Virus record (IMG/VR): IMGVR_UViG_3300025154_000082
Span: 4,296-68,295 of that record
DNA: 64,000 nucleotides
Direction: 5' to 3' (one strand)
Source: a virus
Shown here: piece by piece, positions 1 through 64,000 of the stretch
Layout of the letters: each line of letters begins with the position of its first letter
Numbering within the stretch: the first letter of the stretch is position 1
Made by a program: the position numbers and the translations under genes
Notes under the pieces: model-generated
What the model saw: only the letters and a program-made list of their open reading frames with translations
What the model was told of the DNA's origin: nothing
Databases searched by the model: none

Positions 1-165
1 CATTAGATTGTTTATGAATCCCACAGAAAGCATTTGAGGATATTGGATAACTTTAATTAATTTAGCAAAATATTTTTCATTGTTTTCAGTGACAGAAATA
101 TACTTCCTAAATTCTTTAATTTGGATATTGCTTGAAGTTGAACATTCAGATTGAGCATAGTCCAT
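1..165 (-). CDS. partial ORF (N-terminal ~55 codons, continues beyond window start)
   Basis: minus-strand ATG at 163-165 opens a frame that remains open to position 1; truncated by window edge so absent from ORF track. Confidence 0.2.
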   Translation of the reverse strand, partial: MDYAQSECSTSSNIQIKEFRKYISVTENNEKYFAKLIKVIQYPQMLSVGFINNLM

Positions 166-310
166 TCCCGAATTACGCAGGTTTTCACAAATATCAGAAT
201 TGGTAATTAGATAATAACTTGATTCGTTTATTTGTGTATCTTTGTTTAAATAATTTAAATCAGTTTTACAAATTATCCTTGATGAATCATTTAGAGAATT
301 TAGCAAATAT

Positions 311-658
311 TTAAACTTGGATCTGAGTAATATTTGATCTTCTTTTGTTGCTAAAAGATAGTTTGCTTTTGGGTAAAGTTGATATTGAAACATTTTGTTT
401 TGTCATTCCTTTCCACTTAAATTTAAAGAAAGATACTACTCCTTGGTCTATATCTGTTTTCGTAAGAATTGCTGTAGGAATACCAATATTTGGTAATATA
501 AATAATTTTAAATAAATAGGTAAAGTTGTATTAAAAACCGATAATCCAAGTATAACCCCACCTATTAAATAAATAGTTTGTTTCCCTGTAAGTCCATAAA
601 ATATTTCATCCTTCATTTCAATAATTTGATTTGTGTCGAACATTTCAGTATTTAACAT
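311..658 (-). CDS. small membrane protein (two predicted TM helices; VirB3/PrgI-like position)
   Basis: 115 aa, hydrophobic core GGVILGLSVF and PIYLKLFILPNIGIPTAIL; immediately downstream of polytopic membrane protein. Confidence 0.3.
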   Translation of the reverse strand: MLNTEMFDTNQIIEMKDEIFYGLTGKQTIYLIGGVILGLSVFNTTLPIYLKLFILPNIGIPTAILTKTDIDQGVVSFFKFKWKGMTKQNVSISTLPKSKLSFSNKRRSNITQIQV

Positions 659-662
659 TAAA

Positions 663-1658
663 TTACCTCCTTCTACTCGCTCCTCTTCTTGAAGACATCA
701 TACCTCCCATTCTACCAAATCCACTATATCTAATAAGTTTTCTAGGGCTTAATCCATATTTTATCTCTCTAAACATAGCAACTGGATTCGGAGCTTGGTG
801 TCCATAACTAATCCATTGTTGAACATATGAAGGTGCTTTTAGCATAAATGATCCTGCCGATATACAAAGCATAATATGATAAAGTCCTCCGTGATTTGAT
901 TTTGATATTGAAGACTCAAATCCTAACCAAATCACCATAATAATCGCATGGATAATTGGAGCAATTAAGTTATCTAATAATTCATCAATCCATACCTGTC
1001 TCATATTTTGATGTTTGGGAAATAAACATAGATAGAAAAATATAGGTGCTGTAGCAACTAGAAACATAATAGAAATCATTCTCATGAAATAAAACCATAT
1101 TAAATTGACTAATATCATTGCAAAAATTAAAGTGAATATAATTAGACCTAAACCATACTGTGGAGTTAAAGCTCTGACCATTTGTGCTTCTGAACCGCCT
1201 AGAGATAGAATAACAATGGTAAATTTGTTTGTTGCATCTATTATCATTGGAAGTGCAATTATTGCAATATTTACAATGACCATTGATTGAGCTATCTTCA
1301 CAATATATTCTGTACTCTGATATTTACTACTTTTATTCATAATTTGCATAATTCCAAAATATACAATTCCTGCTATTGAGAATGTCATTATGATCTTTAA
1401 GAAGAAATAGTATAAAGATAATATTGTAGGATTTTCTGCCAATACATTAGGCGTGTGAAGAAATAATTGTGTAAAATTTTGAACTAGAGAATCAGTAATA
1501 AAATGTTCTAATCTTCCATTTACTGTAGAAATATCTTGAGGTGTAGGTGCATTAAATAAAGCATCATTAACATTTTGAACTGTTTCTAGGGATGGAGGTG
1601 TGATAAAAAATTTAATTATAGCATCTCCTGCTTCTCCAACAGTGAGCAATGGAATCAT
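663..1658 (-). CDS. polytopic integral membrane protein, VirB6/TrbL-like (T4SS channel component candidate)
   Basis: 331 aa with at least 6 long hydrophobic segments and basic C-terminal tail RRGASRRR; size/topology typical of VirB6/TcpH/PrgH-like proteins. Confidence 0.4.
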   Translation of the reverse strand: MIPLLTVGEAGDAIIKFFITPPSLETVQNVNDALFNAPTPQDISTVNGRLEHFITDSLVQNFTQLFLHTPNVLAENPTILSLYYFFLKIIMTFSIAGIVYFGIMQIMNKSSKYQSTEYIVKIAQSMVIVNIAIIALPMIIDATNKFTIVILSLGGSEAQMVRALTPQYGLGLIIFTLIFAMILVNLIWFYFMRMISIMFLVATAPIFFYLCLFPKHQNMRQVWIDELLDNLIAPIIHAIIMVIWLGFESSISKSNHGGLYHIMLCISAGSFMLKAPSYVQQWISYGHQAPNPVAMFREIKYGLSPRKLIRYSGFGRMGGMMSSRRGASRRR

Positions 1659-1688
1659 CCCCTTTATGAAGTTATAATAATTTTAATC

Positions 1689-1940
1689 TTAAAATTTTGG
1701 CATTGTTGGAAATACTCCTTTAAGTATTGTCCAGACAATCTTCACTACCCAAGGCCCAACAATTATAGTTATACATCCACGGATTACCGATTCCTTAAGC
1801 TCTTTGGATTGAGCTTTCCAATTTCCATTTCCAATGACATCCATGACACCAGCCCAGACTATCATGATCATAGCTAAACCAATTCCTAGTCCAGATAATA
1901 ATAAACAAATTTTTGTTGACCACTGGTTAAATTCTTCCAT
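1689..1940 (-). CDS. small two-TM membrane protein (VirB2/TrbC pilin-like or holin-like)
   Basis: 83 aa; TM1 ICLLLSGLGIGLAMIMIVWAGVM, charged loop KAQSKELKES, TM2 ITIIVGPWVVKIVWTIL. Confidence 0.35.
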   Translation of the reverse strand: MEEFNQWSTKICLLLSGLGIGLAMIMIVWAGVMDVIGNGNWKAQSKELKESVIRGCITIIVGPWVVKIVWTILKGVFPTMPKF

Positions 1941-2087
1941 GATAAAAACCTCCTAGAAATTTTAATTTTTCCATGCCTCTTTACTAAGAAGACCTAGATT
2001 TTAAAATCTGAATCCCTTTATTCATGCGGTCTGTAGGGTTCAGGGTGTATTAATGGCAATATAGGTGGTTAATATAGGGTTCTTGTC

Positions 2088-2115
2088 TTGATTTTTACAA
2101 ACATTCATGTATAAT
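2088..2115 (+). promoter_or_regulatory. sigma-A type promoter (TTGATT-16-TATAAT) for small plus-strand gene
   Basis: -35 ttgatt at 2088-2093, -10 tataat at 2110-2115; followed by RBS aaggag at 2156-2161. Confidence 0.4.
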
Positions 2116-2172
2116 CGACATTATTTTGGTTAATAATATGGTCAACGAAATAAATTAAGGAGTGTGAATTTA

Positions 2173-2274
2173 ATGTTTTTACTGCCAATGTTTGTTGTAG
2201 GAGTAGGTTTGGTGGGTTATTCAGCATATGAATTAGTTAATACAGTGCAACAATTAAGCAAACTTATTCAATAA
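2173..2274 (+). CDS. 33-aa hydrophobic peptide (MFLLPMFVVGVGLVGYSAYELVNTVQQLSKLIQ)
   Basis: ATG 2173 with RBS 11 nt upstream, own promoter and immediately followed by intrinsic terminator; one predicted TM helix. Confidence 0.35.
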   Translation: MFLLPMFVVGVGLVGYSAYELVNTVQQLSKLIQ

Positions 2275-2299
2275 TAAAATTCATATGCTATAATTCAAT

Positions 2300-2325
2300 C
2301 CCCTCATTTGAGGGGTTTATTTTTT
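2300..2325 (+). terminator. rho-independent terminator (cccctc-attt-gagggg + T-run)
   Basis: 6-bp GC stem 2300-2305/2310-2315 followed by tttatttttt; overlaps stop codon of convergent minus-strand gene 2317..2514. Confidence 0.5.
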
Positions 2326-2514
2326 AGCAAAATGCTTGATACTTTTGACAATTGATTCTTTAGACCAATATGCTCCAAAACCAAACATTAAAACTCCTAA
2401 TGCGCCCATTGTCCATCCTAAAACCCAGTATGAAGGAGTAAGAAAAATCTCACCAAATTCTAATAGTGAAAAACTTCCAACTAAAAACATAAGAGCTTTT
2501 GTATCTTTTTTCAT
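2317..2514 (-). CDS. small two-TM membrane protein, holin-like
   Basis: 65 aa, two hydrophobic helices and lysine-rich C-terminus KSIKHFAKK; directly downstream of secreted M23 peptidase. Confidence 0.3.
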   Translation of the reverse strand: MKKDTKALMFLVGSFSLLEFGEIFLTPSYWVLGWTMGALGVLMFGFGAYWSKESIVKSIKHFAKK

Positions 2515-2530
2515 AATAAGTCCTCCTTTT

Positions 2531-3112
2531 CTATTTGCTTTTAGCAGGTAAATAATTAATTGGATTTAATGAATTAGTTCCATTATTAGTACGAATTTCA
2601 AAATGTACATGTGGGCCTCTGGATAGTAATCCGGTATTTCCAGACAAAGCAATTACATCATTTTGATTTACTTTATCTCCAACGTTGACTAATAATTGAT
2701 TATTATGTGCATACACAGTCTGTTTTCCATCAGAATGATTGATATACACAACATTTCCAATCATTTCATTAAATTCTGCTTTAATTACTATGCCAAAATT
2801 AGAGCAATAAACTTTACTATTTTCCACTACTGCAATATCAATTCCATAATGAAATCCATTTAATGAAGACTCTCTTGGGCCATAAGGACTTGAGATTATT
2901 CCATCTACTGGATAAATATAATTAGAGGAAGAAGAAGTAAGCAATATATAAGTTTTATTAATGACAATGTTTAAGATACTTTTTGCTTCCTCTGTGGTCA
3001 ACTCTCCTTTAGCTGAGACAGGATGAGGTATTGACAATAAAGTTAATAATAAAAGTGAAAATAATAGTTTTTTGCTTGGCTTGGGAATTAATTTTCCTTT
3101 TGTTTTTCTCAT
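2531..3112 (-). CDS. secreted M23-family metallopeptidase (LytM-type peptidoglycan hydrolase)
   Basis: signal peptide MRKTKGKLIPKPSKKLLFSLLLLTLLSIPHPVSA; M23 signature HYGIDIA ... NHSDG ... YAH ... GNTG...GPHVHFE. Confidence 0.75.
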   Translation of the reverse strand: MRKTKGKLIPKPSKKLLFSLLLLTLLSIPHPVSAKGELTTEEAKSILNIVINKTYILLTSSSSNYIYPVDGIISSPYGPRESSLNGFHYGIDIAVVENSKVYCSNFGIVIKAEFNEMIGNVVYINHSDGKQTVYAHNNQLLVNVGDKVNQNDVIALSGNTGLLSRGPHVHFEIRTNNGTNSLNPINYLPAKSK

Positions 3113-3115
3113 AAT

Positions 3116-3328
3116 TCACTCTCTTATAAAATAAGGAGTCAAAACCAAATTCCCTTTATAACATTGATTTGCACTCATATAAACCTTTCTCCAACCTCTC
3201 GTCATTAAATCTTCATAAAATTTTCTTTTATAATTCACAAAATCATCAACACTATCAAATTCCAAATGATTAATAATGTCATGGATTCTACGACCTTTAT
3301 TAACCATTATTGATAATTTAATTCTCAT
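3116..3328 (-). CDS. hypothetical protein
   Basis: 70-aa ORF, no recognisable motif. Confidence 0.3.
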   Translation of the reverse strand: MRIKLSIMVNKGRRIHDIINHLEFDSVDDFVNYKRKFYEDLMTRGWRKVYMSANQCYKGNLVLTPYFIRE

Positions 3329-3361
3329 TTAATAATACCTCCTTAAATTAAAGTACCTTAA

Positions 3362-3660
3362 TCAACTCTTCTCCTCGGATAAATCCTATCTTTATCCTTA
3401 CCATCCCAATCTGGAGATTTTAAAGAAACAAAATTCTCTCCTAAATTAACTCTAATGGCAAATCTCTGATCACATGTCGGACAATAATTTAAAACATGAA
3501 TAAGTTCAGAATCAGTATCTTTTGTGATAATAGATTTTTCGGTAAATGTAGGATATTTAATTGCACATATTTAACAATTAAAAGTTACAGTTTGAAGTCG
3601 TTTTTGTGCTTTCTTATAGAGAGAATTACTTGGTTTTAGGATTGTATATAGTTTTCTCAT
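3362..3660 (-). pseudogene. small zinc-ribbon protein gene interrupted by in-frame TAA (codon 30)
   Basis: strong RBS aagggagg 8 nt before ATG 3660; frame MRKLYTILKPSNSLYKKAQKRLQTVTFNC-stop-ICAIKYPTFTEKSIITKDTDSELIHVLNYCPTCDQRF... continues in frame to 3362; stop lies inside first CxxC of a Cx2C...Cx2C ribbon. Confidence 0.3.
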
Positions 3661-3697
3661 TAATAATTCCTCCCTTATAACTATTCTTACCCCCTAC

Positions 3698-3982
3698 TCA
3701 ATCCAAATCTCTTTCCTCGCTATTCTCAAGCAAATCCATCACAGCATCAAAATAATCAATAACATCCTCACTTGGCTCAATGTCCCATCCACGATCATAA
3801 TAAACTTCACAATCATTATGATTAAACTGTTCTCCACCAAAAATTGCTAATACACTAACCCTTCCACCATCAATTCCAAGTCTAGATGGGGTGTTGTATA
3901 GTTTAGCATTAAATTTAAATCTACCAACTTCCCCTTTAACCCAATTAGAATTATTGTCAAATTTAGTAAAATATGCTTGCAT
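3698..3982 (-). CDS. hypothetical protein
   Basis: 94-aa ORF with acidic C-terminus. Confidence 0.35.
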   Translation of the reverse strand: MQAYFTKFDNNSNWVKGEVGRFKFNAKLYNTPSRLGIDGGRVSVLAIFGGEQFNHNDCEVYYDRGWDIEPSEDVIDYFDAVMDLLENSEERDLD

Positions 3983-4008
3983 TATGATTCCTCCTTAATT
4001 ACTCACTC

Positions 4009-4251
4009 CTACTCCCCTCTACCTCCTCCGCACTCATAAACAAAAATAAAATTAACATAATTTAAACTTATCTTTAAAACATTTTCCACAGATTCTTCTA
4101 ATCCACAAATTTCACTGATATAATTTTTAGCAGAATAATCTCTTTTTGCTCTAATTAAACATTTCGCAACTTCATCAGTGATAGTAAAAACAGAATCGAA
4201 ATCATCATCATTTTGATTACAAATGATGATACATTCAGGTTTTTGTTTCAA
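4009..4251 (-). CDS. hypothetical protein
   Basis: 80-aa ORF. Confidence 0.3.
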   Translation of the reverse strand: MKQKPECIIICNQNDDDFDSVFTITDEVAKCLIRAKRDYSAKNYISEICGLEESVENVLKISLNYVNFIFVYECGGGRGE

Positions 4252-4540
4252 TCATTTCAACTCCTTTGGATGTAATGTAGAATGAATTGGCATTCCTCTC
4301 TTTCCACCCTAGTTTAACCATTCCAAGCATTAAAAGATGATTTAGATTATGTCTGACTCTCAAATGATTGATGTCAATTGCAAGAGATATATTCCTTACA
4401 GTTCTGCTGTTCATTGGATCAGTAAGATTTTCTGAAAATAAATGATGTAGAATATCTATCTCTAATTTTGATAGCATTTTAATTAGTTCACCTCGCTTTG
4501 TTTTAATAATGTGTGATAATGTATCTGATTGTTCAACCAT
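4235..4540 (-). CDS. winged-helix DNA-binding transcriptional regulator (MarR/ArsR-like)
   Basis: 101 aa; helix-turn-helix-like segment LKMLSKLEIDILHHLFSENLTDPMNSRTVRNISLAIDINHLRVRHNLNHLLMLGMV followed by wing. Confidence 0.4.
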   Translation of the reverse strand: MVEQSDTLSHIIKTKRGELIKMLSKLEIDILHHLFSENLTDPMNSRTVRNISLAIDINHLRVRHNLNHLLMLGMVKLGWKERNANSFYITSKGVEMIETKT

Positions 4541-4699
4541 GCTTCATACTCCATCTTATTGATTGATAATTGTCCATTATGTTAGTCAATTTATGGGAAA
4601 TCTTTGGACTTAAATGAAGTTGATTAATCAGACCTATACAATTACCCAAACATTATTTTATATGCTTTAATTTGATTTATTTTGTAAATTAATTTAAGA

Positions 4700-4736
4700 T
4701 TAATAAAAGAAAAGCCCTGATTTCTCAGGACTTAAT
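4700..4736 (-). terminator. intrinsic terminator after partition operon
   Basis: minus-strand RNA GUCCUGA-GAAA-UCAGGGC (one G-U pair) followed by UUUUCUUUUAUU, immediately after stop of 4739..4993. Confidence 0.4.
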
Positions 4737-4738
4737 AC

Positions 4739-4993
4739 TTAATCGTCAAACATATTAAAATTGATTTCTTTTACTGGTTTTGTTTTAGATCGCTCTTCCA
4801 TTCTAATTTCATCTTTTTTAACAAATACATCTATATAGATTTCCTCTTCATCCTCTAACATTACCTTATCTTCACCTTTAAAAAAATAATCATACAAAGC
4901 TCTTCTAATTACTTTGCTTCTCCTATTCTTAGGGATTGCATCAAGAAATGGTTTTAAGATTCTGTCGTCTCTAAAGTTTCTAATTTCCCCCAT
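4739..4993 (-). CDS. small basic DNA-binding adaptor candidate (ParR-like position)
   Basis: 84 aa, overlaps end of ParM-like gene; N-terminal RRSKVIRRALYDYF segment compatible with ribbon-helix-helix; acidic C-terminus. Confidence 0.3.
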   Translation of the reverse strand: MGEIRNFRDDRILKPFLDAIPKNRRSKVIRRALYDYFFKGEDKVMLEDEEEIYIDVFVKKDEIRMEERSKTKPVKEINFNMFDD

Positions 4994-5922
4994 GATAGAT
5001 TCTTCACCAACTTTTCTGCCCCTCTTACATTTGAGAATTGACCTTTATGAAGTATTTTTTGAGGCCAATTAAGAAAATGATATATAGCAGACCCTCCTCC
5101 TCCAGTAACGATTATCTTGTCAATTTTCTTTAAATCATAAAAGGTTGATACATCTGCCTTGATTAATGTTGCAATGTCTGGGTAAAAATTCGCCAATGAG
5201 TCATAACCATCATATAAATCTACTTCATATATTTTTCTATCAGCACGTTTATAGATTTGCCACATTCCATTATTTGTAGTTTTGCAAAGTTCTCTAACTA
5301 TTTCACCTCTGAGTAAATAAATTAGATTTACAGTACCCATTCCTACATCAACGATTAAAGTAACATTAGGAATTTCTTCTTTAGTTTTGCCCTCATCATC
5401 AAGAAAATAATCCATTGACGCACAATATCCCTGTGGGAGACTTTTTATAAGTGTCGGTTTAAAGTTATGAATATGCTCAATATCCCCAATTTTATAATTA
5501 ATATCCATATCATGAGAAAACATATCAATAATTGATTTTTTTTCACTAAAATAAGATTCAAATGGAAAAAGAAATACTACTTTGTCTTCATTTTTATAGT
5601 TACATAAGGTATATTTAGTAAGAATTTTGAATGTTGATTGCTCTGTTTTAATTCCTTCAAGTGAATAATCTTGAGCATACCCATGTAAAATTGCATCTTC
5701 TCCAATGTAATGATTATCAATAACCCACATTTTCTTTTCAGTAAAAGAATCTTGATATTTCCCTATGACAGAAAGAATCTTTAATTCCCTGCCTTTTGAA
5801 TTTAACGCCTTCACATATGAATTACCACAGTCCAAAAACAGCATATTTACTCCTCCTTTGATTTGTAATACAATTGTAAGACATTGTCTTACAATTGTAT
5901 TACAAATTTTATGAAAATACAA
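4954..5922 (-). CDS. actin-like ATPase of the ParM/Alp family (plasmid segregation)
   Basis: actin-fold motifs: phosphate-1 LDCGNSYVKA, phosphate-2 IVDVGMGTVNL, adenosine IVTGGGGSAIY. Confidence 0.6.
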   Translation of the reverse strand: MYFHKICNTIVRQCLTIVLQIKGGVNMLFLDCGNSYVKALNSKGRELKILSVIGKYQDSFTEKKMWVIDNHYIGEDAILHGYAQDYSLEGIKTEQSTFKILTKYTLCNYKNEDKVVFLFPFESYFSEKKSIIDMFSHDMDINYKIGDIEHIHNFKPTLIKSLPQGYCASMDYFLDDEGKTKEEIPNVTLIVDVGMGTVNLIYLLRGEIVRELCKTTNNGMWQIYKRADRKIYEVDLYDGYDSLANFYPDIATLIKADVSTFYDLKKIDKIIVTGGGGSAIYHFLNWPQKILHKGQFSNVRGAEKLVKNLSWGKLETLETTES

Positions 5923-5928
5923 GAGGTT

Positions 5929-7434
5929 TTATGATTCTAATAAATTATCATAATATTTCCAACCAAGAGGTACTCCTGTTTCGGGATGCAATCCGCAATA
6001 CTTTGCTTTATTTCTGCAACATAGAGATATACCTGAATGAAAAATATTATATTTTAATCCAGCCTCTGTTTGAGAATTAAATATTTCTCCAGTAGTAGTG
6101 CATATTATTTTACTAAAAACTCTTTTGCTTTTATATCCACTTTTTCTAGTCTCTTCTTTTGGGTCGTAATCACACCAACCTAGCTCAGTTCCCTGCTTAA
6201 GATATTTTATAACCGTTGATCTACATTTTTTTATTATACTTGATATTTTTAATGTGTTTTTAATATCATTCCACATATTACAAATAGTTTTTACAATGCT
6301 TTTACAAGCATATTCATAACATTTTAACCAGTCTATATCACTTTCTGAAAAATTTAAAAGTTTTGGCAAATCTGATTTCATAATACTGTTTTTAATCCAA
6401 TTCATATTTGAATATCGACAATCTAAGACTATGTAATTATTAATATTATTGTTTCTAGCTAATTGTTCTTTTACTTTGTCATTCTCTTGGACTTCATTTA
6501 ATCTCATTCTCCATGTACTATTAGTTTCTTCATAATGTTGAATTCCTTGACACTCACAAATAATTTCATCAATTTTATTTATGTAAAAGTCATATTTATA
6601 ATTATCGCACCATTTGAAAGTTTTTTCAGATAATTGTGTATTAAAATCATTGCCTAATAATTGTTCAAATACATTAAATAAAAATTTCTCAGGAAAACTT
6701 ATACCGTCCCCACAACATTCACATCCAAATCCTTTTTTCCACAATTTATCCAAACTCTTTTGTTTCTCATGTCCACAATCTGGACATTTCATTGGAATTT
6801 TTTTATTTGAACCAACTGAATATTTATAAGCATCTTCTTTATTAACTAAAAATTTAATAAGTTCTTGATGCGTAACTGAAATTGTATTACACATAATACA
6901 ATCAAGACTTATGGTAGATCCTTTTTTTATTGTTGTATAAGTAAAACGAGCAATACTTTTTAATTCGGATTTATGTTCTGGATGATCTAAGCATTTAAAC
7001 CAGTAGCCCTTATTATTAAAACCTACCGAACCATAACTTACATATTTAGGACTTATTATATTGCCATTTTCGTCAATATTTAAACTATAATCCCAACGTG
7101 ATAATATCCAATCAGCCAATTCTTTAGAGAGATGGGTATAGCACCACTCATAAAAAGAAATATAATTTTTGTGTCCAGTTTGAGAACATTTATGACAATA
7201 ATATCTTCCATCTTCTTTTACATATTTCTTGTAATTAAGCCATTTCATAGGTTTTAAATATTCTTTACATCCATCACATTGAACGTCAACTATAGCACTA
7301 GATGCATGTGTTAAATCTTCTACTTTTACTTTAAATTCCTCTCCAAGTTTAGTAAAGGCAAATCCTTTATCTATGTACCACTTTTTACTACTAAAATGCC
7401 ACTTCATTATTACCTCTTTAGTTATTAATCCCAC
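5929..7434 (-). CDS. zinc-ribbon-repeat / DUF559(Vsr-like) endonuclease-family protein with C-terminal homing-endonuclease-type HTH
   Basis: repeated W-D-x-x-N ... YWFKC..H / CxxC zinc-ribbon modules; core DFYINKIDEIICECQGIQH (DUF559/Vsr-like PD-(D/E)xK pattern); C-terminus GEIFNSQTEAGLKYNIFHSGISLCCRNKAK..GWKY resembles NUMOD-like HTH tails of phage HNH/GIY homing endonucleases; paralog of 52374..53654. Confidence 0.5.
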   Translation of the reverse strand: MGLITKEVIMKWHFSSKKWYIDKGFAFTKLGEEFKVKVEDLTHASSAIVDVQCDGCKEYLKPMKWLNYKKYVKEDGRYYCHKCSQTGHKNYISFYEWCYTHLSKELADWILSRWDYSLNIDENGNIISPKYVSYGSVGFNNKGYWFKCLDHPEHKSELKSIARFTYTTIKKGSTISLDCIMCNTISVTHQELIKFLVNKEDAYKYSVGSNKKIPMKCPDCGHEKQKSLDKLWKKGFGCECCGDGISFPEKFLFNVFEQLLGNDFNTQLSEKTFKWCDNYKYDFYINKIDEIICECQGIQHYEETNSTWRMRLNEVQENDKVKEQLARNNNINNYIVLDCRYSNMNWIKNSIMKSDLPKLLNFSESDIDWLKCYEYACKSIVKTICNMWNDIKNTLKISSIIKKCRSTVIKYLKQGTELGWCDYDPKEETRKSGYKSKRVFSKIICTTTGEIFNSQTEAGLKYNIFHSGISLCCRNKAKYCGLHPETGVPLGWKYYDNLLES

Positions 7435-7483
7435 AATCTAATCCTCCTCTTTCTATAAATTATTATATTTCTCCCTACTTAAT

Positions 7484-7512
7484 ATTATAGCATAAATAGT
7501 AAATCATGTCAA
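7484..7512 (-). promoter_or_regulatory. consensus sigma-A promoter (TTGACA-17-TATAAT) for partition operon
   Basis: minus-strand TTGACA at 7507-7512, 17-nt spacer, TATAAT at 7484-7489; RBS aggagg at 7443-7451 precedes start 7434. Confidence 0.55.
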
Positions 7513-7689
7513 CATATATTTATTTTATAATTTAATAATTTTCTCTATCCCTTTCAGTGTTGTCCGGCCCAAACACTTATCAACATGTGTATAAAATTTT
7601 AGAAACTTATACACAGCCTTGTCGATTTGTAGTATAATGTATTAACATGTCCAACCCATATTAATGTTAATTTTTAGCAAAAGAATAAT

Positions 7690-7762
7690 AGCAAAAACTC
7701 CTTGAAGTGCTAGTTTGGTCGCGAACACTTCAAGGAGCCACAGCAGAGGTTGTTTTCGTTTG
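7690..7762 (-). ncRNA. candidate ~70-nt antisense countertranscript (ctRNA) in rep leader
   Basis: minus-strand promoter at 7770-7798; perfect 12-bp stem 7698-7709/7726-7737 (ctccttgaagtg / cacttcaaggag) with 16-nt loop; on minus strand hairpin is followed by UUUUUGCUAUUAUUCUUUU. Confidence 0.4.
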
Positions 7763-7769
7763 TATTTTT

Positions 7770-7798
7770 ATTATAACAAAAAGAAAACCTTCTGTCTA
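7770..7798 (-). promoter_or_regulatory. promoter for antisense RNA (TAGACA-17-TATAAT)
   Basis: minus-strand -35 TAGACA at 7793-7798, 17-nt spacer, -10 TATAAT at 7770-7775. Confidence 0.4.
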
Positions 7799-7842
7799 GT
7801 GTGTTTTTGTTGTTGGCAAAACATGGAGAGAAGGTTTTTATT

Positions 7843-8772
7843 ATGAATATGATTAGAGATCCAAAGAAGTTAAGAAGAGTTCCAATCAAAGAAGAATTAG
7901 TTGAAATTACAGGTGATTACATTAAGGCAGTTATTTTGCAACAATTTATTTACTGGTCAGAAAGAACCAAAGATTATGACCAATTTGTTTTAGAAGAAAA
8001 GTTTCAGGCCGAAAGGTGTGGATATGAATACAAGGCAGAATTGAAAAACGGATGGATATTTAAGAGTTCTGAACAACTATCAGAAGAAACTATGCTTAGA
8101 TTAAAACATACCGCAATGCGTACACATATTAAGGTATTAGTGGATAAGGGTTTTCTATCTGAGAGAACTAATCCTCTTGATAAACGGGATAGAACCATAC
8201 AATATCGTGTGAACATTTTAGCAATACAACTTGATCTACTAGAACATAACTATGTCTTAGATGGATATTCTAGTCCAATTAATTTTGAAACTCTTATGGA
8301 AGTTATCCACAAGAAAAAGCAATCTCGGAATGCGGAAATGCAAACATCATTAAATGGAAATGCTTCATCAGAATGTGAGATTGCACAGCCGGAAAACAAT
8401 AATGGCATAGAATATGGGGTTGAAGACATAATTGCATTCTCGGAAAACGGAAATGCATCTCCGCAAATATGCAATGCAACTAGCGAAAACATGCAAGCAT
8501 TACCAGAGACTACTTACAGAGATATATATCTTATTGATATTAATCGCGTGTGGGAAGAGGTTGTGGATAACTTGAGAAAGAAATTGTCTCCTGCTTCTCT
8601 GTCTGCTTGGATATTACCCATCATACCAGAAATACAGGAGACAAAGTTAATACTTAATTGTTCAAGTCAATTTGCTGTGGATTGGATAGAGGGAAAATAT
8701 CTTAGTATGATTGTTAATTGTTTGCCTGAAAATAGTGGAATTAAGGATGTTGTTGTATGTGAAAGTTCTTAA
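7843..8772 (+). CDS. RepA_N-like plasmid/phage replication initiator (winged-helix N-terminus)
   Basis: RBS ggagagaagg before ATG 7843 (ORF track starts upstream at 7801); N-terminal IKAVILQQFIYWSERT ... GWIFKSSEQLSEETMLRLKHTAMRTHIKVLVDKGFLSERT ... IQYRVNI resembles RepA_N wHTH; one of few plus-strand genes; ori-like repeats lie within its central region. Confidence 0.5.
   Translation: MNMIRDPKKLRRVPIKEELVEITGDYIKAVILQQFIYWSERTKDYDQFVLEEKFQAERCGYEYKAELKNGWIFKSSEQLSEETMLRLKHTAMRTHIKVLVDKGFLSERTNPLDKRDRTIQYRVNILAIQLDLLEHNYVLDGYSSPINFETLMEVIHKKKQSRNAEMQTSLNGNASSECEIAQPENNNGIEYGVEDIIAFSENGNASPQICNATSENMQALPETTYRDIYLIDINRVWEEVVDNLRKKLSPASLSAWILPIIPEIQETKLILNCSSQFAVDWIEGKYLSMIVNCLPENSGIKDVVVCESS
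8303..8571. other. putative origin of replication inside rep gene (DnaA boxes + iteron-like direct repeats + AT-rich tract)
   Basis: perfect DnaA box ttatccaca at 8303-8311 and inverted perfect box tgtggataa at 8562-8570; 20-bp direct repeat tctcggaatgcggaaatgca (8323-8342) / tctcggaaaacggaaatgca (8438-8457) in different reading frames plus ggaaatgc at 8356-8363; AT tract gatatatatcttattgatattaat 8521-8544. Confidence 0.4.
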
Positions 8773-8864
8773 AGGTTTTTCAGGAGAAAATGATTGGTAA
8801 ATATTTATGGTTTTATTTGTATTAATTTAGTAGTATTATGTAGCAAAAAGAAAGTTAGTGCAGA

Positions 8865-9647
8865 ATGTTCGACTATGAACAAGAATCAGAAATTGAGAAA
8901 ATGCTTAAAGATGAAATCAGAGAGCAAAAGCGAACTGGCAATGGAATTCATGGTCGAGCATTAAGATTAAGAAAACACGAAACAGTTAGAACCCCTTCAG
9001 AATCTTTAGTAGGAATAGAAAGATTGAAAATTTATGCACCTTCTGTAATTCACTCAACAACGATTGGAGAAATGAAAATGACTGAACTTCTAGAAAAGAT
9101 TAAATTAGGTGAAATTCCATCTAAGTCAGAATTTGAAGCATTAGATTTTGAGAGTAATCAAAAAGCTTTAGCTGAATTGAGAAGATTACACACTAATCAT
9201 GAAATTATGAAAAGTTGGAAATGTTCGTCTACATCTCTTAGTAATTTCTTCGCAGAAATGCAAGTTGCAAAAATTAAAGGTGGAGAAATATTGATTGGAA
9301 AGTCTGCTGTTGATTTTTTAAATAAAGGAAGAATTACAAGAGGATTGCCTAAAATTGGTGAAGATAGTAATCAGGAGAAAATTAAAAGGCCATATAATAG
9401 GGTCGCTCCTATAGATAATTCTAAAGAAATTCTGAGTGAAAATATTATTCCCACTCAGAATGTAGATTCAATTTTTATTAATCAAAAAGAAACCATAATT
9501 GAGAATAACTATTTAATCAATGTTAATAGAAAATTTAATACTAGGAACTTGGCTTCTTTTTTGGAAAGGTTAACTCTATTTCTCAGTGAAGAGAATCAGG
9601 AATTTTTAGTTGAAATTAGAGTTATTGAGGTTGGGAGTAAAAGGTAG
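8865..9647 (+). CDS. hypothetical protein co-transcribed with rep (replication-associated?)
   Basis: 260-aa plus-strand ORF immediately downstream of rep; no clear motif. Confidence 0.35.
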   Translation: MFDYEQESEIEKMLKDEIREQKRTGNGIHGRALRLRKHETVRTPSESLVGIERLKIYAPSVIHSTTIGEMKMTELLEKIKLGEIPSKSEFEALDFESNQKALAELRRLHTNHEIMKSWKCSSTSLSNFFAEMQVAKIKGGEILIGKSAVDFLNKGRITRGLPKIGEDSNQEKIKRPYNRVAPIDNSKEILSENIIPTQNVDSIFINQKETIIENNYLINVNRKFNTRNLASFLERLTLFLSEENQEFLVEIRVIEVGSKR

Positions 9648-9654
9648 GTTATTA

Positions 9655-10164
9655 TCAACCCTTAATTATATCAATAAAGAACTCACCTTTGTCAAATAAT
9701 CCCTGTTTTCTTCCAACCAATATATTTTCACCATCTGTTGCTACCATACCACATCCACAATGACAAGTTGGAGCAATATCTTCAAACATTACTAAATCCT
9801 CAGCAATAACATTTGAACAGTTCTTCTTGATAATATTCCAAAATATATCTAATACTTCTGATTTTGCTTCATCAATTGTTGTTACAGCACCTTTAATTAC
9901 TTTGCATTTAACATTTTGATTCTCTTTTACTTTTTTACCTGCATAATATCGAATTATATATGCAGTAATAGGTTCTCTGCTTTCACATATAGGACATCTT
10001 TTATTATTTTGTGTGAAATCATAAGGCGTAGTCATATAAGCAGGATGTGATTTATTTTCTGAACAATTGAGCCATATCAATACATCCTTTGCATCATGAG
10101 CTATTTCTTTAGGACTTCCACCAATTTGTTTAATCTTTGCCATTTTTATAATTCCTTCTTTCAA
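9655..10164 (-). CDS. Cys-rich hypothetical protein
   Basis: 169 aa with CPICE and CHCGCG cysteine clusters. Confidence 0.35.
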   Translation of the reverse strand: MKEGIIKMAKIKQIGGSPKEIAHDAKDVLIWLNCSENKSHPAYMTTPYDFTQNNKRCPICESREPITAYIIRYYAGKKVKENQNVKCKVIKGAVTTIDEAKSEVLDIFWNIIKKNCSNVIAEDLVMFEDIAPTCHCGCGMVATDGENILVGRKQGLFDKGEFFIDIIKG

Positions 10165-10231
10165 TTGTTTTATTTAATCTAATATTGTAGTCTATTGGGC
10201 GTTTAAATTTCATATTAATATTTCCCTTTTA

Positions 10232-10507
10232 TCACCCACATTTAGGACAAATCAAAATTTTCTCAATTACAGGTGTTCCAAAGTGTTCATTCCTATTTTC
10301 ATCCCTTTGTTCTAACTCGCTTCTGCAAACCTCGCATAGTCCTTCTAATTCGCAATATTCTTCATTTTTATCTGACATAATTGATAACAAACTTTTAAAA
10401 TCTATAATATCACTTGTCATTCTCAATCCATTGCAACATTGAAGAAATTCTGGACTTTCAATTGGAAAATTTAAAATATCTTCTAGATCAATATTTGTGT
10501 TTATCAT
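10232..10507 (-). CDS. small zinc-ribbon protein
   Basis: 91 aa; CEVC ... CPKCG pairs. Confidence 0.35.
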   Translation of the reverse strand: MINTNIDLEDILNFPIESPEFLQCCNGLRMTSDIIDFKSLLSIMSDKNEEYCELEGLCEVCRSELEQRDENRNEHFGTPVIEKILICPKCG

Positions 10508-10543
10508 ATGGTTGTCTCCTTTATCTTATGTTTTGTTTCATAT

Positions 10544-11137
10544 TTACAATAATTTATTTGCTATATCTGTCCAATTCAATGCTCTTTCGCCTTGCCAGTT
10601 CTCATTCCAGCTTTTAATCACACCAAAGCATATTCTACGTTCTACTGTTGTGACAGATTTTAAATTTGATTCAACATCATCTATAAATACATTGCCCTTG
10701 CCTACTGCATTTAATAGACTCTTATCCATTTTACAATTTTTATTTACAAGAAACATTGCTTCTGTAATAAAAGGAAGATTCGTATCAACCCACATTGTTT
10801 TATATTTTATATTAGAAAACGAACCAATACTTATTAAGATAATTTCATATTTTTTATTTAATTCTCTTAAAACTACATATGTATTATGATTAATAAATTT
10901 AAGATTATTAAAGAAATCTCTTTTGCCAAATATCTCTTCTACTTCTTTAACTCCTTTGAGTAAAGGCAATTCATCTGCAAAATCCCATTTATTCACGTTC
11001 TGCCATATTGGAGGAATATAATCAGGGTGATCTTTATAGATTTCTGAATATGTAGTACAAAATGCTTCAGTAGAAGAGGTTATGGTATTATCTATGTCAC
11101 AGAATAATCGAGGTCTACTAATCATTATTTTCTCCAA
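10544..11137 (-). CDS. HAD-superfamily 5'(3')-deoxyribonucleotidase-like
   Basis: N-terminal DxDxT motif LFCDIDNTIT; C-terminal GKGNVFIDDV (HAD motif IV). Confidence 0.55.
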   Translation of the reverse strand: MEKIMISRPRLFCDIDNTITSSTEAFCTTYSEIYKDHPDYIPPIWQNVNKWDFADELPLLKGVKEVEEIFGKRDFFNNLKFINHNTYVVLRELNKKYEIILISIGSFSNIKYKTMWVDTNLPFITEAMFLVNKNCKMDKSLLNAVGKGNVFIDDVESNLKSVTTVERRICFGVIKSWNENWQGERALNWTDIANKLL

Positions 11138-11696
11138 TCTTTTTTAAAATATATTTCACACATTCATCAAAATCATAATTTTTAACAATATAATCAACTT
11201 CTTGATTAACTATATCAAATGTAAATTGTTCTTCATCATCTAATTTACGCCTATTCCATTCTATTTGATCAAATCCATCCCTATTAATTGCTCTTTGTTT
11301 TCTAGTTGGTTCATTTACATCAATGAAAAATGATACAATGTTGTCTTTGAAATGTTTCTTGAGTTCTATTAACCCTAAAATATCTAGAACAACTATGTAA
11401 TTATGTTTTGATAAATTAATGCTTTCGCAATGTAAGCCGTAATACCAAACATCTGGCACATTATTCACAAGTGTATTATATTTTCTACATTCAATAAATT
11501 CTTCTTGTGCAATCATATCTTCAAATTGTTTTCTTGAAATGAAATGATATGGATTATTTTCTGATTCTAATGGTCGCATGGGGCGTGATGTATGAGATAT
11601 CACCATTTCATAATTGTAATTATCTGATATGTACTTAGATAAACTATCCTTTCCTGAACTGCTGAATCCTGCGAGAACCACTACTTTATTTTTCAA
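11118..11696 (-). CDS. guanylate kinase-family nucleoside monophosphate kinase
   Basis: P-loop GFSSSGKDS and ISHTSRPMRPLE...PYHFISRKQFEDMI matching GMP-kinase TTRxPRxGE...YxFVS pattern. Confidence 0.6.
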   Translation of the reverse strand: MKNKVVVLAGFSSSGKDSLSKYISDNYNYEMVISHTSRPMRPLESENNPYHFISRKQFEDMIAQEEFIECRKYNTLVNNVPDVWYYGLHCESINLSKHNYIVVLDILGLIELKKHFKDNIVSFFIDVNEPTRKQRAINRDGFDQIEWNRRKLDDEEQFTFDIVNQEVDYIVKNYDFDECVKYILKKIGENND

Positions 11697-12362
11697 TTAC
11701 TTCACCTCAATATCATCAAATATTACTGGTATTTTCCCTTTTAATTCTTCTAATAGCATAATAGCAACTTCACGCATTTGTGGGTGTGCAACTTTAGCAG
11801 TTCTTAGTCTAAAGAAATGCCTTAATTCTCTAAGATTCATAGTAACAACAATTTCAGTTTTTAATGAATTGGGTAATACAGAACGTGCTTCTTGTGGACT
11901 TGCGCCTAATGTCAATAGTTCAAAATATGTAATCTCTGCTTGTAAACACCCTATTCTCCAAGATTGAAATTGTTTAGACTCTTCATTCCAAAACAAAGGT
12001 TTAATTACTGTAATTTCCTTACCGAATTTTTCTTGATTATAGTTGCAATATCTGGTTGATTCCTGAGCATAAGAAGCAATTCTATGTCTTACAATTTCGT
12101 GTGTAACCCCTCTATCACAGATGAACTTAACTGATATATTAAAGTGCTCAATCATAGCTTCATGGCCCCTTTTAATGAGGTCTGCAACGAATTTTTTAGA
12201 TGAGTCAGGAGTAATTTTACTCTCACTTTTGTAACAAGTTCGGCCTACTACTTCTATATGTTTAAGAATTTCATCTCCATTGATTTGATCTAATATCTCT
12301 ACACTTGCATTAATAATTTTCATTTTAATTATTCCTTCTTTCTTTCTTTTATTTCTACTCAA
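11697..12362 (-). CDS. thyX: flavin-dependent thymidylate synthase ThyX
   Basis: ThyX signature RHRIASYAQESTRY (RHRx7S). Confidence 0.8.
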   Translation of the reverse strand: MSRNKRKKEGIIKMKIINASVEILDQINGDEILKHIEVVGRTCYKSESKITPDSSKKFVADLIKRGHEAMIEHFNISVKFICDRGVTHEIVRHRIASYAQESTRYCNYNQEKFGKEITVIKPLFWNEESKQFQSWRIGCLQAEITYFELLTLGASPQEARSVLPNSLKTEIVVTMNLRELRHFFRLRTAKVAHPQMREVAIMLLEELKGKIPVIFDDIEVK

Positions 12363-12858
12363 ATTTTATTTTATCATACTGATATTTCTTATGATATATA
12401 CATGTTTGCTCATAGCAACAGTCAGGACAGTTTCTATGATATAGCATTTCCTGATTATTACAGGATAATTTATTACGCATTGGAATTAGACCCTTTTCAA
12501 GAATTGCTTTCTCAATATCAGAAATCTCTTCTTGATTATCTTCATTTCCATTTTCTTGATTCAGCAACCATTGTTCATATTCCTCAATGGTTTTAAGAAG
12601 TCCAACAGTAATATCTTTTAGTTCATAATCATCATAAAATTTTATTTTGTAGTAATCAATATCTTTCCTAATATTTCTTTTTACAATGGTACATTCTTGA
12701 CCTCTATATTTTACAATTAAGCCAACAAAAACTACTTTATCTTCTACATTAAATTTAGGTTCTTTTTTGATGTCGCTTAATTCTGAATATTTATCTTCCT
12801 TTTTTTGTTTAGGTGCTCTAGGGGTTAGATTAATTTTACCTTTTGCCATATTTTTCAC
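12355..12858 (-). CDS. hypothetical protein with C-terminal Cys cluster
   Basis: 167 aa; CNNQEMLYHRNCPDCCYEQTC; start overlaps thyX stop. Confidence 0.35.
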   Translation of the reverse strand: MKNMAKGKINLTPRAPKQKKEDKYSELSDIKKEPKFNVEDKVVFVGLIVKYRGQECTIVKRNIRKDIDYYKIKFYDDYELKDITVGLLKTIEEYEQWLLNQENGNEDNQEEISDIEKAILEKGLIPMRNKLSCNNQEMLYHRNCPDCCYEQTCIYHKKYQYDKIKFE

Positions 12859-12955
12859 ATCCTTTCATAACTCTGTACTACAATCCATATAAATTATTAT
12901 ACATTAATCACAATACAGAGTCAATATAATTTTATTTATTGCTTTATGTATAAAT

Positions 12956-13168
12956 CTAATACTGCACAAACCCTGTAACCCTATTATCTTTCTCATTCAG
13001 CAACTCATAAGCAACTTTAATAATTTGCCTCAATATAATATCACATTCATTGAAATCCATTCCCTCAAAATCAGCAGTCAAGAATCCTTTCATTCGATCA
13101 TAATGTCTTATTTCTAATTCCTTATTTGAAAGAACTTCCTTATTTGTAATGTTTACATTATTTCTCAT
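12956..13168 (-). CDS. hypothetical protein
   Basis: 70-aa ORF. Confidence 0.3.
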   Translation of the reverse strand: MRNNVNITNKEVLSNKELEIRHYDRMKGFLTADFEGMDFNECDIILRQIIKVAYELLNEKDNRVTGFVQY

Positions 13169-13208
13169 AAATCATTCTCCTTTTATTTTATTTAATTTTA
13201 TATCTAAT

Positions 13209-13562
13209 CTACTCCCAAGTATCTTCTTCAGGTAAACTAATTGCAACAACTACTTCACCGCTACGATATAATTCTAAGATATGTCTACACATATATTCTT
13301 TGCTAGGTTTTTGCCAATCAAAACAAATTACAATATTGGCATTATTAATTTTTAATTTAAATCCATTCCAATGTTCCTGTTTTTCTATTTCTGCATCAAC
13401 AACAGATAATTTAGTGATAATTCCTAATTCTCCATCTGAATGAACAGATTCTATTTTAATTATCTTATTTAATGTTTTGTTCATAAAATATTCTAAATCC
13501 ATATGTATTCCTCCTAATATTTTATTTTTGATTATGCCTGACTCGATATATTTAGGCATCAC
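13209..13562 (-). CDS. hypothetical protein
   Basis: 117-aa ORF. Confidence 0.35.
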   Translation of the reverse strand: MMPKYIESGIIKNKILGGIHMDLEYFMNKTLNKIIKIESVHSDGELGIITKLSVVDAEIEKQEHWNGFKLKINNANIVICFDWQKPSKEYMCRHILELYRSGEVVVAISLPEEDTWE

Positions 13563-13565
13563 TTC

Positions 13566-13952
13566 CTACCAACTCTTATAATCAGTGAAATCAATTACAA
13601 TGTCACACTTAGGGCATACGCCTTTATATGTAGAACCTATTCCTGAACCATACTCAAACAATAATAAATGCCTTTTATCTTTATCACATTCAGCATATAT
13701 TCCTAGCGCATTTATCTCGTCAGTTTTGCCAATATAAGTATAACCTTTCCTAATTAATCTCTTCTGTGCTTCTTTGTCATATTGATCAGCTTGGAGTTGA
13801 GTAATTTGATTTTGAATTTCTTTAATGTATGATTTCCGTATGTCTCTTTTAATTTCTAATCCAAGAATTTCTTTTCTGATATTGTCTAACTCTTGATTAG
13901 AAGACTCTAATTGTTCTTGAAGTTTAGCAATTTGAATGTTTGCATCAAGCAT
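13566..13952 (-). CDS. hypothetical coiled-coil protein with C-terminal CPKCD zinc-binding pair
   Basis: 128 aa, heptad-rich N-terminus. Confidence 0.35.
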   Translation of the reverse strand: MLDANIQIAKLQEQLESSNQELDNIRKEILGLEIKRDIRKSYIKEIQNQITQLQADQYDKEAQKRLIRKGYTYIGKTDEINALGIYAECDKDKRHLLLFEYGSGIGSTYKGVCPKCDIVIDFTDYKSW

Positions 13953-14385
13953 TTTATCCCCACTCCTTTAATGTTTTATTTTATGATATAACCACTTTTA
14001 ATTCTAGTGCTACATGTTGCTCTCGATCCATTACTCTATATTTCTCAATATCAACAACTTTATAGTTTTTATTGCTTCCTTTAATTGTTACTTCCTCACC
14101 ATTTTGATAATTAGGGTTATTGGAGGTGTATGCTGTTACTATTTCATTTTTGGAATTGTATAATAAAATATCTAATTAATCTCCTCCTTAAACAACTTCA
14201 AATTCATTATGATAATAAATTTCTGCTAAATCCCTTCTAGCATCAATTTCAGATAGTTTGTATTCATTCATGAATTCTTCTACTAATTTGTAGTTAAGTT
14301 TATCCATTGCTTGTAGAATGTAGTTTTCTTTGTTTGTGATCATTTTAATTTGTTCCTCCTTTCACCATTAAATAGAGTTTTGATG

Positions 14386-14817
14386 CTAATTTAATCTCAT
14401 TCCCCAACATTTATATTCATGATACGGAATTTCTTTTTCTTTTGATGTTACTTTTATAGACCTATCATCTACAACTTCAACAACTAACTCTTCTTTGTGA
14501 TTATGATAAACAGTATCACCTACCTTAAAATCAAAATCCGTTAAATAATAGTTCAAATAATTATATCTCTCACAAAATTTATCTAGTTCATCATATGCAA
14601 TTATTTCACAACTTTTATTAAAAGAAGCAAAAGAGAAAGTGATTGTTGTTTGTGAAAGTTCAAATATAAATTTATCTAAATTAACATCATTTTCTTTCTT
14701 AATATCTAAAATTTCTAACTCAAATTTCTTTCTAAAGTTTTCAATGACTGTAAAAATAGAATCTATTGATCTTATAGCATGATAATCATTATTCATTTCT
14801 ATGGTTCCATTAAACAT
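14386..14817 (-). CDS. hypothetical protein
   Basis: 143-aa ORF. Confidence 0.35.
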   Translation of the reverse strand: MFNGTIEMNNDYHAIRSIDSIFTVIENFRKKFELEILDIKKENDVNLDKFIFELSQTTITFSFASFNKSCEIIAYDELDKFCERYNYLNYYLTDFDFKVGDTVYHNHKEELVVEVVDDRSIKVTSKEKEIPYHEYKCWGMRLN

Positions 14818-14864
14818 TTATATCTTCCTTTCTTAATAGTGATTAAAATCATTATTTTAAATTA

Positions 14865-15206
14865 TCAATACCACTCGTAATAGTCTTTAAAATTTCTGTC
14901 ATAATTCCAGTAATCATCAATACCATATTCAGGTATAAATTTACAATATACAACATGATCAAGTGCTTCTTGACCAATATCCTTATCTATGTAAGCATAT
15001 TGCCATCTATAACCTCTGGCATTATCACTTGCTCTTATTGCTTTATAATAATCTCCATTATTTAATTCAATGGTAAATATTCCAGTGTTAGGAGATGTTT
15101 TGATAACTTTATTAATATCCTCTTGATTCATACTATCAAGTAATTCTTGTAATTTATTAAATGCCCTTTCCATCGTTGAACCATAAATAATTATATTTTT
15201 AGCCAT
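14865..15206 (-). CDS. hypothetical protein
   Basis: 113-aa ORF. Confidence 0.35.
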   Translation of the reverse strand: MAKNIIIYGSTMERAFNKLQELLDSMNQEDINKVIKTSPNTGIFTIELNNGDYYKAIRASDNARGYRWQYAYIDKDIGQEALDHVVYCKFIPEYGIDDYWNYDRNFKDYYEWY

Positions 15207-16520
15207 ATTTTAACCTCCTATAATAAAATCTCATACGGACTCACTTGAACTTCACACGAATTAATTAGTGTGATTCTTAATTCATTGACCAGACTAACGC
15301 CCAATCTCCTTAAGCTAACCCTGTAGTTCCTACAGTTTTTATTAATTATGCTATTAACTTCAATCCTTCATTTCTAATATTAATAGCAGCATTTATGTCT
15401 CTATTATGACTACTGCCACATTCTGGGCATTTCCATTCCCTAACACTTAAATCTAAATCAACATATTTCCATCCACAAACATGACAAAGTTTACTACTAG
15501 CAAAATATCTATCCACAACAGAAATTTCTCTACCATACCAAATTGCTTTATAATTCAACATTGTAGTAAAACTATACCATGAAGCATCTGATATACTTTT
15601 CGCTAATTTATGATTCTTCTTCATTCCTTCAATATTAAGATCCTCTAGGCAAATAACTTGATTTTCATTGATAAGTCTAGTTGATAATTTTTGAAGAAAG
15701 TCCTTCCTAGTATTAGTAATTTTCTCATGAAGTCTAGCCACTTTAATTCTTGCCTTGTTTCTATTTTTACTACCCTTTTTCTTCTTAGATAGTTTTCTTT
15801 GAAGTTTTACTAATTTATCTTCATATTTACGATAATATTTTGGATTATCAATAATTTCACATTCAGATGTAATAGCAAAATCTTTAATTCCCAAATCAAT
15901 ACCAATATTTATTTCTGATTTAGGTAATTTAATAGGCTCTGGCACTTCGCAAAGAATAGAGATAAAATATTTACCACTAGGAACCTGAGATATTGTTACA
16001 TTTTTAATTATTCCAATTACTTCTCTTGATTTAGCAAATTTAACTAAACCAAGTTTAGGAAGTTTAATTCTATTGCTTTCGATTCTAATATTATTATTTG
16101 TAAAAGTAGTACGATAAGACTTTCTATTATCTTTTTTAGATTTGAATTTTGGAAAACCTTGATTATTATTACCTTTCTTAATTTCTCTAAAGAAATTCTG
16201 ATAAGCTAAGTCTAAGTTTTTAAGAGTTTGTTGGAGAGATATACTATCAATTTCTTTAAGTCATTCAAATTCTTTTTTAAGTTGAGGTAGGAGAATAGCA
16301 CATTGATTATATGTTAAAGTTTGATGATTTTCTTTATACATCTCGATCCTTTTATCTAGAAAGTAATTATAGATGAATCTATTTGAACCTAAATGTTTAT
16401 TGATTAAAATTGTTTGCTCTTTGTTTGGGTATAGTCTGAATTTGAATGTTTTAAGCAATTGATACTCACCTCCAATATTTATTTATTATATCAAATTTTT
16501 AACTGATTTGTTAACAATTT
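15207..16520 (-). mobile_element. degenerate IS200/IS605-family TnpB-only element (IS1341-like)
   Basis: tnpB fragments in several frames; 3' tail 15230-15345 conserved with tail of intact copy at 47380-47503. Confidence 0.5.
15346..16458 (-). pseudogene. tnpB: tnpB pseudogene (multiple frameshifts)
   Basis: N-terminal 65-aa piece 16261..16458 and C-terminal RuvC-III/zinc-ribbon piece 15346..15945 (CHVCGWK...CPECGSSHNRDINAAINI) match full-length 47504..48637; middle third broken. Confidence 0.55.
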
Positions 16521-16995
16521 ATCTCATGACTGAAGTCACGGATGTTCTTGTTGTCCACCATAAAACATCAACTTTATAATCAGCATAACTCACAGTTCTC
16601 TTCTGAAAATAAACTTTCATATCACTATCATCTTTAGGGGTTAACCAATAATATTTAACATTTTCACTATACTTAGGATTATTGAACCTATATTCTTGAC
16701 CAGATTTAACTTTAAGATTGGATTTTGATTTATCAAATTCAATAAATGCTCCATAATCACCAATTACAATACGATTATAACCATTTGATATGAGTGTATT
16801 ATTTAGACTATGTATTTTGAAATTAGTATCACCATTAATATTTAATTGTGATGGAAGATTGTCTAGATATTTTTGTCTAACTTCTTCTGATAGAGATGAT
16901 TTTAGTTTGCGATATTTATATTTTGCAGATAATTCTTCTTGGAATTGTAGTAAGTTTTCTATGTGGTTATTCCTCCTTTTCAATTTTACTCTCAA
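16519..16995 (-). CDS. hypothetical protein
   Basis: 158-aa ORF. Confidence 0.35.
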   Translation of the reverse strand: MRVKLKRRNNHIENLLQFQEELSAKYKYRKLKSSLSEEVRQKYLDNLPSQLNINGDTNFKIHSLNNTLISNGYNRIVIGDYGAFIEFDKSKSNLKVKSGQEYRFNNPKYSENVKYYWLTPKDDSDMKVYFQKRTVSYADYKVDVLWWTTRTSVTSVMR

Positions 16996-17217
16996 TCTTA
17001 TTAATGATTTCTAAAATTTCTATGCAAGCCTTTTTGTACCCTTTAGACCAAATATAAGTGCTTTCATTATAATGATCTTTGGAAAAATTATTAATGTGAT
17101 TAATTAACCATTGTTTAAGTTCTTTCATTTATGGTTTCTCCTTTCTTTAATTTATCACCTCCTTTCTGTGATTTATATTATGATTGTTCAATGTTGATTT
17201 TATATTTTATCTTCCAT

Positions 17218-17400
17218 TTAAAATTCCTCATCCAATGCTAGTTTCCAACATTCAGAGCACATTGTATCATTACTTGCAATACATTTATTATGTTGATTTT
17301 CATTTAATCCTACAGCGTTAGGGCATACGCCAAATAGATTACTAATTTTAGAATTTGATTCTAATTGCAGATATTCTATTAATTTATCTTTTCCTGTCAT
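17218..17400 (-). CDS. Cys-rich 60-aa peptide
   Basis: GVCPNAVG ... HNKCIASNDTMCSECWKL. Confidence 0.3.
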   Translation of the reverse strand: MTGKDKLIEYLQLESNSKISNLFGVCPNAVGLNENQHNKCIASNDTMCSECWKLALDEEF

Positions 17401-17406
17401 TTAGAT

Positions 17407-17676
17407 TCACTCCTTAATAAATTCTAATATATCCATCATGGCATATGTTCTTTGTGCGTCTTTTTCTACATCCCAAACATCGAGTAACCATTGGTTTTCT
17501 TTGTGGTAATCAGTACTGCCATAGTGGATTTGTTGAGGAATAATTGTTCTGATTGATGTAATACCTTGATAATTTTTATATTTTACTTTGATTGGAGGAT
17601 TTGCTGGTTTAGTTTGAATTATGTTTTCTTTTATTGCAACATTCATTACCGAATCATTAACTGCCATTTTTAACAT
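17407..17676 (-). CDS. hypothetical protein
   Basis: 89-aa ORF. Confidence 0.3.
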   Translation of the reverse strand: MLKMAVNDSVMNVAIKENIIQTKPANPPIKVKYKNYQGITSIRTIIPQQIHYGSTDYHKENQWLLDVWDVEKDAQRTYAMMDILEFIKE

Positions 17677-18209
17677 CCTTTCACTTTAGCAAGTTCTTTA
17701 TAAATATCTCCTATAATAAAATCTACTACGAGATTAGTTTTATTTAATACAGTATGAGGAAATTCACCATCTTTTAAAATATCTAGAATATGACCACTAA
17801 TAATTAAAGATTCTTCTTCAGTTTGCATTCTACCAACAGAGTCATATTCTCCAAGATTATTGATAAAATAATTCATATTATGATAAGTATTATGTGTTTC
17901 AACAATTAAACCTTTAAAATTAGAAGACAAATCTTTTCCATAATATAAAGATAGAAGAAGAGGTGAATCTGTAATAATAACATCCACTTTTCCTTTAACT
18001 GTAAACATTTTATGATTTTGTTTACCGAAAATATAAATCTGATCTTCTAAGACCTTAAAACTTTCTTCCCAAACTTTACTTTTTGCATATTCAGTAACAA
18101 GTTCACAACGAATACCTTGTCTTTTTAATTCATAGAATATTCCTGCTGAAGTGGTTGATTTGCCAGCAGATGGGCCTCCAAATATATTTACGACAATAGT
18201 TTTATGCAT
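17670..18209 (-). CDS. P-loop NTPase / nucleotide kinase-like
   Basis: Walker A GGPSAGKST near N-terminus, Walker B-like VDVIITDSP. Confidence 0.5.
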   Translation of the reverse strand: MHKTIVVNIFGGPSAGKSTTSAGIFYELKRQGIRCELVTEYAKSKVWEESFKVLEDQIYIFGKQNHKMFTVKGKVDVIITDSPLLLSLYYGKDLSSNFKGLIVETHNTYHNMNYFINNLGEYDSVGRMQTEEESLIISGHILDILKDGEFPHTVLNKTNLVVDFIIGDIYKELAKVKGC

Positions 18210-18218
18210 TGTTTATAT

Positions 18219-18563
18219 TCACTCCTTAACATATTCTTTAATTTCAATTCCTAATTTCTCTTCTAACCACTTTGATACTAAAAATCTATGACAGAATCCA
18301 CTCTTCTCCCAACATAATAATACAGCATTTTCACCTAATTCTTCATAGACATGTTGAGGATCTAATTTATCAAGAATTTCTTTTTGATATTGTTCAGTAT
18401 AGAATTGTTTATCACCATCTTCTTTGTATTTCTTAAAGAACCAGTACGATGGGGCTAACTTTTTATATTCTCTACCTTTATACCAAGTTGGACATTTACC
18501 TGCAATTGATACAGCATTATCTCCTTTATATTTTGCGTAGTAGGATGTTTGGATAGTGGGCAC
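18219..18563 (-). CDS. DUF488 (YeaO-like) family protein
   Basis: 114 aa; LAPSYWFFKKYK and AVLLCWEKSGFCHRFLVSKWL parallel YeaO APS and TLLYSAK..HA.VLADWL blocks; assignment tentative. Confidence 0.4.
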   Translation of the reverse strand: MPTIQTSYYAKYKGDNAVSIAGKCPTWYKGREYKKLAPSYWFFKKYKEDGDKQFYTEQYQKEILDKLDPQHVYEELGENAVLLCWEKSGFCHRFLVSKWLEEKLGIEIKEYVKE

Positions 18564-18656
18564 ACTCCTTTTATATAAACTTAAAGCTCCATTTATATTA
18601 GATTTAGTATACTATATAGTAATTGGATAATTGGTTAAACACCAGATGTAGTATTG

Positions 18657-19445
18657 TTAAATCCTTTCACATTTACATACTCCATCTTTATAACTTTCAC
18701 AGGGAATTATTTTTCCATCACACATCACAACTAATTTTTCTATTCCTGCTGTACATTTCCCATGTGATAAAGGAAGACCTAACTTGACAACATCTTTATA
18801 TTTAGTATATAAATGATCCATTTGCTCCTTTAAGATTCTATCATCTAATATTAAATATTGGTTGTTAACGCATCTCCCTTGATTAACTAGTTTTAATAGA
18901 TTTATCTTTTTCACACCTAAATTAATCAAATAATCTATTGTTTCTTCTAGTGTATAAATATTAATTGTCATTGGAACTATATGAACTTCGACATTCATAT
19001 TAGTTTTTAATGAATATCTTAAATTAGATAAGACAGTAGAATATAAATCTTTGTTTGCAATAAAGTTAAATATATTGTTTCTATTGCTGTAAAAGGGAAA
19101 AACAATTGTATTAATATATTTGTCAAATGATAATTTTTTTATATCATTACCCCACCATCCATCTCCAGAGGTATACATTTTTACTTTTACATTTTTAGTT
19201 TGTAGATATTCTAACAGATTATAAATATCTGGATATAATAATGGTTCTCCTCCGCTAAGATTTACCCATTCTGGATCGTATTTGTCAATAGTTTCTTTTA
19301 TTATGTTAATATCTAATTTATCTAGCTCGTCATTATAGTTAGAACTTGCATTAGTAGAGCAATGCAGACAATTATTAAAACATTTATTAGTTAGTTCAAA
19401 CGTTATCTCTTTTATATTGATCAACTCCTTTTCAAATGTCAACAA
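18657..19445 (-). CDS. radical SAM enzyme with C-terminal auxiliary Cys cluster (SPASM/twitch-like)
   Basis: CFNNCLHC (CxxxCxxC) at residues 22-29, LSGGEPLL glycine-rich SAM motif, C-terminal C..C.....C..C.C cluster. Confidence 0.65.
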   Translation of the reverse strand: MLTFEKELINIKEITFELTNKCFNNCLHCSTNASSNYNDELDKLDINIIKETIDKYDPEWVNLSGGEPLLYPDIYNLLEYLQTKNVKVKMYTSGDGWWGNDIKKLSFDKYINTIVFPFYSNRNNIFNFIANKDLYSTVLSNLRYSLKTNMNVEVHIVPMTINIYTLEETIDYLINLGVKKINLLKLVNQGRCVNNQYLILDDRILKEQMDHLYTKYKDVVKLGLPLSHGKCTAGIEKLVVMCDGKIIPCESYKDGVCKCERI

Positions 19446-19449
19446 ATGT

Positions 19450-19974
19450 TTATTTCGAAGTATTACTTAAAGTAATCTCTATCTTACAATCACTAATTAA
19501 TTGTCTATATTTTACTTCTGCCATATTTAGAATAAATCTAGAAGCAATTGTTTGTTCCATATCCTTATATTTATCACTTAGATATACTACTTCAGATATT
19601 CCAGATTGAACAATTGTTTTAGAACACTCATTACAAGGAAATAATGTGGAGTAAAGAATACATCCATTTAAATTATTTTTAGCATAAAGTATAGAATTTT
19701 GCTCTGCATGAATGACATATAGATATTTTCCTTCTAATCCTTCTTTTGATTCCCAAGGCATTTCTGAATCATTGCATTTGTTAGGCATTCCATTGTAACC
19801 AGTTGATATGATCCGATGATTAGTGTCCACTATACATGCTCCTACTTGTGTTCTTGGATCTTTGCTACGCAATGATGATATGTACGCAACGCTCATGAAA
19901 TAATCATCCCAATTTATTATTTGCATTTGGTTTTGTAGTCCTTTCTGTGAGGGGGTAGGAGAGATATATTTCAA
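19450..19974 (-). CDS. dCMP deaminase (cytidine/deoxycytidylate deaminase family)
   Basis: zinc-binding HAEQNS and PCNECSK motifs. Confidence 0.75.
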   Translation of the reverse strand: MKYISPTPSQKGLQNQMQIINWDDYFMSVAYISSLRSKDPRTQVGACIVDTNHRIISTGYNGMPNKCNDSEMPWESKEGLEGKYLYVIHAEQNSILYAKNNLNGCILYSTLFPCNECSKTIVQSGISEVVYLSDKYKDMEQTIASRFILNMAEVKYRQLISDCKIEITLSNTSK

Positions 19975-20139
19975 TCTCTGCTACTAAAAATATAGACAAA
20001 TATACTCAATTATCTATATCTAGATAATTGCTGATTCATAGTGTCTGTTTTTGTATTATTTCTAACACTACTCACATTTGGTGTAACACTCCACAGCCGT
20101 AAATTCCCGACTAGCCATCGGTATTTGATAATATTTGTT

Positions 20140-21319
20140 TTAAGCAACTTTAAATACTTTAGCATTCTTCAAATTTACACTTGCATTTTTATCACGATCA
20201 AGAATCATTCCACATTCTTTACAAATATATTCTCTATCTGAAAGTTTCAAATCCCTATCTATAGCACCACATTCACTACACATTTTACTTGAAGGAAAAT
20301 ATCTATCAACAATTCTTAACTCAATATTATTCCATGAACATTTATATGTTAATTGCCTTCTAAACTCATGAAAACTTTGTTCGGCGACTGCTTTAGATAA
20401 ATGCCTATTCTTCATCATCCCCTTGACGTTCAAGTCTTCGATCACTATATACTCTGGTTTGTTTTTCACCAGAATATTTGTGATTTGATGAGCATAATTT
20501 AAACGAATATTGGATAATTTTTGATAAATAGTTCTGATTTGAGCTTCTAACTTGATAATGTTTTTAGTTTTAATGAACTTCTTGCCATCTTTGTTCATTT
20601 CGTATTTTTTAGAGACTTGACGTTGAAGTCTTCTTAATTTTCTTTTAAGTTTCTTTACAGCAATAGTCTTATTGATATTTTTGAATGGTTTATCAATATT
20701 GCTGATAATTGCCAAATCCTTAACCCCTAAGTCAATTCCAATTCCTTCATTACTAACATTTGAATAATTATTATTGTCTACAATATCACACAGTACAGAA
20801 ACATAATACCTTCCTGCTTTCATTGAAACAGTACCACTTACTACTTTTGCATTGGTTGGAATATATCCTTTTTCTTTCAGTTCGACAAATCCTAAAGTTG
20901 GAATTTGTATTTTATGACGTTTAACAGTCCAGTCACCCTTCCCATTCTTAGGAAAATAGATATTAACATCTTGATTTTTCTTCTTCTTGAATCTAGGGAA
21001 TTTAGCTTGCCCCCTTAAAGAATCTTTTATATGCCATTTCTGCATTTACGATTGCTTTCTTTCTTGCCTTTGACCCACAATTATCAATCCATTTGAATTC
21101 ATCTAATACTTTTACTTCATTATTAATATATTTATCAAAATCATTGGCACTCATAAACGCTTGTTTCTTGTCAATCTTACCTTCTTTGTATAATTTATAA
21201 AGTTCTTGATTCTTAGTTAAATAAGAATTATAGAGGAAGCGACATATGCCAATTGATTGATGAATTTTATTAATATGAATTTCGGTTACTCTGAGTTCAG
21301 TTTTAAATCCTTTGAGCAT
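20140..21319 (-). pseudogene. tnpB: tnpB with single-base frameshift in poly-G tract
   Basis: ORFs 21002..21319 and 20140..21045 join as ...AYKRFFKG/QAKFPRFKKK if the GGGGG run (plus-strand ccccc 21011-21015) is GGGG; C-terminal zinc ribbon CSECGAI...CKECG. Confidence 0.55.
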
Positions 21320-21490
21320 ACTACCTTCCTCCCTTCATTAAATAATTTTAAATGTTCATCTGTATAATAACGTCTGTCAGTAGGTGTTCTAAATTCTTTT
21401 AATTTACCTTTCTATATCACATCTTTGATGCGTTTTGACTGACACACCTAACATTTCTGCAAAATCATGTGGTTTATAATTGCTCATGCA
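21320..21490 (-). pseudogene. tnpA: truncated IS607-type tnpA (MerR-like HTH only, extra A in homopolymer)
   Basis: minus-strand frame MSNYKPHDFAEMLGVSVKTHQRCDIE(R-stop) continuing after removing one A as GKLKEFRTPTDRRYYTDEHLKLFNEGR; no serine-recombinase catalytic domain follows. Confidence 0.4.
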
Positions 21491-21579
21491 CTCAACCTCC
21501 CTGAGTATATCTTAACACTTATAAACACATTTGTTAATGTTTTTGGCAATCATTCCTAACTCTCCTTTTTGTATTATAA

Positions 21580-22182
21580 TTACTTAATAAAATGTTCTAC
21601 AGCAATTTTACTCCAAGATTCTAACTCTCCTTCAAAATTAAGTAAATCATTTTTAGAAATCCAATCACCAACTAAAGTGTCTGTTTCTTTTACACTAATA
21701 TCTAGTCCTGCAACTTCAACAACATACACAAGGCCCAAATGGACTGAATCAACCTCTGTATTATTTGAGCAAATCATACCAATTAGATCAATAGATTTAA
21801 TACTTGAATTGATATTAATTTCTTCATCTAATTCTCTCATCATACCTGACTTGATGTAATCATCATCAGTGCCATCTACACGCTCTAGATGCCCTCCTAC
21901 GCCTAGAGAATACTTACCTGTGAGTCTTACATCACCTTCTAATCTACGAGTGATGAAATAGTTATCAGCACATTTTACTAAGCAATAAGGGATTATTTGT
22001 CTATGCTCAAAATTCAATTCTGCATCATAACGAGGAATGAATTTCCCCACTGAGTTAAAAATATCACTATATTTATTGTCTTTGTCTAATTCAACGAATG
22101 TATCAAAATCTTTTGTCAATTCATTGCTTACTACAAATACTTCAACGTCGCCATATTTAGCTTTTAATTGTTCTTTATCCAT
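21580..22182 (-). CDS. Nudix-like hydrolase (degenerate Nudix box)
   Basis: GGHLERVDGTDDDYIKSGMMRELDEEI approximates Gx5Ex7REUxEE. Confidence 0.35.
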   Translation of the reverse strand: MDKEQLKAKYGDVEVFVVSNELTKDFDTFVELDKDNKYSDIFNSVGKFIPRYDAELNFEHRQIIPYCLVKCADNYFITRRLEGDVRLTGKYSLGVGGHLERVDGTDDDYIKSGMMRELDEEININSSIKSIDLIGMICSNNTEVDSVHLGLVYVVEVAGLDISVKETDTLVGDWISKNDLLNFEGELESWSKIAVEHFIK

Positions 22183-22212
22183 TATTAATTTCCTCTTTTC
22201 ATTTTATTTATT

Positions 22213-25200
22213 TTAGCACTTGCTATATCCACAAACACAACTAATACAGCCACTAATATGTTTCAATTTAATACCACAGTCTGGACATTTATCTTTTTCA
22301 TCAGGTTCCAATTTTTCTTCATTTGATAATTTAGCAATAGGTTTAATACTTGCACTTAATTCTCCATTGATAAATTTTAGCATTTGTTTTGCTATAGAAT
22401 CCGCACAACTTTTCCCGATAGTCTTATCTTTTTTTCTAGCTTCTTTACTCACATCGCAACTTACGCTTTGAAGTTGATCAATTACTTGCAGAGGATCAAC
22501 ATTTGCTCTTAATAATAATGATACAGACCTACTCAACCCCTCTGTCATTCCGCGACAGCCTCCGGTACTTCCTGATTGAGAAAATATTTCACATAAATTA
22601 TTATCATTGTCATATACAAGTGTTAACCACATTGATCCACATCCAGTTTTAATTTTTAATCTTACTGAATTGGCAATATCTAATGTTTCATTAATCAAGA
22701 CATATTTTTTATCTTCATCAGTTGAAGAAATTTTACCTCCTGAAAGGGTTTGATTTTGTCTTGACCCATCTCTATAGACAGCTAATCCCTTAAGACCTTC
22801 TTTCCAAGCATAAATGTAAATATCATATATATCTTCTACACTAGCATTACTTGAAAAATTGACTGTTTTAGACAAGGATAAATCTACATGTTTTTGCAAA
22901 ACTGATACCATGTTCACATGTTCTTTAGGAGATAAATCATGAGCAGTAACAAAAATATTTCTAATTTCTTTAGGAATTTCTTTTATTCCTTGACATGAAC
23001 CATGATTATTTTCAATCTTACCCATTAGTTCTTCAGAATAAATCCCCAATTCTTTAAGTTTGTTTTCAAAGGTTGGATTATTTATAAAATAAATATTATT
23101 ATCATATGTCCTACGACTGTATGTAAGACCAAATTGTGGTTCGCAACCTCCAGAAACCCCTGCTAGAAATGATATTGTTCCATTGGGGGCAATTGAAAGC
23201 AATGAACTATTTCTAACTTTCAATCCCTGTTGTTGCCATTCACTACCTTCCCAAGCAGGGTAAACTCCTCGTTCTTCTGCTAAATCCATTGTAGCTTTTA
23301 AGGCATTGTCTTTCATTACTTTAATAATTCTCTCTGCGAAATCATAACCTTTTTGAGAATTATATTTAATTCCTAATACATACAGAGCATCTGCCAAACC
23401 CATCATTCCCATTCCAATGGGACGAATCGCTTCAGTCATTTGTTGAATTTTGGTTAGTGGCAATTTATTAATAGAAATCATATTATCAAACCATCTAATC
23501 GCTTTATATGACAAGATTTTTAATTTATCCCAATTAAATTTACCATCTTTGATACAAGCATATATATTAATACTACCTAAGTTACATGAAGAATTAGGTA
23601 TATTACTAAACTCATTGCAATTATGGACATAAGCTCCATTTGTAATTCCCATATGTAACTCATTTTCTGTAAAATCCCATACTTCTGCTTCATCTAGTTC
23701 AGAGATTAATATCACTGTTTCAAATTTTTCATCTAGTTTGTTTTGGTATTCTAGATAGCCATTTTTATAGTCTTGAATAAATCCAATTTCATCAAGGAAT
23801 TTTTTATAGGAATTTCTACTAATAACAATATGGGCAGATTGTTTACAAGTATAAGTCCCATTGCTAAATTCTATATCATTCTTTTTATTGTGATACCACA
23901 ATTTGCCTTTAACACCAAACATCAATAACATTTGTTGAACCTGTTTCAACATTTCTGTATTAATAGATACTAATTGAATCCTATGATGTTCTTTTAAATT
24001 GCATCCATTTGCACTAAAAAGTCCAATCAAAAAATCTTTCATTTCATTTTTAGGAAGAGTCATAATCCAATCTGGTATCATACGATCATCAATTTTATCA
24101 TAAAAAGCATTAGCGTATACAGTACCATAGGGGATATTTAAGACATGATTTATATCTTGCTTGTTAGAATCTTTTGCGTAAAACTTTTCTCCTAATTCTT
24201 TTTCTATTAAAATCATTGCTTCTTTATCTTTTTCTGGATTTGCAAAAATATATTTCATTCTATTAGATGCTTTATGGAATGTTGCATCTCCAAATTCAAA
24301 ACCTAAGACTTTATAATTTACATGAGGGTATAGATTATTTCCGATCCATTCTTTTTCTTTAATTTCAAAAGCAATATCTTTTCCAATTAAATCAATTGCT
24401 TTACACCAACTACCATCTTTAAGCATAAATTTATGATCTTCAGTAGTAGTGTACTCATAACCACTTTTAGTCATAATTTTATATACTTTTTTTATGCCTG
24501 TTTGCCATGTTTTCGTAGTTACATATTTTTCTCCATTCCACATCTTAGATTTAATATTGCTAATTTTCTCTAAACCATTCTCAGTTACCATATAAGTATC
24601 TTTGTGTAAACAAGGATTTGTAAAAATTAATGTACTTAAATGTTTATTGGGATTATCCGCATCCATGCGACTTTGATAATTCGCTCCGGGTTCTCCTGTC
24701 TCCCATGAACATCTTGCAATTTCTTCTAAAATTTCTTTTGCTTTTAATGTCTGATACACAATGGTTGGATAACCTTTATCTTTCCACCACTCTAAATCTC
24801 CATTCCATTCTTGATTATAAATTTCCTTATTCCATTGATAATCAGGAAACTCTAGATTCCAATCTTCATCATTTTCTACAGCCTTCATAAAATCATCAGT
24901 AAGAGAGATAGAAATATTCATTCTTTTTAATTCACTTGTATTGTCTTTACTATGTATAAAATCTAATAATTGAGGATGCCAACATTGAAGATTTATTTTT
25001 AAAGCGCCTTTTCTTGATGGATTAAATTTAGTCATATCATCAGCAGTTCTATCATATTTTCCCATAAATGTAGTAACTCCACCAGCATATCCTTTAGATG
25101 TATCTACTTTTGCTTTTGCAGGTCTTAATACACTAATATCTGTTCCTGCACCACCATTGCGTTGAAAAATCTTACTAAATTCTGCATCTAACAAACATAT

Positions 25201-25479
25201 GTCTTCTATATTATCTTTCGTTTGCAAAACAAAGCAAGATGATAATTGGCCTGGATTATCTTTATCTGCGTTTAACAAAACGGGTGTACTAAATATGAAT
25301 TCCAAATTAGACATTGCTTCATAAACTTCTTTTTTAATCTGTTGTTTTTTATCATTAGTTTCTACTTCTGCAATTGCAGTTGAAACCCTTTCACATAAAT
25401 CTTCCCAAGTTTTTTCGTTTTCTTTAAAGTATTGTTTTTCTTTAAGTAATTTCAATGCATCTTCTGAAATAGTTGTCAA
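22213..25479 (-). CDS. nrdJ: class II (adenosylcobalamin-type, monomeric) ribonucleotide reductase NrdJ, intein-containing
   Basis: after intein removal active site reads TNP-C-NEFSNIPNSSCNLGSINI (cf. NPCGE...CNL of class II RTPR); C-terminal zinc ribbon CPDCG...CISCVCG. Confidence 0.7.
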   Translation of the reverse strand: MTTISEDALKLLKEKQYFKENEKTWEDLCERVSTAIAEVETNDKKQQIKKEVYEAMSNLEFIFSTPVLLNADKDNPGQLSSCFVLQTKDNIEDICLLDAEFSKIFQRNGGAGTDISVLRPAKAKVDTSKGYAGGVTTFMGKYDRTADDMTKFNPSRKGALKINLQCWHPQLLDFIHSKDNTSELKRMNISISLTDDFMKAVENDEDWNLEFPDYQWNKEIYNQEWNGDLEWWKDKGYPTIVYQTLKAKEILEEIARCSWETGEPGANYQSRMDADNPNKHLSTLIFTNPCLHKDTYMVTENGLEKISNIKSKMWNGEKYVTTKTWQTGIKKVYKIMTKSGYEYTTTEDHKFMLKDGSWCKAIDLIGKDIAFEIKEKEWIGNNLYPHVNYKVLGFEFGDATFHKASNRMKYIFANPEKDKEAMILIEKELGEKFYAKDSNKQDINHVLNIPYGTVYANAFYDKIDDRMIPDWIMTLPKNEMKDFLIGLFSANGCNLKEHHRIQLVSINTEMLKQVQQMLLMFGVKGKLWYHNKKNDIEFSNGTYTCKQSAHIVISRNSYKKFLDEIGFIQDYKNGYLEYQNKLDEKFETVILISELDEAEVWDFTENELHMGITNGAYVHNCNEFSNIPNSSCNLGSINIYACIKDGKFNWDKLKILSYKAIRWFDNMISINKLPLTKIQQMTEAIRPIGMGMMGLADALYVLGIKYNSQKGYDFAERIIKVMKDNALKATMDLAEERGVYPAWEGSEWQQQGLKVRNSSLLSIAPNGTISFLAGVSGGCEPQFGLTYSRRTYDNNIYFINNPTFENKLKELGIYSEELMGKIENNHGSCQGIKEIPKEIRNIFVTAHDLSPKEHVNMVSVLQKHVDLSLSKTVNFSSNASVEDIYDIYIYAWKEGLKGLAVYRDGSRQNQTLSGGKISSTDEDKKYVLINETLDIANSVRLKIKTGCGSMWLTLVYDNDNNLCEIFSQSGSTGGCRGMTEGLSRSVSLLLRANVDPLQVIDQLQSVSCDVSKEARKKDKTIGKSCADSIAKQMLKFINGELSASIKPIAKLSNEEKLEPDEKDKCPDCGIKLKHISGCISCVCGYSKC
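23620..24612 (-). mobile_element. intein (331 aa) with LAGLIDADG homing endonuclease domain inserted at RNR active-site Cys
   Basis: begins with Cys (aa290) after TNP and ends ...VHN followed by Cys (aa621); LAGLIDADG blocks VLGFEFGDATF and FLIGLFSANGC. Confidence 0.65.
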
Positions 25480-25533
25480 TTTATGTATCCTCCAATAATT
25501 TTATTTTAATATTTATAAGTTAAAAAGATTATT

Positions 25534-25767
25534 CTATTGCCTTTGAATACGTTCATATTCTTTTTCATATTTCTCCATAATTTTAGTATCATACTGCCAA
25601 CCTGAAATCTCTGCACTTAAATTATTAGAAAGCACCCTCACTTCTTCCATTTCTACCTTATTTAATTCAGAAAATTTATGTAATAGTCTTTTCAATTCTC
25701 TAACAATGTCTAAGATATCCATATTTCCATAATCCATTGTCATCATATTTCTATCACCTCCCTTCAA
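25534..25767 (-). CDS. hypothetical protein
   Basis: 77-aa ORF. Confidence 0.3.
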   Translation of the reverse strand: MKGGDRNMMTMDYGNMDILDIVRELKRLLHKFSELNKVEMEEVRVLSNNLSAEISGWQYDTKIMEKYEKEYERIQRQ

Positions 25768-26019
25768 TTACTTCCAGTGATTATTCTTCTTTAGAATATC
25801 AACAACCTCATCAGCATAATCAACATCAACATTAATAACAAGATATTTATTTCCTGTATTCTTATTGAATTTATATCTACTGATTCTAATATTTTTAAGT
25901 ATTCTAGCTAAATCTGTCCTATCTTGTTCTGAAGCATGTTTAATCACATCTTCTTGTTTAATGACAATGTATTTATTGAAGTCTGCACCACTTAAATTAA
26001 CACTCAAATGTTTTACCAC
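25768..26019 (-). CDS. hypothetical protein
   Basis: 83-aa ORF. Confidence 0.3.
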   Translation of the reverse strand: MVKHLSVNLSGADFNKYIVIKQEDVIKHASEQDRTDLARILKNIRISRYKFNKNTGNKYLVINVDVDYADEVVDILKKNNHWK

Positions 26020-26187
26020 CTTCTTTCTATTTTAAATAACCATTAATTCTTTTATCATAAAGATATTCACCTAATGATGAACTTAATAAGTTTGCAAATA
26101 TTCTCAATTCCTCTAATTGTTTAAAATTTAGAACAGGATAATTATTGAGTAACGGTTTCATTTGTTCGACAATATATATTTCTCTGA

Positions 26188-26391
26188 TTATGTATCACCT
26201 TCTTTATCTTCGATTAATTCTACCTGAACCATCTTGCTCCTATCTCCATAAAACCATTGCCAATTGTTCTCTTTTGAACAAATGTTTTTAAATTTAATAT
26301 AAACAAGATTGGAGGAGTTTTTATATAAGAATCTACTACATACCATTGATTGTATGCAATCGGAGTATTCACATAAGCAGAAATCGAACAC
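26188..26391 (-). CDS. hypothetical Cys-containing protein
   Basis: 67-aa ORF. Confidence 0.25.
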   Translation of the reverse strand: MFDFCLCEYSDCIQSMVCSRFLYKNSSNLVYIKFKNICSKENNWQWFYGDRSKMVQVELIEDKEGDT

Positions 26392-26394
26392 TAA

Positions 26395-26769
26395 TTAATC
26401 TTCCATCCTTTCATTTTTAATTTCTGACATTTCATTATCAAATACTTCAATTGCCACCTTTTTGTAATAATGACCTTTATTAGTGTCTTGATCTACAATG
26501 AATGCGTAATTAACTTTATCTGTATAGTTTTTCTCATACTCTTCAGAAGTGCACTGAATCCAATCACCATCTCTACCATGTAAAATTTTAATATGTATCA
26601 CCTCTTTTGATTTAGCAAGAATTTGATTAGTGGTATTAATAAGATATGTGATCAAATTCTTGCTAATATTTATTTTATGCTTATGTATGTTAATTATGTC
26701 AAGATTATTGAATAATAGAATATAGATATTAACCGATTTTCTTATAATAAGTAGTGATATTTGTGTCAT
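26395..26769 (-). CDS. hypothetical protein (tandem paralog of short ORF 26770..26878)
   Basis: GDWIQCTSEEYEKNYTDKVNYAFIVDQDTNKGHYYKK repeated as GKWTTCTSQEYNSQDKANFMFSKNNDTNITTYYKK in adjacent 36-codon ORF. Confidence 0.35.
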   Translation of the reverse strand: MTQISLLIIRKSVNIYILLFNNLDIINIHKHKINISKNLITYLINTTNQILAKSKEVIHIKILHGRDGDWIQCTSEEYEKNYTDKVNYAFIVDQDTNKGHYYKKVAIEVFDNEMSEIKNERMED

Positions 26770-26940
26770 TATTTTTGCTGAACATGAAGTTTGCTTTGTC
26801 TTGGGAATTGTATTCTTGAGAAGTGCATGTAGTCCATTTTCCGTCGATGCGATTGATGAGTTTTGTGGGGTTCATTTTTGTTTTTCACCTCCTCTCTATG
26901 TGAATATTATAGCATGTGGGGAATGTGGTGTCAAGGAATT

Positions 26941-29202
26941 TTATTTATTGGTTTGAGATAGTAGCAATTCTTTAAGATAAGTTTTTCTATTAAAGTCTGC
27001 TTTTTTCTTTATAGCTCTATTTACCGTTTCTATTTCACCAAAATGGAATACTTTTTGCTTTGCTCTCGTTTGCGAAACATAAATAAGATTGCTATTAAGC
27101 ATAAAGGTGTGAGCTTTAGGAGTTATCATAATAACCTTTTCACATTGACCGCCTTGGCTCTTTAATATCGAAATACTATATGAAAGCTTAATATTAATTA
27201 AATCACTTTTATTATAAATAACCAACTCATCAAATTGAATAATTAATTTACCATTCTTAATTTTTACGATTTTACCTATTTCTCCATTTGCAACAAATGT
27301 TTTATCATCTTCGTCTATATAACTTTCATTATATCTTATCGCACTATAATTATTAACAACTTGAATAACAAGATCATTCTCATAAAATTTTGTATCTCCA
27401 AGTTGAACATGTATATTTCCTGATAATACATTAGGATTTGCTATAGGTTGCAAGTGCTTATTTATAGCAACCGTTCCATAATCACCTACATTATACGATG
27501 ACAATATCATTATATCTTCTTTTGATGTTCCAGATGATAATAATTTTTGATATAACGCCACAACATTTTTCATTATATTTTCTTGCAACATAGGTATAAA
27601 CATATATCCTTTGTCATTACCAAACATTTGTGGATTTTTAGAATCTGCTAGGAATTTTTCACTATTTCTTGTTTTTGTTGCTACAGTTAATACTCCTCCT
27701 TCTCCATATCTAAATATTTGAGTAAGAGAAACTATTGGAATTAAATTTGAATTAATTAGATCATAAAAAACATTACCTGCTCCAACAGAAGGAACTTGAG
27801 CTGAATCTCCAATCATCAATAACTTAGTTTTAGAAAAATCAATTGCTTCTAATAGATGTTTCATTAAGAAAACATCACACATCGAAAATTCATCCACACA
27901 AACGATAGAATAAGGTAATTTACTTTCTTCGTTATATCCCCATATTGGAGGTTTGTATAATAATCCTCTATGTATTGTTGATGCAGGTTCTTTTGCATAT
28001 TCCGACAATATTTTTGCAGCCCTTCCTGTGGGAGCAAACAAACAAAATGATTTATTATTATCATTCAACATATCAATCAAAGATTTAGTTGTAGCACTCT
28101 TCCCACTCCCGCTAAACCCATTGAGAATACACACATTAGAATTACACACCATAGGTAAAACTTTATGTTGTTGCTCTGTGAGAGTAATATTCCCATTATT
28201 CTTATATTTTTCCGTATCAATTTCCCATTTATTTTCCACCTTCAATCCTTCTAAAATCCTATTAGCAATATATAATTCTGTTTGATATGTTTCTTCTAAT
28301 GCAACAGTATTTAAACCTTTATCAAAATGAATATCTTTATCATTCTTAATAATATCAACAAAATGTTCAATACATTTCTTTGCTAGTGCTTCAGATTGTT
28401 TTCTTAGGACTTTGATATCAATTTTAGTATTTCCATCATTCTCATTTTCTTCTAGTAGAAACATAATTGCTGATTTTTGTCTTTGACTAGAAGTTTGTAA
28501 ATCAAAAGTAAAATCAATTGGAGGAATTTCTCCTTTTGCTTTTGTTGTAATACAATCTTTGTTAAATTCAAGTAGTATCTTATCTGCAGTTTTGAATGAA
28601 ATTCTTGACAATCCGCATAAACACATGTACGGATTGTCTTGTAGTTTTTCTTTAATCTTATCCACTGAACCATATTTATCATATAATGCCTTTAAGATTT
28701 TGAATTCAATAAATCCTTTAAATTCTGTAACTAATTCTCCTAATACAAAATTCTCAACAATTTTTCTTTTAATGACCTCAAATCTAACTTCTCCAATATT
28801 GTATAATTTCTTTAAATCAATGTCATCTAAGCGATTATTTATAACTCTATCAATAATATCTGGATATTCACGCATCACTTCATCAACCTGACTATTACTA
28901 TCTAATATGCTTTGTAAAAACAATCTAGTTGATGTCTCTGTTTTAGGCATATCCCTTCCTATATTAATTACTTTATACGATATTCCATTTTTCCCTTCTT
29001 TTTCTTCTGATTTTATACTATACTCTATGCCCGTTTCAAGGTCGGGTAAATTTCCTAGAATGCTGACATTTTGATAAGAGTTTTTAACTATATGAGGATA
29101 TTTAGTTTCATCAACATCTAGTGCATATATTTTATAATCGTCAGTATTATAAGGGTTTGCTACCACAACACCTTTAAATTCATAAATTATTTTATTTTTC
29201 AA
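26941..29202 (-). CDS. SF1 RecD-like (Dda-like) DNA helicase
   Basis: Walker A GFSGSGKSAT, motif II VCVDEFSM, motif V/VI ILKSQGGQCEKV and YVSQTRAK. Confidence 0.7.
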   Translation of the reverse strand: MKNKIIYEFKGVVVANPYNTDDYKIYALDVDETKYPHIVKNSYQNVSILGNLPDLETGIEYSIKSEEKEGKNGISYKVINIGRDMPKTETSTRLFLQSILDSNSQVDEVMREYPDIIDRVINNRLDDIDLKKLYNIGEVRFEVIKRKIVENFVLGELVTEFKGFIEFKILKALYDKYGSVDKIKEKLQDNPYMCLCGLSRISFKTADKILLEFNKDCITTKAKGEIPPIDFTFDLQTSSQRQKSAIMFLLEENENDGNTKIDIKVLRKQSEALAKKCIEHFVDIIKNDKDIHFDKGLNTVALEETYQTELYIANRILEGLKVENKWEIDTEKYKNNGNITLTEQQHKVLPMVCNSNVCILNGFSGSGKSATTKSLIDMLNDNNKSFCLFAPTGRAAKILSEYAKEPASTIHRGLLYKPPIWGYNEESKLPYSIVCVDEFSMCDVFLMKHLLEAIDFSKTKLLMIGDSAQVPSVGAGNVFYDLINSNLIPIVSLTQIFRYGEGGVLTVATKTRNSEKFLADSKNPQMFGNDKGYMFIPMLQENIMKNVVALYQKLLSSGTSKEDIMILSSYNVGDYGTVAINKHLQPIANPNVLSGNIHVQLGDTKFYENDLVIQVVNNYSAIRYNESYIDEDDKTFVANGEIGKIVKIKNGKLIIQFDELVIYNKSDLINIKLSYSISILKSQGGQCEKVIMITPKAHTFMLNSNLIYVSQTRAKQKVFHFGEIETVNRAIKKKADFNRKTYLKELLLSQTNK

Positions 29203-29218
29203 TTATTTACCCTGCTTT

Positions 29219-32200
29219 CTAATATACATCATAGTTGATAAGTATCTCTTCGTCCTCATCTGACTTCATCCACTTGCCGCCAACGTTCTTTGTCTTCTTT
29301 TGAGTTTTGAATTCATTGACTTTTAAGACATCGTACAACTTGAAGGGGTTTTGGGAGAATATCTTGCCATCCTTGATTTTTGTCTTCATTTCTTTGCCAT
29401 TATTTATTTGGCGTAATGTGACATATGGTTTAGTTTTATCCTTATATACTTCATACTTAATAATTATATAAAAACTATCTCCTGCTCCTTCATTGATATA
29501 CTTAACATATTCTAAATAATCCATTTCAAATTTAACTTGATCTTTAATTGACATTGATTTGTCTTCTATAGTTTGAATAACTTCTCTGACATATCCTATC
29601 ATATCTAATTCTTTATAAAGTGTTTCAGTTGTTTTATTACTATATTTTTTTAATGTATCTTCATTAATATTTAGTTTTGCAATATCTTTGAAATTTATTT
29701 GTTTACGACTTGCAAAAGTATCATATATTTCAATTATTTGAAGAAGTTTTTTATTCTTGCCAAATTTTTTAAAGAAATCTAGTCCAGTTAATATTTTTAG
29801 CTGTCTTGAATTAGTTGAAGTATTTTTTATATCTTGCAATAGAGTTATAAAATTAGTATATTTAGTTTGTTGTGCTAAATTATATAACTCTATTGCCACT
29901 TGACCATTGAGAAATTTAATTGAAGTTATAGATTTATAAATTGTATTTGTTTTCCTATCAAATGAATATGTATCTATTGAATTTCCAAATTCAATGTCTG
30001 ATAATTTAATATTAAAATAAGGTAATTCTTCAAGAATCTTATGAGTTTTTTCTGTATCGGAATCATATTCATTTAATATAACCGTGTAGTATTCTAAGGG
30101 ATAATTTGCTTTTAAATAAGCCCCATATAAACTATCCCAAGCTACAGAAAGGCTGTGACTGGCATTAAAAGAATATTTCGAGGCATCATTGACAACTTGC
30201 CATACATCCTCAAACTTTTCATCATTACCTACGTTTTTTATATATCCTGCAATTAATTCACTTTTAAGTTCTGCAATCTCTTCTTCTTTAAATTTCTTTT
30301 TTGCAATCTTTTTGATGATGTCGTAAGTATGATCTTCTTTAAGTCCACACCATACAAGAAATGCCATAATAGATTCTTGATAAAGCATGAAATGATATGA
30401 TGGTTCTAGAATATCATCTATTTCTTTAACTCCTGTTGAATATTCATTTCTCTCTAAAAATGTATTAAGTAAACTTGCGAACCCTGGCCTAATGGCAGCT
30501 ACAAAACCAGAAATTTCTGCTACATTAATGGGGCAGTATCTTTTAACAAAAGTCGTACTTAAATCTGTGTCAACTTGATTAAGAGTTGCTGTCAATCCAT
30601 TTTTATATAAATCCCAAACCTTATCATTAAGGAGTTTTTTTAGTTCTCGAATATTCGGAATTGGTTTATCAAGTAATTTGAAAGTATCTGATACAATTTT
30701 CCAAACTTTTACAGTAAGAAAATCATTTTTAAGATATTTCCAATTATCGGATGTATACCCATCAATACATGCACAAATTTGATCCCCTACTCTTAGCAAT
30801 CCTAATTCTTTAGATATTGGTTTGTTCAACATAACAAAACTACATGGACTAGGAGATATACTATCTATTACTCCTATAAACTTTTTGGATTCTTCAATTA
30901 AATCTTTCCATTGTGGATCTTTAACGTATTTCTCAACATCTTTACCAACTTCATTGTATTGATCCATTGGCATATCATATGCTCTACATAGGTTTCTAAA
31001 AGCAGAAGACTCTTTCATAGTTCCTATGGCATACATATAGTAAACATTGTCTTCTCCTAAAATATCTTTAGATGCTTTAATTGGAGCTTCTACGTCTGCC
31101 CAATTAAAATCTATATCGGGCAAACTTTTAGATTCAAGAATTCTTGAAACAGTCATAAATCTTGAAGGATATAGAGGAACTTCAGATTCAAATCTATCTA
31201 TTTCTGTGAATCCTAGAAGTTTATTTACATAGAAGCTAACCGCACTGCCACGTCCCGTTCTAGTAAGAATTCCATCATATACATTAACTGCCCTATCAAT
31301 AATTCTTTCATTTAATAAAAAATAATCTGCCATATCTGTATCTTTAATGGTATTATATTCAAATGCGATTCCGTCTTGATATTCCTTATGTCTTTTTGGA
31401 TCAATATTTTTCTTTTCTTCTTCCCATTTTTCTAAAATAATTGATTTAAGTTTTTTATTAGAATCTTCATTGGGATAAATTGTTGGCATTTTAATATCTT
31501 TTGTGAAAATTAAATCTTCACATTGATCGAATATTAATGTATTATTTAGTGACTGGATAATTTGATTACTTGATAAGACATTTTGATCTTTATATCTTTC
31601 AACGATAGTATCATAATCAGGATAATCTAAGATAAATCCTTCTTCCTCTTCATATCTTAAACCCTTTCCTCTTAGAAATAAATCTCTATCATGTCTTTGT
31701 TCTGGATAGATATAGTGAGAGTCGTTGGCATGAATAATTGGAATATTAAATTCTCTAGCTAATTTAGTTATTTTTAAATTATGTATAACTTGAATTTGAT
31801 GAGCATGCGCTTGTGTTTCTAGATAAAAATTATTACCAAAATGTTTTGCTATAGGTTCTAAAAATATATTTGTAGCATCTTCATCTCTTAATATTCCTGC
31901 AACACAAGCAGATGTAACTATAAAATTGTTTGGATTTAATGAAAGCAATAAGTTTAAATCGATTCTTGACTTATAATAAAATCCTGTCTTATTTGATTCA
32001 GACATTATCTCATTTAATTGATAAAAAGCATCTTGATTTTTACCAATAATAATAATATGGCTATTTCTATTGTCTTTTTCAAATCTATCTTTTACAATAT
32101 AAAGTTCTGCCCCAAAAATCATTTTAATATCATTCTTTTGGCATAAATCATACATTTCTAAAAAGTTACCGCCCCACCCATGTTGAGTTGTAAATAGGGT

Positions 32201-32311
32201 GGTATGATTTAATTCTTTTGCTCTGTCTATATAATCTTGTGGTCTTACTATACAATCCAATGTCTTAACATTCGAGTAGTGACAATGTTTATGGTAATTA
32301 TTATATCTCAT
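29219..32311 (-). CDS. dnaE: DNA polymerase III alpha-like (DnaE-family replicative polymerase with N-terminal PHP domain)
   Basis: PHP start YHKHCHYSNVKTLDCIV ... TQHGWGGNFLE; 1030 aa. Confidence 0.75.
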   Translation of the reverse strand: MRYNNYHKHCHYSNVKTLDCIVRPQDYIDRAKELNHTTLFTTQHGWGGNFLEMYDLCQKNDIKMIFGAELYIVKDRFEKDNRNSHIIIIGKNQDAFYQLNEIMSESNKTGFYYKSRIDLNLLLSLNPNNFIVTSACVAGILRDEDATNIFLEPIAKHFGNNFYLETQAHAHQIQVIHNLKITKLAREFNIPIIHANDSHYIYPEQRHDRDLFLRGKGLRYEEEEGFILDYPDYDTIVERYKDQNVLSSNQIIQSLNNTLIFDQCEDLIFTKDIKMPTIYPNEDSNKKLKSIILEKWEEEKKNIDPKRHKEYQDGIAFEYNTIKDTDMADYFLLNERIIDRAVNVYDGILTRTGRGSAVSFYVNKLLGFTEIDRFESEVPLYPSRFMTVSRILESKSLPDIDFNWADVEAPIKASKDILGEDNVYYMYAIGTMKESSAFRNLCRAYDMPMDQYNEVGKDVEKYVKDPQWKDLIEESKKFIGVIDSISPSPCSFVMLNKPISKELGLLRVGDQICACIDGYTSDNWKYLKNDFLTVKVWKIVSDTFKLLDKPIPNIRELKKLLNDKVWDLYKNGLTATLNQVDTDLSTTFVKRYCPINVAEISGFVAAIRPGFASLLNTFLERNEYSTGVKEIDDILEPSYHFMLYQESIMAFLVWCGLKEDHTYDIIKKIAKKKFKEEEIAELKSELIAGYIKNVGNDEKFEDVWQVVNDASKYSFNASHSLSVAWDSLYGAYLKANYPLEYYTVILNEYDSDTEKTHKILEELPYFNIKLSDIEFGNSIDTYSFDRKTNTIYKSITSIKFLNGQVAIELYNLAQQTKYTNFITLLQDIKNTSTNSRQLKILTGLDFFKKFGKNKKLLQIIEIYDTFASRKQINFKDIAKLNINEDTLKKYSNKTTETLYKELDMIGYVREVIQTIEDKSMSIKDQVKFEMDYLEYVKYINEGAGDSFYIIIKYEVYKDKTKPYVTLRQINNGKEMKTKIKDGKIFSQNPFKLYDVLKVNEFKTQKKTKNVGGKWMKSDEDEEILINYDVY

Positions 32312-32321
32312 ATTTATCCTC

Positions 32322-33473
32322 CTAATCCATCAAATCCTTCATCCACGACAAATCCTCTTCATCTACTTTACTATCTTTATTATTAAACATCTCTAAAGTA
32401 TCAAGATATGCCTTATATGGTGCGTGAATTTTTGCTGAATAACCATTCAAATTCGCCAAGAAATAACTTTCTGTATCTGTAACATCTTGCCACCATATTT
32501 TATTATCCAATGTATTTTTATATTCAACTTGCTTAACCTTAATCTCTTCAACTGTCTTTACAATATCATCTAATAATTCTTGAATTGATTCATCATCTAG
32601 CGATATTTCAACATAACAATCTTTAACTACAAATTTACTCTTTACATCACCAGGTAAACATTCTATTGAATTGTCAACTACCATTTTATTAAGATAATCA
32701 TCTATTTCTTCTTCGCTGAATTTACTATCTGATTTCTTTAACCACATCTTAGCATTTGATGATAAACTACTTCCTATAGCATTTCTTTCAACGATTCTAC
32801 TTTTTAATTTGCCATTAGCTTGCATACATTCTACTTCTACATATTTAAGGAACGCCCATCTAGCAATAATTTGATCCATCGGTATGTTTAGTTTTTTGTG
32901 GACACCATAACTATAAAGTAGAAGTTGACCTTGCTCTTTCTCTATTTTTTTACCTTTATACAAGGAGCTTGTTTTCCAATCTGTGATTACGCAGATATCT
33001 TTATCTTCTCTTTTTTCCATATGTATAGCATCTACATAAGCCTGTATTAGTATATTATTTATCTTTATTGGAACAAAGACTTCAAGTTTCAATTTATGAG
33101 GTATTCGTTGATGATTTTTAAAGAAGTGTCTCATACATGATTCATATTTATTTCCTATTTTTTTATTTTTGTCTTCATCACTTCTATCATATTTTAGATT
33201 GCCAATAGTAAATTCAAATAGTTTTTCTTCAAATATTTCTATCATATCGGCGTAGGATATTTCTTTATTATAATATTTTTCTAATATATCATGAGAAGCG
33301 TTACCAAATACCCCGTATATTGAATCTTTTCTGTCCTCTGGTATTTTAAGAATATATCGTAAGAAGAAAGTATAAGTGTCTCCTTTGTATTGGTTATATT
33401 TTGACCATGAATATATTTCATCACAATCTAATTTATTAGCTATTAATCTAATTTCTTCGCCTGTTTTACGCAT
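32322..33473 (-). CDS. PD-(D/E)xK nuclease, RecB/Cas4-like exonuclease
   Basis: motif II YVDAIH and motif III VITDWKTSS (hDYKT-like). Confidence 0.5.
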   Translation of the reverse strand: MRKTGEEIRLIANKLDCDEIYSWSKYNQYKGDTYTFFLRYILKIPEDRKDSIYGVFGNASHDILEKYYNKEISYADMIEIFEEKLFEFTIGNLKYDRSDEDKNKKIGNKYESCMRHFFKNHQRIPHKLKLEVFVPIKINNILIQAYVDAIHMEKREDKDICVITDWKTSSLYKGKKIEKEQGQLLLYSYGVHKKLNIPMDQIIARWAFLKYVEVECMQANGKLKSRIVERNAIGSSLSSNAKMWLKKSDSKFSEEEIDDYLNKMVVDNSIECLPGDVKSKFVVKDCYVEISLDDESIQELLDDIVKTVEEIKVKQVEYKNTLDNKIWWQDVTDTESYFLANLNGYSAKIHAPYKAYLDTLEMFNNKDSKVDEEDLSWMKDLMD

Positions 33474-34248
33474 TAGTTATAATCTCCTCTTTATCTATAT
33501 CTTGAAATGTACATTGCCTATGAGTTTTTCTTTTACCTGCTAAACACTTATTAACATTAGCTTGTATTAAATCATATTTTTTACATATATCAGTTATTAA
33601 ACCTATGTCACTTTCTCCAGAAGGTAAATTTATTTTAATGTATCTGTTACTTCTTTTATTTCTTGAATTTTCACTTCTTGTTACTATTCTAATATTTTCT
33701 TCTTCATAATTACCATTGTTATCAATTCTGTCTACTTCATATATTTTATGATTTTGTAATAAATCTTCATACTTATCAACATTTTGTAAATAATCAATGA
33801 AATATTCAAAGCACAGCCAATTTTCTGAAACGAATATTCCTCTCCCTCCATAATCAATATAACTTTTAGTTGATGGATTGTAACATCTCTCTAACATTTG
33901 TTTCCAATGGGGATATAATTTATGGCGAGAAGACATATTACCCAAACACCCAACTCCACAAACTGCACCGTAATAATATGGATTTTTCAAAGTTCCGTTT
34001 TTTATATTATGATGTCTAGCCGATAATTGCGTACCATCATCAAATTCTACCAAAAAGGTATGATAATTACGGCGTTTTTCTATCATACCAACAATTCTAC
34101 ATATACCATAATTATTTGTTTCCCATAAACTACCGTTATAATATGTAACGGAGGTGTTAGCTATTAATTGAATTTCTTCAAATTGTTTTCTCAAGTCTTT
34201 TGTCCCTCTCTTTAATATATTTTTTATGTTCTGAGTCATCATATACAA
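33466..34248 (-). CDS. HNH homing endonuclease with C-terminal HTH
   Basis: HNH core EVDRIDNNGNYEEENIRIVTRSENSRN; C-terminal ...KCLAGKRKTHRQCTF. Confidence 0.6.
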   Translation of the reverse strand: MYMMTQNIKNILKRGTKDLRKQFEEIQLIANTSVTYYNGSLWETNNYGICRIVGMIEKRRNYHTFLVEFDDGTQLSARHHNIKNGTLKNPYYYGAVCGVGCLGNMSSRHKLYPHWKQMLERCYNPSTKSYIDYGGRGIFVSENWLCFEYFIDYLQNVDKYEDLLQNHKIYEVDRIDNNGNYEEENIRIVTRSENSRNKRSNRYIKINLPSGESDIGLITDICKKYDLIQANVNKCLAGKRKTHRQCTFQDIDKEEIITNA

Positions 34249-35263
34249 CTCTATGTTTTAGTAAATATCTATATACTTTCTCAGGTTTATCTGCTGGCGA
34301 TTCTTTTTCTTCTAGTAATCCATATTTATCGAACACATAACTTACGGTACGGATTCCATAGAATTTATCGCACATACTTCTAATATGTTGTAAGGAAACA
34401 TCTTTGTCCATACAAATAATTATTTCTGTATTAAGAGAAATCAATATTTTTACTTGTTCCTCAGATATATCATGTGATCCTATAGACACACCAGTTCCAT
34501 CTTTTCTACTATGTCTTTTTAATGTTGATTTCTCCGATTCAAACGCAACAACTCTATTTTCTTCTTGAATAGTCTTATAGTTTTCTTGCAATCCGTATAA
34601 ATGTATTGATTTTGGAAACTTTTTTAAAGGAAAATATTTAGGAATGTCTAACATTTTATATTCAGGAATTGTGGTTCTCCCAATCACTCCAACAAAATCA
34701 TTTTCATCACCGCACCAATACCTCCAGGGAATTATAATTCTTTTCTTTTCTGCACTATAACCAATTTTAAATACTTCACAGGTAAAAGGAAGAATACCAT
34801 CTATTCTTATCCAATCAATATGAGGTAATGGAATATACTCCTTGATAATCTCATTGTCATACAACTCAATGTCGTCAATGTTTACAATGCATCTTTTTCT
34901 TTTAACCTTTTTGAATACATTTAATGGATCTTTCTTATCAGGTTTATCTTGTTTATTAGTTTTAAATTTATATTCTAAACCAAATAATTCATGTAAATAT
35001 TTATTAGCTTTTGAAAATGAAATATTTTTTATAGTTTGGCAAAGAGTAAATATATCTCCTCTTATTATTTCACCATCAGATTGAAATATTTTAGTAGAAA
35101 GTGTTTCTTTGTTTATTGCAATATTATTATTTGATGCATGTTCGGGTAAACCAGACCTATATTCTTTTGTATATTCTTTAATACCATGACAATTTAGGGA
35201 TTTAAGTACTTCTTGTGTTTTATCATTGTCTAATATGTATTGTTTAAGCTCAATATAATCCAT
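34178..35263 (-). CDS. DnaG-like DNA primase (Toprim)
   Basis: N-terminal CHG...PEH zinc-finger-like region, RNAP-domain PKYFPLKKFPKSIHLYGL, Toprim VVAFESEKS and IIICMDKD. Confidence 0.6.
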   Translation of the reverse strand: MDYIELKQYILDNDKTQEVLKSLNCHGIKEYTKEYRSGLPEHASNNNIAINKETLSTKIFQSDGEIIRGDIFTLCQTIKNISFSKANKYLHELFGLEYKFKTNKQDKPDKKDPLNVFKKVKRKRCIVNIDDIELYDNEIIKEYIPLPHIDWIRIDGILPFTCEVFKIGYSAEKKRIIIPWRYWCGDENDFVGVIGRTTIPEYKMLDIPKYFPLKKFPKSIHLYGLQENYKTIQEENRVVAFESEKSTLKRHSRKDGTGVSIGSHDISEEQVKILISLNTEIIICMDKDVSLQHIRSMCDKFYGIRTVSYVFDKYGLLEEKESPADKPEKVYRYLLKHRVVYDDSEHKKYIKERDKRLEKTI

Positions 35264-35283
35264 TCAAGTATATTCACCTACCT

Positions 35284-35949
35284 TTACTTAACTATTTTTG
35301 CATCAAATCCATATTTTTCATATAAATGACTATTGTTAAAATTTTTTATTTTTATCTCCTCCTTTAATCTTGCTATAATAGCATCATCTAATTCATCAAA
35401 ATAACCTAAATGTTTTTTCTTTCCATAAAATATCTGTGAATGCCATTTATTCATCTGTTTGTTAAAATAAACTCCTTGGCAACCACTACTATTATTTATA
35501 TTTGGGTTCCTATTAACATTATTTTGTCTGTGATCTGTAGTTCTGAGATTATATTTACGATTATTACTTTTTTGTCTATCGATATGATCAACTTCTATTT
35601 CTGGATTATTGACTCCCATAATAAGCCTATGTATTCTAATTGTTTGTTTTTCATCTTCATCATTTTCTGATATACTAGAAACAATATATCCTCGTTTGTT
35701 TTTATGCCAACAATATACTTGTATCTTATCATAGTCTTCTAAATCAAATTCAAAGTAATTATTTCTAAAATCATAACCTATACCATATTCACCAGTTAAA
35801 TCATATGTATTAGTTTTGCTACACCTAGCAATATTAACTTCTTTTTGCAAACATCCACAACTTCGAGTATTTCCATTTCTTAAACTAGTGCCATTTACTG
35901 TAAATATAGTTTTAAGAGGACAACTACATTGAACAATCCAATGACACAC
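35284..35949 (-). CDS. HNH-AP2 homing endonuclease
   Basis: IEVDHIDRQKSNNRKYNLRTTDHRQN followed by AP2-like SGCQGVYFNKQMNKWHSQIFYGKKKHLGYFDELDDAIIAR. Confidence 0.7.
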   Translation of the reverse strand: MCHWIVQCSCPLKTIFTVNGTSLRNGNTRSCGCLQKEVNIARCSKTNTYDLTGEYGIGYDFRNNYFEFDLEDYDKIQVYCWHKNKRGYIVSSISENDEDEKQTIRIHRLIMGVNNPEIEVDHIDRQKSNNRKYNLRTTDHRQNNVNRNPNINNSSGCQGVYFNKQMNKWHSQIFYGKKKHLGYFDELDDAIIARLKEEIKIKNFNNSHLYEKYGFDAKIVK

Positions 35950-36042
35950 CCTATGTTTATTAATGTGAGAAAACTCTAAAACTAATAATCTATCAAATGT
36001 TTTCCCTTTTAAATCAATTATTTTTCCCCATATATAATCTCC

Positions 36043-37572
36043 TTACCAATCCATAGGTATATTAACTATACCTAATTCTTTATATACATTTCTCGAATAA
36101 TCATTTTCGCTGATAATCTGAAATTCATCTGTACTTCCAAATCTATTCTTAGTGACAAATATAATAGTATAAGACTTATTTTTGTCAAGTTTAAAGGGTA
36201 TGCGAGTAAGTTTATTTTTACCTTCTAATCTAAAACATTTTAATTCATTTTTACCACCTTCAAATTCATCATCAAATGGTTTTCTTATCATTAAATTTGT
36301 TGATGCTACATCTACGATATTCTTAGCCAAACCAATATTATCATTTGTAAAATGCCTTTGTTTTGTACTACTTTTTCCTAATTGATATGTAATCCATATA
36401 TGTACATTTTTCCCTGCTGGTTTAATACAATCATAAATAGCAACACTATCCTTTGTCATTTCTGTCCATACTTGATCTGTTGAATTAATATCTGCACTAG
36501 CCTTCATTGTATCTAGTATGAACATTGAGCACCCTAATGAATGATATTTTTTGATAGTTTTAATTGCTAAAGACGCATTATATTTAGGAAATGGAATTAT
36601 AGTAATATTTTTATTCTGTTTCTTTTCTTCTATCCAGTCTGCACATTGATGTAATAATTCTTTATCTTCTGGAGAAAATTTACCATCTCGCAATCTATAT
36701 TTTTGAAAATCTTTTTTGAATATATTATTAGCCACCCATATAATTAATTCTTTTCTCCATTTTGTCACATCTTCTTCATTTATCATTATGCATAATTTTT
36801 CATCATAAGTTATAACTTGTGGAAGAATTAATTCAATAGTTGTTGTGGTCTTACCTGCCCCACTTAAAGCTCCTAACATTGTAATATTACCTTCTAAATT
36901 ACCTCCAATTTCTTTATTTAGAATAGGGGAATTATACAAAGGCATCCCTACTGCCAATCCTTTATCCATTTCATCTACTAAATCATGAATCTCTTCGCAT
37001 AAATTATAACTCTTGACATCTCCTTCTGCATTGATAAATATATGATTTAAGTGAGTTTCATAATATGCATAAATTTGTTCAACATCCATATCCGCAAACT
37101 TACTTAATTTATCATACACTGGAAATTTTGCTTTCAATAACCCCAACACAGCATTCCATTTATGTAGTTCACTTATATAACCAATTAAGTTTTCTTCCTT
37201 GACATACTCTTTAGCTTTTTCAATAGTATCATAACCACCATATTCTTCATATTTAATCTTCAATTTATTGTGTTTTTCAAGATATAATCCAACAGTTATT
37301 TCATCTAATGATTGTTTTTTCTCTTTAATTACTACATCATGTGCAATTACAAAATAAATCTTCCATATATTATTACTAAACTCTTCTACTTTTAATTTCT
37401 CATTTGTATAAATTAATTCAGGATTCTTAAAAAATATAGAAGTTATATTGGCTTCTGCTGATAATTTAAACTCTTTTACTTTTTTTACAGCATCAATGAG
37501 TAATTGTTCATAAGGACTTATTTCTTTTTTTACAACAGTAGTTTTTGACTTTGTTTTTGTAGCAACAGCCAT
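36043..37572 (-). CDS. DnaB-family replicative DNA helicase
   Basis: Walker A MLGALSGAGKTTT, Walker B SMFILDTMKA; N-terminal DnaB-like helical domain. Confidence 0.7.
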   Translation of the reverse strand: MAVATKTKSKTTVVKKEISPYEQLLIDAVKKVKEFKLSAEANITSIFFKNPELIYTNEKLKVEEFSNNIWKIYFVIAHDVVIKEKKQSLDEITVGLYLEKHNKLKIKYEEYGGYDTIEKAKEYVKEENLIGYISELHKWNAVLGLLKAKFPVYDKLSKFADMDVEQIYAYYETHLNHIFINAEGDVKSYNLCEEIHDLVDEMDKGLAVGMPLYNSPILNKEIGGNLEGNITMLGALSGAGKTTTTIELILPQVITYDEKLCIMINEEDVTKWRKELIIWVANNIFKKDFQKYRLRDGKFSPEDKELLHQCADWIEEKKQNKNITIIPFPKYNASLAIKTIKKYHSLGCSMFILDTMKASADINSTDQVWTEMTKDSVAIYDCIKPAGKNVHIWITYQLGKSSTKQRHFTNDNIGLAKNIVDVASTNLMIRKPFDDEFEGGKNELKCFRLEGKNKLTRIPFKLDKNKSYTIIFVTKNRFGSTDEFQIISENDYSRNVYKELGIVNIPMDW

Positions 37573-38112
37573 TTACCATAATTCCTCCAATTCCTTATCA
37601 ATATTTTTATCTTTTGATTTTGCTGTATATTCAGCTCCTTCATGTATTTGATTTTCTAATTCTATATGTATGGTTTTTTCTTCTGCTTTTTTAGAATTTT
37701 TTAATCTTAATACCACATTATTTATTTCATTTTCAACAAAACTCATAATAGTATTTATTAAATGCCGTTCATCTTTAATCTTATCTCTACTTGGGCCTAA
37801 ATATTGAAGAATACTATATTTACAAAATTTACAAGTCAATAATATAATTTTATAATCATAATTTGCTTGTGGTTTCTGTTTTTTATTTGCCATAAATGTT
37901 CCTTTATGTAAACCTTTAAGTCTCAATGCTAAGTATCTTGGGAATTTTATACCTGTTTCATACTGTAAAATTTCTTTAAAAACATAGTTTGCTAATTCTA
38001 ACCAATCCTCTTGCTCTTGTTTCTTGGTAATTTTCTCTTCCATTAAATCACCTCTAATAGTTTTATTAGAACTAGGGATTATTGGTTTGTCAATAATCCC
38101 TATTAAATTCAT
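37573..38112 (-). CDS. hypothetical protein
   Basis: 179-aa ORF abutting dnaB-like stop. Confidence 0.3.
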   Translation of the reverse strand: MNLIGIIDKPIIPSSNKTIRGDLMEEKITKKQEQEDWLELANYVFKEILQYETGIKFPRYLALRLKGLHKGTFMANKKQKPQANYDYKIILLTCKFCKYSILQYLGPSRDKIKDERHLINTIMSFVENEINNVVLRLKNSKKAEEKTIHIELENQIHEGAEYTAKSKDKNIDKELEELW

Positions 38113-38130
38113 AGGTATGTGTATATTTAT

Positions 38131-39111
38131 TTACAGCATTTCAGCGAATTCTAGCACCTGATTCAATTTTTCAATATCATTATTAACTAAATCTTTGATG
38201 TTGATTTCTAAATCTCTGATTTTCTTTCCAATCTTCTTTTGATTTTCCTCAGAACTAGTTTTTAGTAATGCTTTAATTTGATTAGCAATATCTTCTGCTT
38301 GTTCATCTTCTGCTTCCATAAATTCAGTGTCTTTACTTACCCCTACTGATAAGTCTAATGCTTTTTTAACTCCAAATTTCTTTGTGCTTTCCCATTTTGC
38401 TCTCCAAATTTCAAAAGAAGGATTTTCAATGATCTCTCCTTTTTTGGTTACTCCAGTTCTATCTTTATAAATTTTACCAAAGTAAGTTACATTGCCATCT
38501 TTGTCTTCTTTAGTAAACATTTGAAGTACAATATCAAAATCATGTTCTGCCTTCTTAGCTAAATCTGGTGCTTCTCCAATTTTCTTTTTATTAAGAGAAG
38601 ATGGATCATCGAAAATATCTTTTTGATGAGCAATTTCAACTACCCACTTACCCATCGAAGAAAATATGATATAAGCAGTTTTTAGAGCTTGATTCCATCT
38701 TTTAATATGACCCCAATCACGAGTCGCGAGGCCCAAATCTGACATATCCACTTCTTTGCCTTTTCTCATTTGTTTTCTTGATCTTTTTTCAACAACTTCG
38801 TATGCTGCTGCTTGCATGTTCTCATATAATTTTGTTCCACTATCAATTGCAATAGTATCAAAATCTTTTAATGCTTCCTCATCATTTAATTCATCTAGTG
38901 TTTCTTGAACTTCAGAGGCAGATGTGGTACGCATGACTCCAATGATATTAGGATTGCTTTCAAGATAATATGTATTACCATCTTCACTATCTACTAAATT
39001 AATATTAGGAAATGTACCTGCAAACGTTGATTTTCCTGATCCGGTCGCCCCAAATGCTAATACTTTACCACCAACATATGCTAAAATTTCTTCTTTTTTC
39101 TGAAAACCCAT
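38131..39111 (-). CDS. RecA-like P-loop ATPase (Sak4-type recombination/replication ATPase)
   Basis: N-terminal Walker A AFGATGSGKST; Walker B-like FDTIAIDSG. Confidence 0.45.
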   Translation of the reverse strand: MGFQKKEEILAYVGGKVLAFGATGSGKSTFAGTFPNINLVDSEDGNTYYLESNPNIIGVMRTTSASEVQETLDELNDEEALKDFDTIAIDSGTKLYENMQAAAYEVVEKRSRKQMRKGKEVDMSDLGLATRDWGHIKRWNQALKTAYIIFSSMGKWVVEIAHQKDIFDDPSSLNKKKIGEAPDLAKKAEHDFDIVLQMFTKEDKDGNVTYFGKIYKDRTGVTKKGEIIENPSFEIWRAKWESTKKFGVKKALDLSVGVSKDTEFMEAEDEQAEDIANQIKALLKTSSEENQKKIGKKIRDLEINIKDLVNNDIEKLNQVLEFAEML

Positions 39112-39164
39112 TTATTTAATCCCCTTTATTATTTATTTTATTATTTAAATGATTATTGTGTTTA

Positions 39165-39189
39165 TCAGGAGGAATTTAACCTCCTGATT
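39165..39189. promoter_or_regulatory. perfect 9-bp inverted repeat between SSB-like gene and ATPase gene
   Basis: atcaggagg-aatttaa-cctcctgat; no U-run on minus strand so not a simple terminator. Confidence 0.3.
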
Positions 39190-39222
39190 TATCCTGTGAA
39201 AATATTAATATATAACTATTAA

Positions 39223-40488
39223 TTATACATCTAACAATTTCATCCATGCTTCATCATCAACTGCTTCTTCTTCGTCCTCCTCAGTATCGTCATCTTCTTT
39301 TTTATCTAGTGTTTTTTCAAATTTCGCAACACTTTCTTCTAAATCTTCTGTTTCTTCCTCCTTCTCTTCTTCAACTTCAATAAATTGAGAAAGGAAAACT
39401 AAATCGCTTTCTTTATATTTATCTTTATTGATTGCCAAAATTGGAACTTTTGTTTCTCCTTCGCCTTCAAATGTAATTAAAGGTCTTTTTATAAGCATTC
39501 TTTTTTCTTTATTTCCACCAATTGCACATTTACTAAGAGCTTCTTCCTCTGTGATAACATTAAGTTCAATAAGTTCTCTAATATCTTCAGGAAGATCATC
39601 TAGTGTAATACTTACTACACTTGCCCCTTCAAGCATTTCTCCTTCTACAGTGACTTCTACGAGTGTTCCTTTTTTAGCAGGAGCAAAACATTTAGTAATG
39701 AGTTTTTTAGTATTTTCTGGTTTCACCTTATCAACTTCTAACTCAAATGTCTTTGTAAATGCTACTGTTTTCTTGATTTCTTTACCATCATATTTACCAA
39801 CATAATCAACTACATATCCTGTAATTGGGAATGACGCTTTTTCCTTATCTACTTTACCTACTGCATTTGCGTCACAAAGTATTGTTTGTGTAAATACTGC
39901 TTTGTATTCTTCTGGTTTAGCTTTTGATAAGAATACAGAATTAACTTCTTTTTTAATGGATACACTATCATTATAAGCTTGATATTTTAATTTACCTTTT
40001 ACATTAATAAGCATTCCATTTTCAAGATGTTGTTGTATGTATTGAATTGCGTCATATGCAGATAAAAATTTATTTTTGAACGTCTTATCTTTTGTATCTT
40101 TTTCTAAACCAACTTTGATGAAACAAGAGTCTGCTACAGATTCAAGAATTGTTTCATCAAATCTATCGTCCCAATCAATAGTGAATTTATTATCAAAATC
40201 TTCTTGTTTTTTACCATCTACTTCTTTTATACCATGAACATATACGACATTATCTCTTTCTGATCCGTAACCACCCATCATATCTGAATAGATGACATTA
40301 CCATTTCCACAATCTACACCAAGATTCATTTGATTCCAAACCCAATCTGATTTTGTAGTATCTTTATCCATTGTAAAAGTATAATCATTTACTTTTGCTT
40401 CTCCGATAAGTAAGAATTGTGCTTTACCTTTTTTCAAACCTAATTGTTCTTCTTTAACTTTTGCCATATTATGTATTCCTTCTTTCAA
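39223..40488 (-). CDS. single-stranded DNA-binding protein candidate with acidic C-terminal tail
   Basis: 421 aa; last ~45 residues almost all E/D ending DDEAWMKLLDV; position between recombination ATPase and replication genes. Confidence 0.35.
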   Translation of the reverse strand: MKEGIHNMAKVKEEQLGLKKGKAQFLLIGEAKVNDYTFTMDKDTTKSDWVWNQMNLGVDCGNGNVIYSDMMGGYGSERDNVVYVHGIKEVDGKKQEDFDNKFTIDWDDRFDETILESVADSCFIKVGLEKDTKDKTFKNKFLSAYDAIQYIQQHLENGMLINVKGKLKYQAYNDSVSIKKEVNSVFLSKAKPEEYKAVFTQTILCDANAVGKVDKEKASFPITGYVVDYVGKYDGKEIKKTVAFTKTFELEVDKVKPENTKKLITKCFAPAKKGTLVEVTVEGEMLEGASVVSITLDDLPEDIRELIELNVITEEEALSKCAIGGNKEKRMLIKRPLITFEGEGETKVPILAINKDKYKESDLVFLSQFIEVEEEKEEETEDLEESVAKFEKTLDKKEDDDTEEDEEEAVDDEAWMKLLDV

Positions 40489-40706
40489 TAATTTTATTTT
40501 ACTATTTAATGCACATGATCTTATAAAAATATATTGAAAGAAGGAGGTGAATTACTTCTACAGATAGGAACTTGACCCCATGCTTTTGTTTTAATAAACA
40601 TCTTTCCTTTCTATTATTATTTTATCTTACAACCTTAACATTAAAATTGAATTCTAAACATTTTCTACTGGCTAAATAATCACACCAATGTACAAAATGT
40701 TGTATT

Positions 40707-41315
40707 TTACTTTTTGGGGTAGTTAACAGGAGCAAATTCACCAAAATATTTTAATTCTGCTTCTTTACGGACTTTAACTGCTTCATCGAAATCATTAAAA
40801 CTTCCTAAATATATTTGCTTTTTATCTACTGTAATTCTTACTCTCCAACTATTATTAAGAGATTGCCAACCAACTCCTGTCGCACCAGATGTATTATTAC
40901 TTTTGATTGATATGTTCATTGCATTTTGAGTATTTGAAGCTATTCTTAAATTATTTCTTCGATTATCATACTTATGTCTATTTTTATGATCAATTTTTCC
41001 ATTGTAGCCAATCAAAAATTTATGTAATTTAATTCCCTTTCCATTTATTCTAGCAACCACATATCCATCTTTATCGAAATACCACGAATGTAATTCAACT
41101 GCATCCGAATCAGATATGTCATAATAAAACTCACGATTTGTATCAGTGTAACCAACTTTATGATCTTCTTTTAATTCGAATATATTCGGAGGAACATCAT
41201 GTCTTATTCTTTCTTTATATAAACATCCACAACTTTGAATTCTATTAGATTTTAAATGAGTACCCCTAACTACTTTGACATTTTTATTAATGCATTGACA
41301 CTCACACAGCCACAT
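40707..41315 (-). CDS. HNH-AP2 homing endonuclease
   Basis: IDHKNRHKYDNRRNNLRIASNTQN + AP2-like SGATGVGWQSLNNSWRVRITVDKKQIYLGSFNDFDEAVKVR. Confidence 0.7.
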   Translation of the reverse strand: MWLCECQCINKNVKVVRGTHLKSNRIQSCGCLYKERIRHDVPPNIFELKEDHKVGYTDTNREFYYDISDSDAVELHSWYFDKDGYVVARINGKGIKLHKFLIGYNGKIDHKNRHKYDNRRNNLRIASNTQNAMNISIKSNNTSGATGVGWQSLNNSWRVRITVDKKQIYLGSFNDFDEAVKVRKEAELKYFGEFAPVNYPKK

Positions 41316-41397
41316 TGTATGACCACTTTTATTTTCTGCTCTTTCAATAACTAATAATTTACCAAATGTTTTTCCAGTTAAATCATTTAATATAATA

Positions 41398-41982
41398 CTA
41401 TCTCCTTTCTACTTTAACATCGAAATCAAAGTCTTTGATATATCTCCGAGAACCCAAAATATCACATATATGAACAAAATTTTGTAATTTACCATGTGGT
41501 TTTGGTAATATTTCTTTTTTAGTTTTATAATCTTTATTAAACTCTCCCATGTGTGTTTCGATACATCCTAAAATCTTATCCAATATTTCTTTATCCAAAA
41601 TATTACATAGTTCATTATTATTTTTAATGAACACTGACATAATTATTGGATGGTCTGTTACGCTATATTTTAAATTATTTAACCCATGTTTTATTCCATC
41701 GTGTAAAATTAGAGATGATATAATGATATCTTTTTCATCATCTGTATATTTATTCATCATTTCAAGATTAAGTAATTCTACTGCGAATATTACATTCATT
41801 TTAGTATGTCTGACTAAACCTCCTTCTCCTAAACACACCAAACTATGATATTTGCCAGATGAACTAGCAGGTATTGAGAAGAAATACTCTGGTAAGTTAT
41901 TTAATGCCTTTTCTGTAAATTCTTTGATCTTAGGATTTTTTATGTATGATAGTTCTATTTCGAAAATATTTAATCTATCCAC
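41398..41982 (-). CDS. HD-domain phosphohydrolase
   Basis: SGKYHSL ... LILHDGIKHG ... HICD pattern (H..HD..H..D). Confidence 0.5.
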   Translation of the reverse strand: MDRLNIFEIELSYIKNPKIKEFTEKALNNLPEYFFSIPASSSGKYHSLVCLGEGGLVRHTKMNVIFAVELLNLEMMNKYTDDEKDIIISSLILHDGIKHGLNNLKYSVTDHPIIMSVFIKNNNELCNILDKEILDKILGCIETHMGEFNKDYKTKKEILPKPHGKLQNFVHICDILGSRRYIKDFDFDVKVERR

Positions 41983-42250
41983 TCGCTACTCCTTTCAATA
42001 ACTCCACTTAATAATTATACCATATTACCATCCAACATGTCAATATTTTATTTTTTACTTCTAGCAAAACCAAATCATTTAAAATTCCACTTTCAAATGA
42101 TAGGATATATAACATAATTATTTATGCCTATTTAACGACCACAAACCCTTATGTAGCAACGATTACAGGGCTATTTTAGTGATTTTATTGAAAATTTGAG
42201 TTTATGGTCATTTTAGTCATAATCCTATAAAATGAAAATTTCTTGAGGAT

Positions 42251-42856
42251 CTAATAATTGCTGATATTTTTGATTTTTGAAGATAATTCTCTCATTAAAT
42301 TATTAATATCCATTTTTGAATCAATGGTAATATTAATTGTAATATTTTGAACAGTGTTTTCTGGCACTACTTTTTCGACTGGTTTAACCATTCGTTCTTG
42401 AGTATACACGATTTGACCAATATCTTTTGCTTTTAAAATCATGGTATTAAATTGATCTTTATCTGTTGATGGTAATTTTAATTCTGTATGTAATATTTCA
42501 AAATCCCTACCTGTCAATTCTACTCCATAGGAATGACGAAAATCTCCATTCTCAATTGTCAGGGAATAACTACCATCAACCACTTGAACTAGATCACCTT
42601 TATTATAATTGCTCATTTTAACACTCTCGCTTTCCTCTATGTATGGTTCAAAATCTTCTGGCAAAAAATAATCACCACCATTTGACCCTTCTATGGAATC
42701 CAAAACAATATAAGCAGGATAAATACTTGATACAAATAAATATGGTTGATTTATCATTATAGCATGGTTCCAATTAACACTACTTTCTAAATTTCCACAA
42801 TAGCTTTTTGAATGAGGTATAACCTTTATTCCCACACTAATGAATTCTCTTTCCAC
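42251..42856 (-). CDS. hypothetical protein
   Basis: 201-aa ORF. Confidence 0.35.
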   Translation of the reverse strand: MEREFISVGIKVIPHSKSYCGNLESSVNWNHAIMINQPYLFVSSIYPAYIVLDSIEGSNGGDYFLPEDFEPYIEESESVKMSNYNKGDLVQVVDGSYSLTIENGDFRHSYGVELTGRDFEILHTELKLPSTDKDQFNTMILKAKDIGQIVYTQERMVKPVEKVVPENTVQNITINITIDSKMDINNLMRELSSKIKNISNY

Positions 42857-42865
42857 TTTTAATAT

Positions 42866-43066
42866 CTAACTCCTCTCTACTACTTGAAACAAAACACCAT
42901 TATCTGCCTTATGCAACCAATACAATTCATCACTATCCAAATTAACTTGAATACGATAATGTAATGCAGTTTCTTCCATAATAACTCTATAAGTATCTTT
43001 TTTAAAAGAATTAAAATCTTTAAGGAATCTTACTTTTCTTATGATTCTCACCTCCTTTAATACCAT
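42866..43066 (-). CDS. hypothetical protein
   Basis: 66-aa ORF. Confidence 0.3.
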   Translation of the reverse strand: MVLKEVRIIRKVRFLKDFNSFKKDTYRVIMEETALHYRIQVNLDSDELYWLHKADNGVLFQVVERS

Positions 43067-43076
43067 AACTACTTAT

Positions 43077-43421
43077 TTAAATTATCTTATGCGTTTCACA
43101 CTCTTTAATAATCTCATTTAACCTATCAATTCTCATTTGAATTAATCCATTATAGACTTCAACACATTCCTCATATGTATTTGCATAGTGTCTAGAATAC
43201 ACATCCACAACTTTGCTTTTAATCATTTCACCTTTTTTATTAATTGGAGCGAATACCCAACTACTATACTTTGGTTTATCAATTTCTGCCTTATACTTAT
43301 CTAAAACCATTCCTTGTATCGGCAATTGTTTTAAATGTGAATAATCATAATTATTATCCTCATTATATGCACAACCCCAAACTATAGTTTTATGTTTTAA
43401 AGTTTTTATATTTAATTCCAC
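43077..43421 (-). CDS. hypothetical protein
   Basis: 114-aa ORF. Confidence 0.35.
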   Translation of the reverse strand: MELNIKTLKHKTIVWGCAYNEDNNYDYSHLKQLPIQGMVLDKYKAEIDKPKYSSWVFAPINKKGEMIKSKVVDVYSRHYANTYEECVEVYNGLIQMRIDRLNEIIKECETHKII

Positions 43422-43433
43422 AGTTTACCTCCT

Positions 43434-43736
43434 TTACAGCATTAATTCAAATTCAATATCTTCAAAATTATTACTATACGTGAAACCAATAATCTTAATT
43501 CCTTTTGCGTGATTATGATTCAAATTCTCATCATAAGCGTCAAGGTAATATTTAAACTTCTTATCAAAATTTAAAAGTGGATTAATAATTACCTCTGGTC
43601 TATCAAAACCTTCCATCTCAATAAGAACTGCCACATAATTCATACTTTTTGCTTTTGCCATTTCAAAACAATTGATTAAATTCTCTCTTGTTAAACTCAT
43701 TTGTTTGTTCCTCCAATTATTTTTATATCCTAGCAA
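43434..43736 (-). CDS. hypothetical protein
   Basis: 100-aa ORF. Confidence 0.35.
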   Translation of the reverse strand: MLGYKNNWRNKQMSLTRENLINCFEMAKAKSMNYVAVLIEMEGFDRPEVIINPLLNFDKKFKYYLDAYDENLNHNHAKGIKIIGFTYSNNFEDIEFELML

Positions 43737-43754
43737 ACTAAACTTTCAATTGAT

Positions 43755-44051
43755 TTATAATTTAAAGAATTTACTTTCAAAGTCTTTAACTTGATCTTTT
43801 AACTTATTTATAATTAAATCTAACAAGTCAGCATTACCTATGTATCTACTTAAATCAGCACTTATTCCAGAACCATCACTTTCTTCGCAAATAGTTAAAA
43901 AATATTGACCATCCCGTAAATTTTCTAAAGTTATTTTTCTCTTGTTTTTTAACCCTTCTAAATTTTTAATTCCTTTATTTGTAATTTCAATTAGTTTTTG
44001 TAATTCTTGTCCCTCTTTTAATTGATCTATAAACATAATTAACTCCTCCAA
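43755..44051 (-). CDS. hypothetical protein
   Basis: 98-aa ORF. Confidence 0.35.
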   Translation of the reverse strand: MEELIMFIDQLKEGQELQKLIEITNKGIKNLEGLKNKRKITLENLRDGQYFLTICEESDGSGISADLSRYIGNADLLDLIINKLKDQVKDFESKFFKL

Positions 44052-44056
44052 TTATT

Positions 44057-44332
44057 TTATTTTCTACTTCTACTTATATGCTTCTTCTGATTTGAATCTT
44101 GAATCAATTCGATTCCTTTCATATCATAATGAAATTTCCTTGGTGCTATTCTAACCTTTTTAATTCCGACACAATCAATGATTTCTTTTCTCTTTTTGCC
44201 AATATCTAAGTCCCACATGCCACCTACCTCAGTAGCTAACATTTTGTAACCCCATCCAAAGAGTATGTATTTAGATATTTCTTTTAATAGAAAGTGTGTT
44301 TCAGTCTCGTTCTTTGGTCTATTGAAATTCAA
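44057..44332 (-). CDS. small PD-(D/E)xK-like (VRR-NUC-like?) protein
   Basis: 91 aa; GGMWDLDIGKKRKEIIDCVGIKK loosely fits PD...ExK; tentative. Confidence 0.25.
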   Translation of the reverse strand: MNFNRPKNETETHFLLKEISKYILFGWGYKMLATEVGGMWDLDIGKKRKEIIDCVGIKKVRIAPRKFHYDMKGIELIQDSNQKKHISRSRK

Positions 44333-44348
44333 TTAAAATTAATCACCT

Positions 44349-44582
44349 CTATTCTTCTACAATTTCAATATCGTCCTCATACATCCATAACCACTCACCC
44401 TTGCTATTTTGAACAAATACATCAAGATCATTCCATAATGTCTGTGATTCTTCTTCGCCAGTTAAAACATTCGCCCAGTTTACCTTTTCTTCTGATGACA
44501 TATCTTTGAAGTATTTTGCTTCAATTATAGTTCCTACAGAAATATCTGTGATAAAATCATTATTAAGTATTCTGATTTTCAT
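44349..44582 (-). CDS. hypothetical acidic protein
   Basis: 77-aa ORF. Confidence 0.3.
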   Translation of the reverse strand: MKIRILNNDFITDISVGTIIEAKYFKDMSSEEKVNWANVLTGEEESQTLWNDLDVFVQNSKGEWLWMYEDDIEIVEE

Positions 44583-44673
44583 TTTCTCACCTCGTTTCTA
44601 CGTAATATGTAACTTCTCTACTTAATAAGTATAACATTTTCACTAACCGATGTCAAGCAATTTTATTTTATAT

Positions 44674-45258
44674 TTATAAAATCTCTTCAAAAGTAATTTT
44701 CCTTACATATTCTTTAATAATTTTAACACTGATTTCAACTTTATGAATTACAAAATCTTCAGGTGAATCCATATGTCTAAATTCATCAATCGCCTCTTCT
44801 TTAGTATTATATACCTCAGCTTCCTTAAAATCATTTACCTCATATTGACTATTGTCTATGTATTTTTTACTAGACTTATTGAACACGGCATATCCCTCTT
44901 GTGTGTTAATCATATTCAAATTCTCCTTTGCATTTTCTTTACTTGTTATTTCACTCAAATTGTTTTCTCCAATAATCTCAACTGTTGCATTTTCCATCTC
45001 TACAGCTACTATATTTTCTTTAACAAGCGATTCCGCTATTTTTTCTCTAAATATACTCTTTTCTAACTCAAGACAATCATTGTATTCACAAGCATATTGA
45101 TTGTCTTGAATTTTATACCAAATTTCTATATACCATTTATTATCAAATCCATCTTGTTGATAATTTCTGAAAGTAAATTTTAATTTATTTCCTTCTTCTA
45201 TTAATTTAAAATAGTCCATTATTATTCTCCTTTGTTTAAAATCACTATTTAATTCCAT
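44674..45258 (-). CDS. hypothetical protein
   Basis: 194-aa ORF. Confidence 0.35.
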   Translation of the reverse strand: MELNSDFKQRRIIMDYFKLIEEGNKLKFTFRNYQQDGFDNKWYIEIWYKIQDNQYACEYNDCLELEKSIFREKIAESLVKENIVAVEMENATVEIIGENNLSEITSKENAKENLNMINTQEGYAVFNKSSKKYIDNSQYEVNDFKEAEVYNTKEEAIDEFRHMDSPEDFVIHKVEISVKIIKEYVRKITFEEIL

Positions 45259-45436
45259 ACGCCAATAATATATCTTCTAAATCCTGAATTTTATTAAACA
45301 TAGCAAGAACTAAATTATCTCCTGTTAAGTTCCTCCATTTTTCACCATATCGTAAAGCATAGAAATTAAATTTACCATCTGTTTGGTCTAAAACAACTTC
45401 ATATTTGCCACTGTCTAATTTTATTAATTCTTTCAT
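45245..45436 (-). CDS. hypothetical protein
   Basis: 63-aa ORF. Confidence 0.3.
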   Translation of the reverse strand: MKELIKLDSGKYEVVLDQTDGKFNFYALRYGEKWRNLTGDNLVLAMFNKIQDLEDILLAYGIK

Positions 45437-45438
45437 AG

Positions 45439-45732
45439 TTATTCGCCTTCTTTCTTAATCAATATATCTAAGAAACCTTTCATTTCTATATCTTCTTTTG
45501 ACTGTTTAACAATTGCATCAATATAATCCTTATCATCATTGCAAATATATTGATATATGTGATTCTTAAACATTGCCAACATTTGCGCTTGACCTAGTTT
45601 AAAAATACGATATAGTTTTTTATAAGGATATACATCGTTCATTAATCTGTTCATTTCAATATTAAATGGATCTATGTTATGTTTATAGTCCTTATATTTT
45701 TCAAGTTTTTCTATGGTTTTATTTATGTCCAT
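45439..45732 (-). CDS. hypothetical protein
   Basis: 97-aa ORF. Confidence 0.3.
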   Translation of the reverse strand: MDINKTIEKLEKYKDYKHNIDPFNIEMNRLMNDVYPYKKLYRIFKLGQAQMLAMFKNHIYQYICNDDKDYIDAIVKQSKEDIEMKGFLDILIKKEGE

Positions 45733-45795
45733 TATTTACACTCTCCTTTTTGTTTATTTACAAGGGGAGAATAAACTCCCCTATATATCCCATTA

Positions 45796-46104
45796 TTATT
45801 TCTTAGATTTAACACCAGAAGATAATTTATTTAACCTATCTTCTAATTTTTTCGCATCATTCAATACTAAACTCATAGATTGCTCTGAAGTAAATCCTAC
45901 ATTGACATAAGCATCAAATTGATTCTTTTTAGCAATTGCAGTAGTGCTAAAATATTCAGTATTATTCGCATAATCTTTATAGATATTAAATAATTCTTCT
46001 GCAACTCCATATAATAGTGGTTTGTATTGATCGACTAATTCACTCACCATTGGTTTAGCTAATTTAGGATTTGACATTACCATCTCGATTAATTTATTAA
46101 ACAT
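45796..46104 (-). CDS. hypothetical protein
   Basis: 102-aa ORF. Confidence 0.3.
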   Translation of the reverse strand: MFNKLIEMVMSNPKLAKPMVSELVDQYKPLLYGVAEELFNIYKDYANNTEYFSTTAIAKKNQFDAYVNVGFTSEQSMSLVLNDAKKLEDRLNKLSSGVKSKK

Positions 46105-46136
46105 TATTAATTACCTCTTTCTTTTTTAAATTATTT

Positions 46137-47048
46137 TTATTTTCCTGCATCTGCCATTGGCAAACTAATAATTTGATTTCCACCAACAACTTGTGGATAT
46201 ACCCCATTCCATTTCAATACAGATTGATATTTAACAAGTGTATCGGTTAAAGATGCTTGTAATAGATTATTAGCTTCTGCTTCACCTTTTGCCTTAATAA
46301 CTGCTGCATCCGCGATCCCTTGAGCATCTACTCTTGCTTTATTTGCTGTAACTGTAGATTGGGATAATTCAATTTCCATTTGTTGAAGTTTTTGCTGTGC
46401 ATCTACTTTTGCTTGAATTGCTTTCATAGTATCAGCATCAGGACGAATTTCTCCAAAACTAAATGTTTCAACTTCTAATCCAAATGGAGTTAATTCTTTG
46501 ATTAATATGTCATGAATTTTATTTTGAATTTCTGAGCGTTTATTGCCATATAAATCAAGAACACTATAACTAGATGTAACAGATTGTGATGCTGTTTTTA
46601 CTTGTTGTTTAAGATAGCCTGATTGGATGGATTCGATATCAGCACCTTTAAAACGATTAAAAATAGCAGGTAATTTTTCTACATTTACGTGATATGTAAA
46701 GTAAGCATCAACATTAACTGGTTTACCTTCCATTGTAGAAGTATTATATGAATCATCATTAGGTGAACCCTCAGTTGCACCTTTAGTCAACCATACTGTT
46801 TCTGTAGAAATTGGATATTCTCTAATGCTTTTCCAAGGAGCTACAATATGCCATCATTGGCTTAATGTAATATCTTCTAGGCCACCAGATACATTATAAA
46901 CAATTCCTGCATGTCCAGGATTAATTTTTGTAGTAGATGCCCCAAAACCTGCAAGCAAAACAACTGCCGATACTCCAACCGTAATTAAACCTTTGGTGAA
47001 TTTATTCATTTTAAAATTACTCATATCAATATTAATATTATTTCTCAT
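46137..47048 (-). pseudogene. SPFH/band-7 (HflK/C, prohibitin-like) membrane protein gene interrupted by single in-frame TGA
   Basis: N-terminal TM ORF 46854..47048 and SPFH-domain ORF 46137..46790 are in the same frame separated by one TGA (...DITLSQ-stop-WHIVAPWKSIREYPISTETVWLTKGATEG...); coiled-coil AQQKLQQMEIELSQ typical of SPFH C-termini. Confidence 0.45.
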
Positions 47049-47181
47049 TATTTTTAATCTCCTCTTTAATTTTATTTTCTACTTCTTCAATTTTCTGACC
47101 TATTTTTGAGTATAATGGTATTGCTAAGAATAGTAAAACTATGACTAATACAATAATAGAAATTACAAGCATGTATATCAT
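47040..47181 (-). CDS. small membrane protein upstream of SPFH gene (47 aa)
   Basis: RBS aaaggtggtg before ATG 47181; MIYMLVISIIVLVIVLLFLAIPLYSK + charged tail; overlaps SPFH start. Confidence 0.3.
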
Positions 47182-47299
47182 CACCACCTTTATTAATATA
47201 TTATTTTATAATGAATTTATTGAGTAAATTGACTTAATTTTTCTCTTAATTCTAAATGTACATTAATTTTTGATTCTGCATCTTCTTTTATTTGTCTTG

Positions 47300-47503
47300 T
47301 ATTTAACAATTCTTGTTCCAATGAATCAATTTTACTTGGCTTTGATCTTTAGATTCTTTCAATATTTCATTCGCCTTTTGAACCTCACACGAATAAATTC
47401 GCGTGATTCTAACCTCACGATTAGAGGTTCCTGCTTCATTGACTTCGTAACCTCCATCTCCACAGGCTTAAAATCCGATAGTCCCTACCGTACTGATATT
47501 AAA
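47300..47503 (-). ncRNA. candidate omegaRNA / right-end scaffold of TnpB element
   Basis: gaacNtcacacgaatNaattNNNgtgattct ... ttcattgac conserved between 47380-47503 and 15230-15345 despite being noncoding; located at 3' end of tnpB as in IS605 omegaRNAs. Confidence 0.35.
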
Positions 47504-48637
47504 TTAAGCACTTAATAATCTCATACCTTCATTCCTAATATTGATTGCTGCATTCACATCTCTATTATGATATGAATTACACTCTGGACAATCCCATTCT
47601 CTAATAGATAAATCTTTTACTTCAATGTTTTTATAACCACAAACATTACATAATTGAGAAGAAGGAAAAAATCTATCTACTTTCTGAACAATCCTATCAT
47701 GCCATAATGATTTATATTGTATTATTCTAACAAACTCACTCCAAGATACATCATTAATTGCTTTTGCCAATTTATGATTCTTAACCATATTTTTAACAGA
47801 CAAATCTTCTAAGCAAATTATTTGGTTTTCTTTAATAAGCCTAGTTGATAATTTTTGTAAAAAGTCATTTCTTTGATTAGTAATCTTTTCATGAACTATG
47901 TTGAGTTTAATTCTCGCTTTATTCCGATTTTTGCTACCTTTTTTCTTCTTAGAAAGTTTTCTTTGTGTCTTTTTTAATTTATCTTCAAGTTTAGATAAAT
48001 ATTTTGGATTGTCAATAATTTCACCTTCTGACGTAATCGCAAATTCTTTTAATCCTAAATCTATTCCCACAATGTTTTTATTGTTCTCGAATTCTACAAC
48101 ATCTACTTCAGTACAACATATAGATACAAAATATTTACCAGAACAAGTCTTAGTAATAGTGCAATTCAATATTCTCCCTTGTATTTCTCTTGATTTAGCA
48201 AATTTAACCAATCCAAGCTTAGGCAATTTAATTAAATTACCTTCAATTCTAATATTGTTGTTAGTTAAGGTAGTTCTATAACTACACTCATGATTATGTT
48301 TAGATTTAAACTTAGGAAATCCCTGATCTTTATTACCATTCTTAATTTCTCTAAAGAAATTTTGATATGCTCTGTCTAAATCTTTTAAAGAATTCTGTAA
48401 AGCAAATTTATCTATTTCCTTTAACCATTCTTTTTCTTTTTTAAGAATAGTTAAATCCGCAGAACAAGCATTATAATTCATAGATTTTTGTTCTGTTTTA
48501 TATAGTTCAATTCTTTTAGCTAAATAGTTATTATAAACAAATCTGCAAGATCCAAATGTTTTTGCTAATTGTATTTTCTGATTTTCATCAGGACATAATC
48601 TAAACTTAAATGCTTTTTCTGTCATAAATAAATTCAT
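47504..48637 (-). CDS. tnpB: TnpB (OrfB) RNA-guided nuclease-family transposon protein
   Basis: 377 aa; N-terminal MTEKAFKFRLCPDENQ, RuvC-like blocks, C-terminal zinc ribbon CNVCGYK...CPECNSYHNRDVNAAINI. Confidence 0.8.
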   Translation of the reverse strand: MNLFMTEKAFKFRLCPDENQKIQLAKTFGSCRFVYNNYLAKRIELYKTEQKSMNYNACSADLTILKKEKEWLKEIDKFALQNSLKDLDRAYQNFFREIKNGNKDQGFPKFKSKHNHECSYRTTLTNNNIRIEGNLIKLPKLGLVKFAKSREIQGRILNCTITKTCSGKYFVSICCTEVDVVEFENNKNIVGIDLGLKEFAITSEGEIIDNPKYLSKLEDKLKKTQRKLSKKKKGSKNRNKARIKLNIVHEKITNQRNDFLQKLSTRLIKENQIICLEDLSVKNMVKNHKLAKAINDVSWSEFVRIIQYKSLWHDRIVQKVDRFFPSSQLCNVCGYKNIEVKDLSIREWDCPECNSYHNRDVNAAINIRNEGMRLLSA

Positions 48638-49184
48638 CTACCTTTCTTTTTGAGTATTGATATAGCTCTCAATTTGTTATTCTTCTTTAATTCAGGATGA
48701 TGCTGAAACATTCTTATCAATTTCCATAACTGCAAGATTAAACATAGATACTGCGTTTTCTACAACCCCTATTGCCTTTTGAATCATCATAGAAGGTGTT
48801 AATTGCTTTTTCTTAAACATATCAATCTCCCCTTTTAATTTTATATTTAATTTAATAATATAACTTATGTATTTTTATATCTAATAATTAACTCATTAAT
48901 TTCTTGTTCCTCAGATTCACTTAATTTTTCACAGCATAAAACACATGACTTTAAAAATGCTAGTGCTTGAATAACTTCATTTTTCATTTTATCACCACCT
49001 TTCAATTTAATCATTCAATTACCTATATATTTTCTAGCTTCTCTAATTGTTTCACTTTCTTTTTCAAAAGAATAATTTGAACCAGTTTGTTCGCTTTTGA
49101 TATCCATTAATAATTTAAGACAATGGATTAAAAGTTTAACGATTAACTTATTTGTATTCATAACAATTCTCCTTCAATCAAGAA

Positions 49185-49418
49185 TTAATATAATTTATCA
49201 GACAACACTTTCACAATATTATAAATGTCATCAATTTCACTTAGTCCTTTAATACTTTCTAATCCTTCTTTAATAATATTTACACCATTTTCTATTGAAT
49301 CAAGCATATTATCAACGTCATCTTTTGAAACGAACAATTCTTTAAGAGTAAAACCAAAATCATTATCTTTTAATTCTTCTAAGGTATATGTATTAAATTC
49401 TTTTCTTAATGAACTCAA
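49185..49418 (-). CDS. hypothetical protein
   Basis: 77-aa ORF. Confidence 0.3.
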   Translation of the reverse strand: MSSLRKEFNTYTLEELKDNDFGFTLKELFVSKDDVDNMLDSIENGVNIIKEGLESIKGLSEIDDIYNIVKVLSDKLY

Positions 49419-49450
49419 TTTATTTACCTCCTTTCTTAGAACAATTAAAT

Positions 49451-49849
49451 TTACTTTACTGCATTTTTAACAGCGTTTGACAAATCTTGTAAAGCGTAAT
49501 ATTGAGGATTGATCAAATGTTTTATTCCATTTGTTAGTTCTGACATTCCGAATATTAAAAATATAATAATACTAACTACTATGACCGCAATACTAATTAC
49601 CATAGCAATAATATATTCTTCTTCATCGTAATCATCTTTTTCTTTTAGTTTCTTTGCATATTTTAAGATTTTAAAACTAACTATTCCACATCCTACAATA
49701 AATATAAGGAATAACACTGATGCCCAAATTAATGATGATATTCCATCTACATAAGATTGTTGCATATAAATTTTAAATACCTCTTGTCCCGTAGAACTTA
49801 CTTGTTCATCCAATTTACTAAGAAAATCTAATATCAATTTTGTATCCAT
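49451..49849 (-). CDS. membrane protein (two TM helices)
   Basis: 132 aa; ASVLFLIFIVGCGIVSF and IIAMVISIAVIVVSIIIFLIFG. Confidence 0.35.
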   Translation of the reverse strand: MDTKLILDFLSKLDEQVSSTGQEVFKIYMQQSYVDGISSLIWASVLFLIFIVGCGIVSFKILKYAKKLKEKDDYDEEEYIIAMVISIAVIVVSIIIFLIFGMSELTNGIKHLINPQYYALQDLSNAVKNAVK

Positions 49850-49907
49850 TTTATTTCTCTCCTTTTATATTCTATTCATTATCCATTAAAAACTACATTT
49901 TAAATAC

Positions 49908-50336
49908 TCAATTTATATCTATTTGTTCAAATTCTTTCTGTAACTCTTCAATTTTCTTTGATAGCTCAATTATTAATGCATTATGGATTATATCTTTATA
50001 AAAATCTCTTTCATTAACTCCTAAGCTATCAAAAATTTCTTTAGAAGTAATATTTAAGGAATTGTAACCGTACTCTTCTTTATAGTCATAACTTGGGCAT
50101 CCATCCTGTTGTTGAGATAATTTAAAACCAAAATCTTTTACATCATAATTATTTTTAGTATAAACATATTGGTCACTATCTTCTCCAAAGTCTTTAAATG
50201 GATTATCTCTCCTATATTCGCAATTAGACATATACTCCAATTTATTAACAAACTCTTGCAATTCCTTTATTCTTTTATTTAATTCTAGCAACCTATGTAA
50301 CTTCCATTCATTTTTAGTGAATAATTCTCTATCCAT
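49908..50336 (-). CDS. hypothetical protein
   Basis: 142-aa ORF. Confidence 0.35.
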   Translation of the reverse strand: MDRELFTKNEWKLHRLLELNKRIKELQEFVNKLEYMSNCEYRRDNPFKDFGEDSDQYVYTKNNYDVKDFGFKLSQQQDGCPSYDYKEEYGYNSLNITSKEIFDSLGVNERDFYKDIIHNALIIELSKKIEELQKEFEQIDIN

Positions 50337-50731
50337 TAATCACATCCTCCACAATCACAGCTCCCTGAGTCATAACTACCACCAGAATCATATGAACTAT
50401 GAGAATCATGTGAACTGCTATGAGAATTACTTCCATAGTCATGATATACAGGATAAAAATCATCATCATATGTATTGTGACTATGAATAGCGTTTGAAGT
50501 TTTTGAAGGTATTTTTGTTTTCTTTGTAGTTGATGAAGTAATTGGTGTAGTTTTAACATCTGTATTAACTTTAGCAAACTTAATTCTTTCATGCGCTGGT
50601 CTGGTATATGGAATGATAATCTCATTTTCTGATTTCTTACTTTTAGTATTTTTGGAGTTAATTATATAATATCCTATTCCTAAACCACCTAGAGCAACAA
50701 AACCAGTAATTACACCTATAGACATTGACAT
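50336..50731 (-). CDS. membrane-anchored protein with Ser/His/Asp-rich low-complexity tail ending CDCGGCD
   Basis: N-terminal TM IGVITGFVALGGLGIGYYII; C-terminal SNSHSSSHDSHSSYDSGGSYDSGSCDCGGCD. Confidence 0.35.
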   Translation of the reverse strand: MSMSIGVITGFVALGGLGIGYYIINSKNTKSKKSENEIIIPYTRPAHERIKFAKVNTDVKTTPITSSTTKKTKIPSKTSNAIHSHNTYDDDFYPVYHDYGSNSHSSSHDSHSSYDSGGSYDSGSCDCGGCD

Positions 50732-50749
50732 AAATTTTACACTCCTTTT

Positions 50750-50986
50750 TTATTCAATCTCTTTTAATACTTCTTTAGCATTACAATATGGACATAATTC
50801 TGTAGGATCATCAAAATACATATTCTTGCACTGACAAGCATTATCAACTAATTGAATGTACATATCTAACAAATATTCTAACGCATCTTTTAAATTGTCT
50901 TTATCAATAATTAGTTTGCCTAATTTCTTTGTAGTTTCATTTCTTAGACTATCCAATTCATCACACATAGTTTTGCTCCTTTTCAC
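50750..50986 (-). CDS. hypothetical Cys-containing protein
   Basis: 78-aa ORF, CQC...CPYC. Confidence 0.3.
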   Translation of the reverse strand: MKRSKTMCDELDSLRNETTKKLGKLIIDKDNLKDALEYLLDMYIQLVDNACQCKNMYFDDPTELCPYCNAKEVLKEIE

Positions 50987-50994
50987 TTAAATTC

Positions 50995-51333
50995 TTAATT
51001 TGAAGCTAAAATATTCCACTTATTTAAAGCATTTATTAATATCATCATTTGTCCACGAATTAAATTTTCTAAATGTTCTTCACTGTAAACTTCATCCATC
51101 TCACTATTAAATATAGTGTGTTCTAAAAACCCAATCCAATCAACATATCCAGTTGAACTATATGTAAAACATATTCCTTCATTTTCAAATAGTTTATCGG
51201 ATTCCAACATCTCTTCGTTTAGTTTTTCTATTACTCTTAAATAGTTTTCTGGTTTAAGCAATAATTTCCCTCCTTTCCAATTTGTATAGATATTACAAAT
51301 CCTTCGCCTTAACATTGTCCCTAATAATATCAA
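50995..51333 (-). CDS. hypothetical protein
   Basis: 112-aa ORF. Confidence 0.3.
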   Translation of the reverse strand: MILLGTMLRRRICNIYTNWKGGKLLLKPENYLRVIEKLNEEMLESDKLFENEGICFTYSSTGYVDWIGFLEHTIFNSEMDEVYSEEHLENLIRGQMMILINALNKWNILASN

Positions 51334-51547
51334 TCATCTCAAACATAAGTTCTTTTAATTTCTTCTGCACTTCCTTGTCTAATGTCTGGATGCAAGGATG
51401 AGTCTTAAATGTACATGAGTCCTTTAGTAGTCCCTGCTCAATCATTGTTTTATTGATTGTTACCATAATTAAAGGAATATGTTTGTTGAAGTTTATGATT
51501 TTACTAATAAATTTCTTTAGCATTTTATCTCCTTTCTTAATAATCAT
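51293..51547 (-). CDS. hypothetical protein
   Basis: 84-aa ORF. Confidence 0.3.
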   Translation of the reverse strand: MIIKKGDKMLKKFISKIINFNKHIPLIMVTINKTMIEQGLLKDSCTFKTHPCIQTLDKEVQKKLKELMFEMIDIIRDNVKAKDL

Positions 51548-51742
51548 TTAATTGCTAATGTGGTCTAAAATTATATGATCCTATGTATTCCCAACCTTTT
51601 TCCTCTGTCCGTATCAAAAAATATATTTCTGATCCAGAAGACAATACATCAAACACTTGATAGAATGGTTTTGAGTAATAAGTATCTGGTAGCCCTTCAA
51701 CATTAAACATTTAAAATTTCACCTCCCTATAGAAGAGTAACT

Positions 51743-51937
51743 TCATTCTGTAACTGGACACCATTCTGGAACATTGCATTCTTTTCTAATATTATAAGGT
51801 CTGCATGCACAAGTAATTATTTTATTATTTATATTACACACAACTTTCATGTCATCATCACAAAACCAGTCATGAGGATCTGGGTCTGGTAAAACTCTAT
51901 GAGCCAAACAATCAATGCAATTTTTAATATTTTTCAT
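51743..51937 (-). CDS. Cys-rich small protein
   Basis: 64 aa with 9 Cys. Confidence 0.3.
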   Translation of the reverse strand: MKNIKNCIDCLAHRVLPDPDPHDWFCDDDMKVVCNINNKIITCACRPYNIRKECNVPEWCPVTE

Positions 51938-51992
51938 TATTTATCTCCTTTCGATACCATAAAAGAAATATTTTAAAGCATATAATTTATAT

Positions 51993-52286
51993 TTAACTCT
52001 TCTTTTTAGTTGTAGCAGTCTTGGATTTAACAGTAGGTGATTTTGTACCAACAGGTGGTTTTATCACGTTAGAACTGCCTGTAGATGTCTTAGGTTTGAC
52101 TTTCTTGTGTTTGCTTTCACCCAAATCATCAAGATCCAAAACCTCATCTTCGAACCAACTCATTTCTTCATCATCGTCATCTTGTTGTGATTGCTGTATT
52201 TGAGGTTGTTGAACTTTATTAGATTTTGCCCCACAACCTGATAATATAAGGATTGGAATGATTGATGTGATAAGTAGTTTTTTCAC
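51993..52286 (-). CDS. lipoprotein
   Basis: GTG start; signal + lipobox MKKLLITSIIPILILSGC; Gln/Asp-rich and Lys/Thr-rich regions. Confidence 0.5.
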   Translation of the reverse strand: MKKLLITSIIPILILSGCGAKSNKVQQPQIQQSQQDDDDEEMSWFEDEVLDLDDLGESKHKKVKPKTSTGSSNVIKPPVGTKSPTVKSKTATTKKKS

Positions 52287-52333
52287 TTATGCATCTCTCC
52301 TTTGTTTTTATTTTCGTTTTGTCCTATGTATAG

Positions 52334-52362
52334 ATTATACATTATTTGATTATATATGTCAA
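52334..52362 (-). promoter_or_regulatory. consensus sigma-A promoter (TTGACA-17-TATAAT) for lipoprotein gene
   Basis: minus-strand TTGACA 52357-52362, TATAAT 52334-52339, RBS aaggag ~9 nt before GTG. Confidence 0.5.
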
Positions 52363-52373
52363 TATTTTATTTC

Positions 52374-53654
52374 TTACTTTACACTTATTCCTTCAATAGT
52401 TTTACTTAATATTTCTTCAATTCTATCAAATTCATAATACCAAATCTCAAGAAAATTATACTCTTTTTCTAAAGCGTATTCTTTCTTTCGTCTGTCATGT
52501 TCGACTTGTTTTTCAAAGTCTTTAATTGATTTATGTATTCCTTTTACAAATCTTTCATGCATTTCACCTTGATATTCTATAAGTAAATTATATTGAGATA
52601 AATAAAAATCATAAGATAATAAACATCCACCTAGACCAATTAGTCCTTCAAATGTTTTTTGTGGTATGTAATTTATTTCTTTGTCGAATAATTTCTTGCC
52701 AACTTCAATTTCACCTATTGAACATTGACATTCTGGACATCTAAAATCACGCGAATTAGAACCATCAATGTTTCTCTTATAGTCTTTATGTTTACCGTCT
52801 TTACATTTCCACCAAACTTCTTTACCACTACGAGGAGCATATTCGTATGGAGATTTTTTATTTTTATTAGACCATAAATTTAAAACTTCAGGATGTATAA
52901 TACCTAAACTATCTAATTTATGCAGTATATGATTATTATTACAGTATGAACATCTTCTATCATTATAAAAATTACATGGTGACACATCATAACTCCCATG
53001 GTGTTCTTTATCTTGGCATTTAATCCATACTTTATTTCTTGCACATTTATCAATCTTCCAAGGATTAACAGTGTTTTTATCATGATCCCAATACTTTTCT
53101 AAAAAATCTTCTCCTAGATTATCTACTCCCCATTGTGCAAACGAATTACATTGTTTGCATTTTATAGATCCTTCCTGTCCACCAGTAAAAGCATTAATAT
53201 TCTTTAATTCACTATTATGTAAACTTCTTGGGCATTTAAAATAATGTTTTTTATTTGTAGCAAAACCTATTTCATTTGGGTTCTTTTTATTTAACTCATA
53301 GTCCCATCTGTCAAGAATGTCTTGTCGATTATTTTCAATACACCATTGTTCAAAAGATTTGCCATTCTTTAATTTTGATATTCTAAATCTTTCCTGACCG
53401 CATTTTAGACAATAATATTTTCCATCTTCCTTCATTATTCTTTTATAACTATGCCATATTACAGGTTTGGTAATTGGAGTAGTACATTCTTTGCAATCAC
53501 ATTTGACGTTTACTTCCACAGGACTACCATCTGTCAAATCTTCCACTTTAACTTCAAATTCGTCACCCATCTTAGTATAAACATAACCCTTACTTTTATA
53601 CCACTTTATATTGTTTGAATTCCACCTAATAATAACATTTTTAGTTAATAACAT
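52374..53654 (-). CDS. zinc-ribbon-repeat + C-terminal DUF559/Vsr-like PD-(D/E)xK endonuclease
   Basis: three W-D-x-x-N...KC..H...C..C ribbon repeats; C-terminus SYDFYLSQYNLLIEYQGEMHERF...DRRKKEYALEKEYNFLEIWYYEF matches DUF559 pattern DFYLP..LaIEvDG..H; N-terminus paralogous to 5929..7434. Confidence 0.5.
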   Translation of the reverse strand: MLLTKNVIIRWNSNNIKWYKSKGYVYTKMGDEFEVKVEDLTDGSPVEVNVKCDCKECTTPITKPVIWHSYKRIMKEDGKYYCLKCGQERFRISKLKNGKSFEQWCIENNRQDILDRWDYELNKKNPNEIGFATNKKHYFKCPRSLHNSELKNINAFTGGQEGSIKCKQCNSFAQWGVDNLGEDFLEKYWDHDKNTVNPWKIDKCARNKVWIKCQDKEHHGSYDVSPCNFYNDRRCSYCNNNHILHKLDSLGIIHPEVLNLWSNKNKKSPYEYAPRSGKEVWWKCKDGKHKDYKRNIDGSNSRDFRCPECQCSIGEIEVGKKLFDKEINYIPQKTFEGLIGLGGCLLSYDFYLSQYNLLIEYQGEMHERFVKGIHKSIKDFEKQVEHDRRKKEYALEKEYNFLEIWYYEFDRIEEILSKTIEGISVK

Positions 53655-53683
53655 TACATCACTCCTTTTCTGTGCAGTATAAA

Positions 53684-56254
53684 TTATTTAATCATACTAT
53701 CGTTAATTTTATTTCCCAATTTACTAGCAGTTCTGATACTATCATCATCTTCCAAATTAACATCAAACTGTCCGACAATTGCTTTACTTTCTGCCATTTT
53801 ACGCTGATAACGCTTGATAATCCCATTCTCACATGAATTGTCGTAATAGAAATGAAAAATTCTGTTTTCTTCTGTGCTATTAGCCCTATAACCTCTTCTA
53901 TTTGACTGACTAACAACATTTACATGATAACTGGGCATATAATTCAAAAACGTCTGCAAAAATACAAGATTTAATCCTACTTGAACTAACATAGGGTTAG
54001 TTATCAATACTTGAAAATCATTTTTCTTTTTCTCAAGTAATTCCTTTCTTTCGTATGTAGGAATAGAAGGCTTCAGAGTAAAAAACTTAATATTATTTTT
54101 TGATAATAAAGATTCAATTCTTTTAGCAATAGTATCTCCCATCATATATTCCCCACCACCATTGAAATCAACATATATACAGCATTTTCTTCCTTCAAAA
54201 ATTTCTAGCAAAACTCTATCTAATATTGCTTGTTCTTTTGGTAAAATACAATTAGTAATACATTTTGGTTGAACTTCAGTATAACTTTCTTCTCCTCTAT
54301 TAATAGGAATACTACTCCAATTAAATGGATTGTTAACATAGTGTTTTAATATACTATCTTCGTACATTTTTGCATTAAAGGCATTAGCCGATTTAATATC
54401 ACTCCACAGATTGCGTTCTAAGCGTTCCATTTCGTCACTTTGACATATTGGTATGTAATACTCATTTAAGTCTGGCAAATCCTTTCCTAGATCGTCCAGA
54501 GTAGCAAATATGTAATTCTCTACTAAATATTTACTGAACACAATAGGGTTTATCCCTTCGATTTCTTTGAACTCGCTATCCTTTATTTCACTTCTACCAG
54601 AACGATAGTATTCTCCATCTTTCTTTTTGCTTACCGCCATTAATGTCCCATACGTCTTAATAAATTTCTCTATTTCCATTACATCATTTTCCTTTAGTTT
54701 ATTAGGTAACAATCCTAATAATAAATTAAATAAACTCGAACTATAACCATTATTACTGGTTCCTGAGTTTAATATTATTTTCTTAGCATAATTAAACAAT
54801 GTCCTAGTAGCATTCCCAATAATTGTCTGTCCGTTGCTCTCGTGAATTTCATCGCAAATCACACTGTCAAAATGAATATTCTTAGTTTTAATAAATCTAA
54901 TTAAACTACTTTTCTTTGTCTTATCGTATGTACTCTGCCATAATACAGCATCACAATTCGAACATTTATAATTTGATTTCTTAGGATTACCTTCAAAATC
55001 TTTCTGGGTGAAAAATACATCTTCCTTTTTTCTTAATTCATTTTGTAAAGGTCTTCCACAGTCTGGACAACAAGCGATAGTTATTTTCTCTTTAACATCT
55101 TTAATTTGTGAATAACTATAGTATCCACCACTCTGTACTTCTTTTTTATGTTTAATTTCCATTGTTCTAATGTTTACACCAGATATTCGTTTTGCATCAA
55201 GTTTAAATGTTTCTTTACCAACTAGAAAATAAGTTGGCTTATTAAATTTTAACCCAGTCATATTATATATTTGAATGAATTCTGATGTTTTCTTAATTAT
55301 ATGGATATCAATTTTATCTCCTACACTATTTTTTATTTCATCTTTCCATTGAGTTAATGTAATTGCTGGAGCCATAATTAATGTAACATAGTTTTGTTTA
55401 TTAGGATATAAATGGCAATGATTAATTTTTGTTGCATTCATTGTTTTTCCAAAACCTTGACTTAAAGCCAAATACACAAATCTGCTTCTTTTTAGGACTT
55501 CTAAAGCAGATTGAATAATAGGAACTTGACCATCAAATGGTTTCATCTTTCCTTCAAACATTTTTTGATTAATATTCTTAGGATCAAATAAAATTCTAAC
55601 ATTTTGTTTCAATCTATCTTTAATAGGATTTAAAAATGCAAGTATATAGTCCTGAATATCGTCAATTTTGCTCCAATCAAAATCTTCCTCATATCCTTCT
55701 AATGTCAAAGCATTTAAACTCTGTTTAAAATAAGTCACATTAATCTTATATACCTTTAAATCAGTATATAAATGATTATTGGTGTAAACTATACATTCGC
55801 TAACACAACCATAATTAGAAGATTTATATTTAGAATTATTAATTTCATCTTTATCCAAAATCATTTTAACAATCTCAGCAGTAACAGGTAAGTAATGAAT
55901 ATTTCTCAAATATTTTGTAAGAATCTTATTCTTATCTTCATTATTCCAATTAATACAATAATCATTTATTTTAGTATTATAAATAATTGTATGAGTTAAA
56001 TCATTATCCATTCTGTCCGACTTATAACGATAACGATTTTCTCTACCATACAATGTTTGTTCAAAGAAGATATCTTCTCTATCTCGTAAAGTAATATGAT
56101 AAGAATGAGAGATTAAATCGGAACATATTTTTCTATTCTTGATGTGTAGGTCGCATAGACTGATTAATATTGGATCTCCATTATCCAGTATAATTAAATC
56201 AGCATTACAATTGATAGTATTTTTATCTGTTGTTCGCAAGTAAGGAATCAACAA
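53684..56254 (-). CDS. SF2 DExH-box helicase (ResIII/SNF2-like) with inserted CxxC...CxxC zinc ribbon
   Basis: TTG start immediately after MTase stop with embedded RBS ggaggtg; motif I LSQGFGKT, II ICDEIHE, VI QSNRRGYRA; CCPDCG...CSNC insert; ~250-aa N-terminal region of unknown function. Confidence 0.65.
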   Translation of the reverse strand: MLIPYLRTTDKNTINCNADLIILDNGDPILISLCDLHIKNRKICSDLISHSYHITLRDREDIFFEQTLYGRENRYRYKSDRMDNDLTHTIIYNTKINDYCINWNNEDKNKILTKYLRNIHYLPVTAEIVKMILDKDEINNSKYKSSNYGCVSECIVYTNNHLYTDLKVYKINVTYFKQSLNALTLEGYEEDFDWSKIDDIQDYILAFLNPIKDRLKQNVRILFDPKNINQKMFEGKMKPFDGQVPIIQSALEVLKRSRFVYLALSQGFGKTMNATKINHCHLYPNKQNYVTLIMAPAITLTQWKDEIKNSVGDKIDIHIIKKTSEFIQIYNMTGLKFNKPTYFLVGKETFKLDAKRISGVNIRTMEIKHKKEVQSGGYYSYSQIKDVKEKITIACCPDCGRPLQNELRKKEDVFFTQKDFEGNPKKSNYKCSNCDAVLWQSTYDKTKKSSLIRFIKTKNIHFDSVICDEIHESNGQTIIGNATRTLFNYAKKIILNSGTSNNGYSSSLFNLLLGLLPNKLKENDVMEIEKFIKTYGTLMAVSKKKDGEYYRSGRSEIKDSEFKEIEGINPIVFSKYLVENYIFATLDDLGKDLPDLNEYYIPICQSDEMERLERNLWSDIKSANAFNAKMYEDSILKHYVNNPFNWSSIPINRGEESYTEVQPKCITNCILPKEQAILDRVLLEIFEGRKCCIYVDFNGGGEYMMGDTIAKRIESLLSKNNIKFFTLKPSIPTYERKELLEKKKNDFQVLITNPMLVQVGLNLVFLQTFLNYMPSYHVNVVSQSNRRGYRANSTEENRIFHFYYDNSCENGIIKRYQRKMAESKAIVGQFDVNLEDDDSIRTASKLGNKINDSMIK

Positions 56255-57583
56255 TTATTCACCTCCTAATTCCTTGATTACTAACTTACCATTATCTGAG
56301 CACAAAATATTCAAATAGGGTAAACTCATCTTAATAATCTTAGTTTCCGTATAACTTTCCCCACTATCATCTTTATATTTACTTACTTCTTTTTTCTCAA
56401 TACTCTTAGTTCCACCAATAGCAACATGTTTACCAGTACCATCTTCTAATGATATTTCTCCATTTATCATTCCAGATGCTAAGAGATTACTAATTTCTCC
56501 TAATTTTAATGGTTTAGGGACTACTAATTTTTCTTCTCCTAAATCTTTTAATTCTGTAATGCCTTTAACCCATTTCCATATTGAATCATTTTTACTGATA
56601 TGAGAAGTTGGAGATTCGATATATTTATTATTTTCTTTTGCTGTATTGTAGTCAATGTATGGATAATTCATTGATTGATATGTGTTGTATTGTGATAATT
56701 TAAATTCTGGTTCAGAGAGAATTATTTCTTTAACTTCATTGTATTGTTTAGTGAAATCCATTGCTTGCATAGTGTTAGAGAGGTCATAAGGAAATCGCTT
56801 TAGGTGAGCTACGAAGACATATTGCTTAAATTTAGCGTATTCTTCTGGATTTGTTTTATAGATTGAATTTTTGAGAATGTCAAAGTTTTTGGATAGAATG
56901 TCTAGAGAATCTAAGAAATCATCTTTTCGAATTATGCAGACGATGTAACCTGTTTTGTAATCTTTTGATGTTGTTGGGTTAAAAATAAGTTGACGGTCAA
57001 GTATCATTTGGAGATACATTTTTACATTACGTGTATTATTTGTCGAACCATAAGGAGGATTATAAAGCATTAAACTCACTATATTTTTCCCTATATTTAA
57101 TTCTTCAAATGACTTATTGTACGAATCATAAATGTTTGGGTTTGATTCAATTTCTTTATGCCGATTTTCTTCGATTTCATTAGCAACAAGAATATAATTA
57201 TTACTTGAATTTTTTCTAGGTAAAAATGAAGCAAAAGCGTCTAAAAATAATCCTTCACCAGCAAACAAATCAGCAACCACAATATCATGATTATTATTAC
57301 TTCCTAATCCATATTCACAATTATTTTTTATCATATCATAATCTTTATTATTTAACCACATGTCGTAGTACACATAATCTATTGGGACTTGGTTATCCAA
57401 GGCTTTTACAGCTAATTCTTGATATATTCCTTCTTTTGTATAATATTCTTTAAGATAGTTTTTCTTCAACCAGTCAATTTCTACTCTGCCAAGAAGTCCT
57501 AATAATCTATGTGCTTCTCCTAAATCTGTAGGATAGTACATGAGTTTTCCTTCAGCAGCTAAACTATTTCCCATATGTATCAA
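56255..57583 (-). CDS. gamma-class N6-adenine (NPPY) DNA methyltransferase
   Basis: motif I VADLFAGEGLFLDAF precedes motif IV LMLYNPPYG; size similar to M.TaqI-type enzymes. Confidence 0.65.
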   Translation of the reverse strand: MIHMGNSLAAEGKLMYYPTDLGEAHRLLGLLGRVEIDWLKKNYLKEYYTKEGIYQELAVKALDNQVPIDYVYYDMWLNNKDYDMIKNNCEYGLGSNNNHDIVVADLFAGEGLFLDAFASFLPRKNSSNNYILVANEIEENRHKEIESNPNIYDSYNKSFEELNIGKNIVSLMLYNPPYGSTNNTRNVKMYLQMILDRQLIFNPTTSKDYKTGYIVCIIRKDDFLDSLDILSKNFDILKNSIYKTNPEEYAKFKQYVFVAHLKRFPYDLSNTMQAMDFTKQYNEVKEIILSEPEFKLSQYNTYQSMNYPYIDYNTAKENNKYIESPTSHISKNDSIWKWVKGITELKDLGEEKLVVPKPLKLGEISNLLASGMINGEISLEDGTGKHVAIGGTKSIEKKEVSKYKDDSGESYTETKIIKMSLPYLNILCSDNGKLVIKELGGE

Positions 57584-57612
57584 CTCGTTTCTTATTTTGT
57601 AATTCTACAATA

Positions 57613-57641
57613 ATTATATCTTATTGTTTAATAAAAGTCAA
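57613..57641 (-). promoter_or_regulatory. consensus-like sigma-A promoter (TTGACT-17-TATAAT) for MTase-helicase-nuclease operon
   Basis: minus-strand TTGACT 57636-57641, TATAAT 57613-57618. Confidence 0.5.
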
Positions 57642-57644
57642 ATA

Positions 57645-64000: not shown

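Follow-up and report, generated by a model that had tools for sequence, protein, structure and literature searches.

Gene organization of the locus

In the window, which is the whole stretch of DNA analysed and has a length of 64 kb, the genes for a 501-aa nuclease-like protein, an actin-like ATPase (parM) and an 84-aa adaptor are all located on one strand with a sole terminator at their end, and a replication-initiator gene (rep) is oriented divergently from them (Table 1). Based on the comparison with related loci, the three genes are arranged in two side-by-side cassettes instead of one operon: a nuclease cassette (5942–7535) and a ParMRC cassette (about 4672–5941). The element is large, AT-rich and phage-like, with SPbeta-type replication genes and a replisome of its own, including Pol III alpha, and it also carries DndB; the contigs measure 150–268 kb, and relatives appear in IMG/VR. 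Neither an integrase nor phage structural genes were found within the 64-kb window, and a megablast search with positions 4400–7800 gave zero matches among GenBank phages and PLSDB plasmids. The gene pair, the sites and the terminator were found again in ten distinct metagenomic loci.

Table 1. Features of the partition locus and its surroundings, with positions in the window
Feature	Position	Strand	Evidence
Intrinsic terminator of parMR	4712..4733	-	Sequence; conserved in relatives
parR-like adaptor gene, 84 aa	4739..4993	-	Alignment, pI values, hhalign
parM, 296-aa actin-fold ATPase	4954..5844	-	Pfam, PHROG, AlphaFold, Foldseek
Candidate centromere/operator (parC)	5861..5907		Perfect 23-1-23 palindrome, 47 bp, directly upstream of parM
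parM promoter, TTGTAT-17-TACAAT, weaker than that of the nuclease gene	5894..5922	-	Read from sequence; -10 within first repeat unit
501-aa homing-endonuclease-like gene	5929..7434	-	PHROG matches, invariant core residues
Inserted nuclease cassette (promoter, 5' UTR, ORF), about 1.59 kb	5942..7535		Locus comparison
Promoter of the nuclease gene, TTGACA-17-TATAAT with TG extension	7484..7512	-	Score 12/12
Inverted pair of DnaA-box-like 9-mers (TTATACACA)	7577..7615		Conserved 24-mer in L001
Divergent replication-initiator gene (rep)	7801..8772	+	Pfam DnaA_N 8e-12; replication-initiator PHROGs

The actin-like ATPase and its adaptor

The parM reading frame starts with the ATG at 5844, preceded by a GGAGGAG ribosome-binding site, and the same start was found in 16 of 16 homologs. 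The original prediction gave a protein of 322 aa with a TTG start; this version was rejected, since its ORF extends through the palindrome upstream of parM and the homologs begin at 5844, and the length was corrected to 296 aa. The phosphate-1, phosphate-2 and adenosine motifs of ParM/Alp proteins, already recognized in that prediction, proved to be invariant among the homologs at D5 and G7, at D166, G168 and T171, and at G248 and G249, respectively. The protein matched Pfam ALP_N (29.3 bits; cut-off, 26.3) and PHROG 691 'partition protein' (2e-27), and its AlphaFold monomer reached a pLDDT of 89.1 and a pTM of 0.87. When this model was compared with the PDB by Foldseek, a check against ParM, AlfA and Alp structures that had been proposed earlier, the outcome was positive: the top 28 matches were all to ParM, Alp, AlfA, Ta0583 or CorM (E 4e-18 to 1e-10), with pSK41 ParM (3js6, E 4e-18) as the best one. 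Identity to the solved ParMs is just 12–21%, and the cut-off of the NCBIfam equivalog PRK13917 'plasmid segregation protein ParM' was not reached (41.3 versus 417 bits). Judged by these matches, the protein is a member of the Alp/ParM superfamily and no equivalog of the PRK13917 ParM.

The adaptor gene is located downstream of parM, and this position, the 40-nt overlap with parM and the conservation of the adaptor extend to all ten loci. A small overlapping basic protein had been predicted in this ParR position; the ORF and the overlap were found accordingly, but the protein as a whole is net acidic (pI 5.6, 19 K+R versus 20 D+E), with basic character (pI 10.6) confined to the first 40 residues. 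These residues constitute a conserved N-terminal domain (1–40), followed by a variable acidic linker and a conserved C-terminal tail, E-x-x-F-x-M-F-x-D (FxMFDD). Despite the variability of the linker, the F-x-M-F-x-D part is invariant, and only so in proteins encoded with this ParM; distant relatives of the N-terminal domain, 62–68 aa in length, are devoid of the tail. Among 1.8 billion representative proteins, the adaptor forms only 11 clusters.

No match above threshold was obtained for the adaptor in Pfam and NCBIfam. The Pfam family PF10784 Plasmid_stab_B, which includes ParR (StbB) of R1/NR1, was detected below threshold only (E 0.039–0.12, three family members), suggesting a remote relationship short of membership. 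Alignment with the validated R1 ParR/StbB sequence by hhalign gave a probability of 72% (E 3e-5) for residues 9–35 (27 columns), and the PDB profile search gave as its best match, with E 0.3, a CopG ribbon-helix-helix protein whose alignment is in register from the first residue. The monomer model showed an extended segment and then two helices (pLDDT about 75) at a low overall confidence (pLDDT 59.9), and Foldseek returned zero structural matches for this low-confidence model. These results point weakly to a ribbon-helix-helix-like N-terminal domain, distantly akin to that of R1 ParR.

Repeat sites, promoter and terminator of the parM unit

The 47-bp palindrome is composed of four 9-bp TGTAnnACA units, starting at 5904, 5893, 5883 and 5872, with a spacing of 10–11 bp. 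Two to four such units are present at the same place in eight of the ten distinct loci, and in L019 two units are located downstream of the parR terminator, away from the promoter; tandem units at 10–11-bp spacing near parM were thus detected in nine of the ten, with those of L019 downstream of the operon. L011 carries a different repeat (2 x GTGTTAAACAA), alongside which its adaptor is altered at two residues (I4F/T6A) of the predicted DNA-reading strand. At the sequence level, repeated candidate adaptor sites are linked to the operon, as in a centromere, and the palindrome is a likely centromere/operator. The original prediction overlooked this palindrome and placed the centromere in 7440–7660 or 4541–4700, where zero copies of the conserved repeat unit were detected. 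Across the whole window, neither the 11-mer unit nor the DnaA-box 9-mers are more frequent than expected by chance, and only their local clustering is informative. As RNA, the 47-nt palindrome would form a hairpin of -33 kcal/mol (z -7.2); a role as an RNA structure was rejected, since the relatives retain the tandem units with the hairpin lost and no U-run follows. The Rfam matches on 4400–8000, all sub-threshold miRNA hairpins on the palindrome, were rejected as spurious.

The promoter of parM scores under the threshold of the consensus promoter scan. At its position, TTGCAT-17-TACAAT was found in L001 and L008, and TTGCAA-17-TACAAT in L021. The intrinsic terminator predicted at the other end of the unit was confirmed, and a AGTCCTGA-loop-TCAGGGCT stem with a T-run follows parR in all relatives. 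The parMRC homology block shared with L008 and L001 runs exactly from 5941/5924 to 4672/4700. The ParM fold, the conserved downstream adaptor and the repeat sites together uphold the earlier proposal of an actin-type (type II) system: as read from these features, the stretch 4672–5941 is a type II (ParMRC) partition unit, new as a sequence family and well known as a kind of system. The ParM and ParR sequences form a family of their own, thus far represented in metagenomes only.

The inserted nuclease-like cassette

The perfect TTGACA-17-TATAAT promoter noted upstream of the 501-aa ORF was verified on the minus strand; the 64-kb window contains three perfect consensus promoter sites against 0.02 expected. 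Translation of the ORF is predicted from a GTG with GAGGAGG 8 nt ahead. The nuclease homologs of L009 and L011, which are located at other genomic positions, 3–4.7 kb from parM, have a TTGACT-17-TATAAT promoter of their own and a similar ribosome-binding site.

The 501-aa protein matched PHROG 4538 (9e-60) and the homing/HNH endonuclease PHROGs 9084, 559 and 12131 (6e-18 to 3e-9). Three Cys4/Cys3His zinc modules precede a Vsr/DUF559-like core, and the C-terminus is a DNA-binding module as in homing endonucleases; D282, E294, G297, H300, D319 and K322 of the core are invariant in the homolog alignment. Of the zinc-ribbon/DUF559-like protein proposed previously, the reading frame stood; the Pfam zinc finger DUF4379 stayed just under its cut-off (23.9 versus 24.5 bits). 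No nuclease match was obtained in Pfam, NCBIfam or the PDB, where the sequence/profile search returned zinc-finger noise only. With E. coli Vsr, the D...E-x-(Q/H)-G-x-x-H core is in register within a weak alignment (probability 4%). The protein has more than 1100 homologs, some with NUMOD1 or I-HmuI-like domains. I-Bth0305I of phage 0305phi8-36 is an EDxHD-type example of the Vsr/DUF559-like free-standing homing endonucleases.

The nuclease gene is missing from L001–L008, L025 and L027, each of which has one or the other flank in common with the window, in line with the earlier view of the gene as an insertion. The Rep/origin backbone common to the window and L027 stops at 7536, and the distance from the DnaA-box 24-mer to the repeat units is 95 bp in L001 and 1668 bp here. 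A paralog is located within the window at 52374–53654, and multiple diverged copies are present on the same contigs. The gene is thus polymorphic in presence at a locus that is otherwise conserved, and its copies occupy various genomic positions, two features of a free-standing homing gene; on this comparison, the cassette is a homing-endonuclease-like gene of the free-standing kind that carries its own promoter and was inserted between origin region and partition unit. It resembles the free-standing homing endonuclease genes of large phages in its own promoter, intergenic position, presence/absence polymorphism, several diverged paralogs per genome, homing-endonuclease PHROG matches and Vsr-like core; in contrast to these genes, it has three N-terminal DUF4379-like zinc modules, which are unusual, and a catalytic fold that is only predicted.

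Probable origin region and exchange of cassettes

The pair of DnaA-box-like 9-mers is probably a part of the origin; the L001 copy of the 24-mer includes a perfect TTATCCACA, and two perfect DnaA boxes are located inside rep (8303 and 8562). GC skew tracks the transcribed strand and gave no origin signal. Rep comprises a winged-helix Rep/O-like N-terminal part and a DnaA_N domain at its C-terminus. In several relatives, a large serine recombinase adjoins parM, and integration is therefore possible in these, and a ParA-type ATPase adjoins the cassette in L008. Given the adjacent Rep and origin-like region, the lack of an integrase in the window and the ParA in a relative, maintenance as a low-copy plasmid (plasmid-prophage) is plausible.

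The Rep proteins of the window and L027 share 88% identity, whereas their ParMs are unalignable. In elements whose Rep shows this 88% identity, the corresponding position is occupied by unrelated ALP_N cassettes that bring their own repeats, and these alternative actin cassettes differ in orientation and contain additional genes.

Discussion

Taken together, we consider, with a probability of roughly 0.7, that a self-contained ParMRC unit beside a homing-endonuclease-like cassette at the origin of a large phage-like element serves to segregate the plasmid-prophage copy. From R1 and pSK41 biology, we infer the following steps. Dimers of the 84-aa adaptor would bind the four TGTAnnACA sites, one helical turn apart, through the ribbon-helix-helix N-terminal domain, assembling a small segrosome. 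Binding would also repress the parM promoter, because the sites cover its -10 element and the transcription start. The acidic/hydrophobic C-terminal tail (FxMFDD) may then capture the ends of ATP-bound ParM filaments, and filament growth between paired copies would push the sister replicons apart, so that the extrachromosomal copy is inherited. Read-through from the strong nuclease promoter into parMR is probable, since no terminator lies between.

The order of centromere/promoter, actin-fold ATPase and small overlapping adaptor is the same as in R1 (parM-parR-parC/stbAB) and pSK41, in which short repeats one helical turn apart likewise overlap the promoter; the structure closest to the ParM model is that of pSK41 ParM, and the adaptor N-terminal domain aligns to R1 ParR. 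R1 ParR requires at least two 11-bp repeats (PMC9426499), and parC of R1 contains ten, compared with two to four sites in the present family. In contrast to R1 and pSK41, the sites are individually palindromic and jointly form a perfect 47-bp palindrome, ParM is short (296 aa), the adaptor is above no Pfam family cut-off, and the carrier is a phage-like element of at least 150 kb, not a conjugative resistance plasmid. In phage-plasmids, a ParM-like gene next to a Rep gene is known to have repeat sites upstream of it and a ribbon-helix-helix adaptor downstream (PMC6669507). The same ParM, adaptor, repeat and Rep arrangement is found on temperate or plasmidial phages, namely vB_BtS_B83 of Bacillus and the big C. 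difficile phages phiCD5763, phiCD2955 and phiCD211, none of which was detected at E<=1e-3 by tblastn with this ParM.

Another role, similar to that of AlpAC-alpS of Corynebacterium glutamicum prophage CGP3, would be to position or transport replicating phage DNA in the lytic cycle, with no plasmid-prophage partition at cell division. Among sequenced isolates, this ParM has its nearest relatives in phages only (vB_BboS-125, 28% identity; the 219-kb phage 0305phi8-36, 23%), tblastn found no match among PLSDB plasmids, and gp17 of vB_BboS-125 is annotated with reference to a 'plasmid segregation protein' of CampHawk, a virulent SPO1-like phage. The replisome of the element also agrees with a lytic role, and the serine recombinase beside parM in relatives implies that a plasmid state is not obligatory. 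AlpAC is a phage actin-like system acting during lytic replication (PMC4446434), and AlpC is required for efficient viral DNA replication in the integrated prophage (PMC4446434, PMC5539076). The present unit shares with it a phage-encoded actin-like ATPase, a DNA-binding adaptor (predicted here) and specific sites (PMC4446434, PMC5539076), with no sequence relationship detected. However, CGP3 is integrated and its AlpC serves the replication and transport of viral DNA, whereas the cassette described here directly adjoins Rep and the origin-like region, has a ParA-type neighbour in L008 and lies in a window with no integrase. Moreover, unrelated actin cassettes on near-identical Rep backbones fit the incompatibility of co-resident plasmids (PMC9426499) and not obviously a lytic function. 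We therefore regard a lytic role as unlikely and prefer segregation of the plasmid-prophage copy.

The original prediction described one operon from the promoter at 7484–7512, with the centromere in one of the two outlying regions and the nuclease gene as an internal passenger. The co-orientation of the three genes, the sole terminator at 4712–4733 and the likely read-through agree with this model; however, the promoter accompanies nuclease homologs at other genomic positions, parM is still directly preceded by a promoter and repeat units in nuclease-free parMR relatives, and the proposed centromere regions are without the conserved unit, 7577–7615 being DnaA-box-like sites common to L001. The single-operon model is thus largely refuted by the locus comparison and highly improbable: the consensus promoter goes with the nuclease cassette, and parMR keeps its own conserved promoter/operator. 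It is equally hard to believe that the 84-aa protein is a mere ribbon-helix-helix autorepressor and the palindrome its operator, with the ATPase acting outside segregation, for example in the host cytoskeleton or cell shape: the overlap of the repeat units with the promoter, the presence of only two to four sites and the tail-less distant relatives are in keeping with this, but the tail confined to ParM-linked proteins is as expected of a ParM-binding peptide, the L019 sites are away from the promoter, and the structural neighbours of the ATPase are segregation ParMs.

Clostridium perfringens plasmids with similar Rep carry different, non-cross-reacting ParMRC families (PMC9426499). The present elements resemble these pCW3-like plasmids in their similar Rep and mutually unalignable ParMs, and differ from them as phage-like carriers from groundwater metagenomes. 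Tentatively, sibling huge phages or phage-plasmids of a single groundwater community might swap at least three to four mutually unalignable ParMRC cassettes, each with repeat sites of its own, at one locus of their common Rep/origin backbone, driven by partition incompatibility and enabling related prophage-plasmids to live together in one host, and the homing-endonuclease-like gene at the cassette border may promote this exchange.

This study adds a compact, previously unannotated ParM/ParR/centromere family, and its well-defined, palindromic candidate binding site of two to four units makes the family well suited to biochemical work as a minimal type II system. For annotation, the locus illustrates that the strongest promoter of a region need not serve the operon downstream; in the present case it is that of a selfish gene inserted there. 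The swapped actin-type cassettes on a conserved Rep backbone hint that these elements, like clostridial plasmids, are shaped by partition incompatibility, and the locus suggests that uncultivated large groundwater phage-like elements may persist like low-copy plasmids.

Organization of the locus

In the original prediction, positions 4700-7512 held a single partition operon. Most of that observation was real, with corrected coordinates and one property wrong; the partition system and the insertion of the nuclease gene stood, but the single operon, the assignment of the promoter and the site given for the centromere did not. Every feature of 4700-7512 lies on the minus strand. The window has three perfect TTGACA-17-TATAAT sites, where 0.02 would be expected. 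The actin-like ATPase gene is present, but the 322 aa assigned to it belong to an ORF with a TTG start, which crosses the palindrome; the true start is an ATG preceded by GGAGGAG, so the product has 296 aa, and 16 of 16 parM homologs start at the corresponding ATG.

Features of the window and of compared loci (L numbers; mostly metagenomic, L024 being Bacillus phage vB_BboS-125)
Feature	Locus	Position	Strand	Observation
Promoter TTGACA-17-TATAAT	Window	7512..7484	minus	Perfect, TG extension; promoter scan
Second perfect TTGACA-17-TATAAT	Window	52334-52362		12 nt past stop codon of 426-aa paralog
Third perfect TTGACA-17-TATAAT	Window	26906-26934		
501-aa ORF (nuclease gene)	Window	7434..5929	minus	GAGGAGG ribosome-binding site
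426-aa nuclease paralog	Window	52374..53654		
parM promoter-like TTGTAT-17-TACAAT	Window	5922..5894	minus	-10 element within unit 1
Perfect 23-1-23 palindrome	Window	5907..5861		Sequence
parM, actin-like ORF, 296 aa	Window	ATG start 5844	minus	
84-aa adaptor ORF	Window	4993..4739	minus	40-nt overlap with actin-like gene
Terminator	Window	4733..4712	minus	Stem-loop and T-run; sequence
Replication-initiator gene (rep), divergent	Window	7801..8772	plus	DnaA_N domain, Rep/O-like matches
Rep-side hairpin, 12-bp stem	Window; L025; L027; L001; L026	7695-7739; 10802-10841; 11896-11935; 1985-2032; 2411-2452		
Promoter-like TAGACA-17-TATAAT with rep-side hairpin and T-run	Window	7690-7798	minus	11/12, TG extension; ~30 nt before rep-side hairpin
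DnaA-box-like 9-mers	Window	7586-7615, 8303-8311, 8562-8570		4/7 of window's, within 1 kb
Actin-type cassette	L027	12174-13704		325-aa gene (ALP_N 7.5e-10), 124-aa partner ORF, TACAATTGTA-type repeats upstream of parM
Actin-type cassette	L025	11049-13560		291-aa gene (ALP_N 4e-21), overlapping 87-aa partner, AATGTATACATT palindromes upstream of parM
Actin-type cassette with another ParM, paired with the conserved hairpin	L026	1231-2320		
ParA-type ATPase and 292-aa ORF	L008	5834-7509		AAA_31, 1e-58
Serine recombinase (515-526 aa)	L005; L019; L021	4272-5831; 4315-5895; 4206-5753		Divergent from or co-directional with parM
ParM-like gene to M23 metallo-endopeptidase	L024	2423-5061		
M23 peptidase, DUF87/TraG-like ATPase, Replic_Relax, DndB	Window; L014	1-3112; 11882-20223		3' of parMR
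PcfJ	Window	near 60743-61897		
TnpB (IS605 OrfB/Cas12f-like)	Window	15346-15945, 20140-21045, 47504-48637		Two of three short
Ribonucleotide reductase large subunit	Window	22213-25479		Intein with LAGLIDADG domain

Cassette boundaries and promoter ownership

DNA homology with L008, a locus whose ParM is 90% identical, covers exactly 5941..4672 of the window, and that with L001 (ParM 96% identical) covers 5924..4700. The upstream neighbour of this parMRC block is the nuclease gene in the window, a small Rep_O-like gene in L001-L004, the ParA-type ATPase and 292-aa ORF in L008, and a large serine recombinase in L005-L007 and L019-L021. The rep gene is common to the window, L027 and L025 (Rep 88% identical in protein, 88-92% in DNA), and the shared rep/origin-like homology stops at 7536 (L027) and 7594 (L025). 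Since two independent breakpoints bracket it, at 5941 (L008) and 7536 (L027), the nuclease cassette was assigned to 5942-7535. In addition, the distance from a conserved DnaA-box 24-mer to the repeat units is 95 bp in L001 versus 1668 bp in the window. As the homology blocks break on both sides of the nuclease gene, the locus consists of two cassettes and not one operon, and the insertion of this gene, as originally proposed, is borne out by the breakpoints and the spacing.

The nuclease homologs in L009 and L011, located 3-4.7 kb from parM, come with a TTGACT-17-TATAAT promoter of their own, and their ribosome-binding site is similar too. The consensus promoter, previously taken to drive partition, thus belongs to the nuclease cassette. 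Transcriptional read-through into parMR is likely, because no terminator intervenes between the nuclease gene and parM.

The nuclease-like protein

The 501-aa protein matched PHROG 4538 at 9e-60, and three PHROGs of homing/HNH endonucleases also matched, with the Pfam DUF4379 treble-clef zinc finger just under cut-off. More than 1100 proteins belong to its family, and identity to the closest one that differs in sequence is only 60%; single contigs hold several diverged copies, and NUMOD1 or I-HmuI-like domains occur in part of the family. The 426-aa paralog in the window shares the N-terminal 190 residues (41% identity). Three zinc modules and the core Y281-D282 ... E294-x-x-G297-x-x-H300 ... 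D319-x-x-K322 are invariant. Aligned to E. coli Vsr, the sequence of which was checked against 1cw0, this core stayed in register over the entire catalytic core, but the statistics were weak (E 0.011, probability 4%). The predicted 'DUF559-like' label is therefore a fair lead rather than an established finding. As judged from these sequences, the insertion and mobility of the gene are well supported, and nuclease activity of its product is not well supported.

The ParM-like ATPase

The parM product matched Pfam ALP_N (29.3 bits, above the 26.3 cut-off) and the PHROG 691 'partition protein' (2e-27), and scored 41 bits with the NCBIfam ParM equivalog model, the cut-off of which is 417, so that it does not count as an equivalog of that ParM. 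Its sequence match to solved structures was weak (pSK41 ParM 3js6, E 3e-4). An AlphaFold model from 17 sequences (pLDDT 89.1, pTM 0.87) was then compared with the PDB by Foldseek: the top 28 matches were without exception ParM/Alp/AlfA/Ta0583/CorM proteins of plasmids, phages or archaea, with pSK41 ParM in first place (E 3.7e-18, 21% identity), and MreB, MamK and actin ranked below them. The nucleotide-binding residues of ParM are invariant across the family. The model thus falls within the predicted actin/ParM fold; a fold outside it, named beforehand as a refutation, was not the outcome, and the ATPase is a ParM/Alp protein.

The adaptor

The 84-aa protein, described earlier as basic, has a pI of 5.6 overall; only residues 1-40 are basic (pI 10.6), and the rest is acidic (pI 4.4). 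When 19 homologs were aligned, near-invariance was seen over residues 1-40 and in E-x-x-F-x-M-F-x-D at the C-terminus, and the linker between them varied in length and sequence. In the ParR adaptors of plasmids R1 and pSK41, a flexible linker joins a domain that binds DNA to a tail that binds ParM, and the conservation pattern of the 84-aa protein has this same layout.

In 1.8 billion proteins, searched exhaustively with the family profile, no more than 11 representative clusters matched. Three family members gave sub-threshold matches to Pfam Plasmid_stab_B (StbB/ParR of R1/NR1). By hhalign, the family profile matched R1 ParR, a reference sequence 100% identical to the annotated stbB beside parM in >1000 plasmids, at 72% probability (E 3e-5, residues 9-35), pairing LDaIPKxeRSkiiRrAL with LDSIPQGERSRLNRAAL. 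The top PDB profile match was a CopG ribbon-helix-helix protein (E 0.3), in register from residue 1. The low-confidence monomer model (pLDDT 59.9), with an extended N-terminus followed by helices 13-19 and 22-38, is compatible with a ribbon-helix-helix half-dimer; Foldseek with this monomer gave no match. On the basis of the hhalign, Plasmid_stab_B and CopG matches and the model, a relationship to ribbon-helix-helix/ParR proteins is likely, though not proven.

Candidate centromere/operator

The palindrome upstream of parM is built from four 9-bp units, TGTAATACA, TGTAAGACA, TGTCTTACA and TGTATTACA, which start 60, 49, 39 and 28 nt upstream of the parM ATG. Each is near-palindromic by itself (TGTA-n-TACA), a symmetry that would suit a symmetric adaptor dimer. 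Homologs of the window's ParM (51-96% identity) occur in ten distinct loci, and in eight of these, 2-4 units spaced 10-11 bp apart occupy the same position relative to parM. L011 has two copies of a differing unit, GTGTTAAACAA, and its adaptor has the changes I4F and T6A in the strand predicted to read the DNA. In L019, two units are placed 3' of the parR terminator instead; since linkage to the genes persists even away from the promoter, the units are more than promoter elements.

An RNA-structure reading of the palindrome, despite its stable hairpin, was ruled out because relatives conserve the tandem units only. No unit occurs in 7440-7660 or 4541-4700, where the centromere had been predicted, and the candidate centromere/operator is the palindrome instead. 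In relatives, the -35 position of the parM promoter is TTGCAT or TTGCAA. With the -10 element of the window inside unit 1, adaptor binding would also repress the operon, an autorepression as in R1. Taken together, the ParM fold, the ParR-type layout of the downstream partner and the repeat sites argue for the partition system originally proposed.

Origin-side features

The 16-nt loop of the rep-side hairpin, TTCGCGACCAAACTAG, is 100% conserved, and the stems vary among elements by compensatory changes. L025 and L027 have the same flanks and stem as the window, but their loop is its exact reverse complement, a small inversion polymorphism among near-identical genomes. A T-run lies past the hairpin; with the promoter-like site, this predicts a ~75-nt small RNA, antisense to what is probably the rep leader, in a layout similar in L026. 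The arrangement resembles copy-number control by a countertranscript.

Between rep and the nuclease gene there is an inverted TTATACACA pair, kept in L001 as TTATCCACA, and rep itself contains two perfect TTATCCACA boxes. The DnaA-box cluster is probably an origin using host DnaA; GC skew over the window gave no support for an origin.

Element identity and cassette swapping

The window (29% GC) encodes an intein-bearing ribonucleotide reductase, Pol III alpha, DnaB-like and RecD-like helicases, ThyX, dCMP deaminase, SPbeta YorH and VG64-like proteins; TnpB is present in at least three copies, and the element is rich in selfish genes. The same sequence was found on contigs of 150-268 kb, and relatives are listed in IMG/VR. 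The M23, DUF87/TraG, Replic_Relax, DndB and PcfJ genes, with an FtsK/SpoIIIE protein in L019, are reminiscent of modules for conjugation or plasmid transfer in Gram-positive bacteria, here within a phage-like genome. In L008, the ParA-type ATPase gene and the 292-aa ORF are head-to-head with parMR, and type I and type II partition genes thus adjoin. The serine recombinase beside parM in other loci may serve in integration or in multimer resolution.

Among cultured isolates, the ParM proteins nearest to this one come from Bacillus phages, vB_BboS-125 (28% identity) and 0305phi8-36 (23%). In vB_BboS-125, the ParM-like gene is followed by an overlapping 80-aa ribbon-helix-helix-like ORF (MGKLIPFRL...RSDVIRAALRCYL), one ORF and the M23 gene, the same local order as in the window. 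No integrase or structural genes were found within the 64-kb window. A phage-plasmid lifestyle is the best reading; a lytic-cycle role of the actin system, like that of AlpAC of prophage CGP3 (PMC4446434), is a real rival.

Bearing on the plasmid-type reading, L027 and L025 share the Rep/origin backbone of the window, with unrelated actin-type cassettes replacing the nuclease gene and parMR, and their actin-type proteins matched the window's ParM by BLASTP only at E 0.056 and 0.017. At L025, L027 and L026, the ALP_N ATPase, the small partner ORF and the repeat set all differ. This swapping is similar to the diversity of ParMRC families on which incompatibility among C. perfringens plasmids depends (PMC9426499), and it is the strongest indirect argument for plasmid-type partition by these cassettes. 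The partition system is of a well-known kind, although new as a sequence family; among the side observations, the swapping of cassettes and the invertible loop of the hairpin near the putative origin are the more unusual.

Follow-up and report, generated by a model that had tools for sequence, protein, structure and literature searches.

Two probable free-standing homing endonuclease genes joining zinc-module arrays to a Vsr-like nuclease domain in a large phage-like element

The DNA analysed here, referred to as the window, is a stretch of 64,000 nucleotides from an IMG/VR virus record. Its gene content includes a Pol III alpha-type polymerase, RecD-like and DnaB-like helicases, a ribonucleotide reductase with an intein, the thymidylate synthase ThyX and a ParM/ALP-like protein, and TraG-like and relaxase-like genes are found on the same contig, probably just past the low end of the window. 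Two further ORFs on the minus strand, A (501 aa) and B (426 aa), are located where an earlier note on this DNA had placed them and contain the peptides it quoted; tblastn of both proteins against the window found no third copy. IMG/VR classes related contigs as viral, exact copies of the A and B proteins occur in public metagenomes (P0121 and P0001), and A is found on JGI contigs of 158–230 kb. A and B are carried by a phage-like element that is large (at least 158 kb) and low in GC, with a uniform GC content of 25–32% in the window and both genes compositionally ordinary. Megablast of the A and B regions against 50,697 phage records gave no match, so the element has no close cultured relative in that set.

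ORF A (positions 5929–7434) is a probable free-standing homing endonuclease gene of the zinc-module and Vsr-like nuclease type with an HTH/NUMOD-like tail, starting with GTG 7 nt past the ribosome-binding site AGGAGG. Residues 1–95 (7150–7434, minus strand, as for all coding features given here) form an N-terminal four-cysteine zinc-ribbon domain (C53, C56, C80, C83) that is common to B, has invariant cysteines in the alignment and matches phrog_12131, a family labelled "homing endonuclease". This is followed in residues 100–243 (6706–7137) by one canonical DUF4379 module (W114, N119, C148, H154, C179, C182) and one CxxC...CxxC variant (C217, C220, C238, C241), and in residues 244–362 (6349–6705) by the Vsr/EDxHD-like nuclease domain (E249, D282, E294, G297, H300, D319, K322). 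The remaining residues, 363–501 (5932–6348), consist of a helical HTH region and a NUMOD1-like beta-beta-helix-helix tail (FNSQTEAGLKYNI..SGISLCC). The tail of the window copy has no match to the NUMOD1 (PF07453) or PF22083 profiles, and its predicted fold agrees with HTH. Among 20 orthologue tails, NUMOD1 was matched in 5 (best E 4.8e-6) and the I-HmuI NUMOD-like PF22083 in 5 (best E 7e-4), with several tails matching HTH families.

A perfect sigma-70-type consensus promoter for A (TTGACA, 17 nt, TATAAT, with an extended TG) is present at 7484–7512, within the segment specific to A (5942–7535), which is delimited by homology breakpoints to relatives lacking the gene: alignments on the ParM-like side reach 5923–5941, and on the other side homology resumes at 7536. 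Between the A stop codon and the ParM-like gene is a 43-nt operator-like palindrome (5863–5905). Because relatives without A keep this palindrome, it can be assigned to the resident par regulatory region and falls outside the A cassette, placing A upstream of, and outside, the partition genes. A is a self-contained cassette of promoter, ribosome-binding site and ORF directly upstream of this operator-like element of the ParM-like gene, and the suggestion that it sits inside a partition operon had to be abandoned.

Six loci without A have a ParM-like gene 90–96% identical to that of the window (L028, L029, L030, L031, L032 and L035; L030 is the same contig as L004), and their homology to the window stops at 5923–5941, which is within 12 nt of the A stop codon (5929–5931). 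L005/L034, with a ParM-like gene 74% identical, also lacks A. On the opposite flank L007, with a DnaA_N-like gene 88% identical, aligns down to window position 7536, some 100 nt 5′ of the A start. In L033, where the ParM-like gene is 88% identical, the position of A is taken by an A-type gene with 48% identity, and another A-type gene lies 3.7 kb upstream. When viral sequences were scanned with the ParM-like and DnaA_N-like proteins, and in a single metagenome scan, one-sided flanks were recovered and no A-less relative with both flanks joined. The neighbouring replication gene is also different in the A-less relatives, and the replication-gene side is mosaic. These observations support A as a mobile gene and the evidence is good, but with no joined-flank empty site and a mosaic flank it is less clean than that for B.

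ORF B (52374–53654) is likewise a probable free-standing homing endonuclease gene, encoding an N-terminal zinc ribbon, three DUF4379 modules and a C-terminal Vsr-like nuclease. Residues 1–312 (52719–53654) hold the zinc ribbon (C52/C54, C57, C82, C85) and the modules C141/H146/C166/C169, C213/H219/C235/C238 and C284/H289/C306/C309, with all three C-H-C-C modules preceded by W-D-x-x-x-N. The Vsr/EDxHD-like nuclease domain occupies residues 313–420 (52395–52718; E315, D349, E360, Q362, G363, H366, D387, K390), and the last six codons (EGISVK) and stop (52374–52394) are a remnant of the resident helicase 3′ end, matching the ...EGVGIK helicase end of alleles that lack B. Upstream of B is a 442-aa methyltransferase-like gene and then an 856-aa SNF2/ResIII helicase gene (53684–56254), whose last 32 codons and stop (53684–53782, ending ...KINDSMIK) form the helicase tail on the gene-proximal side of B. 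A 29-nt spacer (53655–53683) with the ribosome-binding site AAAGGAG separates the helicase stop from the B start. No promoter-like site better than 9/12 was found upstream of B; lacking a convincing promoter, B is probably expressed as part of the helicase transcript. Downstream is a 97-aa lipoprotein gene, whose resident promoter (TTGACA, 17 nt, TATAAT; 52334–52362) is kept in B-less alleles and marks the right-hand flank of the insertion.

The B locus was compared across 19 IMG/VR loci in which the helicase is 71–84% identical and is always preceded by the same methyltransferase-like gene; it is important to note that some of the metagenomic loci used in this analysis may be one phage sampled twice, and the counts are not all independent. 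The methyltransferase-helicase pair is kept in 19 of the 19 relatives and in the Logan contig L037, with a B-type gene behind it only in the window, L009 and L037. At four sites B is missing (L010, L016, L024 and L026), and there the helicase is followed directly by a homologue of the lipoprotein gene. When L016 was aligned with the window DNA, 11 nt were found in place of 52382–53699 (1318 nt). The helicases of the B-less loci end in ...AIEGKFDACLEDDDSIRTASKLGKKINEGVGIK or close variants, and the 3′ end in the L016 and L024 alleles reads ...GCACAAGCAATTGAAGGTAAATTTGACGCTTGTTTGGAAGATGATGA...AATGAGGGAGTCGGCATAAAGTAA.

The occupied sites show how the gene is joined to its surroundings (a slash marks each junction). 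In L009, a B-type gene 61% identical is found at the same site with its ORF reading on, in the same frame, through a further copy of the helicase tail (...EEILNK/AIEGKFNVCLENDDSIRIASKLGKKISEGVI, then the stop), and the helicase itself has the other tail copy at its end (...AIVGQFDVCLEDDDSIRTASKLSKKINDSATK). L037 has the same arrangement, with a B-type gene 77% identical and, behind it, an HNH endonuclease gene. The helicase of the window ends in ...KINDSMIK and B in ...EEILSKTIEG/ISVK, the second tail copy being cut to its last six codons; the 31–32-codon remnant is complete in L009 and L037. In the window B joins the tail at a stretch of GA(A/G)GG microhomology, with conservation of the promoter downstream. 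B sits in the 3′ end of an SNF2-type helicase gene, with an ORF that runs in frame into the resident second tail copy and uses its stop. This in-frame fusion to the duplicated tail of the invaded gene may repay attention.

An ...INDSxxK helicase end was seen only in the three helicases with a B-type gene behind them. The simplest reading of the locus is that a unit of helicase tail, spacer with ribosome-binding site and endonuclease ORF was inserted about 32 codons before the helicase stop, in which case the ...INDSxxK copy is the one that we infer to have arrived with the B cassette. As a check for co-conversion beside B, sliding-window identity was followed along the helicase gene, and it rises only for the L009–L037 pair and not for the window. 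At the same site L019 has a different Vsr-type gene (382 aa, matching phrog_559 at E 7e-86), and L014 and L023 have an HNH endonuclease. Since Vsr-type or HNH genes are held there in different relatives, the helicase 3′ end is a hot spot for endonuclease genes, with at least two nuclease classes represented. The sporadic occurrence of B in close relatives, its discrete boundaries, the four empty sites and the two further occupied ones support B as a mobile gene. Rather than being syntenic in all relatives, as might have been found for genes that do not move, both A and B are missing from several.

The two proteins are related most clearly at their N-termini, as had been noticed from the sequence, with 41% identity over residues 1–190 (BLASTP, E 2e-34); past about residue 190 BLASTP gave a weak match of 24% identity at E 0.002 and chance-level fragments. 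Alignments were made of B with 34 orthologues and of A with 39. Invariant zinc ligands in the B family are C52/C57/C82/C85 and those of the three C-H-C-C modules, and in the A family C53/C56/C80/C83, one canonical module and one CxxC...CxxC variant. The repeated W-D-x-x-N...KC..H modules that the earlier note described in both proteins are thus present as three copies in B, but A has only the canonical module and the variant. PF14311 (DUF4379, "probable treble clef zinc finger") is the sole Pfam family matched by A and B. It matches three stretches of B (E 1.1e-14, 54.8 bits) and one stretch of A at 23.9 bits, slightly short of the 24.5-bit gathering threshold, and is matched by 34 of 40 A orthologues. 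The N-terminal 100 residues gave no Pfam family and only insignificant zinc-ribbon matches. We also observed that the N-terminal zinc-ribbon domain of about 90 aa has a similarity of 0.45 between the A and B lineages compared to 0.44–0.51 within them, while the nuclease domain has 0.25 between lineages and about 0.6 within. An N-terminal domain as similar between as within lineages, beside a nuclease domain that is far less so, suggests that N-terminal modules may have been exchanged between the two.

AlphaFold2 gave confident models for both proteins (mean pLDDT 88.0 for B and 86.5 for A), and their low pTM fits a beads-on-a-string protein. A Vsr-like alpha/beta nuclease fold was found in the predicted structures of A and B, and the A-family and B-family nuclease domains can be aligned with each other, sharing E, Y-D, E-x-x-G-x-x-H and D-x-x-K. 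These motif residues are invariant in both families, save for the first E, which is conserved at 90% or more. The composite E...D...x...H...D motif is present in B as E315/D349/E360/H366/D387 and in A as E249/D282/E294/H300/D319. In register with I-Bth0305I, E315 of B corresponds to E170, D349 to D196, D387 to D222 and, with an offset of one residue, H366 to H213; family motif residues also align with E206/N208 of that enzyme. In register with Vsr, D349 corresponds to D51, H366 to H69 (again with a one-residue offset) and D387 to D97, and E360 aligns with an acidic residue at the Vsr Phe62 position.

Sequence similarity to enzymes of this fold is slight. A nuclease-domain profile run against PDB sequences gave Vsr at E 0.66–0.85 and 3r3p at E 0.99, which is not significant by itself, and phmmer of full-length B against the same sequences gave no match. 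The full-length profile matched, weakly, only DUF4379 proteins of trypanosome mitoribosomes. Neither A nor B matched the Pfam families PF04480 (DUF559) or PF03852 (Vsr) at E up to 1, and weak DUF559 matches appeared in only 2–3 orthologues (E 0.0035–0.014). Of the DUF559/Vsr-like core proposed earlier, the Vsr side stands in the predicted fold and the motif, and the Pfam assignment does not. The structure predictions do contain the Vsr fold that the proposal called for, and in both proteins they support a Vsr-fold core joined to DNA-binding modules of homing-endonuclease type.

Taken together, A and B are probably free-standing homing endonuclease genes of the kind that combines a zinc-module array with a Vsr/EDxHD-like nuclease, carried by a large phage-like element. 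Free-standing homing endonuclease genes are an accepted sub-class (PMC2988022). Rfam at gathering thresholds found no group I or group II intron in the window, and an intron-encoded reading of A and B was rejected with no intron around either gene; given their positions, between genes or at the end of one, they are free-standing. We propose that the N-terminal zinc ribbon and the DUF4379 treble-clef modules, with the HTH/NUMOD tail in the case of A, would lay the protein along an extended DNA target, and that the Vsr-like domain with Mg2+ would cut this target in a relative without the gene during co-infection. The residues likely to be involved in cutting are D349/E360/H366/D387 in B and D282/E294/H300/D319 in A, and recombinational repair from the gene-bearing genome would then copy the cassette. 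Under this scheme the target sequences, the immunity of the occupied allele and the form of the cut, a nick or a double-strand break, are points that we infer. The modules of A and B are distantly related to CapR-type CxxC...CxC fingers, which have been found experimentally to bind DNA and to require their cysteines (PMC8096241).

The position of B could be explained differently if it were the nuclease subunit of a methyltransferase and SNF2-helicase module, with a DarB-like anti-restriction or a restriction-type function, and not a selfish gene. It does lie directly behind the methyltransferase-like and helicase genes and appears to be co-transcribed with them. However, the pair is retained in every relative compared, with a B-type gene at so few of the loci, the helicase is joined straight to the next gene in four of them, unrelated HNH or other Vsr-type endonuclease genes fill the site elsewhere, and the paralogue A is in an unrelated gene context. 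With relatives keeping the pair without B we rejected this role, which is the least probable of the explanations considered here.

Homing endonuclease genes commonly decay once fixed, and one or both of the genes could be domesticated or decaying derivatives that only bind DNA, as a CapR-like repressor does, with A acting as a regulator of the adjacent partition genes. A adjoins the par regulatory palindrome, and CapR itself is a repressor and a domesticated relative of homing-endonuclease zinc-finger domains (PMC8096241). Against this, the predicted catalytic residues and zinc ligands are all intact in A and B and are invariant in 35–40 orthologues, and A is dispensable to relatives with a 90–96% identical ParM-like gene and the same palindrome, for which reason a partition regulator was rejected; domestication seems quite unlikely overall. 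It is very unlikely, too, that the nucleases serve mainly in competition between phages, by degrading or excluding co-infecting relatives, or in genome rearrangement, with their own spread as a side effect. The family is very large in phage-like contigs, and SegB is reported in a 2026 paper (PMC13096335) to promote amplification of anti-defence loci. With that said, competition and ordinary homing share the same mechanism and are not exclusive, and sequence does not separate them.

Returning to homing, a more specific version can be put forward only tentatively, and we regard it as doubtful: that B-type cassettes bring a substitute helicase 3′ end and use their treble-clef arrays as a modular DNA-reading head, with the order of modules setting the target. 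The substitute 3′ end may keep the helicase intact, destroy the target site and weld the endonuclease ORF in frame to the resident tail. If true, this would be the first phage example of tail-replacement homing by a Vsr-type enzyme, and the treble-clef arrays would be a possible new scaffold for engineered nucleases.

The family to which A and B belong is large and unevenly named. A phmmer search of B against 1.84 billion representatives returned 13,635 clusters (50% identity) at E ≤0.001, with 543 at ≤1e-30, and tblastn found distant homologues (<60% identity) in 170 cultured-phage records. In Enterococcus phage 113 the homologue interrupts the gene for the large terminase and bears the annotation "group I intron-associated VSR homing endonuclease". 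Some GenBank records name relatives homing endonucleases, and in many public records members of the branch are unannotated or named HNH or restriction endonucleases. Foldseek against viral models likewise returned phage entries called "homing endonuclease" or "group I intron protein" and many giant-virus proteins called "restriction endonuclease" or "treble clef". In PHROGs, phrog_9084 and phrog_12131 are labelled "homing endonuclease". The label of phrog_559 is "HNH endonuclease", which looks like a mis-annotation in view of the Vsr-type fold seen in this analysis. In the literature searched, no member of the zinc-module and Vsr-like branch has been tested biochemically, and A and B are convenient starting points for characterizing it. 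Occupied, empty and differently occupied sites at the same two loci are unusually clean natural experiments that narrow where the targets would be located.

Several known nucleases can be compared with A and B. E. coli Vsr (PDB 1CW0) is a repair enzyme of one domain that nicks DNA specifically at T:G mismatches and has a zinc site and intercalating tryptophans of its own, and neither A nor B matches the Pfam families of Vsr or of the DUF559-type NGO0050 (PDB 3HRL). The phage homing endonucleases I-TevI (GIY-YIG) and I-HmuI (HNH) are modular, but their catalytic folds differ from that of A and B. Organellar free-standing endonuclease ORFs are known that are fused in frame to the duplicated 3′ end of the gene they invaded, as in Allomyces atp6. 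They resemble B in their insertion in the 3′ end of a conserved gene, the duplicated tail and the ORF joined in frame to one copy; those ORFs encode mitochondrial LAGLIDADG or GIY-YIG enzymes, whereas B is Vsr-type and in a phage-like element.

The closest comparison is with the EDxHD family, which has the Vsr fold, is represented by I-Bth0305I (PDB 3R3P; motif residues E170, D196, H213 and D222) and has been known since 2009–2011 as the accepted sixth homing-endonuclease family (PMC3239194, PMC6083498). A later proposal made F-CphI a seventh family, counting EDxHD among the six already known (PMC6083498), and the free-standing T4-type Hef was assigned to EDxHD by Taylor et al. (PMC3239194). 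I-Bth0305I, encoded in a group I intron, carries two NUMOD2/HTH motifs at its N-terminus; A and B are free-standing and have treble-clef zinc arrays instead, and in A the nuclease is internal with the HTH/NUMOD1 tail behind it. The sequence similarity of A and B to this enzyme is marginal (E about 1), which fits the description in 2025 of zinc-module and Vsr-like proteins as a large outgroup of EDxHD (PMC12350094). That paper describes three to five zinc modules of about 60 aa each followed by a Vsr-like nuclease of about 100 aa, with thousands of mostly unannotated relatives. Its four described genes are intron-encoded, unlike the free-standing A and B, and a search of the first 50 kb of the AR9 genome, where AR9 intron-encoded genes were sought, found no homologue. 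The earlier note had offered A and B as a new homing-endonuclease type, which is not supported given the long-known EDxHD family, the architecture already described and the existing PHROGs labels; the current picture of homing endonuclease classes is unchanged by them. Likened by described architecture, B fits the account in PMC12350094 exactly, with four zinc modules and a C-terminal nuclease, and A fits it with three zinc modules, the nuclease and an extra HTH/NUMOD tail. A and B are new members of this already described endonuclease class.

Both A (501 aa) and B (426 aa), which we read as products of free-standing homing endonuclease genes, begin with a zinc-ribbon domain of ~90 aa (window 7150..7434 in A and 53361..53654 in B, both on the minus strand) that has no Pfam family. 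The similarity of this domain is 0.45 between the A and B lineages and 0.44–0.51 within each, whereas the nuclease domain falls from ~0.6 within lineages to 0.25 between them. Since the zinc ribbon is as similar between lineages as within them and the nuclease is not, these sequence comparisons suggest that the two lineages exchanged their N-terminal module.

Just upstream of the ParM/ALP-like gene lies a 43-nt palindrome with 20-bp arms and a 3-nt loop (window 5863..5905). A similar inverted repeat occupies the same place in the related contig loci L004 and L005, both lacking A, and window 5861..5905 aligns to further relatives without A as well; the palindrome is probably a par operator or a centromere-like site. 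Another related locus, L033, carries an A-type gene of 586 aa (392..2152) and another of 581 aa (4145..5890), and in both the NUMOD-like tail segment occurs twice. Of the two, the gene that lies upstream of the ParM-like gene finishes in a stretch with homology to the 3′ end of A in the window. By analogy, this could reflect fusion to what was left of an earlier occupant, the same kind of fusion as that of B with the helicase tail.

The large-subunit ribonucleotide reductase ORF (1088 aa, window 22213..25479, minus strand) contains an intein with a LAGLIDADG_3 domain at approximately residues 315–620, and this intein is a third selfish endonuclease element in the window, of a class other than that of A and B. 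A 199-aa ORF (window 15346..15945, minus strand; gene 1490-2089 of locus L001) has precomputed Pfam matches to OrfB_IS605 and the Cas12f1-like TNB domain; it is shorter than a full TnpB needs and is possibly a remnant. A full-length Rfam match to RAGATH-18 RNA (RF03064; gathering score 44.9), at 70.5 bits, was observed on the minus strand (window 20028..20097) in the space that separates ORFs 19450..19974 and 20140..21045.

Endonuclease genes have a hot spot at the 3′ end of the SNF2-type helicase gene: related loci have there a different Vsr-type gene (L019, 6105..7253), an HNH gene (L014 and L023, 8604..9530), or a B-type gene followed in tandem by an HNH gene (Logan contig L037, 5201..6091). 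In the window, this 856-aa SNF2/ResIII helicase is paired with a 442-aa methyltransferase-like protein that matches DUF6094 weakly (together 53684..57583, minus strand), and every one of the 19 IMG/VR relatives, like L037, keeps the pair. The pair resembles a DarB-like methyltransferase-helicase split in two.

Follow-up and report, generated by a model that had tools for sequence, protein, structure and literature searches.

A candidate antisense RNA regulator upstream of the rep gene in a large phage-like element

In the staphylococcal RepA_N plasmid pSK41, the antisense RNA RNAI (~83 nt) has an unstructured 5' tail and is complementary to a part of the rep leader that lies ~100 nt before the start; its binding leads to a stem-loop that sequesters the ribosome-binding site (PMC5703833). 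In the pSK41 Rep protein (~319 aa), a DNA-binding winged-helix domain at the N-terminus is followed by a central linker, which origin DNA encodes, and by a host-factor domain at the C-terminus, and a review reports no RNA control of the pSK41 kind in RepA_N plasmids outside staphylococci (PMC5703833). In pT181 (RNAI/RNAII), and likewise in the RNAIII type of pIP501/inc18, a kissing-hairpin antisense RNA sequesters an anti-terminator, in pT181 that of repC; the pT181 terminator lies directly upstream of the start codon with the ribosome-binding site in its 3' arm, so that transcription and translation can both be affected (PMC5435934; PMC5703833). ColIb-P9 Inc RNA, R1 CopA/CopT and pMU720 RNAI have in common the 6-base recognition loop 5'-UUGGCG-3' (PMC3753616), and in IncK single loop changes set incompatibility (PMC10724649).

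Here, we describe a candidate regulator upstream of the rep gene in a 64,000-nt stretch of DNA from IMG/VR virus record IMGVR_UViG_3300025154_000082 (positions 4,296 to 68,295 of that record), hereafter called the window, in whose coordinates all features are given. An antisense countertranscript (ctRNA) that regulates rep is the best explanation of the sequence found there, with a probability of roughly three in four. It would probably belong to a widespread and so far undescribed ctRNA family of the Firmicutes, captured here, probably, by a huge phage-like element.

The rep gene and its leader

The product of the rep gene (7843..8772, plus strand) is 309 aa long. A winged-helix DnaD/O-like domain at its N-terminus is joined by a disordered linker (residues ~159-229) to a DnaA_N domain at the C-terminus. 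The N-terminal region has DnaD/O-like PHROG matches and weak matches to MarR and RP-C winged helices, and the C-terminal domain is recognized by Pfam (DnaA_N, 7.9e-12) and by matches to DnaA domain I structures. An AlphaFold2 model of Rep reached a mean pLDDT of 54.6, with an N-domain at ~50 that was unusable. DnaA_N is present in 14 of 14 members of the Rep family, among which Pfam RepA_N (PF06970) gave no match at E <= 1. An earlier note, written from the letters of the window, had seen here the textbook antisense control of theta and RepA_N-type plasmids; of this, the ctRNA reading survives the comparative tests given below, and the assignment to RepA_N is not borne out by Pfam.

DnaA boxes cluster around rep. 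Two perfect boxes form a 13-bp inverted repeat (8300-8312 / 8561-8573) that flanks GGAAATGC repeats in the linker-coding DNA, where these motifs mark a candidate replication origin inside rep. The boxes inside rep are kept in L001, L002, L006 and L011, perhaps through coding constraint. Next to rep are a ParM/Alp-like gene and a homing endonuclease gene, and in relatives a ParM-like gene or a ParA/ParB-like pair, and the rest of the window consists nearly entirely of minus-strand genes. The window codes for ribonucleotide reductase, a 1030-aa DNA polymerase, a DnaB-like helicase, exonuclease V and thymidylate synthase, and also carries many HNH endonucleases and TnpB-like genes. An identical Rep occurs on at least 24 contigs from groundwater metagenomes (PRJNA268031 samples, for instance), some of these contigs being 0.2-1 Mb long, and Rep relatives are filed in IMG/VR as viral contigs. 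Because of the phage-type genes, the large contigs and the viral relatives in IMG/VR, the element is probably a very large phage or phage-plasmid with a plasmid-type rep/par module. Searches of a phage collection by blastn (7400-8900) and tblastn (Rep) gave no match, a plasmid collection yielded only distant homologues of the N-domain, and the Rep relatives that turned up in a scan of genome contigs were all distant (Desulfosporosinus and Paenibacillaceae MAGs). A member of the Firmicutes is the probable host. The rep and par module, with its actin-like or ParA partition genes, its initiator and its putative antisense brake, suggests plasmid-style copy control of this large element, as had been proposed before, and a self-set copy number would be expected if the element persists as an extrachromosomal prophage or phage-plasmid, not by lytic replication only.

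A predicted rep promoter (7610..7638, plus strand) has -35 TACACA (7610-7615), a 17-nt spacer and -10 TATAAT (7633-7638), and would start transcription at ~7645. Three close relatives, L001, L002 and L006, have it without any change. The untranslated leader of the rep mRNA is predicted to be ~198 nt long (7645..7842), with the rep ATG at 7843. The -35 of this promoter overlaps a DnaA-box-like sequence, TTATACACA (7607-7615).

Inside the leader, on the minus strand, lies the ctRNA promoter (7770..7798), with -35 TAGACA (7798..7793), a 17-nt spacer and an extended -10 TGtTATAAT (7778..7770), made up of TATAAT at 7775..7770 and the TG extension at 7778..7777. Its score of 11/12 plus TG was reached by 0 of 300 local shuffles (65-110 nt positional window), and close relatives vary in the extended -10 at one base alone, the 'n' of TGnTATAAT, which is under no constraint. 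Promoter-like hexamer pairs at the 9/12 level occur at chance frequency (14 found versus 14.8 expected in shuffled, 28% G+C DNA), so the ctRNA promoter alone proves little.

Hairpin H1 (7698..7737) follows on the minus strand; its arms, CTCCTTGAAGTG (7698-7709) and CACTTCAAGGAG (7726-7737), form 12 perfect pairs around the 16-nt loop CTAGTTTGGTCGCGAA (7710..7725). The inverted repeat is unique within the window even when up to 3 mismatches are allowed, no such repeat arose in 100 shuffles, and the stem has 50% G+C compared to ~28% in the background. Folding of the minus-strand RNA 7765..7685 gives -26.2 kcal/mol (z = -4.5), a stability equalled in 0 of 200 shuffles. Directly 3' of the stem on the minus strand is UUUUU (7697..7693), and next to H1 on the plus-strand side is CCACAGCAG, which makes the hairpin terminator-like on the minus strand only. 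An automated terminator scan did not call it because the 16-nt loop exceeds the 3-8 nt that the scan accepts; the U-run of only 5 nt and the unusually large loop count against H1 as a terminator. The predicted ctRNA of ~72 nt (7691..7763, minus strand; 5' end 7763, 3' end ~7691) would have a 26-nt single-stranded 5' tail (7763..7738), H1 (7737..7698) and the U-run (7697..7693), and H1 would serve it as both terminator and recognition stem-loop, with the complementary stem-loop in the rep leader as target. The earlier note had named the GC-rich stem with its loop, the minus-strand TAGACA-17-TATAAT promoter, the adjacent U-run and an RNA of ~70 nt antisense to the rep leader, and we find each of the first three in place and the RNA predicted; the rep TATAAT, which it had put at 7634-7639, is present 1 nt to the left.

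Rfam at gathering thresholds recognized no ctRNA family in the whole window, and at E <= 10 the region 7400-7900 and its Bacillus subtilis plasmid homologue (below) matched no ctRNA or antisense family (ctRNA_pT181, ctRNA_pND324, ctRNA_pGA1, ctRNA_p42d, CopA, RNAI and others). The best Rfam match, LhrC, scored 19.8 bits where the gathering score is 110, and is a chance match.

Downstream of the target stem-loop, the plus-strand leader contains three segments with alternative pairings. Segment A (7739..7763) is exactly complementary to the 5' tail of the ctRNA; while the transcript is still being made, this segment is predicted to pair with segment B. Segment B (7776..7801; AAAACCUUCU...) is the anti-Shine-Dalgarno (anti-SD) strand and can pair with either A or C. 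Segment C (7815..7842) holds the SD, GGAGAGAAGG (7825-7834), followed by UUUUUAUU. When the leader is folded stepwise, A:B (-17.1 kcal/mol) forms once polymerase is beyond ~7800, and B:C becomes the minimum-energy fold after C has been added. In the B:C hairpin (7783-7839, -22.3 kcal/mol), the SD is buried within the 3' arm; with UUUUUAUU and the ATG directly downstream, this hairpin resembles an intrinsic terminator that ends at the rep start codon. It has z = -5.2 (0 of 300 shuffles as stable).

For equivalents of the B:C hairpin in L006, L030, L023, L025 and L029, z lies between -3.4 and -8.3 (values of -3.8, -7.0, -8.3, -3.4 and -4.8). Their anti-SD and SD strands covary among loci (CCUUCU:AGAAGG, CCUCUU:AAGAGG, UCUCUUCU:GGAGGAGA), and a run of U5-U7 comes after the hairpin in the window, L006, L023, L025 and L029, but not in L011; the L028 leader has a canonical terminator in its place. 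When the B-C region was aligned by MAFFT, RNAalifold found no structure in it, the alignment being structurally inconsistent. The comparison of B:C was made by per-sequence folds, and that of distant H1 stems by a hand-made stem table, as MAFFT misaligned the H1 stems.

Taken together, these parts suggest the following course of events. A constitutive minus-strand promoter inside the rep leader would give rise to the countertranscript of ~72 nt (7763 to ~7691), for which H1 would double as rho-independent terminator. The ctRNA and the nascent rep mRNA would meet via their complementary 16-nt H1 loops, one of which has a UUGG(U)CG U-turn, and pairing would then spread through the ctRNA 5' tail until it covers segment A (7739-7763). 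Without ctRNA, A would pair with B (7776-7801) upon synthesis of B, leaving the ribosome-binding site free. With A occupied, B would pair with C (7815-7839) in a -22 kcal/mol hairpin that buries the SD GGAGAGAAGG, with UUUUUAUU at its end before the ATG. Translation of Rep would be blocked, and transcription may stop too. A higher copy number would in this way mean a higher ctRNA dose and less Rep. The mechanism is likely pSK41- or pT181-like, that is, a translation block with or without attenuation. No pseudoknot partner of the ColIb-P9 type was found for the H1 loop by eye in the rep leader. The production of the ctRNA, the kissing step, the A:B anti-sequestor and the division between translational and transcriptional effects are the parts that we infer.

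The A:B step is the weakest link of this mechanism. In eight loci (the window, L006, L030, L023, L025, L029, L011 and the B. subtilis plasmid), nascent folds lead to A:B and folds blocked by ctRNA lead to B:C. In L006, L029 and L011, the unblocked full-length minimum-energy fold retains A:B with the SD open. For the window, L030, L023 and L025, folding with no ctRNA present already gives B:C as the minimum-energy structure, and any effect there must therefore be kinetic. Compared to shuffled controls, A:B is modestly better (per-locus p 0.02-0.6), with a Fisher combination of ~0.01 that is uncorrected for relatedness. Segment B also overlaps the -35 box of the ctRNA promoter on the other strand, so that conservation of the two is confounded.

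Conservation among relatives

Leaders were collected from Rep relatives of 93% down to 38% identity, using IMG/VR, a metagenome scan for the stem, and contigs that encode homologues. In each, the best minus-strand promoter with a predicted start 65-110 nt upstream of the start codon was scored, with shuffles of the region as control. A strong minus-strand promoter, with a start site 76-104 nt upstream of the ATG, was found in 9 of 10 diverged loci, a set that counts the window. The predicted start lies 80 nt upstream of the start codon in the window (TAGACA/TATAAT with TG), 77 nt in L006 (TTTACA/TATAAT with TG), 81 nt in L030, 91 nt in L011 (TAGACA/TAAAAT with TG), 83 nt in L012 (TTGCCA/TATAAT), 76 nt in L023, 80 nt in L023b (the second rep paralogue in L023), 78 nt in L029 and 104 nt in L028. 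Shuffles reached the observed score in 0-3 of 300 trials for eight of these loci and in 11 of 300 for L028. The tenth locus, L025, has no convincing ctRNA promoter in the 65-110 nt range, its score being reached by 106 of 300 shuffles.

Each of the nine promoters is followed by a hairpin and a minus-strand U-run. The hairpins of L011, L012/L023b and L028 cannot be aligned with that of the window, and there are at least three mutually unalignable hairpin types. Since these share the same layout, it is the architecture that is conserved, not sequence alone. A predicted convergent promoter in the leader, a stem-loop, a recognition loop and a predicted terminator are all found at this locus, and these are the sequence-level features of cis-encoded antisense rep regulators.

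The hairpin put forward in the earlier note is also conserved in related replicons as a structure. H1 shows compensatory changes at at least five pairs, with no broken pair and all aligned pairs Watson-Crick. L030 differs from the window at 7705/7730 (A-T to G-C) and at 7707/7728 (G-C to A-T), and three further pairs have changed in L023, L025 and L029. The ctRNA body has 5-7 differences in 56 positions relative to L006 and L030, versus 21-22 in 58 for the sense-only part of the leader (7645-7691), and the promoter hexamers are likewise spared by divergence in these two comparisons. Four of the five changes in the ctRNA body of L030 make up the two compensatory pairs. Both the sequence of the window and the comparison among loci support the minus-strand promoter with its hairpin and U-run, the conservation of all three, and the hairpin that sequesters the SD.

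Symmetric changes in a perfect inverted repeat could also stem from template switching or from a palindromic protein site, with no selection on RNA.

The cassette is also present upstream of a rep homologue (90371-91840) in a cultured Bacillus subtilis, strain FX-1, on the 136-kb conjugative-type plasmid NZ_CP061871.1, which offers a tractable system for this ctRNA family. The antisense RNA predicted there would begin ~126 nt before the ATG.

The recognition loop and other readings of the hairpin

On the rep-sense strand, the H1 loop of the window carries UUGGUCG, a YUNR motif of the UUGGCG type. The rep-sense loop reads ...AGUUUGGCGACC... in L023, L025 and L029, AGUUUGGUCGCGAA in the window and AGUUUGGCCGCC in the B. 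subtilis plasmid, which places UUGGCG, UUGGUCG and UUGGCC, respectively, in the loop of the rep mRNA. It is the antisense RNA that carries the UUGG(U)CG motif in the lineages of L001, L006 and L030. UUGGCG contains the YUNR U-turn signature. For the UUGGCG loop shared by ColIb-P9, R1 and pMU720, Asano et al. 1998 (J Biol Chem 273:11826) is cited as a further source. Read across these loci, the H1 loop is conserved and not free to vary. A scan of viral contigs for the distant loop motif gave a single match, in a coding region of the 281-kb contig L031, which was discarded as a chance match.

In L001, L002, L006-L010, L013-L016, L018-L022 and L030, the 16-nt loop is the exact reverse complement of that of the window, between nearly identical flanks. 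For close relatives of opposite loop orientation, the leader minus the loop is 0.4-3.1% diverged versus 5-13% for the rep coding sequence. The window orientation is also found in L017, a sister sequence with 16 mismatches in 821 nt, and in all five independent assemblies with an identical Rep. A phase-variable switch was rejected because these five assemblies have one fixed orientation and orientation tracks lineage; to our knowledge, a 16-bp spacer is also too short for known invertases. Distant loops align to the window orientation with scores of 8 to 13 and to the opposite orientation with scores of -5 to 2. As the distant loops share their orientation with the window and L017, and the opposite one is found in the lineages of L001, L006 and L030, the history of the family calls for at least two inversions. 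Repeated recent flipping, which had been argued from four gametes, was withdrawn, as the window and L017 are sisters that share one event. The probable cause of the inversions is template switching at the 12-bp repeat. Hairpin-loop inversions between short inverted repeats are well documented in chloroplast DNA.

Inversion swaps the loops of ctRNA and mRNA and keeps their complementarity. That such a swap is tolerated favours a function in RNA-RNA complementarity (or as double-stranded DNA) over a contact with a strand-specific ligand or within a pseudoknot. After inversion, a replicon's own ctRNA and target stay matched, and the loops of sister lineages are identical, not complementary, so that co-resident relatives would escape each other's control. 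The predicted loop-loop pairing goes from -26.5 kcal/mol for the same orientation to -9.3 kcal/mol for opposite lineages, between which a palindromic UCGCGA core remains. Whether exact loop inversion serves as a one-step change of antisense specificity, by which sister replicons escape mutual copy control and a new incompatibility group forms by a single mutation, is doubtful, and we regard this idea as tentative. The flipped loop is a natural strand-swap experiment that may bear on the origin of incompatibility groups, and it is the one feature of this locus possibly beyond the ordinary.

The inverted repeat could instead work as double-stranded or cruciform DNA, as a palindromic operator (for example in Rep autoregulation) or as part of the origin, with an antisense promoter that is incidental; we consider this improbable. 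Spacer inversion and symmetric changes in the arms would be equally tolerable for a palindromic site, and the clustering of DnaA boxes around rep is in keeping with it, as is a loop-like motif, GTTTGGGCCGGACAA (7574..7560), that lies upstream of the rep promoter beside DnaA boxes and is kept in close relatives. However, no iterons or extra copies of the arms were found in the window, a better candidate for the origin lies inside rep, and both the A-run/U-run asymmetry and the TGn-extended -10 are strand-specific. L011, L012, L023b and L028 swap in unrelated hairpins, yet keep the promoter, the minus-side U-run and the position, which fits a transcript better than a protein-binding site.

Less probable still is a purely cis-acting attenuator or thermosensor, in which H1 and segments A, B and C would respond to a protein, a metabolite or the translation of a leader peptide, and antisense RNA would play no part. 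The alternative A:B and B:C folds that it calls for are present, and a 43-codon ORF (7715-7846) has an ATGA overlap with the rep start. This ORF, however, has its start within the invertible loop, and both the inversion and the indels of L006 abolish it; it is therefore not conserved, and the leader peptide was rejected on this ground. Any ligand or pseudoknot contact that depends on the strand would be lost once the loop is replaced by its complement, yet most close relatives have the inverted form as their fixed state. A cis-acting element would also leave the conserved minus-strand promoter unexplained, and no Rfam cis-regulatory family was matched.

That the minus-strand promoter drives a long leftward HNH endonuclease/ParM transcript, or that the hairpin just insulates that operon from antisense read-through, is very improbable. 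Nearly all genes of the window are minus-strand genes, the first one to the left starting at 7434, but that gene has its own perfect promoter (TTGACA-17-TATAAT with TG, 7512..7484), and a -22 kcal/mol hairpin and a U-run stand between the ctRNA promoter and the gene. The ctRNA promoter persists beside divergent neighbours (HNH/ParM) as well as beside neighbours co-directional with rep (parA/parB). The latter are found in L011, L025 (with the weak promoter score given above), L028, L012 and L023, where there is nothing leftward to express, so that the promoter serves no leftward gene.

Comparison with known systems

Control of rep by a ctRNA, the reading that we prefer, places this locus beside pSK41. 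The predicted RNA of ~72 nt with its 26-nt tail, the target 80-150 nt upstream of the ATG and the SD-burying hairpin are all like those of pSK41, as is the 309-aa Rep with the same three-part layout and with DnaA boxes and repeats inside the linker-coding DNA. Unlike pSK41 RNAI with its two stem-loops, the predicted ctRNA has one; the Rep N-domain is without a Pfam RepA_N match at E <= 1, the C-domain is DnaA_N, and there is no sequence or Rfam similarity between the two systems.

The B:C hairpin, with the SD in its 3' arm and U5-U7 thereafter (window, L006, L023, L025 and L029), is like the arrangement in pT181, termination itself being predicted. In contrast to this locus, pT181 is a rolling-circle plasmid with a Rep_trans initiator, and its Rfam family, ctRNA_pT181, has no match here. 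The recognition loop of ColIb-P9, R1 and pMU720 has its counterpart in L023, L025 and L029, whose rep-mRNA loop contains exactly UUGGCG. Those systems differ in that they use leader-peptide coupling and a pseudoknot, whereas neither a conserved leader ORF nor a pseudoknot partner was found here, and they reside in Proteobacteria with unrelated Rep proteins. As in the hairpin-loop inversions of plastids, the spacer between perfect inverted repeats is exactly reverse-complemented among close relatives; unlike in plastids, the loop here is the recognition loop of a predicted sense/antisense pair, so that the loops of the two partners swap. Belonging to no described Rfam family and paired with a Rep outside Pfam RepA_N, the predicted regulator is one that would work like the known antisense regulators of rep.

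Predicted antisense cassettes and the leader of rep

The same cassette as that preceding rep in the window occurs in a cultured 136-kb conjugative-type plasmid of B. subtilis FX-1 (NZ_CP061871.1, positions 90100-90370), where it comprises a TGcTATAAT promoter, a hairpin that has AGAGTTTGGCCGCCCAA as its loop and, on the minus side, U8, and where a hairpin burying the SD is followed by U6 and then ATG. The rep homologue downstream of it encodes 489 aa and is without a Pfam DnaA_N annotation. Contig L023, which also carries Rep relatives, has two tandem rep paralogues (1679-2710 and 3001-3921), both with DnaA_N, and each is preceded on its 5' side by one predicted ctRNA cassette, the two cassettes being of different, non-homologous types. 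In the window, the rep leader also contains a plus-strand ORF of 43 codons (7715-7846), which starts with TTG within the loop of H1, the 12-bp-stem hairpin of the predicted ctRNA, and whose last bases overlap the start codon of rep as ATGA. This ORF is not conserved in the relatives, because it is destroyed by the loop inversion and by indels in contig L006.

Elements flanking rep and mobile genes

Immediately 5' of the promoter and DnaA boxes of rep there is a small hairpin (AGTGTT / AACACT, 7549-7574), whose loop region on the minus strand, GTTTGGGCCGGACAA, is similar to the H1 loop. The motif, TCCGRCCCNAAYA in close relatives, is retained in those relatives only; the hairpin might serve as a site for a protein or as a pairing partner. 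A perfect consensus minus-strand promoter (TTGACA-17-TATAAT with TG, 7484-7512), which diverges from that of rep, points toward homing-endonuclease and ParM-like genes. HNH/homing endonuclease genes are unusually dense amid the replication genes of the window (5929-7434, 33466-34248, 35284-35949, 40707-41315, 52374-53654 and 59355-59918, all on the minus strand). The rep-adjacent HNH gene is missing from the related contigs L006-L010, where a GIY-YIG gene comes after rep instead. Also on the minus strand, a RAGATH-18 RNA (20028-20097; Rfam, 70.5 bits) is found immediately 3' of a TnpB-like 'transposase' ORF (20140-21045), and two more TnpB-like ORFs are present at 15346-15945 and 47504-48637.

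DnaA boxes and a candidate origin within rep

The rep region holds a DnaA-box cluster (7577-7615 and 8300-8573), and 4 of the 7 TTATNCACA sites in the 64-kb window fall within 7586-8570. Two perfect TTATCCACA boxes are arranged as a 13-bp inverted repeat, with arms AAGTTATCCACAA (8300-8312) and TTGTGGATAACTT (8561-8573), and the 248 bp between them contain GGAAATGC repeats and code for the disordered linker of Rep. The positions of the DnaA boxes in rep are unchanged in four contigs with Rep relatives (L001, L002, L006 and L011). This segment of boxes and repeats (8300-8573) is a candidate origin, and its placement inside rep resembles that in replicons of the type of staphylococcal pSK41, in which the origin lies within rep.

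Follow-up and report, generated by a model that had tools for sequence, protein, structure and literature searches.

Does the rep gene of this virus carry, within its own coding sequence, the origin at which the encoded initiator would act? The question concerns a 64,000-nucleotide stretch of DNA (the window), a phage-like genome of 28% G+C, for which an initial annotation had proposed an origin-like element embedded in rep, with two perfect DnaA boxes flanking direct repeats that are read in different frames. Comparison with related genes bears out an embedded element that acts at the DNA level and is origin-like in its sequence. We consider it probable that positions 8300-8573, in the part of rep that encodes the linker between the two Rep domains, form an iteron-type cis-acting replication origin. 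The features of the locus are collected in Table 1.

Table 1. Features of the rep locus, with coordinates in the window or, where marked aa, residues of Rep
Feature	Position	Strand	Description
Actin-like partition gene	4954-5922		In window
Three one-mismatch DnaA boxes	7577-7615	+, -, +	TTATCAACA at 7577 (+); TTATACACA at 7586 (-); TTATACACA at 7607 (+)
Candidate rep promoter	7610-7638	+	TACACA-17-TATAAT, 10/12 matches; -35 overlaps third DnaA-like box
Predicted countertranscript	7691-7798	-	About 70 nt, antisense to rep leader
Leader hairpin	7777-7845	+	AAAGAAAACCUUCU pairs with Shine-Dalgarno/start region (GGAGAGAAGGUUUUU...AUG)
rep ORF	7843-8772	+	309 aa; host gene of the putative origin element
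Rep N-terminal winged-helix domain	~aa 10-146
Rep disordered linker	~aa 160-230		AlphaFold2 prediction
Rep C-terminal DnaA domain I	aa 235-294		DnaA_N, PF11638
DnaA box 1	8303-8311	+	TTATCCACA; left edge of constrained zone; codons GTT ATC CAC
Iteron 1	8319-8339	+	GCAATCTCGGAATGCGGAAAT; strong, S-R-N frame; position weight matrix (PWM) score 32 bits, top in 64 kb
Three degenerate 21-22-nt units	8340-8403	+	Each begins GC(A/T); unit 8383-8403 scores 13.8 bits
Iteron 2	8434-8454	+	GCATTCTCGGAAAACGGAAAT; strong, S-E-N frame; 27.4 bits
Two more degenerate 21-nt units	8455-8496	+
Conserved element	8497-8513	+	GCATTACCAGAGACTAC; encodes A-L-P-E-T-T; 2-4 12-mer repeats in relatives
AT-rich tract	8520-8544		Candidate DNA-unwinding element; lowest-GC 24-mer of the coding sequence
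DnaA box 2	8562-8570	-	TGTGGATAA (+ strand letters); right edge of constrained zone; (GT)T GTG GAT AA(C)

We compared 16 full-length homologs of rep, taken from metagenomic as well as viral contigs and ranging from 93% to 40% protein identity, and aligned by codon the 10 closest homologs, which share 76-93% nucleotide identity with the window's rep. Among codons whose amino acid is invariant, synonymous variation was seen in 1 of 32 between the boxes (codons 154-243) versus 83 of 120 outside them (Fisher p = 2.5e-12). Third-position diversity is 0.138 between the boxes versus 0.335 in the N-domain, and diversity at first and second positions is higher between the boxes than in the N-domain. 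The ratio of the two measures is accordingly 1.09 between the boxes and 4.14 in the N-domain, and the three-base periodicity of variation vanishes between the boxes. Such a combination of low third-position and raised first- and second-position diversity is expected if selection acts on a DNA element and not on the peptide. Variation is seen at codons 151 and 244 but, with the exception of Ala174, at none of the amino-acid-invariant codons 154-243, and the boundaries of the constraint match the boxes to within three codons. Further, the 10 close genes show no insertion or deletion between the boxes, despite the disordered peptide encoded there. The signature recurs in a separate clade that lacks the boxes, where the ratio is 1.19 for the linker versus 5.72 for the N-domain. 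The codons that make up the boxes and iterons are rare in this genome, as a share among synonymous codons: ATC accounts for 10% of Ile codons, CAC for 13.5% of His codons and GTG for 9.7% of Val codons, with TCG at 4.3% and CGG at 1.3%. From these comparisons we conclude that, over about 270 bases of central rep, it is the DNA sequence and not the protein that is conserved.

The window has no perfect DnaA boxes other than the two that bound this stretch, whose positions and 250-nt gap are confirmed. They form the cores of a perfect 13-nt inverted repeat, AAGTTATCCACAA at 8300-8312 and TTGTGGATAACTT at 8561-8573; by rough estimate, a few 13-nt inverted repeats with arms within 300 nt occur per window, and the repeat alone is not significant. 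The boxes had been described as far above chance, which holds for their proximity but not for their number. The expected number of perfect boxes is 1.15, and two or more occur in 30 of 100 shuffles, whereas two perfect boxes at most 300 bp apart arise in 0.35% of random 64-kb sequences of the same composition; for seven boxes with no more than one mismatch inside 1 kb (7577-8570), P = 0.0006. Given the encoded amino acids, the probability of the box is 0.006 for box 1 and 0.036 for box 2, or jointly about 2e-4. The DnaA domain I sequences used for comparison, those of B. subtilis DnaA and the box-less Rep clade, do not conserve the VDN tripeptide that box 2 encodes, suggesting that the DNA dictated the peptide. 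The boxes are conserved independently of coding needs, as in a DnaA-assisted origin.

All close homologs have box 1 at +461. Most of them carry both boxes in perfect form, as do L031 (69% identity) and L032 (54%). Box 1 is one mismatch off in the close homolog L011 (TTATCAACA) and in L027 (52%; TTATCCAAA), and it is gone from L028; box 2 is perfect in all three, and indeed in every homolog as far as L028, at 42% protein identity. The deepest clade, at about 40%, has neither box and retains iterons, 12-mer and AT tract, which indicates that DnaA is not a universal requirement of this origin type. The expectation that relatives keep both repeats and boxes is thus borne out for the iterons in all clades and for box 2 down to 42% identity, and fails for the boxes in the clade at about 40%. 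As the sequences stand, the boxes are best read as a clade-specific accessory of the putative origin. No DnaA-trio array was found beside either box, the longest in-phase run being 3 trios (8311-8319), the level of shuffled sequence. A basal unwinding system, made up of a DnaA box with 3'-GAT-5'-type trios, was rejected, as no such arrangement exceeded chance.

Between the boxes, a 20-nt direct repeat occurs as tctcggaatgcggaaatgca at 8323-8342 and tctcggaaaacggaaatgca at 8438-8457. The starts of the copies are 115 nt apart (115 mod 3 = 1), and with this offset one copy is read as S-R-N-A-E-M-Q and the other, in a different frame, as (F)-S-E-N-G-N-A, in agreement with the initial annotation. 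With up to 3 mismatches allowed, the 19-mer CTCGGAANNCGGAAATGCA is found at only these two places in 64 kb (0.05 expected). The extra ggaaatgc(a)-type copies that had been described are also present, 3 of the window's 5 copies of GGAAATGC lying at 8334, 8356 and 8449, as is the AT tract. The lowest nucleotide diversity of the gene, 0.073, falls in the 45 nt that contain iteron 2 (8428-8472).

The repeat is part of a longer register. The linker-encoding DNA is a run of 21-22-nt units starting GCA, at 8319, 8340, 8362 and 8383 and, after a 30-nt spacer, at 8434, 8455, 8476 and 8497; the frame shift between the iteron copies stems from the unit at 8340-8361, which is 22 nt long. Autocorrelation of the window's linker is highest at a shift of 21 nt (0.43 versus a mean of 0.28). 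The same shift ranks top in the linkers of 10 family members examined (second in L028), even where the iteron sequences differ. Cleaner tandem 21-mers are found in several relatives: GCAAACTCGGAATCCGAGAAT in five or six copies in L027, TCGGAAAACGAGNTTCGA in the L030 clade, an array in L036, a Paenibacillaceae metagenome-assembled genome, and about six copies of TCGAAACTTCAAAATGAAGTA in L038, a complete 136-kb B. subtilis plasmid. The first iteron copy is one nucleotide out of step with the remaining copies in every clade, and in every clade (C)TCGGAA is read both as 'TCT CGG AA' and as 'TCG GAA'. Suppressed variation at synonymous sites, rare codons, reading in two frames and box conservation to 52-54% identity together uphold the earlier claim that the repeat is conserved as DNA and is not a protein repeat. 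Phased direct repeats of about 17-22 bp that are specific to the replicon, the mark of iteron-type origins, are present here as two strong and several degenerate units, and within the 64-kb window they are confined to the rep locus. That only two of the iterons are strong counts against reading the element as an origin.

The sequence 3' of the iterons has the form GCA(T/A)TACCAGAGACTAC. The 12-mer CCAGAGACTAC, with at most one mismatch, occurs in at least one copy, at the same position and in the same frame, at nearly every locus examined, including homologs of 25-33% identity with different C-terminal domains and the Bacillus and Vagococcus plasmids. Since its frame is constant (P/T-E-T-T), selection on DNA and selection on peptide are inseparable for the 12-mer. 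It is followed by the AT-rich tract, then by 17 nt richer in G+C and finally by box 2. Distant relatives and complete Bacillus and Vagococcus plasmids show a like order of 21-nt iterons, 12-mer and AT tract. The 24-mer at 8520-8543 has 3 G+C, and a TATCTTATTAAT-like core is retained in the AT tract of all clades. An AT-rich element thus adjoins the repeats, as is typical of iteron-type origins.

Conservation in the 270 nt that precede rep exceeds that at the synonymous sites of rep itself. Several relatives have the first two upstream DnaA boxes as a perfect head-to-head pair, TTATCCACATGTGGATAA, and the candidate rep promoter is invariant in an alignment of ten upstream regions. On the opposite strand, a promoter of the form TAGACA-17-TGnTATAAT (7798 to 7770; 11/12 matches plus the TG motif) and a terminator hairpin at 7737-7698, with a 12-nt perfect stem followed by a U-run at 7697-7693, delimit the predicted countertranscript. 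Its fold has z = -4.8 and its region is highly conserved; the intrinsic-terminator scan passed over the 7698-7737 hairpin, whose 16-nt loop exceeds the limit of the scanner. The leader hairpin, an inverted repeat, is present in the minimum-energy folds (z = -4.4) and buries the Shine-Dalgarno sequence; the leader fold showed no alternative pairing that would free the ribosome-binding site. A search of Rfam gave no credible match in 7300-9000. The upstream DnaA-box cluster, promoter and antisense RNA, like the dispensability of the boxes in the deeper clade, had been overlooked in the initial annotation.

This upstream region is central to an alternative in which the repeats and boxes inside rep serve for control, in titration or handcuffing, incompatibility or autoregulation, and initiation takes place upstream, in 7435-7842. 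Iteron plasmids often have extra control iterons outside the origin, such as P1 incA and F incC, which backs this alternative. In relatives, three DnaA boxes are found at -280 to -235, two of them as a conserved pair, and several relatives have them in perfect form; the intergenic region upstream of rep is also more AT-rich and highly conserved, and this second conserved box cluster could be part of the true origin, or be that origin. However, L032, L027, L028 and the deeper clades have no upstream boxes, and those of the window are degenerate, whereas the intragenic iterons, 12-mer and AT tract are universal. The conservation of the upstream block is already explained by the promoter, antisense RNA and leader hairpin, and no copy of the iteron lies upstream of rep. 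We regard a control locus with upstream initiation as unlikely.

It is very unlikely that the constraint instead reflects a feature of the RNA, an mRNA domain closed by the 13-nt inverted repeat, or an antisense ORF that overlaps rep at 8250-8492. The RNA fold of 8295-8580 does have z = -3.5, with the 13-nt arms as its closing stem, but changes in the arms are uncompensated in L011, L027 and L028, where box 1 is altered or lost beside a perfect box 2, and we therefore judge a long-range stem of these arms unlikely. Further, the arms match the DnaA consensus exactly, more DnaA boxes are found upstream, and Rfam offers no match for such a feature. The antisense frame is open for 87-116 codons in close homologs but closed in the mid-distance homologs L032, L027 and L028 (42-57 codons). 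It shares its wobble position with the sense frame, so that an antisense ORF cannot explain the reduced third-position variation, and we reject it. Hardly credible is a stretch without DNA function, a low-complexity protein repeat with the boxes as a chance by-product of the peptide: although distant relatives have 7-residue peptide repeats (for example, SENEVRD / SENELRT) and two perfect boxes per 64 kb are not unusual as a count, synonymous suppression, rare codons, the two-frame motif, fixed spacing and edges of constraint that fall exactly at the boxes all speak against it.

AlphaFold2 predicts both Rep domains with confidence and residues 160-230 as disordered, and on this model the iterons would fill exactly the DNA that encodes the linker. 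The N-domain gave only weak matches to RP-C and MarR in Pfam, and among PHROGs it matched 'replication initiation O-like' families (E 9e-9 to 6e-3) and a 'DnaD-like helicase loader' family (E 1.5e-10). The C-terminus belongs to DnaA_N (PF11638), scoring 45.2 bits against a curated cut-off of 24.6, and has the domain I fold, matching the B. subtilis DnaA domain I structure 4TPS with E 2.7e-13 in a profile search of the PDB. In B. subtilis DnaA domain I, Trp27 and Phe49 are needed for recruitment of DnaD (PMC10201431). Their equivalents are retained in Rep as W256 and F277, suggesting that Rep may recruit the host loader as DnaA does or may pair with box-bound DnaA; the equivalent of Thr26 is Ala. 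Homologs of the N-domain end in DnaA_N, Phg_2220_C, DnaB_2, DUF6017 or no recognised domain, a C-terminal variation by host or lineage that is a trait of RepA_N-type initiators. DnaA domain I, together with the linker-wide 21-nt register and the CCAGAGACTAC element, had escaped the initial annotation.

That annotation had also drawn a comparison with RepA_N-family replicons. None of 55 family members had RepA_N (PF06970) among its profile matches at E <= 1, and the family profile retrieved no RepA_N structure from the PDB. On this profile and structure evidence we reject membership of RepA_N, and what stands is an analogy in how the element would work. In pSK41, the Rep boxes lie in the central part of rep, within a linker that is dispensable, and the leader is the target of an antisense RNA of about 83 nt (PMC5703833); in replicons of this type the N-terminal winged-helix domain binds the Rep boxes in mid-rep and the C-terminal domain is exchangeable (PMC5703833). 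By analogy, the organisation of the window's locus appears to match that of pSK41-type RepA_N replicons almost point for point, a likeness in working and not in family. These theta replicons, which also include those of pAD1 and pLS32, share with it an N-terminal winged helix, central intragenic repeats in the linker-encoding segment (found in silico in the window), an exchangeable or host-specific C-terminal domain, a leader-directed antisense RNA of about 70-83 nt and a hairpin at the translation start. Unlike theirs, the N-domain of Rep is unrecognised by PF06970, and its C-terminus is DnaA domain I where theirs is a DnaD-like primase-binding domain; in the window, moreover, consensus DnaA boxes bound the array and the replicon sits in a large phage-like genome. 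A further plasmid, pBMB165, proved irrelevant, as it has a pAMbeta1-type replicon.

Other known origins resemble the locus in part. In phage lambda, ori-lambda places four iterons and an AT-rich region inside gene O (PMC5043065), and this arrangement of iterons followed by an AT-rich region inside an initiator gene that is transcribed through (PMC5043065) is shared with the window. The N-domain match to the 'replication initiation O-like' PHROG (E 9e-9) is a likeness to a PHROG annotation, not to lambda O itself. In contrast to the window, lambda has 19-bp iterons that are inverted repeats bound by O dimers, its origin is free of DnaA boxes, and O recruits the helicase through P, whereas Rep ends in a copy of DnaA domain I. 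Iteron plasmids that make use of DnaA (P1 oriR, F, RK2 and pSC101) resemble the locus in combining Rep iterons, DnaA boxes at the edges of the array and an AT-rich unwinding element. Park and Chattoraj reportedly found in 2001 that P1 oriR has DnaA boxes at both ends. These plasmid origins differ from the window's in being intergenic and in having a Rep_3-family Rep with no DnaA domain. In P1 and F, DnaA and Rep contribute jointly to origin opening (PMC5043065). From B. subtilis DnaA and oriC the locus differs in several respects: Rep has neither an AAA+ domain nor domain IV and has Ala for Thr26, and the boxes lack a DnaA-trio array.

If the element is an origin, as we consider probable, its operation can be outlined from these parts. 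The winged-helix domain of Rep would bind the 21-bp iterons of its own gene, the strong ones at 8319 and 8434 together with the degenerate 21-22-nt register, and host DnaA would bind the two inverted consensus boxes that bound the iteron array. The weaker boxes some 700 bp upstream may be further DnaA targets and could act by looping. The duplex would open at the AT-rich tract, beside the family-wide CCAGAGACTAC. The DnaA domain I copy of Rep would then recruit the helicase-loading machinery. Like its counterpart in DnaA, it could bind a DnaD-type loader or helicase of the host directly; alternatively, it could pair with domain I of DnaA molecules at the boxes. The supply of Rep would be set by the promoter that overlaps a DnaA-like box and by the antisense RNA against the leader.

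More tentatively, the family as a whole may be an uncharacterised superfamily of initiators of Bacillota phages, plasmids and phage-plasmids, with the window's gene as its founding example, in which the origin would always lie in the disordered linker and consist of lineage-specific 21-bp iterons, the near-universal CCAGAGACTAC and an AT tract. In this possible scheme, the clade of the window adds the DnaA domain I fusion and the two rare-codon edge boxes, and its initiator could plug directly into the DnaA/DnaD helicase-loading pathway of the host, by mimicking the surface with which DnaA recruits its partners or by pairing with DnaA at the boxes. Lambda and the RepA_N plasmids have already established that an origin can lie inside the initiator gene, and the present case extends that principle; the novelty lies in the initiator family, in its fusion to DnaA domain I and in boxes embedded in coding sequence. 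The literature searched on PF11638/DnaA_N in plasmid or phage initiators contains no account of such an architecture. On large low-GC phage-plasmids and on Bacillus and Vagococcus plasmids of 135-155 kb, the gene is annotated as 'hypothetical protein' and no replicon type is assigned. Recognising the family and its built-in origin would give both groups a replicon assignment, and would also yield a minimal replicon for vector building. An initiator that carries DnaA domain I alone, beside coding-embedded boxes, is a natural experiment on the role of that domain at origins, be it recruitment of DnaD or helicase or bridging to DnaA, and the locus is a clear case of a cis-element overriding codon choice within a gene.

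The genome around the locus encodes its own DNA polymerase, a DnaB-like helicase at 36043-37572, ribonucleotide reductase and ThyX. With its own polymerase and helicase, the phage may use a different origin in lytic replication, an observation that counts against reading the element in rep as an origin. GC skew does not switch at the rep locus and tracks gene orientation only, and is uninformative here. Nucleotide and protein searches of the phage collection gave no match, and the sole match in the plasmid nucleotide search was one of 96 nt to a Priestia 'DnaD domain protein'. The actin-like partition gene suggests, from its sequence, a phage-plasmid lifestyle for the window genome, and the link of rep with partition genes speaks for an origin at the locus. 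In relatives, a partition gene, encoding either an actin-like protein or ParA, adjoins rep.

Upstream of rep, the window carries features on both strands (7691-7798 on the minus strand and 7610-7845 on the plus strand) that together are predicted to form a copy-control module. The module comprises an antisense RNA on the minus strand and, on the plus strand, a rep promoter and a leader hairpin. A search of Rfam returned no family for this predicted module.

Features of the rep neighborhood and HNH or homing-endonuclease-like genes in the window
Feature	Coordinates	Strand	Remarks
HNH or homing-endonuclease-like gene	5929-7434	-	Adjoins rep
Rep promoter (part of predicted module)	within 7610-7845	+	Overlaps a DnaA-like box
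Leader hairpin (part of predicted module)	within 7610-7845	+	Sequesters the Shine-Dalgarno sequence
Predicted antisense RNA	7691-7798	-	About 70 nt; promoter TAGACA-17-TGnTATAAT
Hairpin (predicted antisense RNA terminator and loop)	7698-7737		12-nt perfect stem, 16-nt loop
260-aa ORF	8865-9647	+	Downstream of rep, same strand
Second HNH or homing-endonuclease-like gene	52374-53654	-	

The loop of the antisense RNA hairpin occurs in two orientations among relatives. Its sequence is CTAGTTTGGTCGCGAA in both the window and the related locus L013, and the exact reverse complement, TTCGCGACCAAACTAG, occupies the hairpin loop in six close relatives (L001, L005, L007, L008, L009, and L012); two further loci, L010 and L011, carry TTCGCGACCAAACTAG with one or two changes. 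The segment between the two arms of the stem has thus undergone a small inversion. The antisense RNA is predicted to take its terminator and loop from this hairpin, so the inversion exchanges the sense and antisense loop sequences, and we speculate that it might alter incompatibility specificity.

A recurrent element, CAGAGACTAC, is located 3′ of the iterons in almost all homologs that share the N-terminal domain of Rep, often as tandem 12-mers encoding (P/T)ETT. The linker regions concerned are those of L017, L020, L023 to L026, L030, L035, L036, L038 (a B. subtilis plasmid), and L039. Its presence is independent of the C-terminal domain and of the host (Desulfosporosinus, Paenibacillaceae, Bacillus, or Vagococcus), and it could function either as DNA or as a peptide motif.

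Almost every gene in the window (1-64000) lies on the minus strand, the exceptions being rep and the 260-aa ORF, and GC skew is uniformly negative throughout. If replication were unidirectional and leftward from the rep locus, it would run in the same direction as almost all transcription. The 260-aa ORF has no match in Pfam, PHROG, or NCBIfam and is missing from all fetched relatives, although the genes downstream are otherwise common to them. Among relatives, the HNH or homing-endonuclease-like copy beside rep is mobile; L007 has a copy with 49% identity on the downstream side of rep instead of the upstream side.

The relative L028 has two tandem genes (2679-3710 and 4001-4921) that both end in DnaA_N and have unlike N-terminal domains, adjoining an actin-like partition gene, a family A DNA polymerase, and a primase-helicase. 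In L014 (1752-2691), the rep reading frame meets a stop after 151 codons, and DnaA box 1 is shifted by 25 nt (+486 versus the usual +461 within rep); this rep may be a pseudogene or reflect an assembly error.

Follow-up and report, generated by a model that had tools for sequence, protein, structure and literature searches.

The region described here, on the minus strand of a 64,000-nt stretch of viral DNA (hereafter the window, to whose positions all coordinates refer), probably consists of two independent things: a methylase-translocase module, and a homing endonuclease gene that has invaded it. Both are already known kinds of element. The methyltransferase and helicase genes form a split version of the published "DNA methylase-helicase dyad", whose archetype is DarB of phage P1, and the third gene is, as predicted from its modelled fold and its distribution, a free-standing homing endonuclease gene and not the nuclease subunit of the pair.

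A coupled methyltransferase and helicase gene pair

All three open reading frames run along the minus strand. The methyltransferase gene (56255..57583) encodes 442 aa from a TTG start, or 439 aa from an ATG at 57574; the helicase gene (53684..56254) encodes 856 aa, starting at a TTG at 56254 or 56251; and the third, endonuclease gene (52374..53654) encodes 426 aa. A sigma-70-like promoter-like site, TTGACT-17-TATAAT (57613..57641, 11/12 positions, intergenic), lies 5' of the methyltransferase gene, and a perfect (12/12), likewise intergenic TTGACA-17-TATAAT site on the same strand (52334..52362) precedes the next gene downstream, which encodes a 97-aa protein (51993..52286). Promoter-like sites are not above chance across the region (40 found, against 42.5 +/- 6 expected), and within 6.3 kb no site other than these two matches at 11/12 or 12/12 positions. 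Sites matching at least 10/12 positions and ending 32-56 nt before the methyltransferase start occur in 22 of 58 distinct related loci, distant ones included, and loci free of the endonuclease gene keep a site like that at 52362..52334 directly past the helicase stop; this site marks the downstream edge of the unit. As no terminator was predicted at the locus, the description of the unit as "self-contained" in the initial annotation stands on the two flanking promoter-like sites only. Behind its promoter-like site the module sits amid a run of small early-type genes; the rest of the window is rich in replication genes.

The methyltransferase TAA (56257..56255) abuts the helicase TTG (56254), and the GGAGGT ribosome-binding site for the helicase sits within the methyltransferase 3' end. 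Because helicase homologs begin MIPY, translation may in fact start at the second TTG (56251); the translational coupling holds with either. In relatives, the two genes overlap by 4 nt or are separated by a few nt. Between the helicase and the third gene are 29 nt of spacer, which include a ribosome-binding site, AAGGAG. The open reading frames, the promoter-like site before the methyltransferase, the TAA/TTG junction and the spacer are all present as first annotated.

The methyltransferase carries an N-terminal YPT motif (57541..57524), motif I (VVADLFAGEG, 57280..57251), motif IV (NPPY, within 57067..57044) and a conserved C-terminal beta-rich domain (about 56527..56303). Motif I precedes NPPY by ~65 residues, a spacing that leaves no room for an intervening target-recognition domain, and both are invariant across 24 homologs; the motif order initially reported was thus borne out, and by its sequence the protein appears to be a gamma-class, N6-adenine-type NPPY enzyme. 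Its match to Pfam DUF6094, at 18.5 bits, falls under the gathering threshold of 22.8 bits; 12 of the 24 family members match DUF6094, distant profile matches are bona fide DUF6094 proteins, and we regard the window protein as a divergent relative of that family. The helicase has a Walker A motif (GFGKT, within 55465..55439), a four-Cys zinc ribbon insert (within 55075..54947), motif II (DEIH, within 54859..54839) and motif VI (within 53914..53882), and matches ResIII and SNF2-rel_dom in Pfam; its best matches in a profile search of PDB sequences are Snf2-family remodellers (5hzr, 3.5e-15), which places it among the Snf2-clade SF2 ATPases/translocases. The N-terminal ~200 residues are without a family match. 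In both proteins the catalytic motifs are intact and invariant.

Linkage of the two genes was surveyed among 79 distinct helicase alleles, with 74 loci evaluable for the methyltransferase and 56 for a downstream third gene. The methyltransferase gene lies directly upstream of the helicase gene in 74/74 of these loci, down to 30-42% identity, a Virgibacillus profundi prophage among them. The pair is 70-87% identical between phages whose neighbouring genes differ, the small flanking genes being mosaic between loci. Fusions also occur: one 1417-aa protein (P0385) joins orthologs of both partners, its helicase part being 40% identical over the full length, and in another (P0458) DUF6094 is joined to a helicase of the same type (hhalign probability 99%). 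Most occurrences of the pair are in large phage contigs that are classed as viral; the helicase also matches 311 plasmid records, and Bacillus cereus-group plasmids carry pairs of DUF6094 and a DEAD/SNF2 helicase. At two loci (L039, L040) a TnpB gene lies between the partners, hence tight coupling is not obligatory. The pair has repeatedly been hit by inteins (P0235) and homing endonucleases. These observations support a tightly coupled functional pair, conserved as a two-gene phage module.

Likeness to methylase-helicase dyads and the role of the pair

The dyad concept and its proposed mechanism were published by Iyer et al. 2017 (PMC5512222). The window pair resembles such dyads in its combination of an adenine-type NPPY methyltransferase with a SWI2/SNF2-clade ATPase, in the coupling of the two by conserved neighbourhood and by fusion, in its mobile-element setting, and in the proposed logic of translocation-assisted methylation of the element's own DNA. 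It differs from DarB in being two coupled genes (442 + 856 aa) where DarB is one 2255-aa polyvalent protein, in that no LPD36 or other polyvalent domains are seen in it, and in showing no sign of virion packaging. Homology to the DarB helicase is marginal (hhalign probability 78% over 175 columns), the match to the DarB methyltransferase is limited to the NPPY motif region, and the zinc-ribbon insert and unassigned N-terminal domain of the window helicase set it further apart. The plasmid DUF6094 pairs of the Bacillus cereus group (for example on pBTHD521-5, NZ_CP010111.1) share the methyltransferase superfamily branch, helicase type and gene order; the plasmid versions show only 22-24% identity and have a small gene between the partners, and the window methyltransferase has an extra ~95-residue N-terminal helical region. 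A DarB-like anti-restriction module, offered at first as an alternative for all three genes, is now the best reading of the two-gene pair, with the third gene left out.

By analogy with the dyads, from which we infer the pair's substrate, specificity and anti-restriction role, its most likely function would be translocation-coupled protective methylation of phage DNA. The methyltransferase and helicase would form a complex, perhaps via the C-terminal domain of the former and the N-terminal domain of the latter; the ATPase would track along the phage's own double-stranded DNA and bring the methyltransferase to its target adenines fast and processively after infection; and host restriction enzymes would then meet modified phage DNA. 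Orphan methyltransferases are described as protective in phages and plasmids (PMC11541004).

Two considerations weigh against an anti-restriction role. DarB travels in the virion and works on the DNA as it enters, whereas the window pair would be expressed after entry, leaving a window of vulnerability. In addition, high conservation and repeated invasion form a pattern seen more often in core genes of DNA metabolism than in accessory genes for anti-defence. The pair might serve DNA metabolism or gene expression of the phage itself and not conflict with host restriction, for example by placing epigenetic marks used in replication, packaging or timing, or by RapA-like remodelling of transcription complexes. 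Inteins and homing endonucleases usually target conserved core genes, the pair is far better conserved than its neighbours, and the abundance of replication genes elsewhere in the window fits such a role; but the module is surrounded by small early genes that vary, outside the replication block, and plasmids and conjugative elements commonly carry related dyads, which have been read there as early functions against restriction. We hold this explanation to be rather unlikely.

Less likely still is a defence or superinfection exclusion role for the pair, carried by phage or prophage; such a system would be BREX- or DISARM-like, with the methyltransferase marking self and the Snf2-type ATPase contributing to interference, and without a dedicated nuclease. 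Class 1 DISARM likewise pairs an adenine methyltransferase with a Snf2 helicase, DrmD, and the pair is present in a prophage and on large plasmids. There are weak PADLOC matches to DpdE and DrmD around the Walker A region, but they span only about 58 residues (E = 3.6e-4 to 0.07), and PADLOC gave no meaningful defence-system match; no known defence system fits the gene set, in line with the initial remark that it matches none of Type I/III/ISP restriction, DISARM or BREX. No DrmA/B/C, PglZ, BrxC or other partners are conserved among the mosaic small genes nearby, the DISARM and BREX partner genes are absent at the window locus, and the contigs that bear the pair are for the most part those of large phages. 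An adenine methyltransferase with an SF2 translocase is also the basis of Type I, Type III and Type ISP restriction, as of class 1 DISARM (DrmMI + DrmD); the window helicase, however, has no nuclease domain, there is no specificity subunit, Type III Mod is of the beta class where the window methyltransferase is of the gamma class, and the only nearby nuclease is a mobile homing endonuclease absent from most relatives.

NPPY enzymes can also act on RNA or protein, and the methyltransferase core resembles the rRNA m6A methyltransferases ErmC' and METTL5. That the enzyme modifies RNA (m6A or m2G) or protein glutamine, while the ATPase remodels RNA or RNPs, is nevertheless very improbable: characterised Snf2-clade members track double-stranded DNA, the longest alignments in the fold search (190-214 residues) are to the DNA N6-adenine methyltransferases M.BseCI, EcoKI M, BsaXI and TaqI, and two DUF6094 relatives match Pfam N6_Mtase.

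The endonuclease gene and its insertion scar

The third protein has an N-terminal DNA-binding region of three DUF4379 treble-clef zinc-finger stretches (Pfam) and a C-terminal Vsr-like (EDxHD-type) nuclease domain (about 52718..52395), whose catalytic-type residues are invariant in an alignment of homologs (A3). Its first description, as a Zn-ribbon protein with a DUF559/Vsr-type domain, holds for the zinc fingers and the predicted Vsr fold; Pfam DUF559 itself found no match. In an AF2 model of the nuclease domain (pLDDT 85), the top Foldseek match is I-Bth0305I (3r3p, TM 0.75 over target), followed by Vsr (1cw0, 1vsr); a profile search of PDB sequences did not detect I-Bth0305I, so the relation is one of fold. 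The protein matches phrog_559 and phrog_9084, "homing endonuclease", and 170 phage records, some annotated as VSR homing endonucleases. Like I-Bth0305I (Taylor et al. 2011, PMC3239194), to which its C-terminal domain is 23% identical in the fold match, it occurs in large Firmicutes phages, sporadically, beside or inside conserved DNA-metabolism genes; it is free-standing where I-Bth0305I is intron-encoded, and would bind DNA by DUF4379 treble-clef zinc fingers in place of NUMOD-like modules.

Of the 56 evaluable distinct loci, only 5 have the gene downstream of the helicase and 51 lack it there, and it is missing in relatives with methyltransferase identities of 78%, 55% and 41%; a related shorter endonuclease gene is directly upstream of the methyltransferase in 4/50 loci. 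Its family has 2197 members, against about 130-165 each for the methyltransferase and helicase (more than tenfold the helicase family), and its homologs adjoin unrelated genes, such as DNA polymerase III alpha/RecD2 and YonJ/YonG. One locus (L048) has a decayed copy, and a paralog lies elsewhere in the window (5929..7434). The same genome also has an intein-LAGLIDADG, an HNH_3 endonuclease and a TnpB gene.

Alignment with endonuclease-free alleles having the same downstream gene (L015, L021, L039 and others) delimits a homing-endonuclease cassette of ~1.3 kb with approximate boundaries (52395..53699, minus strand), made up of a replacement helicase tail (..DSMIK*, 53699..53684, asterisk for stop), the 29-nt spacer and the endonuclease body. 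Helicases of all endonuclease-bearing loci end in ...IN(D/N)SxIK* or similar, those of endonuclease-free loci in ...INEGxxxK*. The last six codons and stop of the endonuclease gene (EGISVK*, 52374..52394), GAAGGAATAAGTGTAAAGTAA, are identical at 20/21 nt to the helicase 3' terminus of endonuclease-free L021 and L039, and this insertion scar is the terminus that the helicase gene had originally, now displaced. In L123 and L005 the helicase 3' end is present a second time, as a copy of 80-88 nt into which the endonuclease frame runs. Insertion at the ends of conserved genes or between them, patchiness among close relatives, and flank co-conversion, here the common distinct tail of endonuclease-bearing helicases, recall the "intronless homing" of T4-like free-standing seg/mob genes; those encode GIY-YIG or HNH nucleases, not a Vsr-like one, and the frame here runs on through the displaced terminus of its target.

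That all three genes form one novel restriction/exclusion system, with the methylase marking self, the helicase as translocase and the Vsr-fold protein as the nuclease for foreign DNA, is hardly credible and already largely refuted by the co-occurrence census, which upheld the pair and not the third gene: the frames follow one another in a single orientation, flanked by two promoter-like sites and each with its own ribosome-binding site, and the arrangement recurs in several lineages (the window and six further loci, L005, L048, L078, L087, L123, L128), but the gene's absence from most alleles, its larger family in unrelated contexts, the scar, duplicated helicase ends and decayed copy, its nearest structural relative and the PADLOC result all speak against it.

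On the two-element explanation, the endonuclease gene would have invaded the last helicase codons, supplied a replacement tail, and come to read out through the displaced original one. The endonuclease would presumably cut endonuclease-free helicase alleles of co-infecting relatives and spread via recombinational repair, and its gene would be a parasite of the methyltransferase-helicase module.

The methyltransferase-helicase pair

The three ORFs under study lie consecutively on the minus strand: a methyltransferase gene (56255..57583, 442 aa), a helicase gene (53684..56254, 856 aa) and, 3' of the latter, an endonuclease gene (52374..53654, 426 aa), hereafter the third gene. The initial annotation had described them accurately in detail: a TTGACT-17-TATAAT site is found at 57641..57613; the methyltransferase TAA abuts the TTG start of the helicase, with GGAGGT inside the methyltransferase 3' end; a 29-nt spacer carrying AAGGAG precedes the third ORF; motif I (DLFAGEG) stands about 65 residues ahead of NPPY; and the DExH helicase has its DEIH box, the zinc-binding third protein three DUF4379 zinc-finger stretches. 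Its headline interpretation, that the three genes form one restriction/exclusion-type operon, is unsupported. We conclude with high confidence that the locus combines a two-gene dyad (the module) with an unrelated homing endonuclease.

The window has a G+C content of 28%, carries nearly every gene on the minus strand, and has genes for phage replication (DNA polymerase, DnaB-like helicase, ExoV/Dda-like helicase and ribonucleotide reductase); no tRNAs were found in it. Its exact counterparts are metagenomic contigs of 150-178 kb, at least one of them from a groundwater metagenome, and its close relatives are catalogued as viral contigs. Megablast of the module region and the replication block against 50,697 phage records returned no match, so that collection holds no close sequenced relative of this phage. 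An actin-like (ALP_N/MreB-like) segregation protein (4954..5922, minus strand) and a DnaA_N-domain protein (7801..8772, plus strand) suggest that this large phage may persist as a plasmid, in a phage-plasmid lifestyle.

As far as sequence can tell, methyltransferase and helicase form an obligate, co-translated and occasionally fused pair with catalytic motifs intact in both members, placed behind a putative sigma-70-like promoter among small early-type genes. The region as a whole shows no excess of promoter-like sites (40 observed, 42.5 expected). Its two best ones, each in an intergenic stretch, flank the three-gene unit on either side, and 22 of 58 distinct relatives have a comparable site equally far from the start of the methyltransferase gene. 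No intrinsic terminators were predicted in the region.

The methyltransferase family is small, comprising 336 of 1.84 billion cluster representatives at a cut-off of E <= 1e-3, and tblastn of the protein against the phage records gave no match. Invariant in its homologs are an N-terminal YPT motif, DxFAGEG, NE and NPPY, and the C-terminal domain is strongly conserved (PKPLKxGE..ASGxINGE, HxxxGG, PYLNIL). The window protein scores 18.5 bits against Pfam DUF6094, below the gathering threshold of 22.8; 12 of 24 homologs match DUF6094 (E <= 0.01; 6e-7 for the best of them), and a search with the family profile recovers genuine DUF6094 proteins, with values from 1e-15 to 1e-9. By these sequence comparisons the family is a divergent sister group of DUF6094 and not a formal member. 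A literature search for DUF6094 yielded one incidental mention and no functional data.

The helicase matches Pfam SNF2-rel_dom (25.4 bits, cut-off 24.9) and ResIII, and the best matches of its profile among PDB sequences are Snf2-family remodellers, down to 3.5e-15. Walker A, DExH, SGT and QxxRRGxR motifs are invariant; a four-Cys zinc ribbon is inserted, and the N-terminal ~200 residues have no family match. Tblastn against the phage records gave only four weak partial matches, in unannotated faecal phage contigs. Two homologous proteins are natural fusions: P0385 (1417 aa) joins orthologs of the two genes and is 40% identical along the entire helicase, and P0458 (1199 aa) joins DUF6094 to a helicase of the same type. 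Another helicase homolog, P0235 (1188 aa), contains a LAGLIDADG_3 domain that is probably an intein, which again suggests that selfish elements favour the helicase gene as a target.

The pair in related loci

We fetched 122 related loci using the methyltransferase, the helicase and scans of genomes, viromes and metagenomes, and tallied them by tblastn; the counts rest on 79 distinct helicase alleles, with only evaluable alleles in each denominator. The methyltransferase lies directly upstream of the helicase in all 74 evaluable alleles. The gap between them is mostly a few nucleotides and at most ~36 nt, apart from one locus (L114) with 101 nt and two (L039 and L040) in which a TnpB gene has been inserted between the genes (L039 4577..5770). 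The window has a different TnpB/IS605 OrfB gene of its own (47504..48637, minus strand; HTH_OrfB_IS605, OrfB_IS605 and Cas12f1-like TNB domains).

The pair was found in phages, prophages and plasmids. Plasmid records with a match to the helicase number 311, of which 116 are typed as conjugative, and distant pairs of DUF6094 with DEAD/SNF2 proteins are found on Bacillus cereus-group plasmids. A distant version is found on a 188-kb record annotated as Cetobacterium somerae 'plasmid p3' (L126; NZ_CP143322.1, 16915..22658); its methyltransferase homolog has 598 aa and its helicase homolog 743 aa, with two small genes between them. Because a DnaB-like helicase gene adjoins this pair, the record may belong to a phage-plasmid.

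The genes on either side of the pair are otherwise mosaic among loci. Only 5 of 56 evaluable alleles have a homolog of the third gene 3' of the helicase, and when loci are ordered by helicase identity (70% to 87%), endonuclease-bearing and endonuclease-free ones are intermixed. Together with the insertion scar described below, this speaks against the single methylase-translocase-nuclease system that had been proposed. In four of 50 evaluable alleles, a shorter gene with the same nuclease domain stands directly upstream of the methyltransferase instead; in these, L063 (3924..4691), L018, L060 and L071, the Vsr-like endonuclease of ~255 aa overlaps the methyltransferase start by a few nucleotides. 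With copies upstream and downstream, the module has been invaded from both ends by this endonuclease family.

A PcfJ-like gene was weighed as another partner because one directly follows the helicase in a Virgibacillus profundi prophage (L003 14124..15512). The window's own PcfJ gene lies 3 kb upstream of the module (60743..61897, minus strand), and PcfJ was present in the fetched flanks (6-10 kb) of only six of 27 representative loci, the window's own contig included; it is probably not a partner of the pair.

The third gene and the helicase 3' end

The third gene's family drew 2197 matches in the searches, more than ten times as many as the methyltransferase (128) or the helicase (165). Homologs of 52-55% identity sit in unrelated company, between genes for DNA polymerase III alpha and a RecD2-like helicase or between YonJ- and YonG-like genes. 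Third-gene matches extend to 170 phage records, of which some carry the annotation VSR homing endonuclease, and PHROG profiles label the family 'homing endonuclease' or 'HNH endonuclease'. The window itself holds a paralog (5929..7434, minus strand, 501 aa) that adjoins the actin-like segregation gene, shares 41% identity with the third gene over its N-terminal ~190 residues, and matches phrog_4538, phrog_9084 and phrog_559.

PDB sequence searches of the endonuclease and the methyltransferase, as single sequences and as profiles, gave no useful match, and fold searches were therefore needed. The AF2 model of the third protein (pLDDT 85) has as its first Foldseek match the catalytic domain of I-Bth0305I (3r3p_B; TM 0.75 over the target, probability 1.00, E = 2e-3), followed at ranks 2-3 by Vsr (1cw0, 1vsr). 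Pfam DUF559 does not match the third gene, so of the DUF559/Vsr-type nuclease first proposed the Vsr relation stands, at fold level only. The candidate catalytic residues D349, E360, H366 and E385-H386-D387 do not vary across an alignment of the protein's own family (21 homologs). With the Vsr-like 'EDxHD' homing endonucleases, whose prototype is I-Bth0305I (PMC3239194), the third protein shares the C-terminal Vsr-like nuclease fold in its model, and its gene shares mobile behaviour: sporadic presence, a conserved site and insertion signatures.

Those signatures are preserved at the helicase 3' end, where breakpoints were placed by inspection and translation of both junctions. Many endonuclease-free loci have, directly after the helicase stop, the same 97-aa gene as the window (51993..52286) behind the same perfect TTGACA-17-TATAAT site (52334..52362, minus strand), kept in sequence and position; small early genes here thus appear to own individual strong promoters (putative). 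The helicase in such loci ends in ...KLG(K/E)KI(N/S)EGxxxK* (L021/L039-type 3' end around ...AAGATTAACGAAGGAATATGTGTAAAGTAA), whereas in seven endonuclease-bearing lineages it has a different tail, ...KINDSMIK* or a variant. The old terminus is found instead at the end of the endonuclease ORF, which in the window closes with ...SKTIEGISVK*: its final 21 nt (52394..52374) are identical at 20 of 21 positions to the helicase 3' terminus of the endonuclease-free loci L021 and L039. At L123 and L005 the endonuclease ORF runs into a second copy of the helicase 3' end of 80-88 nt (...GQFDVNLEDDETIRTASKLGKKI...), and at L048 (8611..9717) the endonuclease 3' of the helicase breaks off within its nuclease domain (...LIEFHGGTT*) and is probably a decaying copy.

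The swapped tail and displaced helicase terminus indicate that the endonuclease arrived as a cassette of ~1.3 kb (about 53699..52395), which would supply a new helicase tail and displace the old one. Free-standing homing endonucleases characteristically leave such a trail of invasion, co-conversion and decay. The third gene is a selfish homing endonuclease of the Vsr-like kind, with predicted cleavage activity, and is unrelated to the dyad; the preserved scar and duplicated target ends mark a candidate homing site at the helicase 3' end. The case shows how homing endonuclease genes can mimic operon membership when inserted beside conserved genes.

Other selfish elements were seen in the window. 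The ribonucleotide reductase large subunit (22213..25479, minus strand, 1088 aa), which ends in a TSCPD domain, carries an intein (Pfam Intein_splicing, residues ~315-620) with a LAGLIDADG_3 homing endonuclease (residues 481-566). An HNH_3 (AP2-type) endonuclease gene ~1.8 kb upstream of the methyltransferase (59355..59918, minus strand, 187 aa) is probably a further free-standing homing endonuclease.

Relation to known systems and possible function

Type III restriction-modification pairs a beta-class Mod with a Res whose nuclease domain is fused to the helicase; the window methyltransferase has the gamma motif order, and no nuclease domain was found on the helicase with Pfam, PHROG or NCBIfam. 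Type I systems use an HsdS specificity subunit and an HsdR with a nuclease domain, and neither gene occurs in or beside the module in the window or the related loci. The signature partners of DISARM (DrmA/B/C), BREX (PglZ/BrxC/BrxL) and Dpd (DpdA-K) are likewise absent, the module's neighbours being unrelated small genes. PADLOC gave no match for the methyltransferase or the third gene and only short Walker-A-region matches for the helicase (DpdE, E = 3.6e-4; DrmD, E = 0.066), and NCBIfam gave no meaningful match. Type I, Type III, DISARM, BREX and Dpd systems were accordingly rejected, on motif class, nuclease or specificity subunit, partner genes and PADLOC.

P1 DarB is packaged in the virion and shields incoming DNA in cis against Type I restriction. 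It has a polyvalent architecture with an N-terminal LPD36 domain, and its extra domains were not found in the window pair with Pfam. By hhalign, the helicase aligns with DarB over 175 columns (probability 78%, E = 1.9e-5) and the methyltransferase over 33 columns that hold NPPY only (probability 2%). On this marginal homology we file the pair as DarB-like in its working, outside the DarB family. DarB is the archetype of the 'DNA methylase-helicase dyad' described by Iyer et al. 2017, in which the translocase is proposed to carry the methylase along incoming DNA and so guard it against restriction (PMC5512222). The window pair shares the dyad's adenine-type methyltransferase of the EcoKI/TaqI-like (gamma, NPPY) kind, its SWI2/SNF2-clade partner ATPase, and the coupling of the two by fusion or conserved neighbourhood in mobile elements. 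Both components of the locus, the methylase-Snf2 dyad and the Vsr-like homing endonuclease, are thus of known kinds; this particular dyad family, plasmid relatives included, appears to have no experimentally characterised member.

On an anti-restriction function of the pair our judgement is evenly balanced. The two proteins would form a complex whose ATPase would track dsDNA, while the methyltransferase would modify adenines of the phage genome soon after entry and so blunt host restriction; a protective role has been described for orphan methyltransferases (PMC11541004). The main rival is that the pair serves the phage's own DNA metabolism or regulation, which accords with its unusually high conservation and with its repeated targeting by inteins and homing endonucleases. 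A defence role is less likely, as is action of the methyltransferase on RNA or protein: its model (pLDDT 80) matches amino-methyltransferases generally, the rRNA enzymes ErmC' and METTL5 among them, and gives its longest fold alignments with the DNA N6-adenine enzymes M.BseCI, EcoKI M, BsaXI and TaqI.

Beyond the anti-restriction function itself, the split DUF6094-type methyltransferase and zinc-ribbon Snf2 translocase may together make up a machine of its own kind, widespread and so far uncharacterised, in large Firmicutes phages, phage-plasmids and Bacillus cereus-group plasmids. Driven by ATP, such a machine would processively methylate the DNA of the element that carries it once that DNA has entered the cell, and would thus be a functional analogue of DarB that is not packaged. 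That Vsr-type homing endonucleases have repeatedly invaded both module ends may not be incidental: their co-conversion could drive horizontal sweeps of an anti-restriction module between co-infecting phages. That both parts hold together, a distinct dyad machine methylating its own DNA and endonuclease invasions that spread it, is a tentative reading, and a rather doubtful one.

What the analysis removes is a false lead, in that there is no new methylase-translocase-nuclease restriction system here; what remains is a clean, strongly conserved two-gene methylase-Snf2 module with natural fusions. The compact pair is a good test case for a proposal that is in print but not yet proven, namely that Snf2 translocases power the protective methylation of mobile DNA as it enters the cell, and such a test would also give DUF6094 a function—the first for that family, if the pair is shown to be such a machine.
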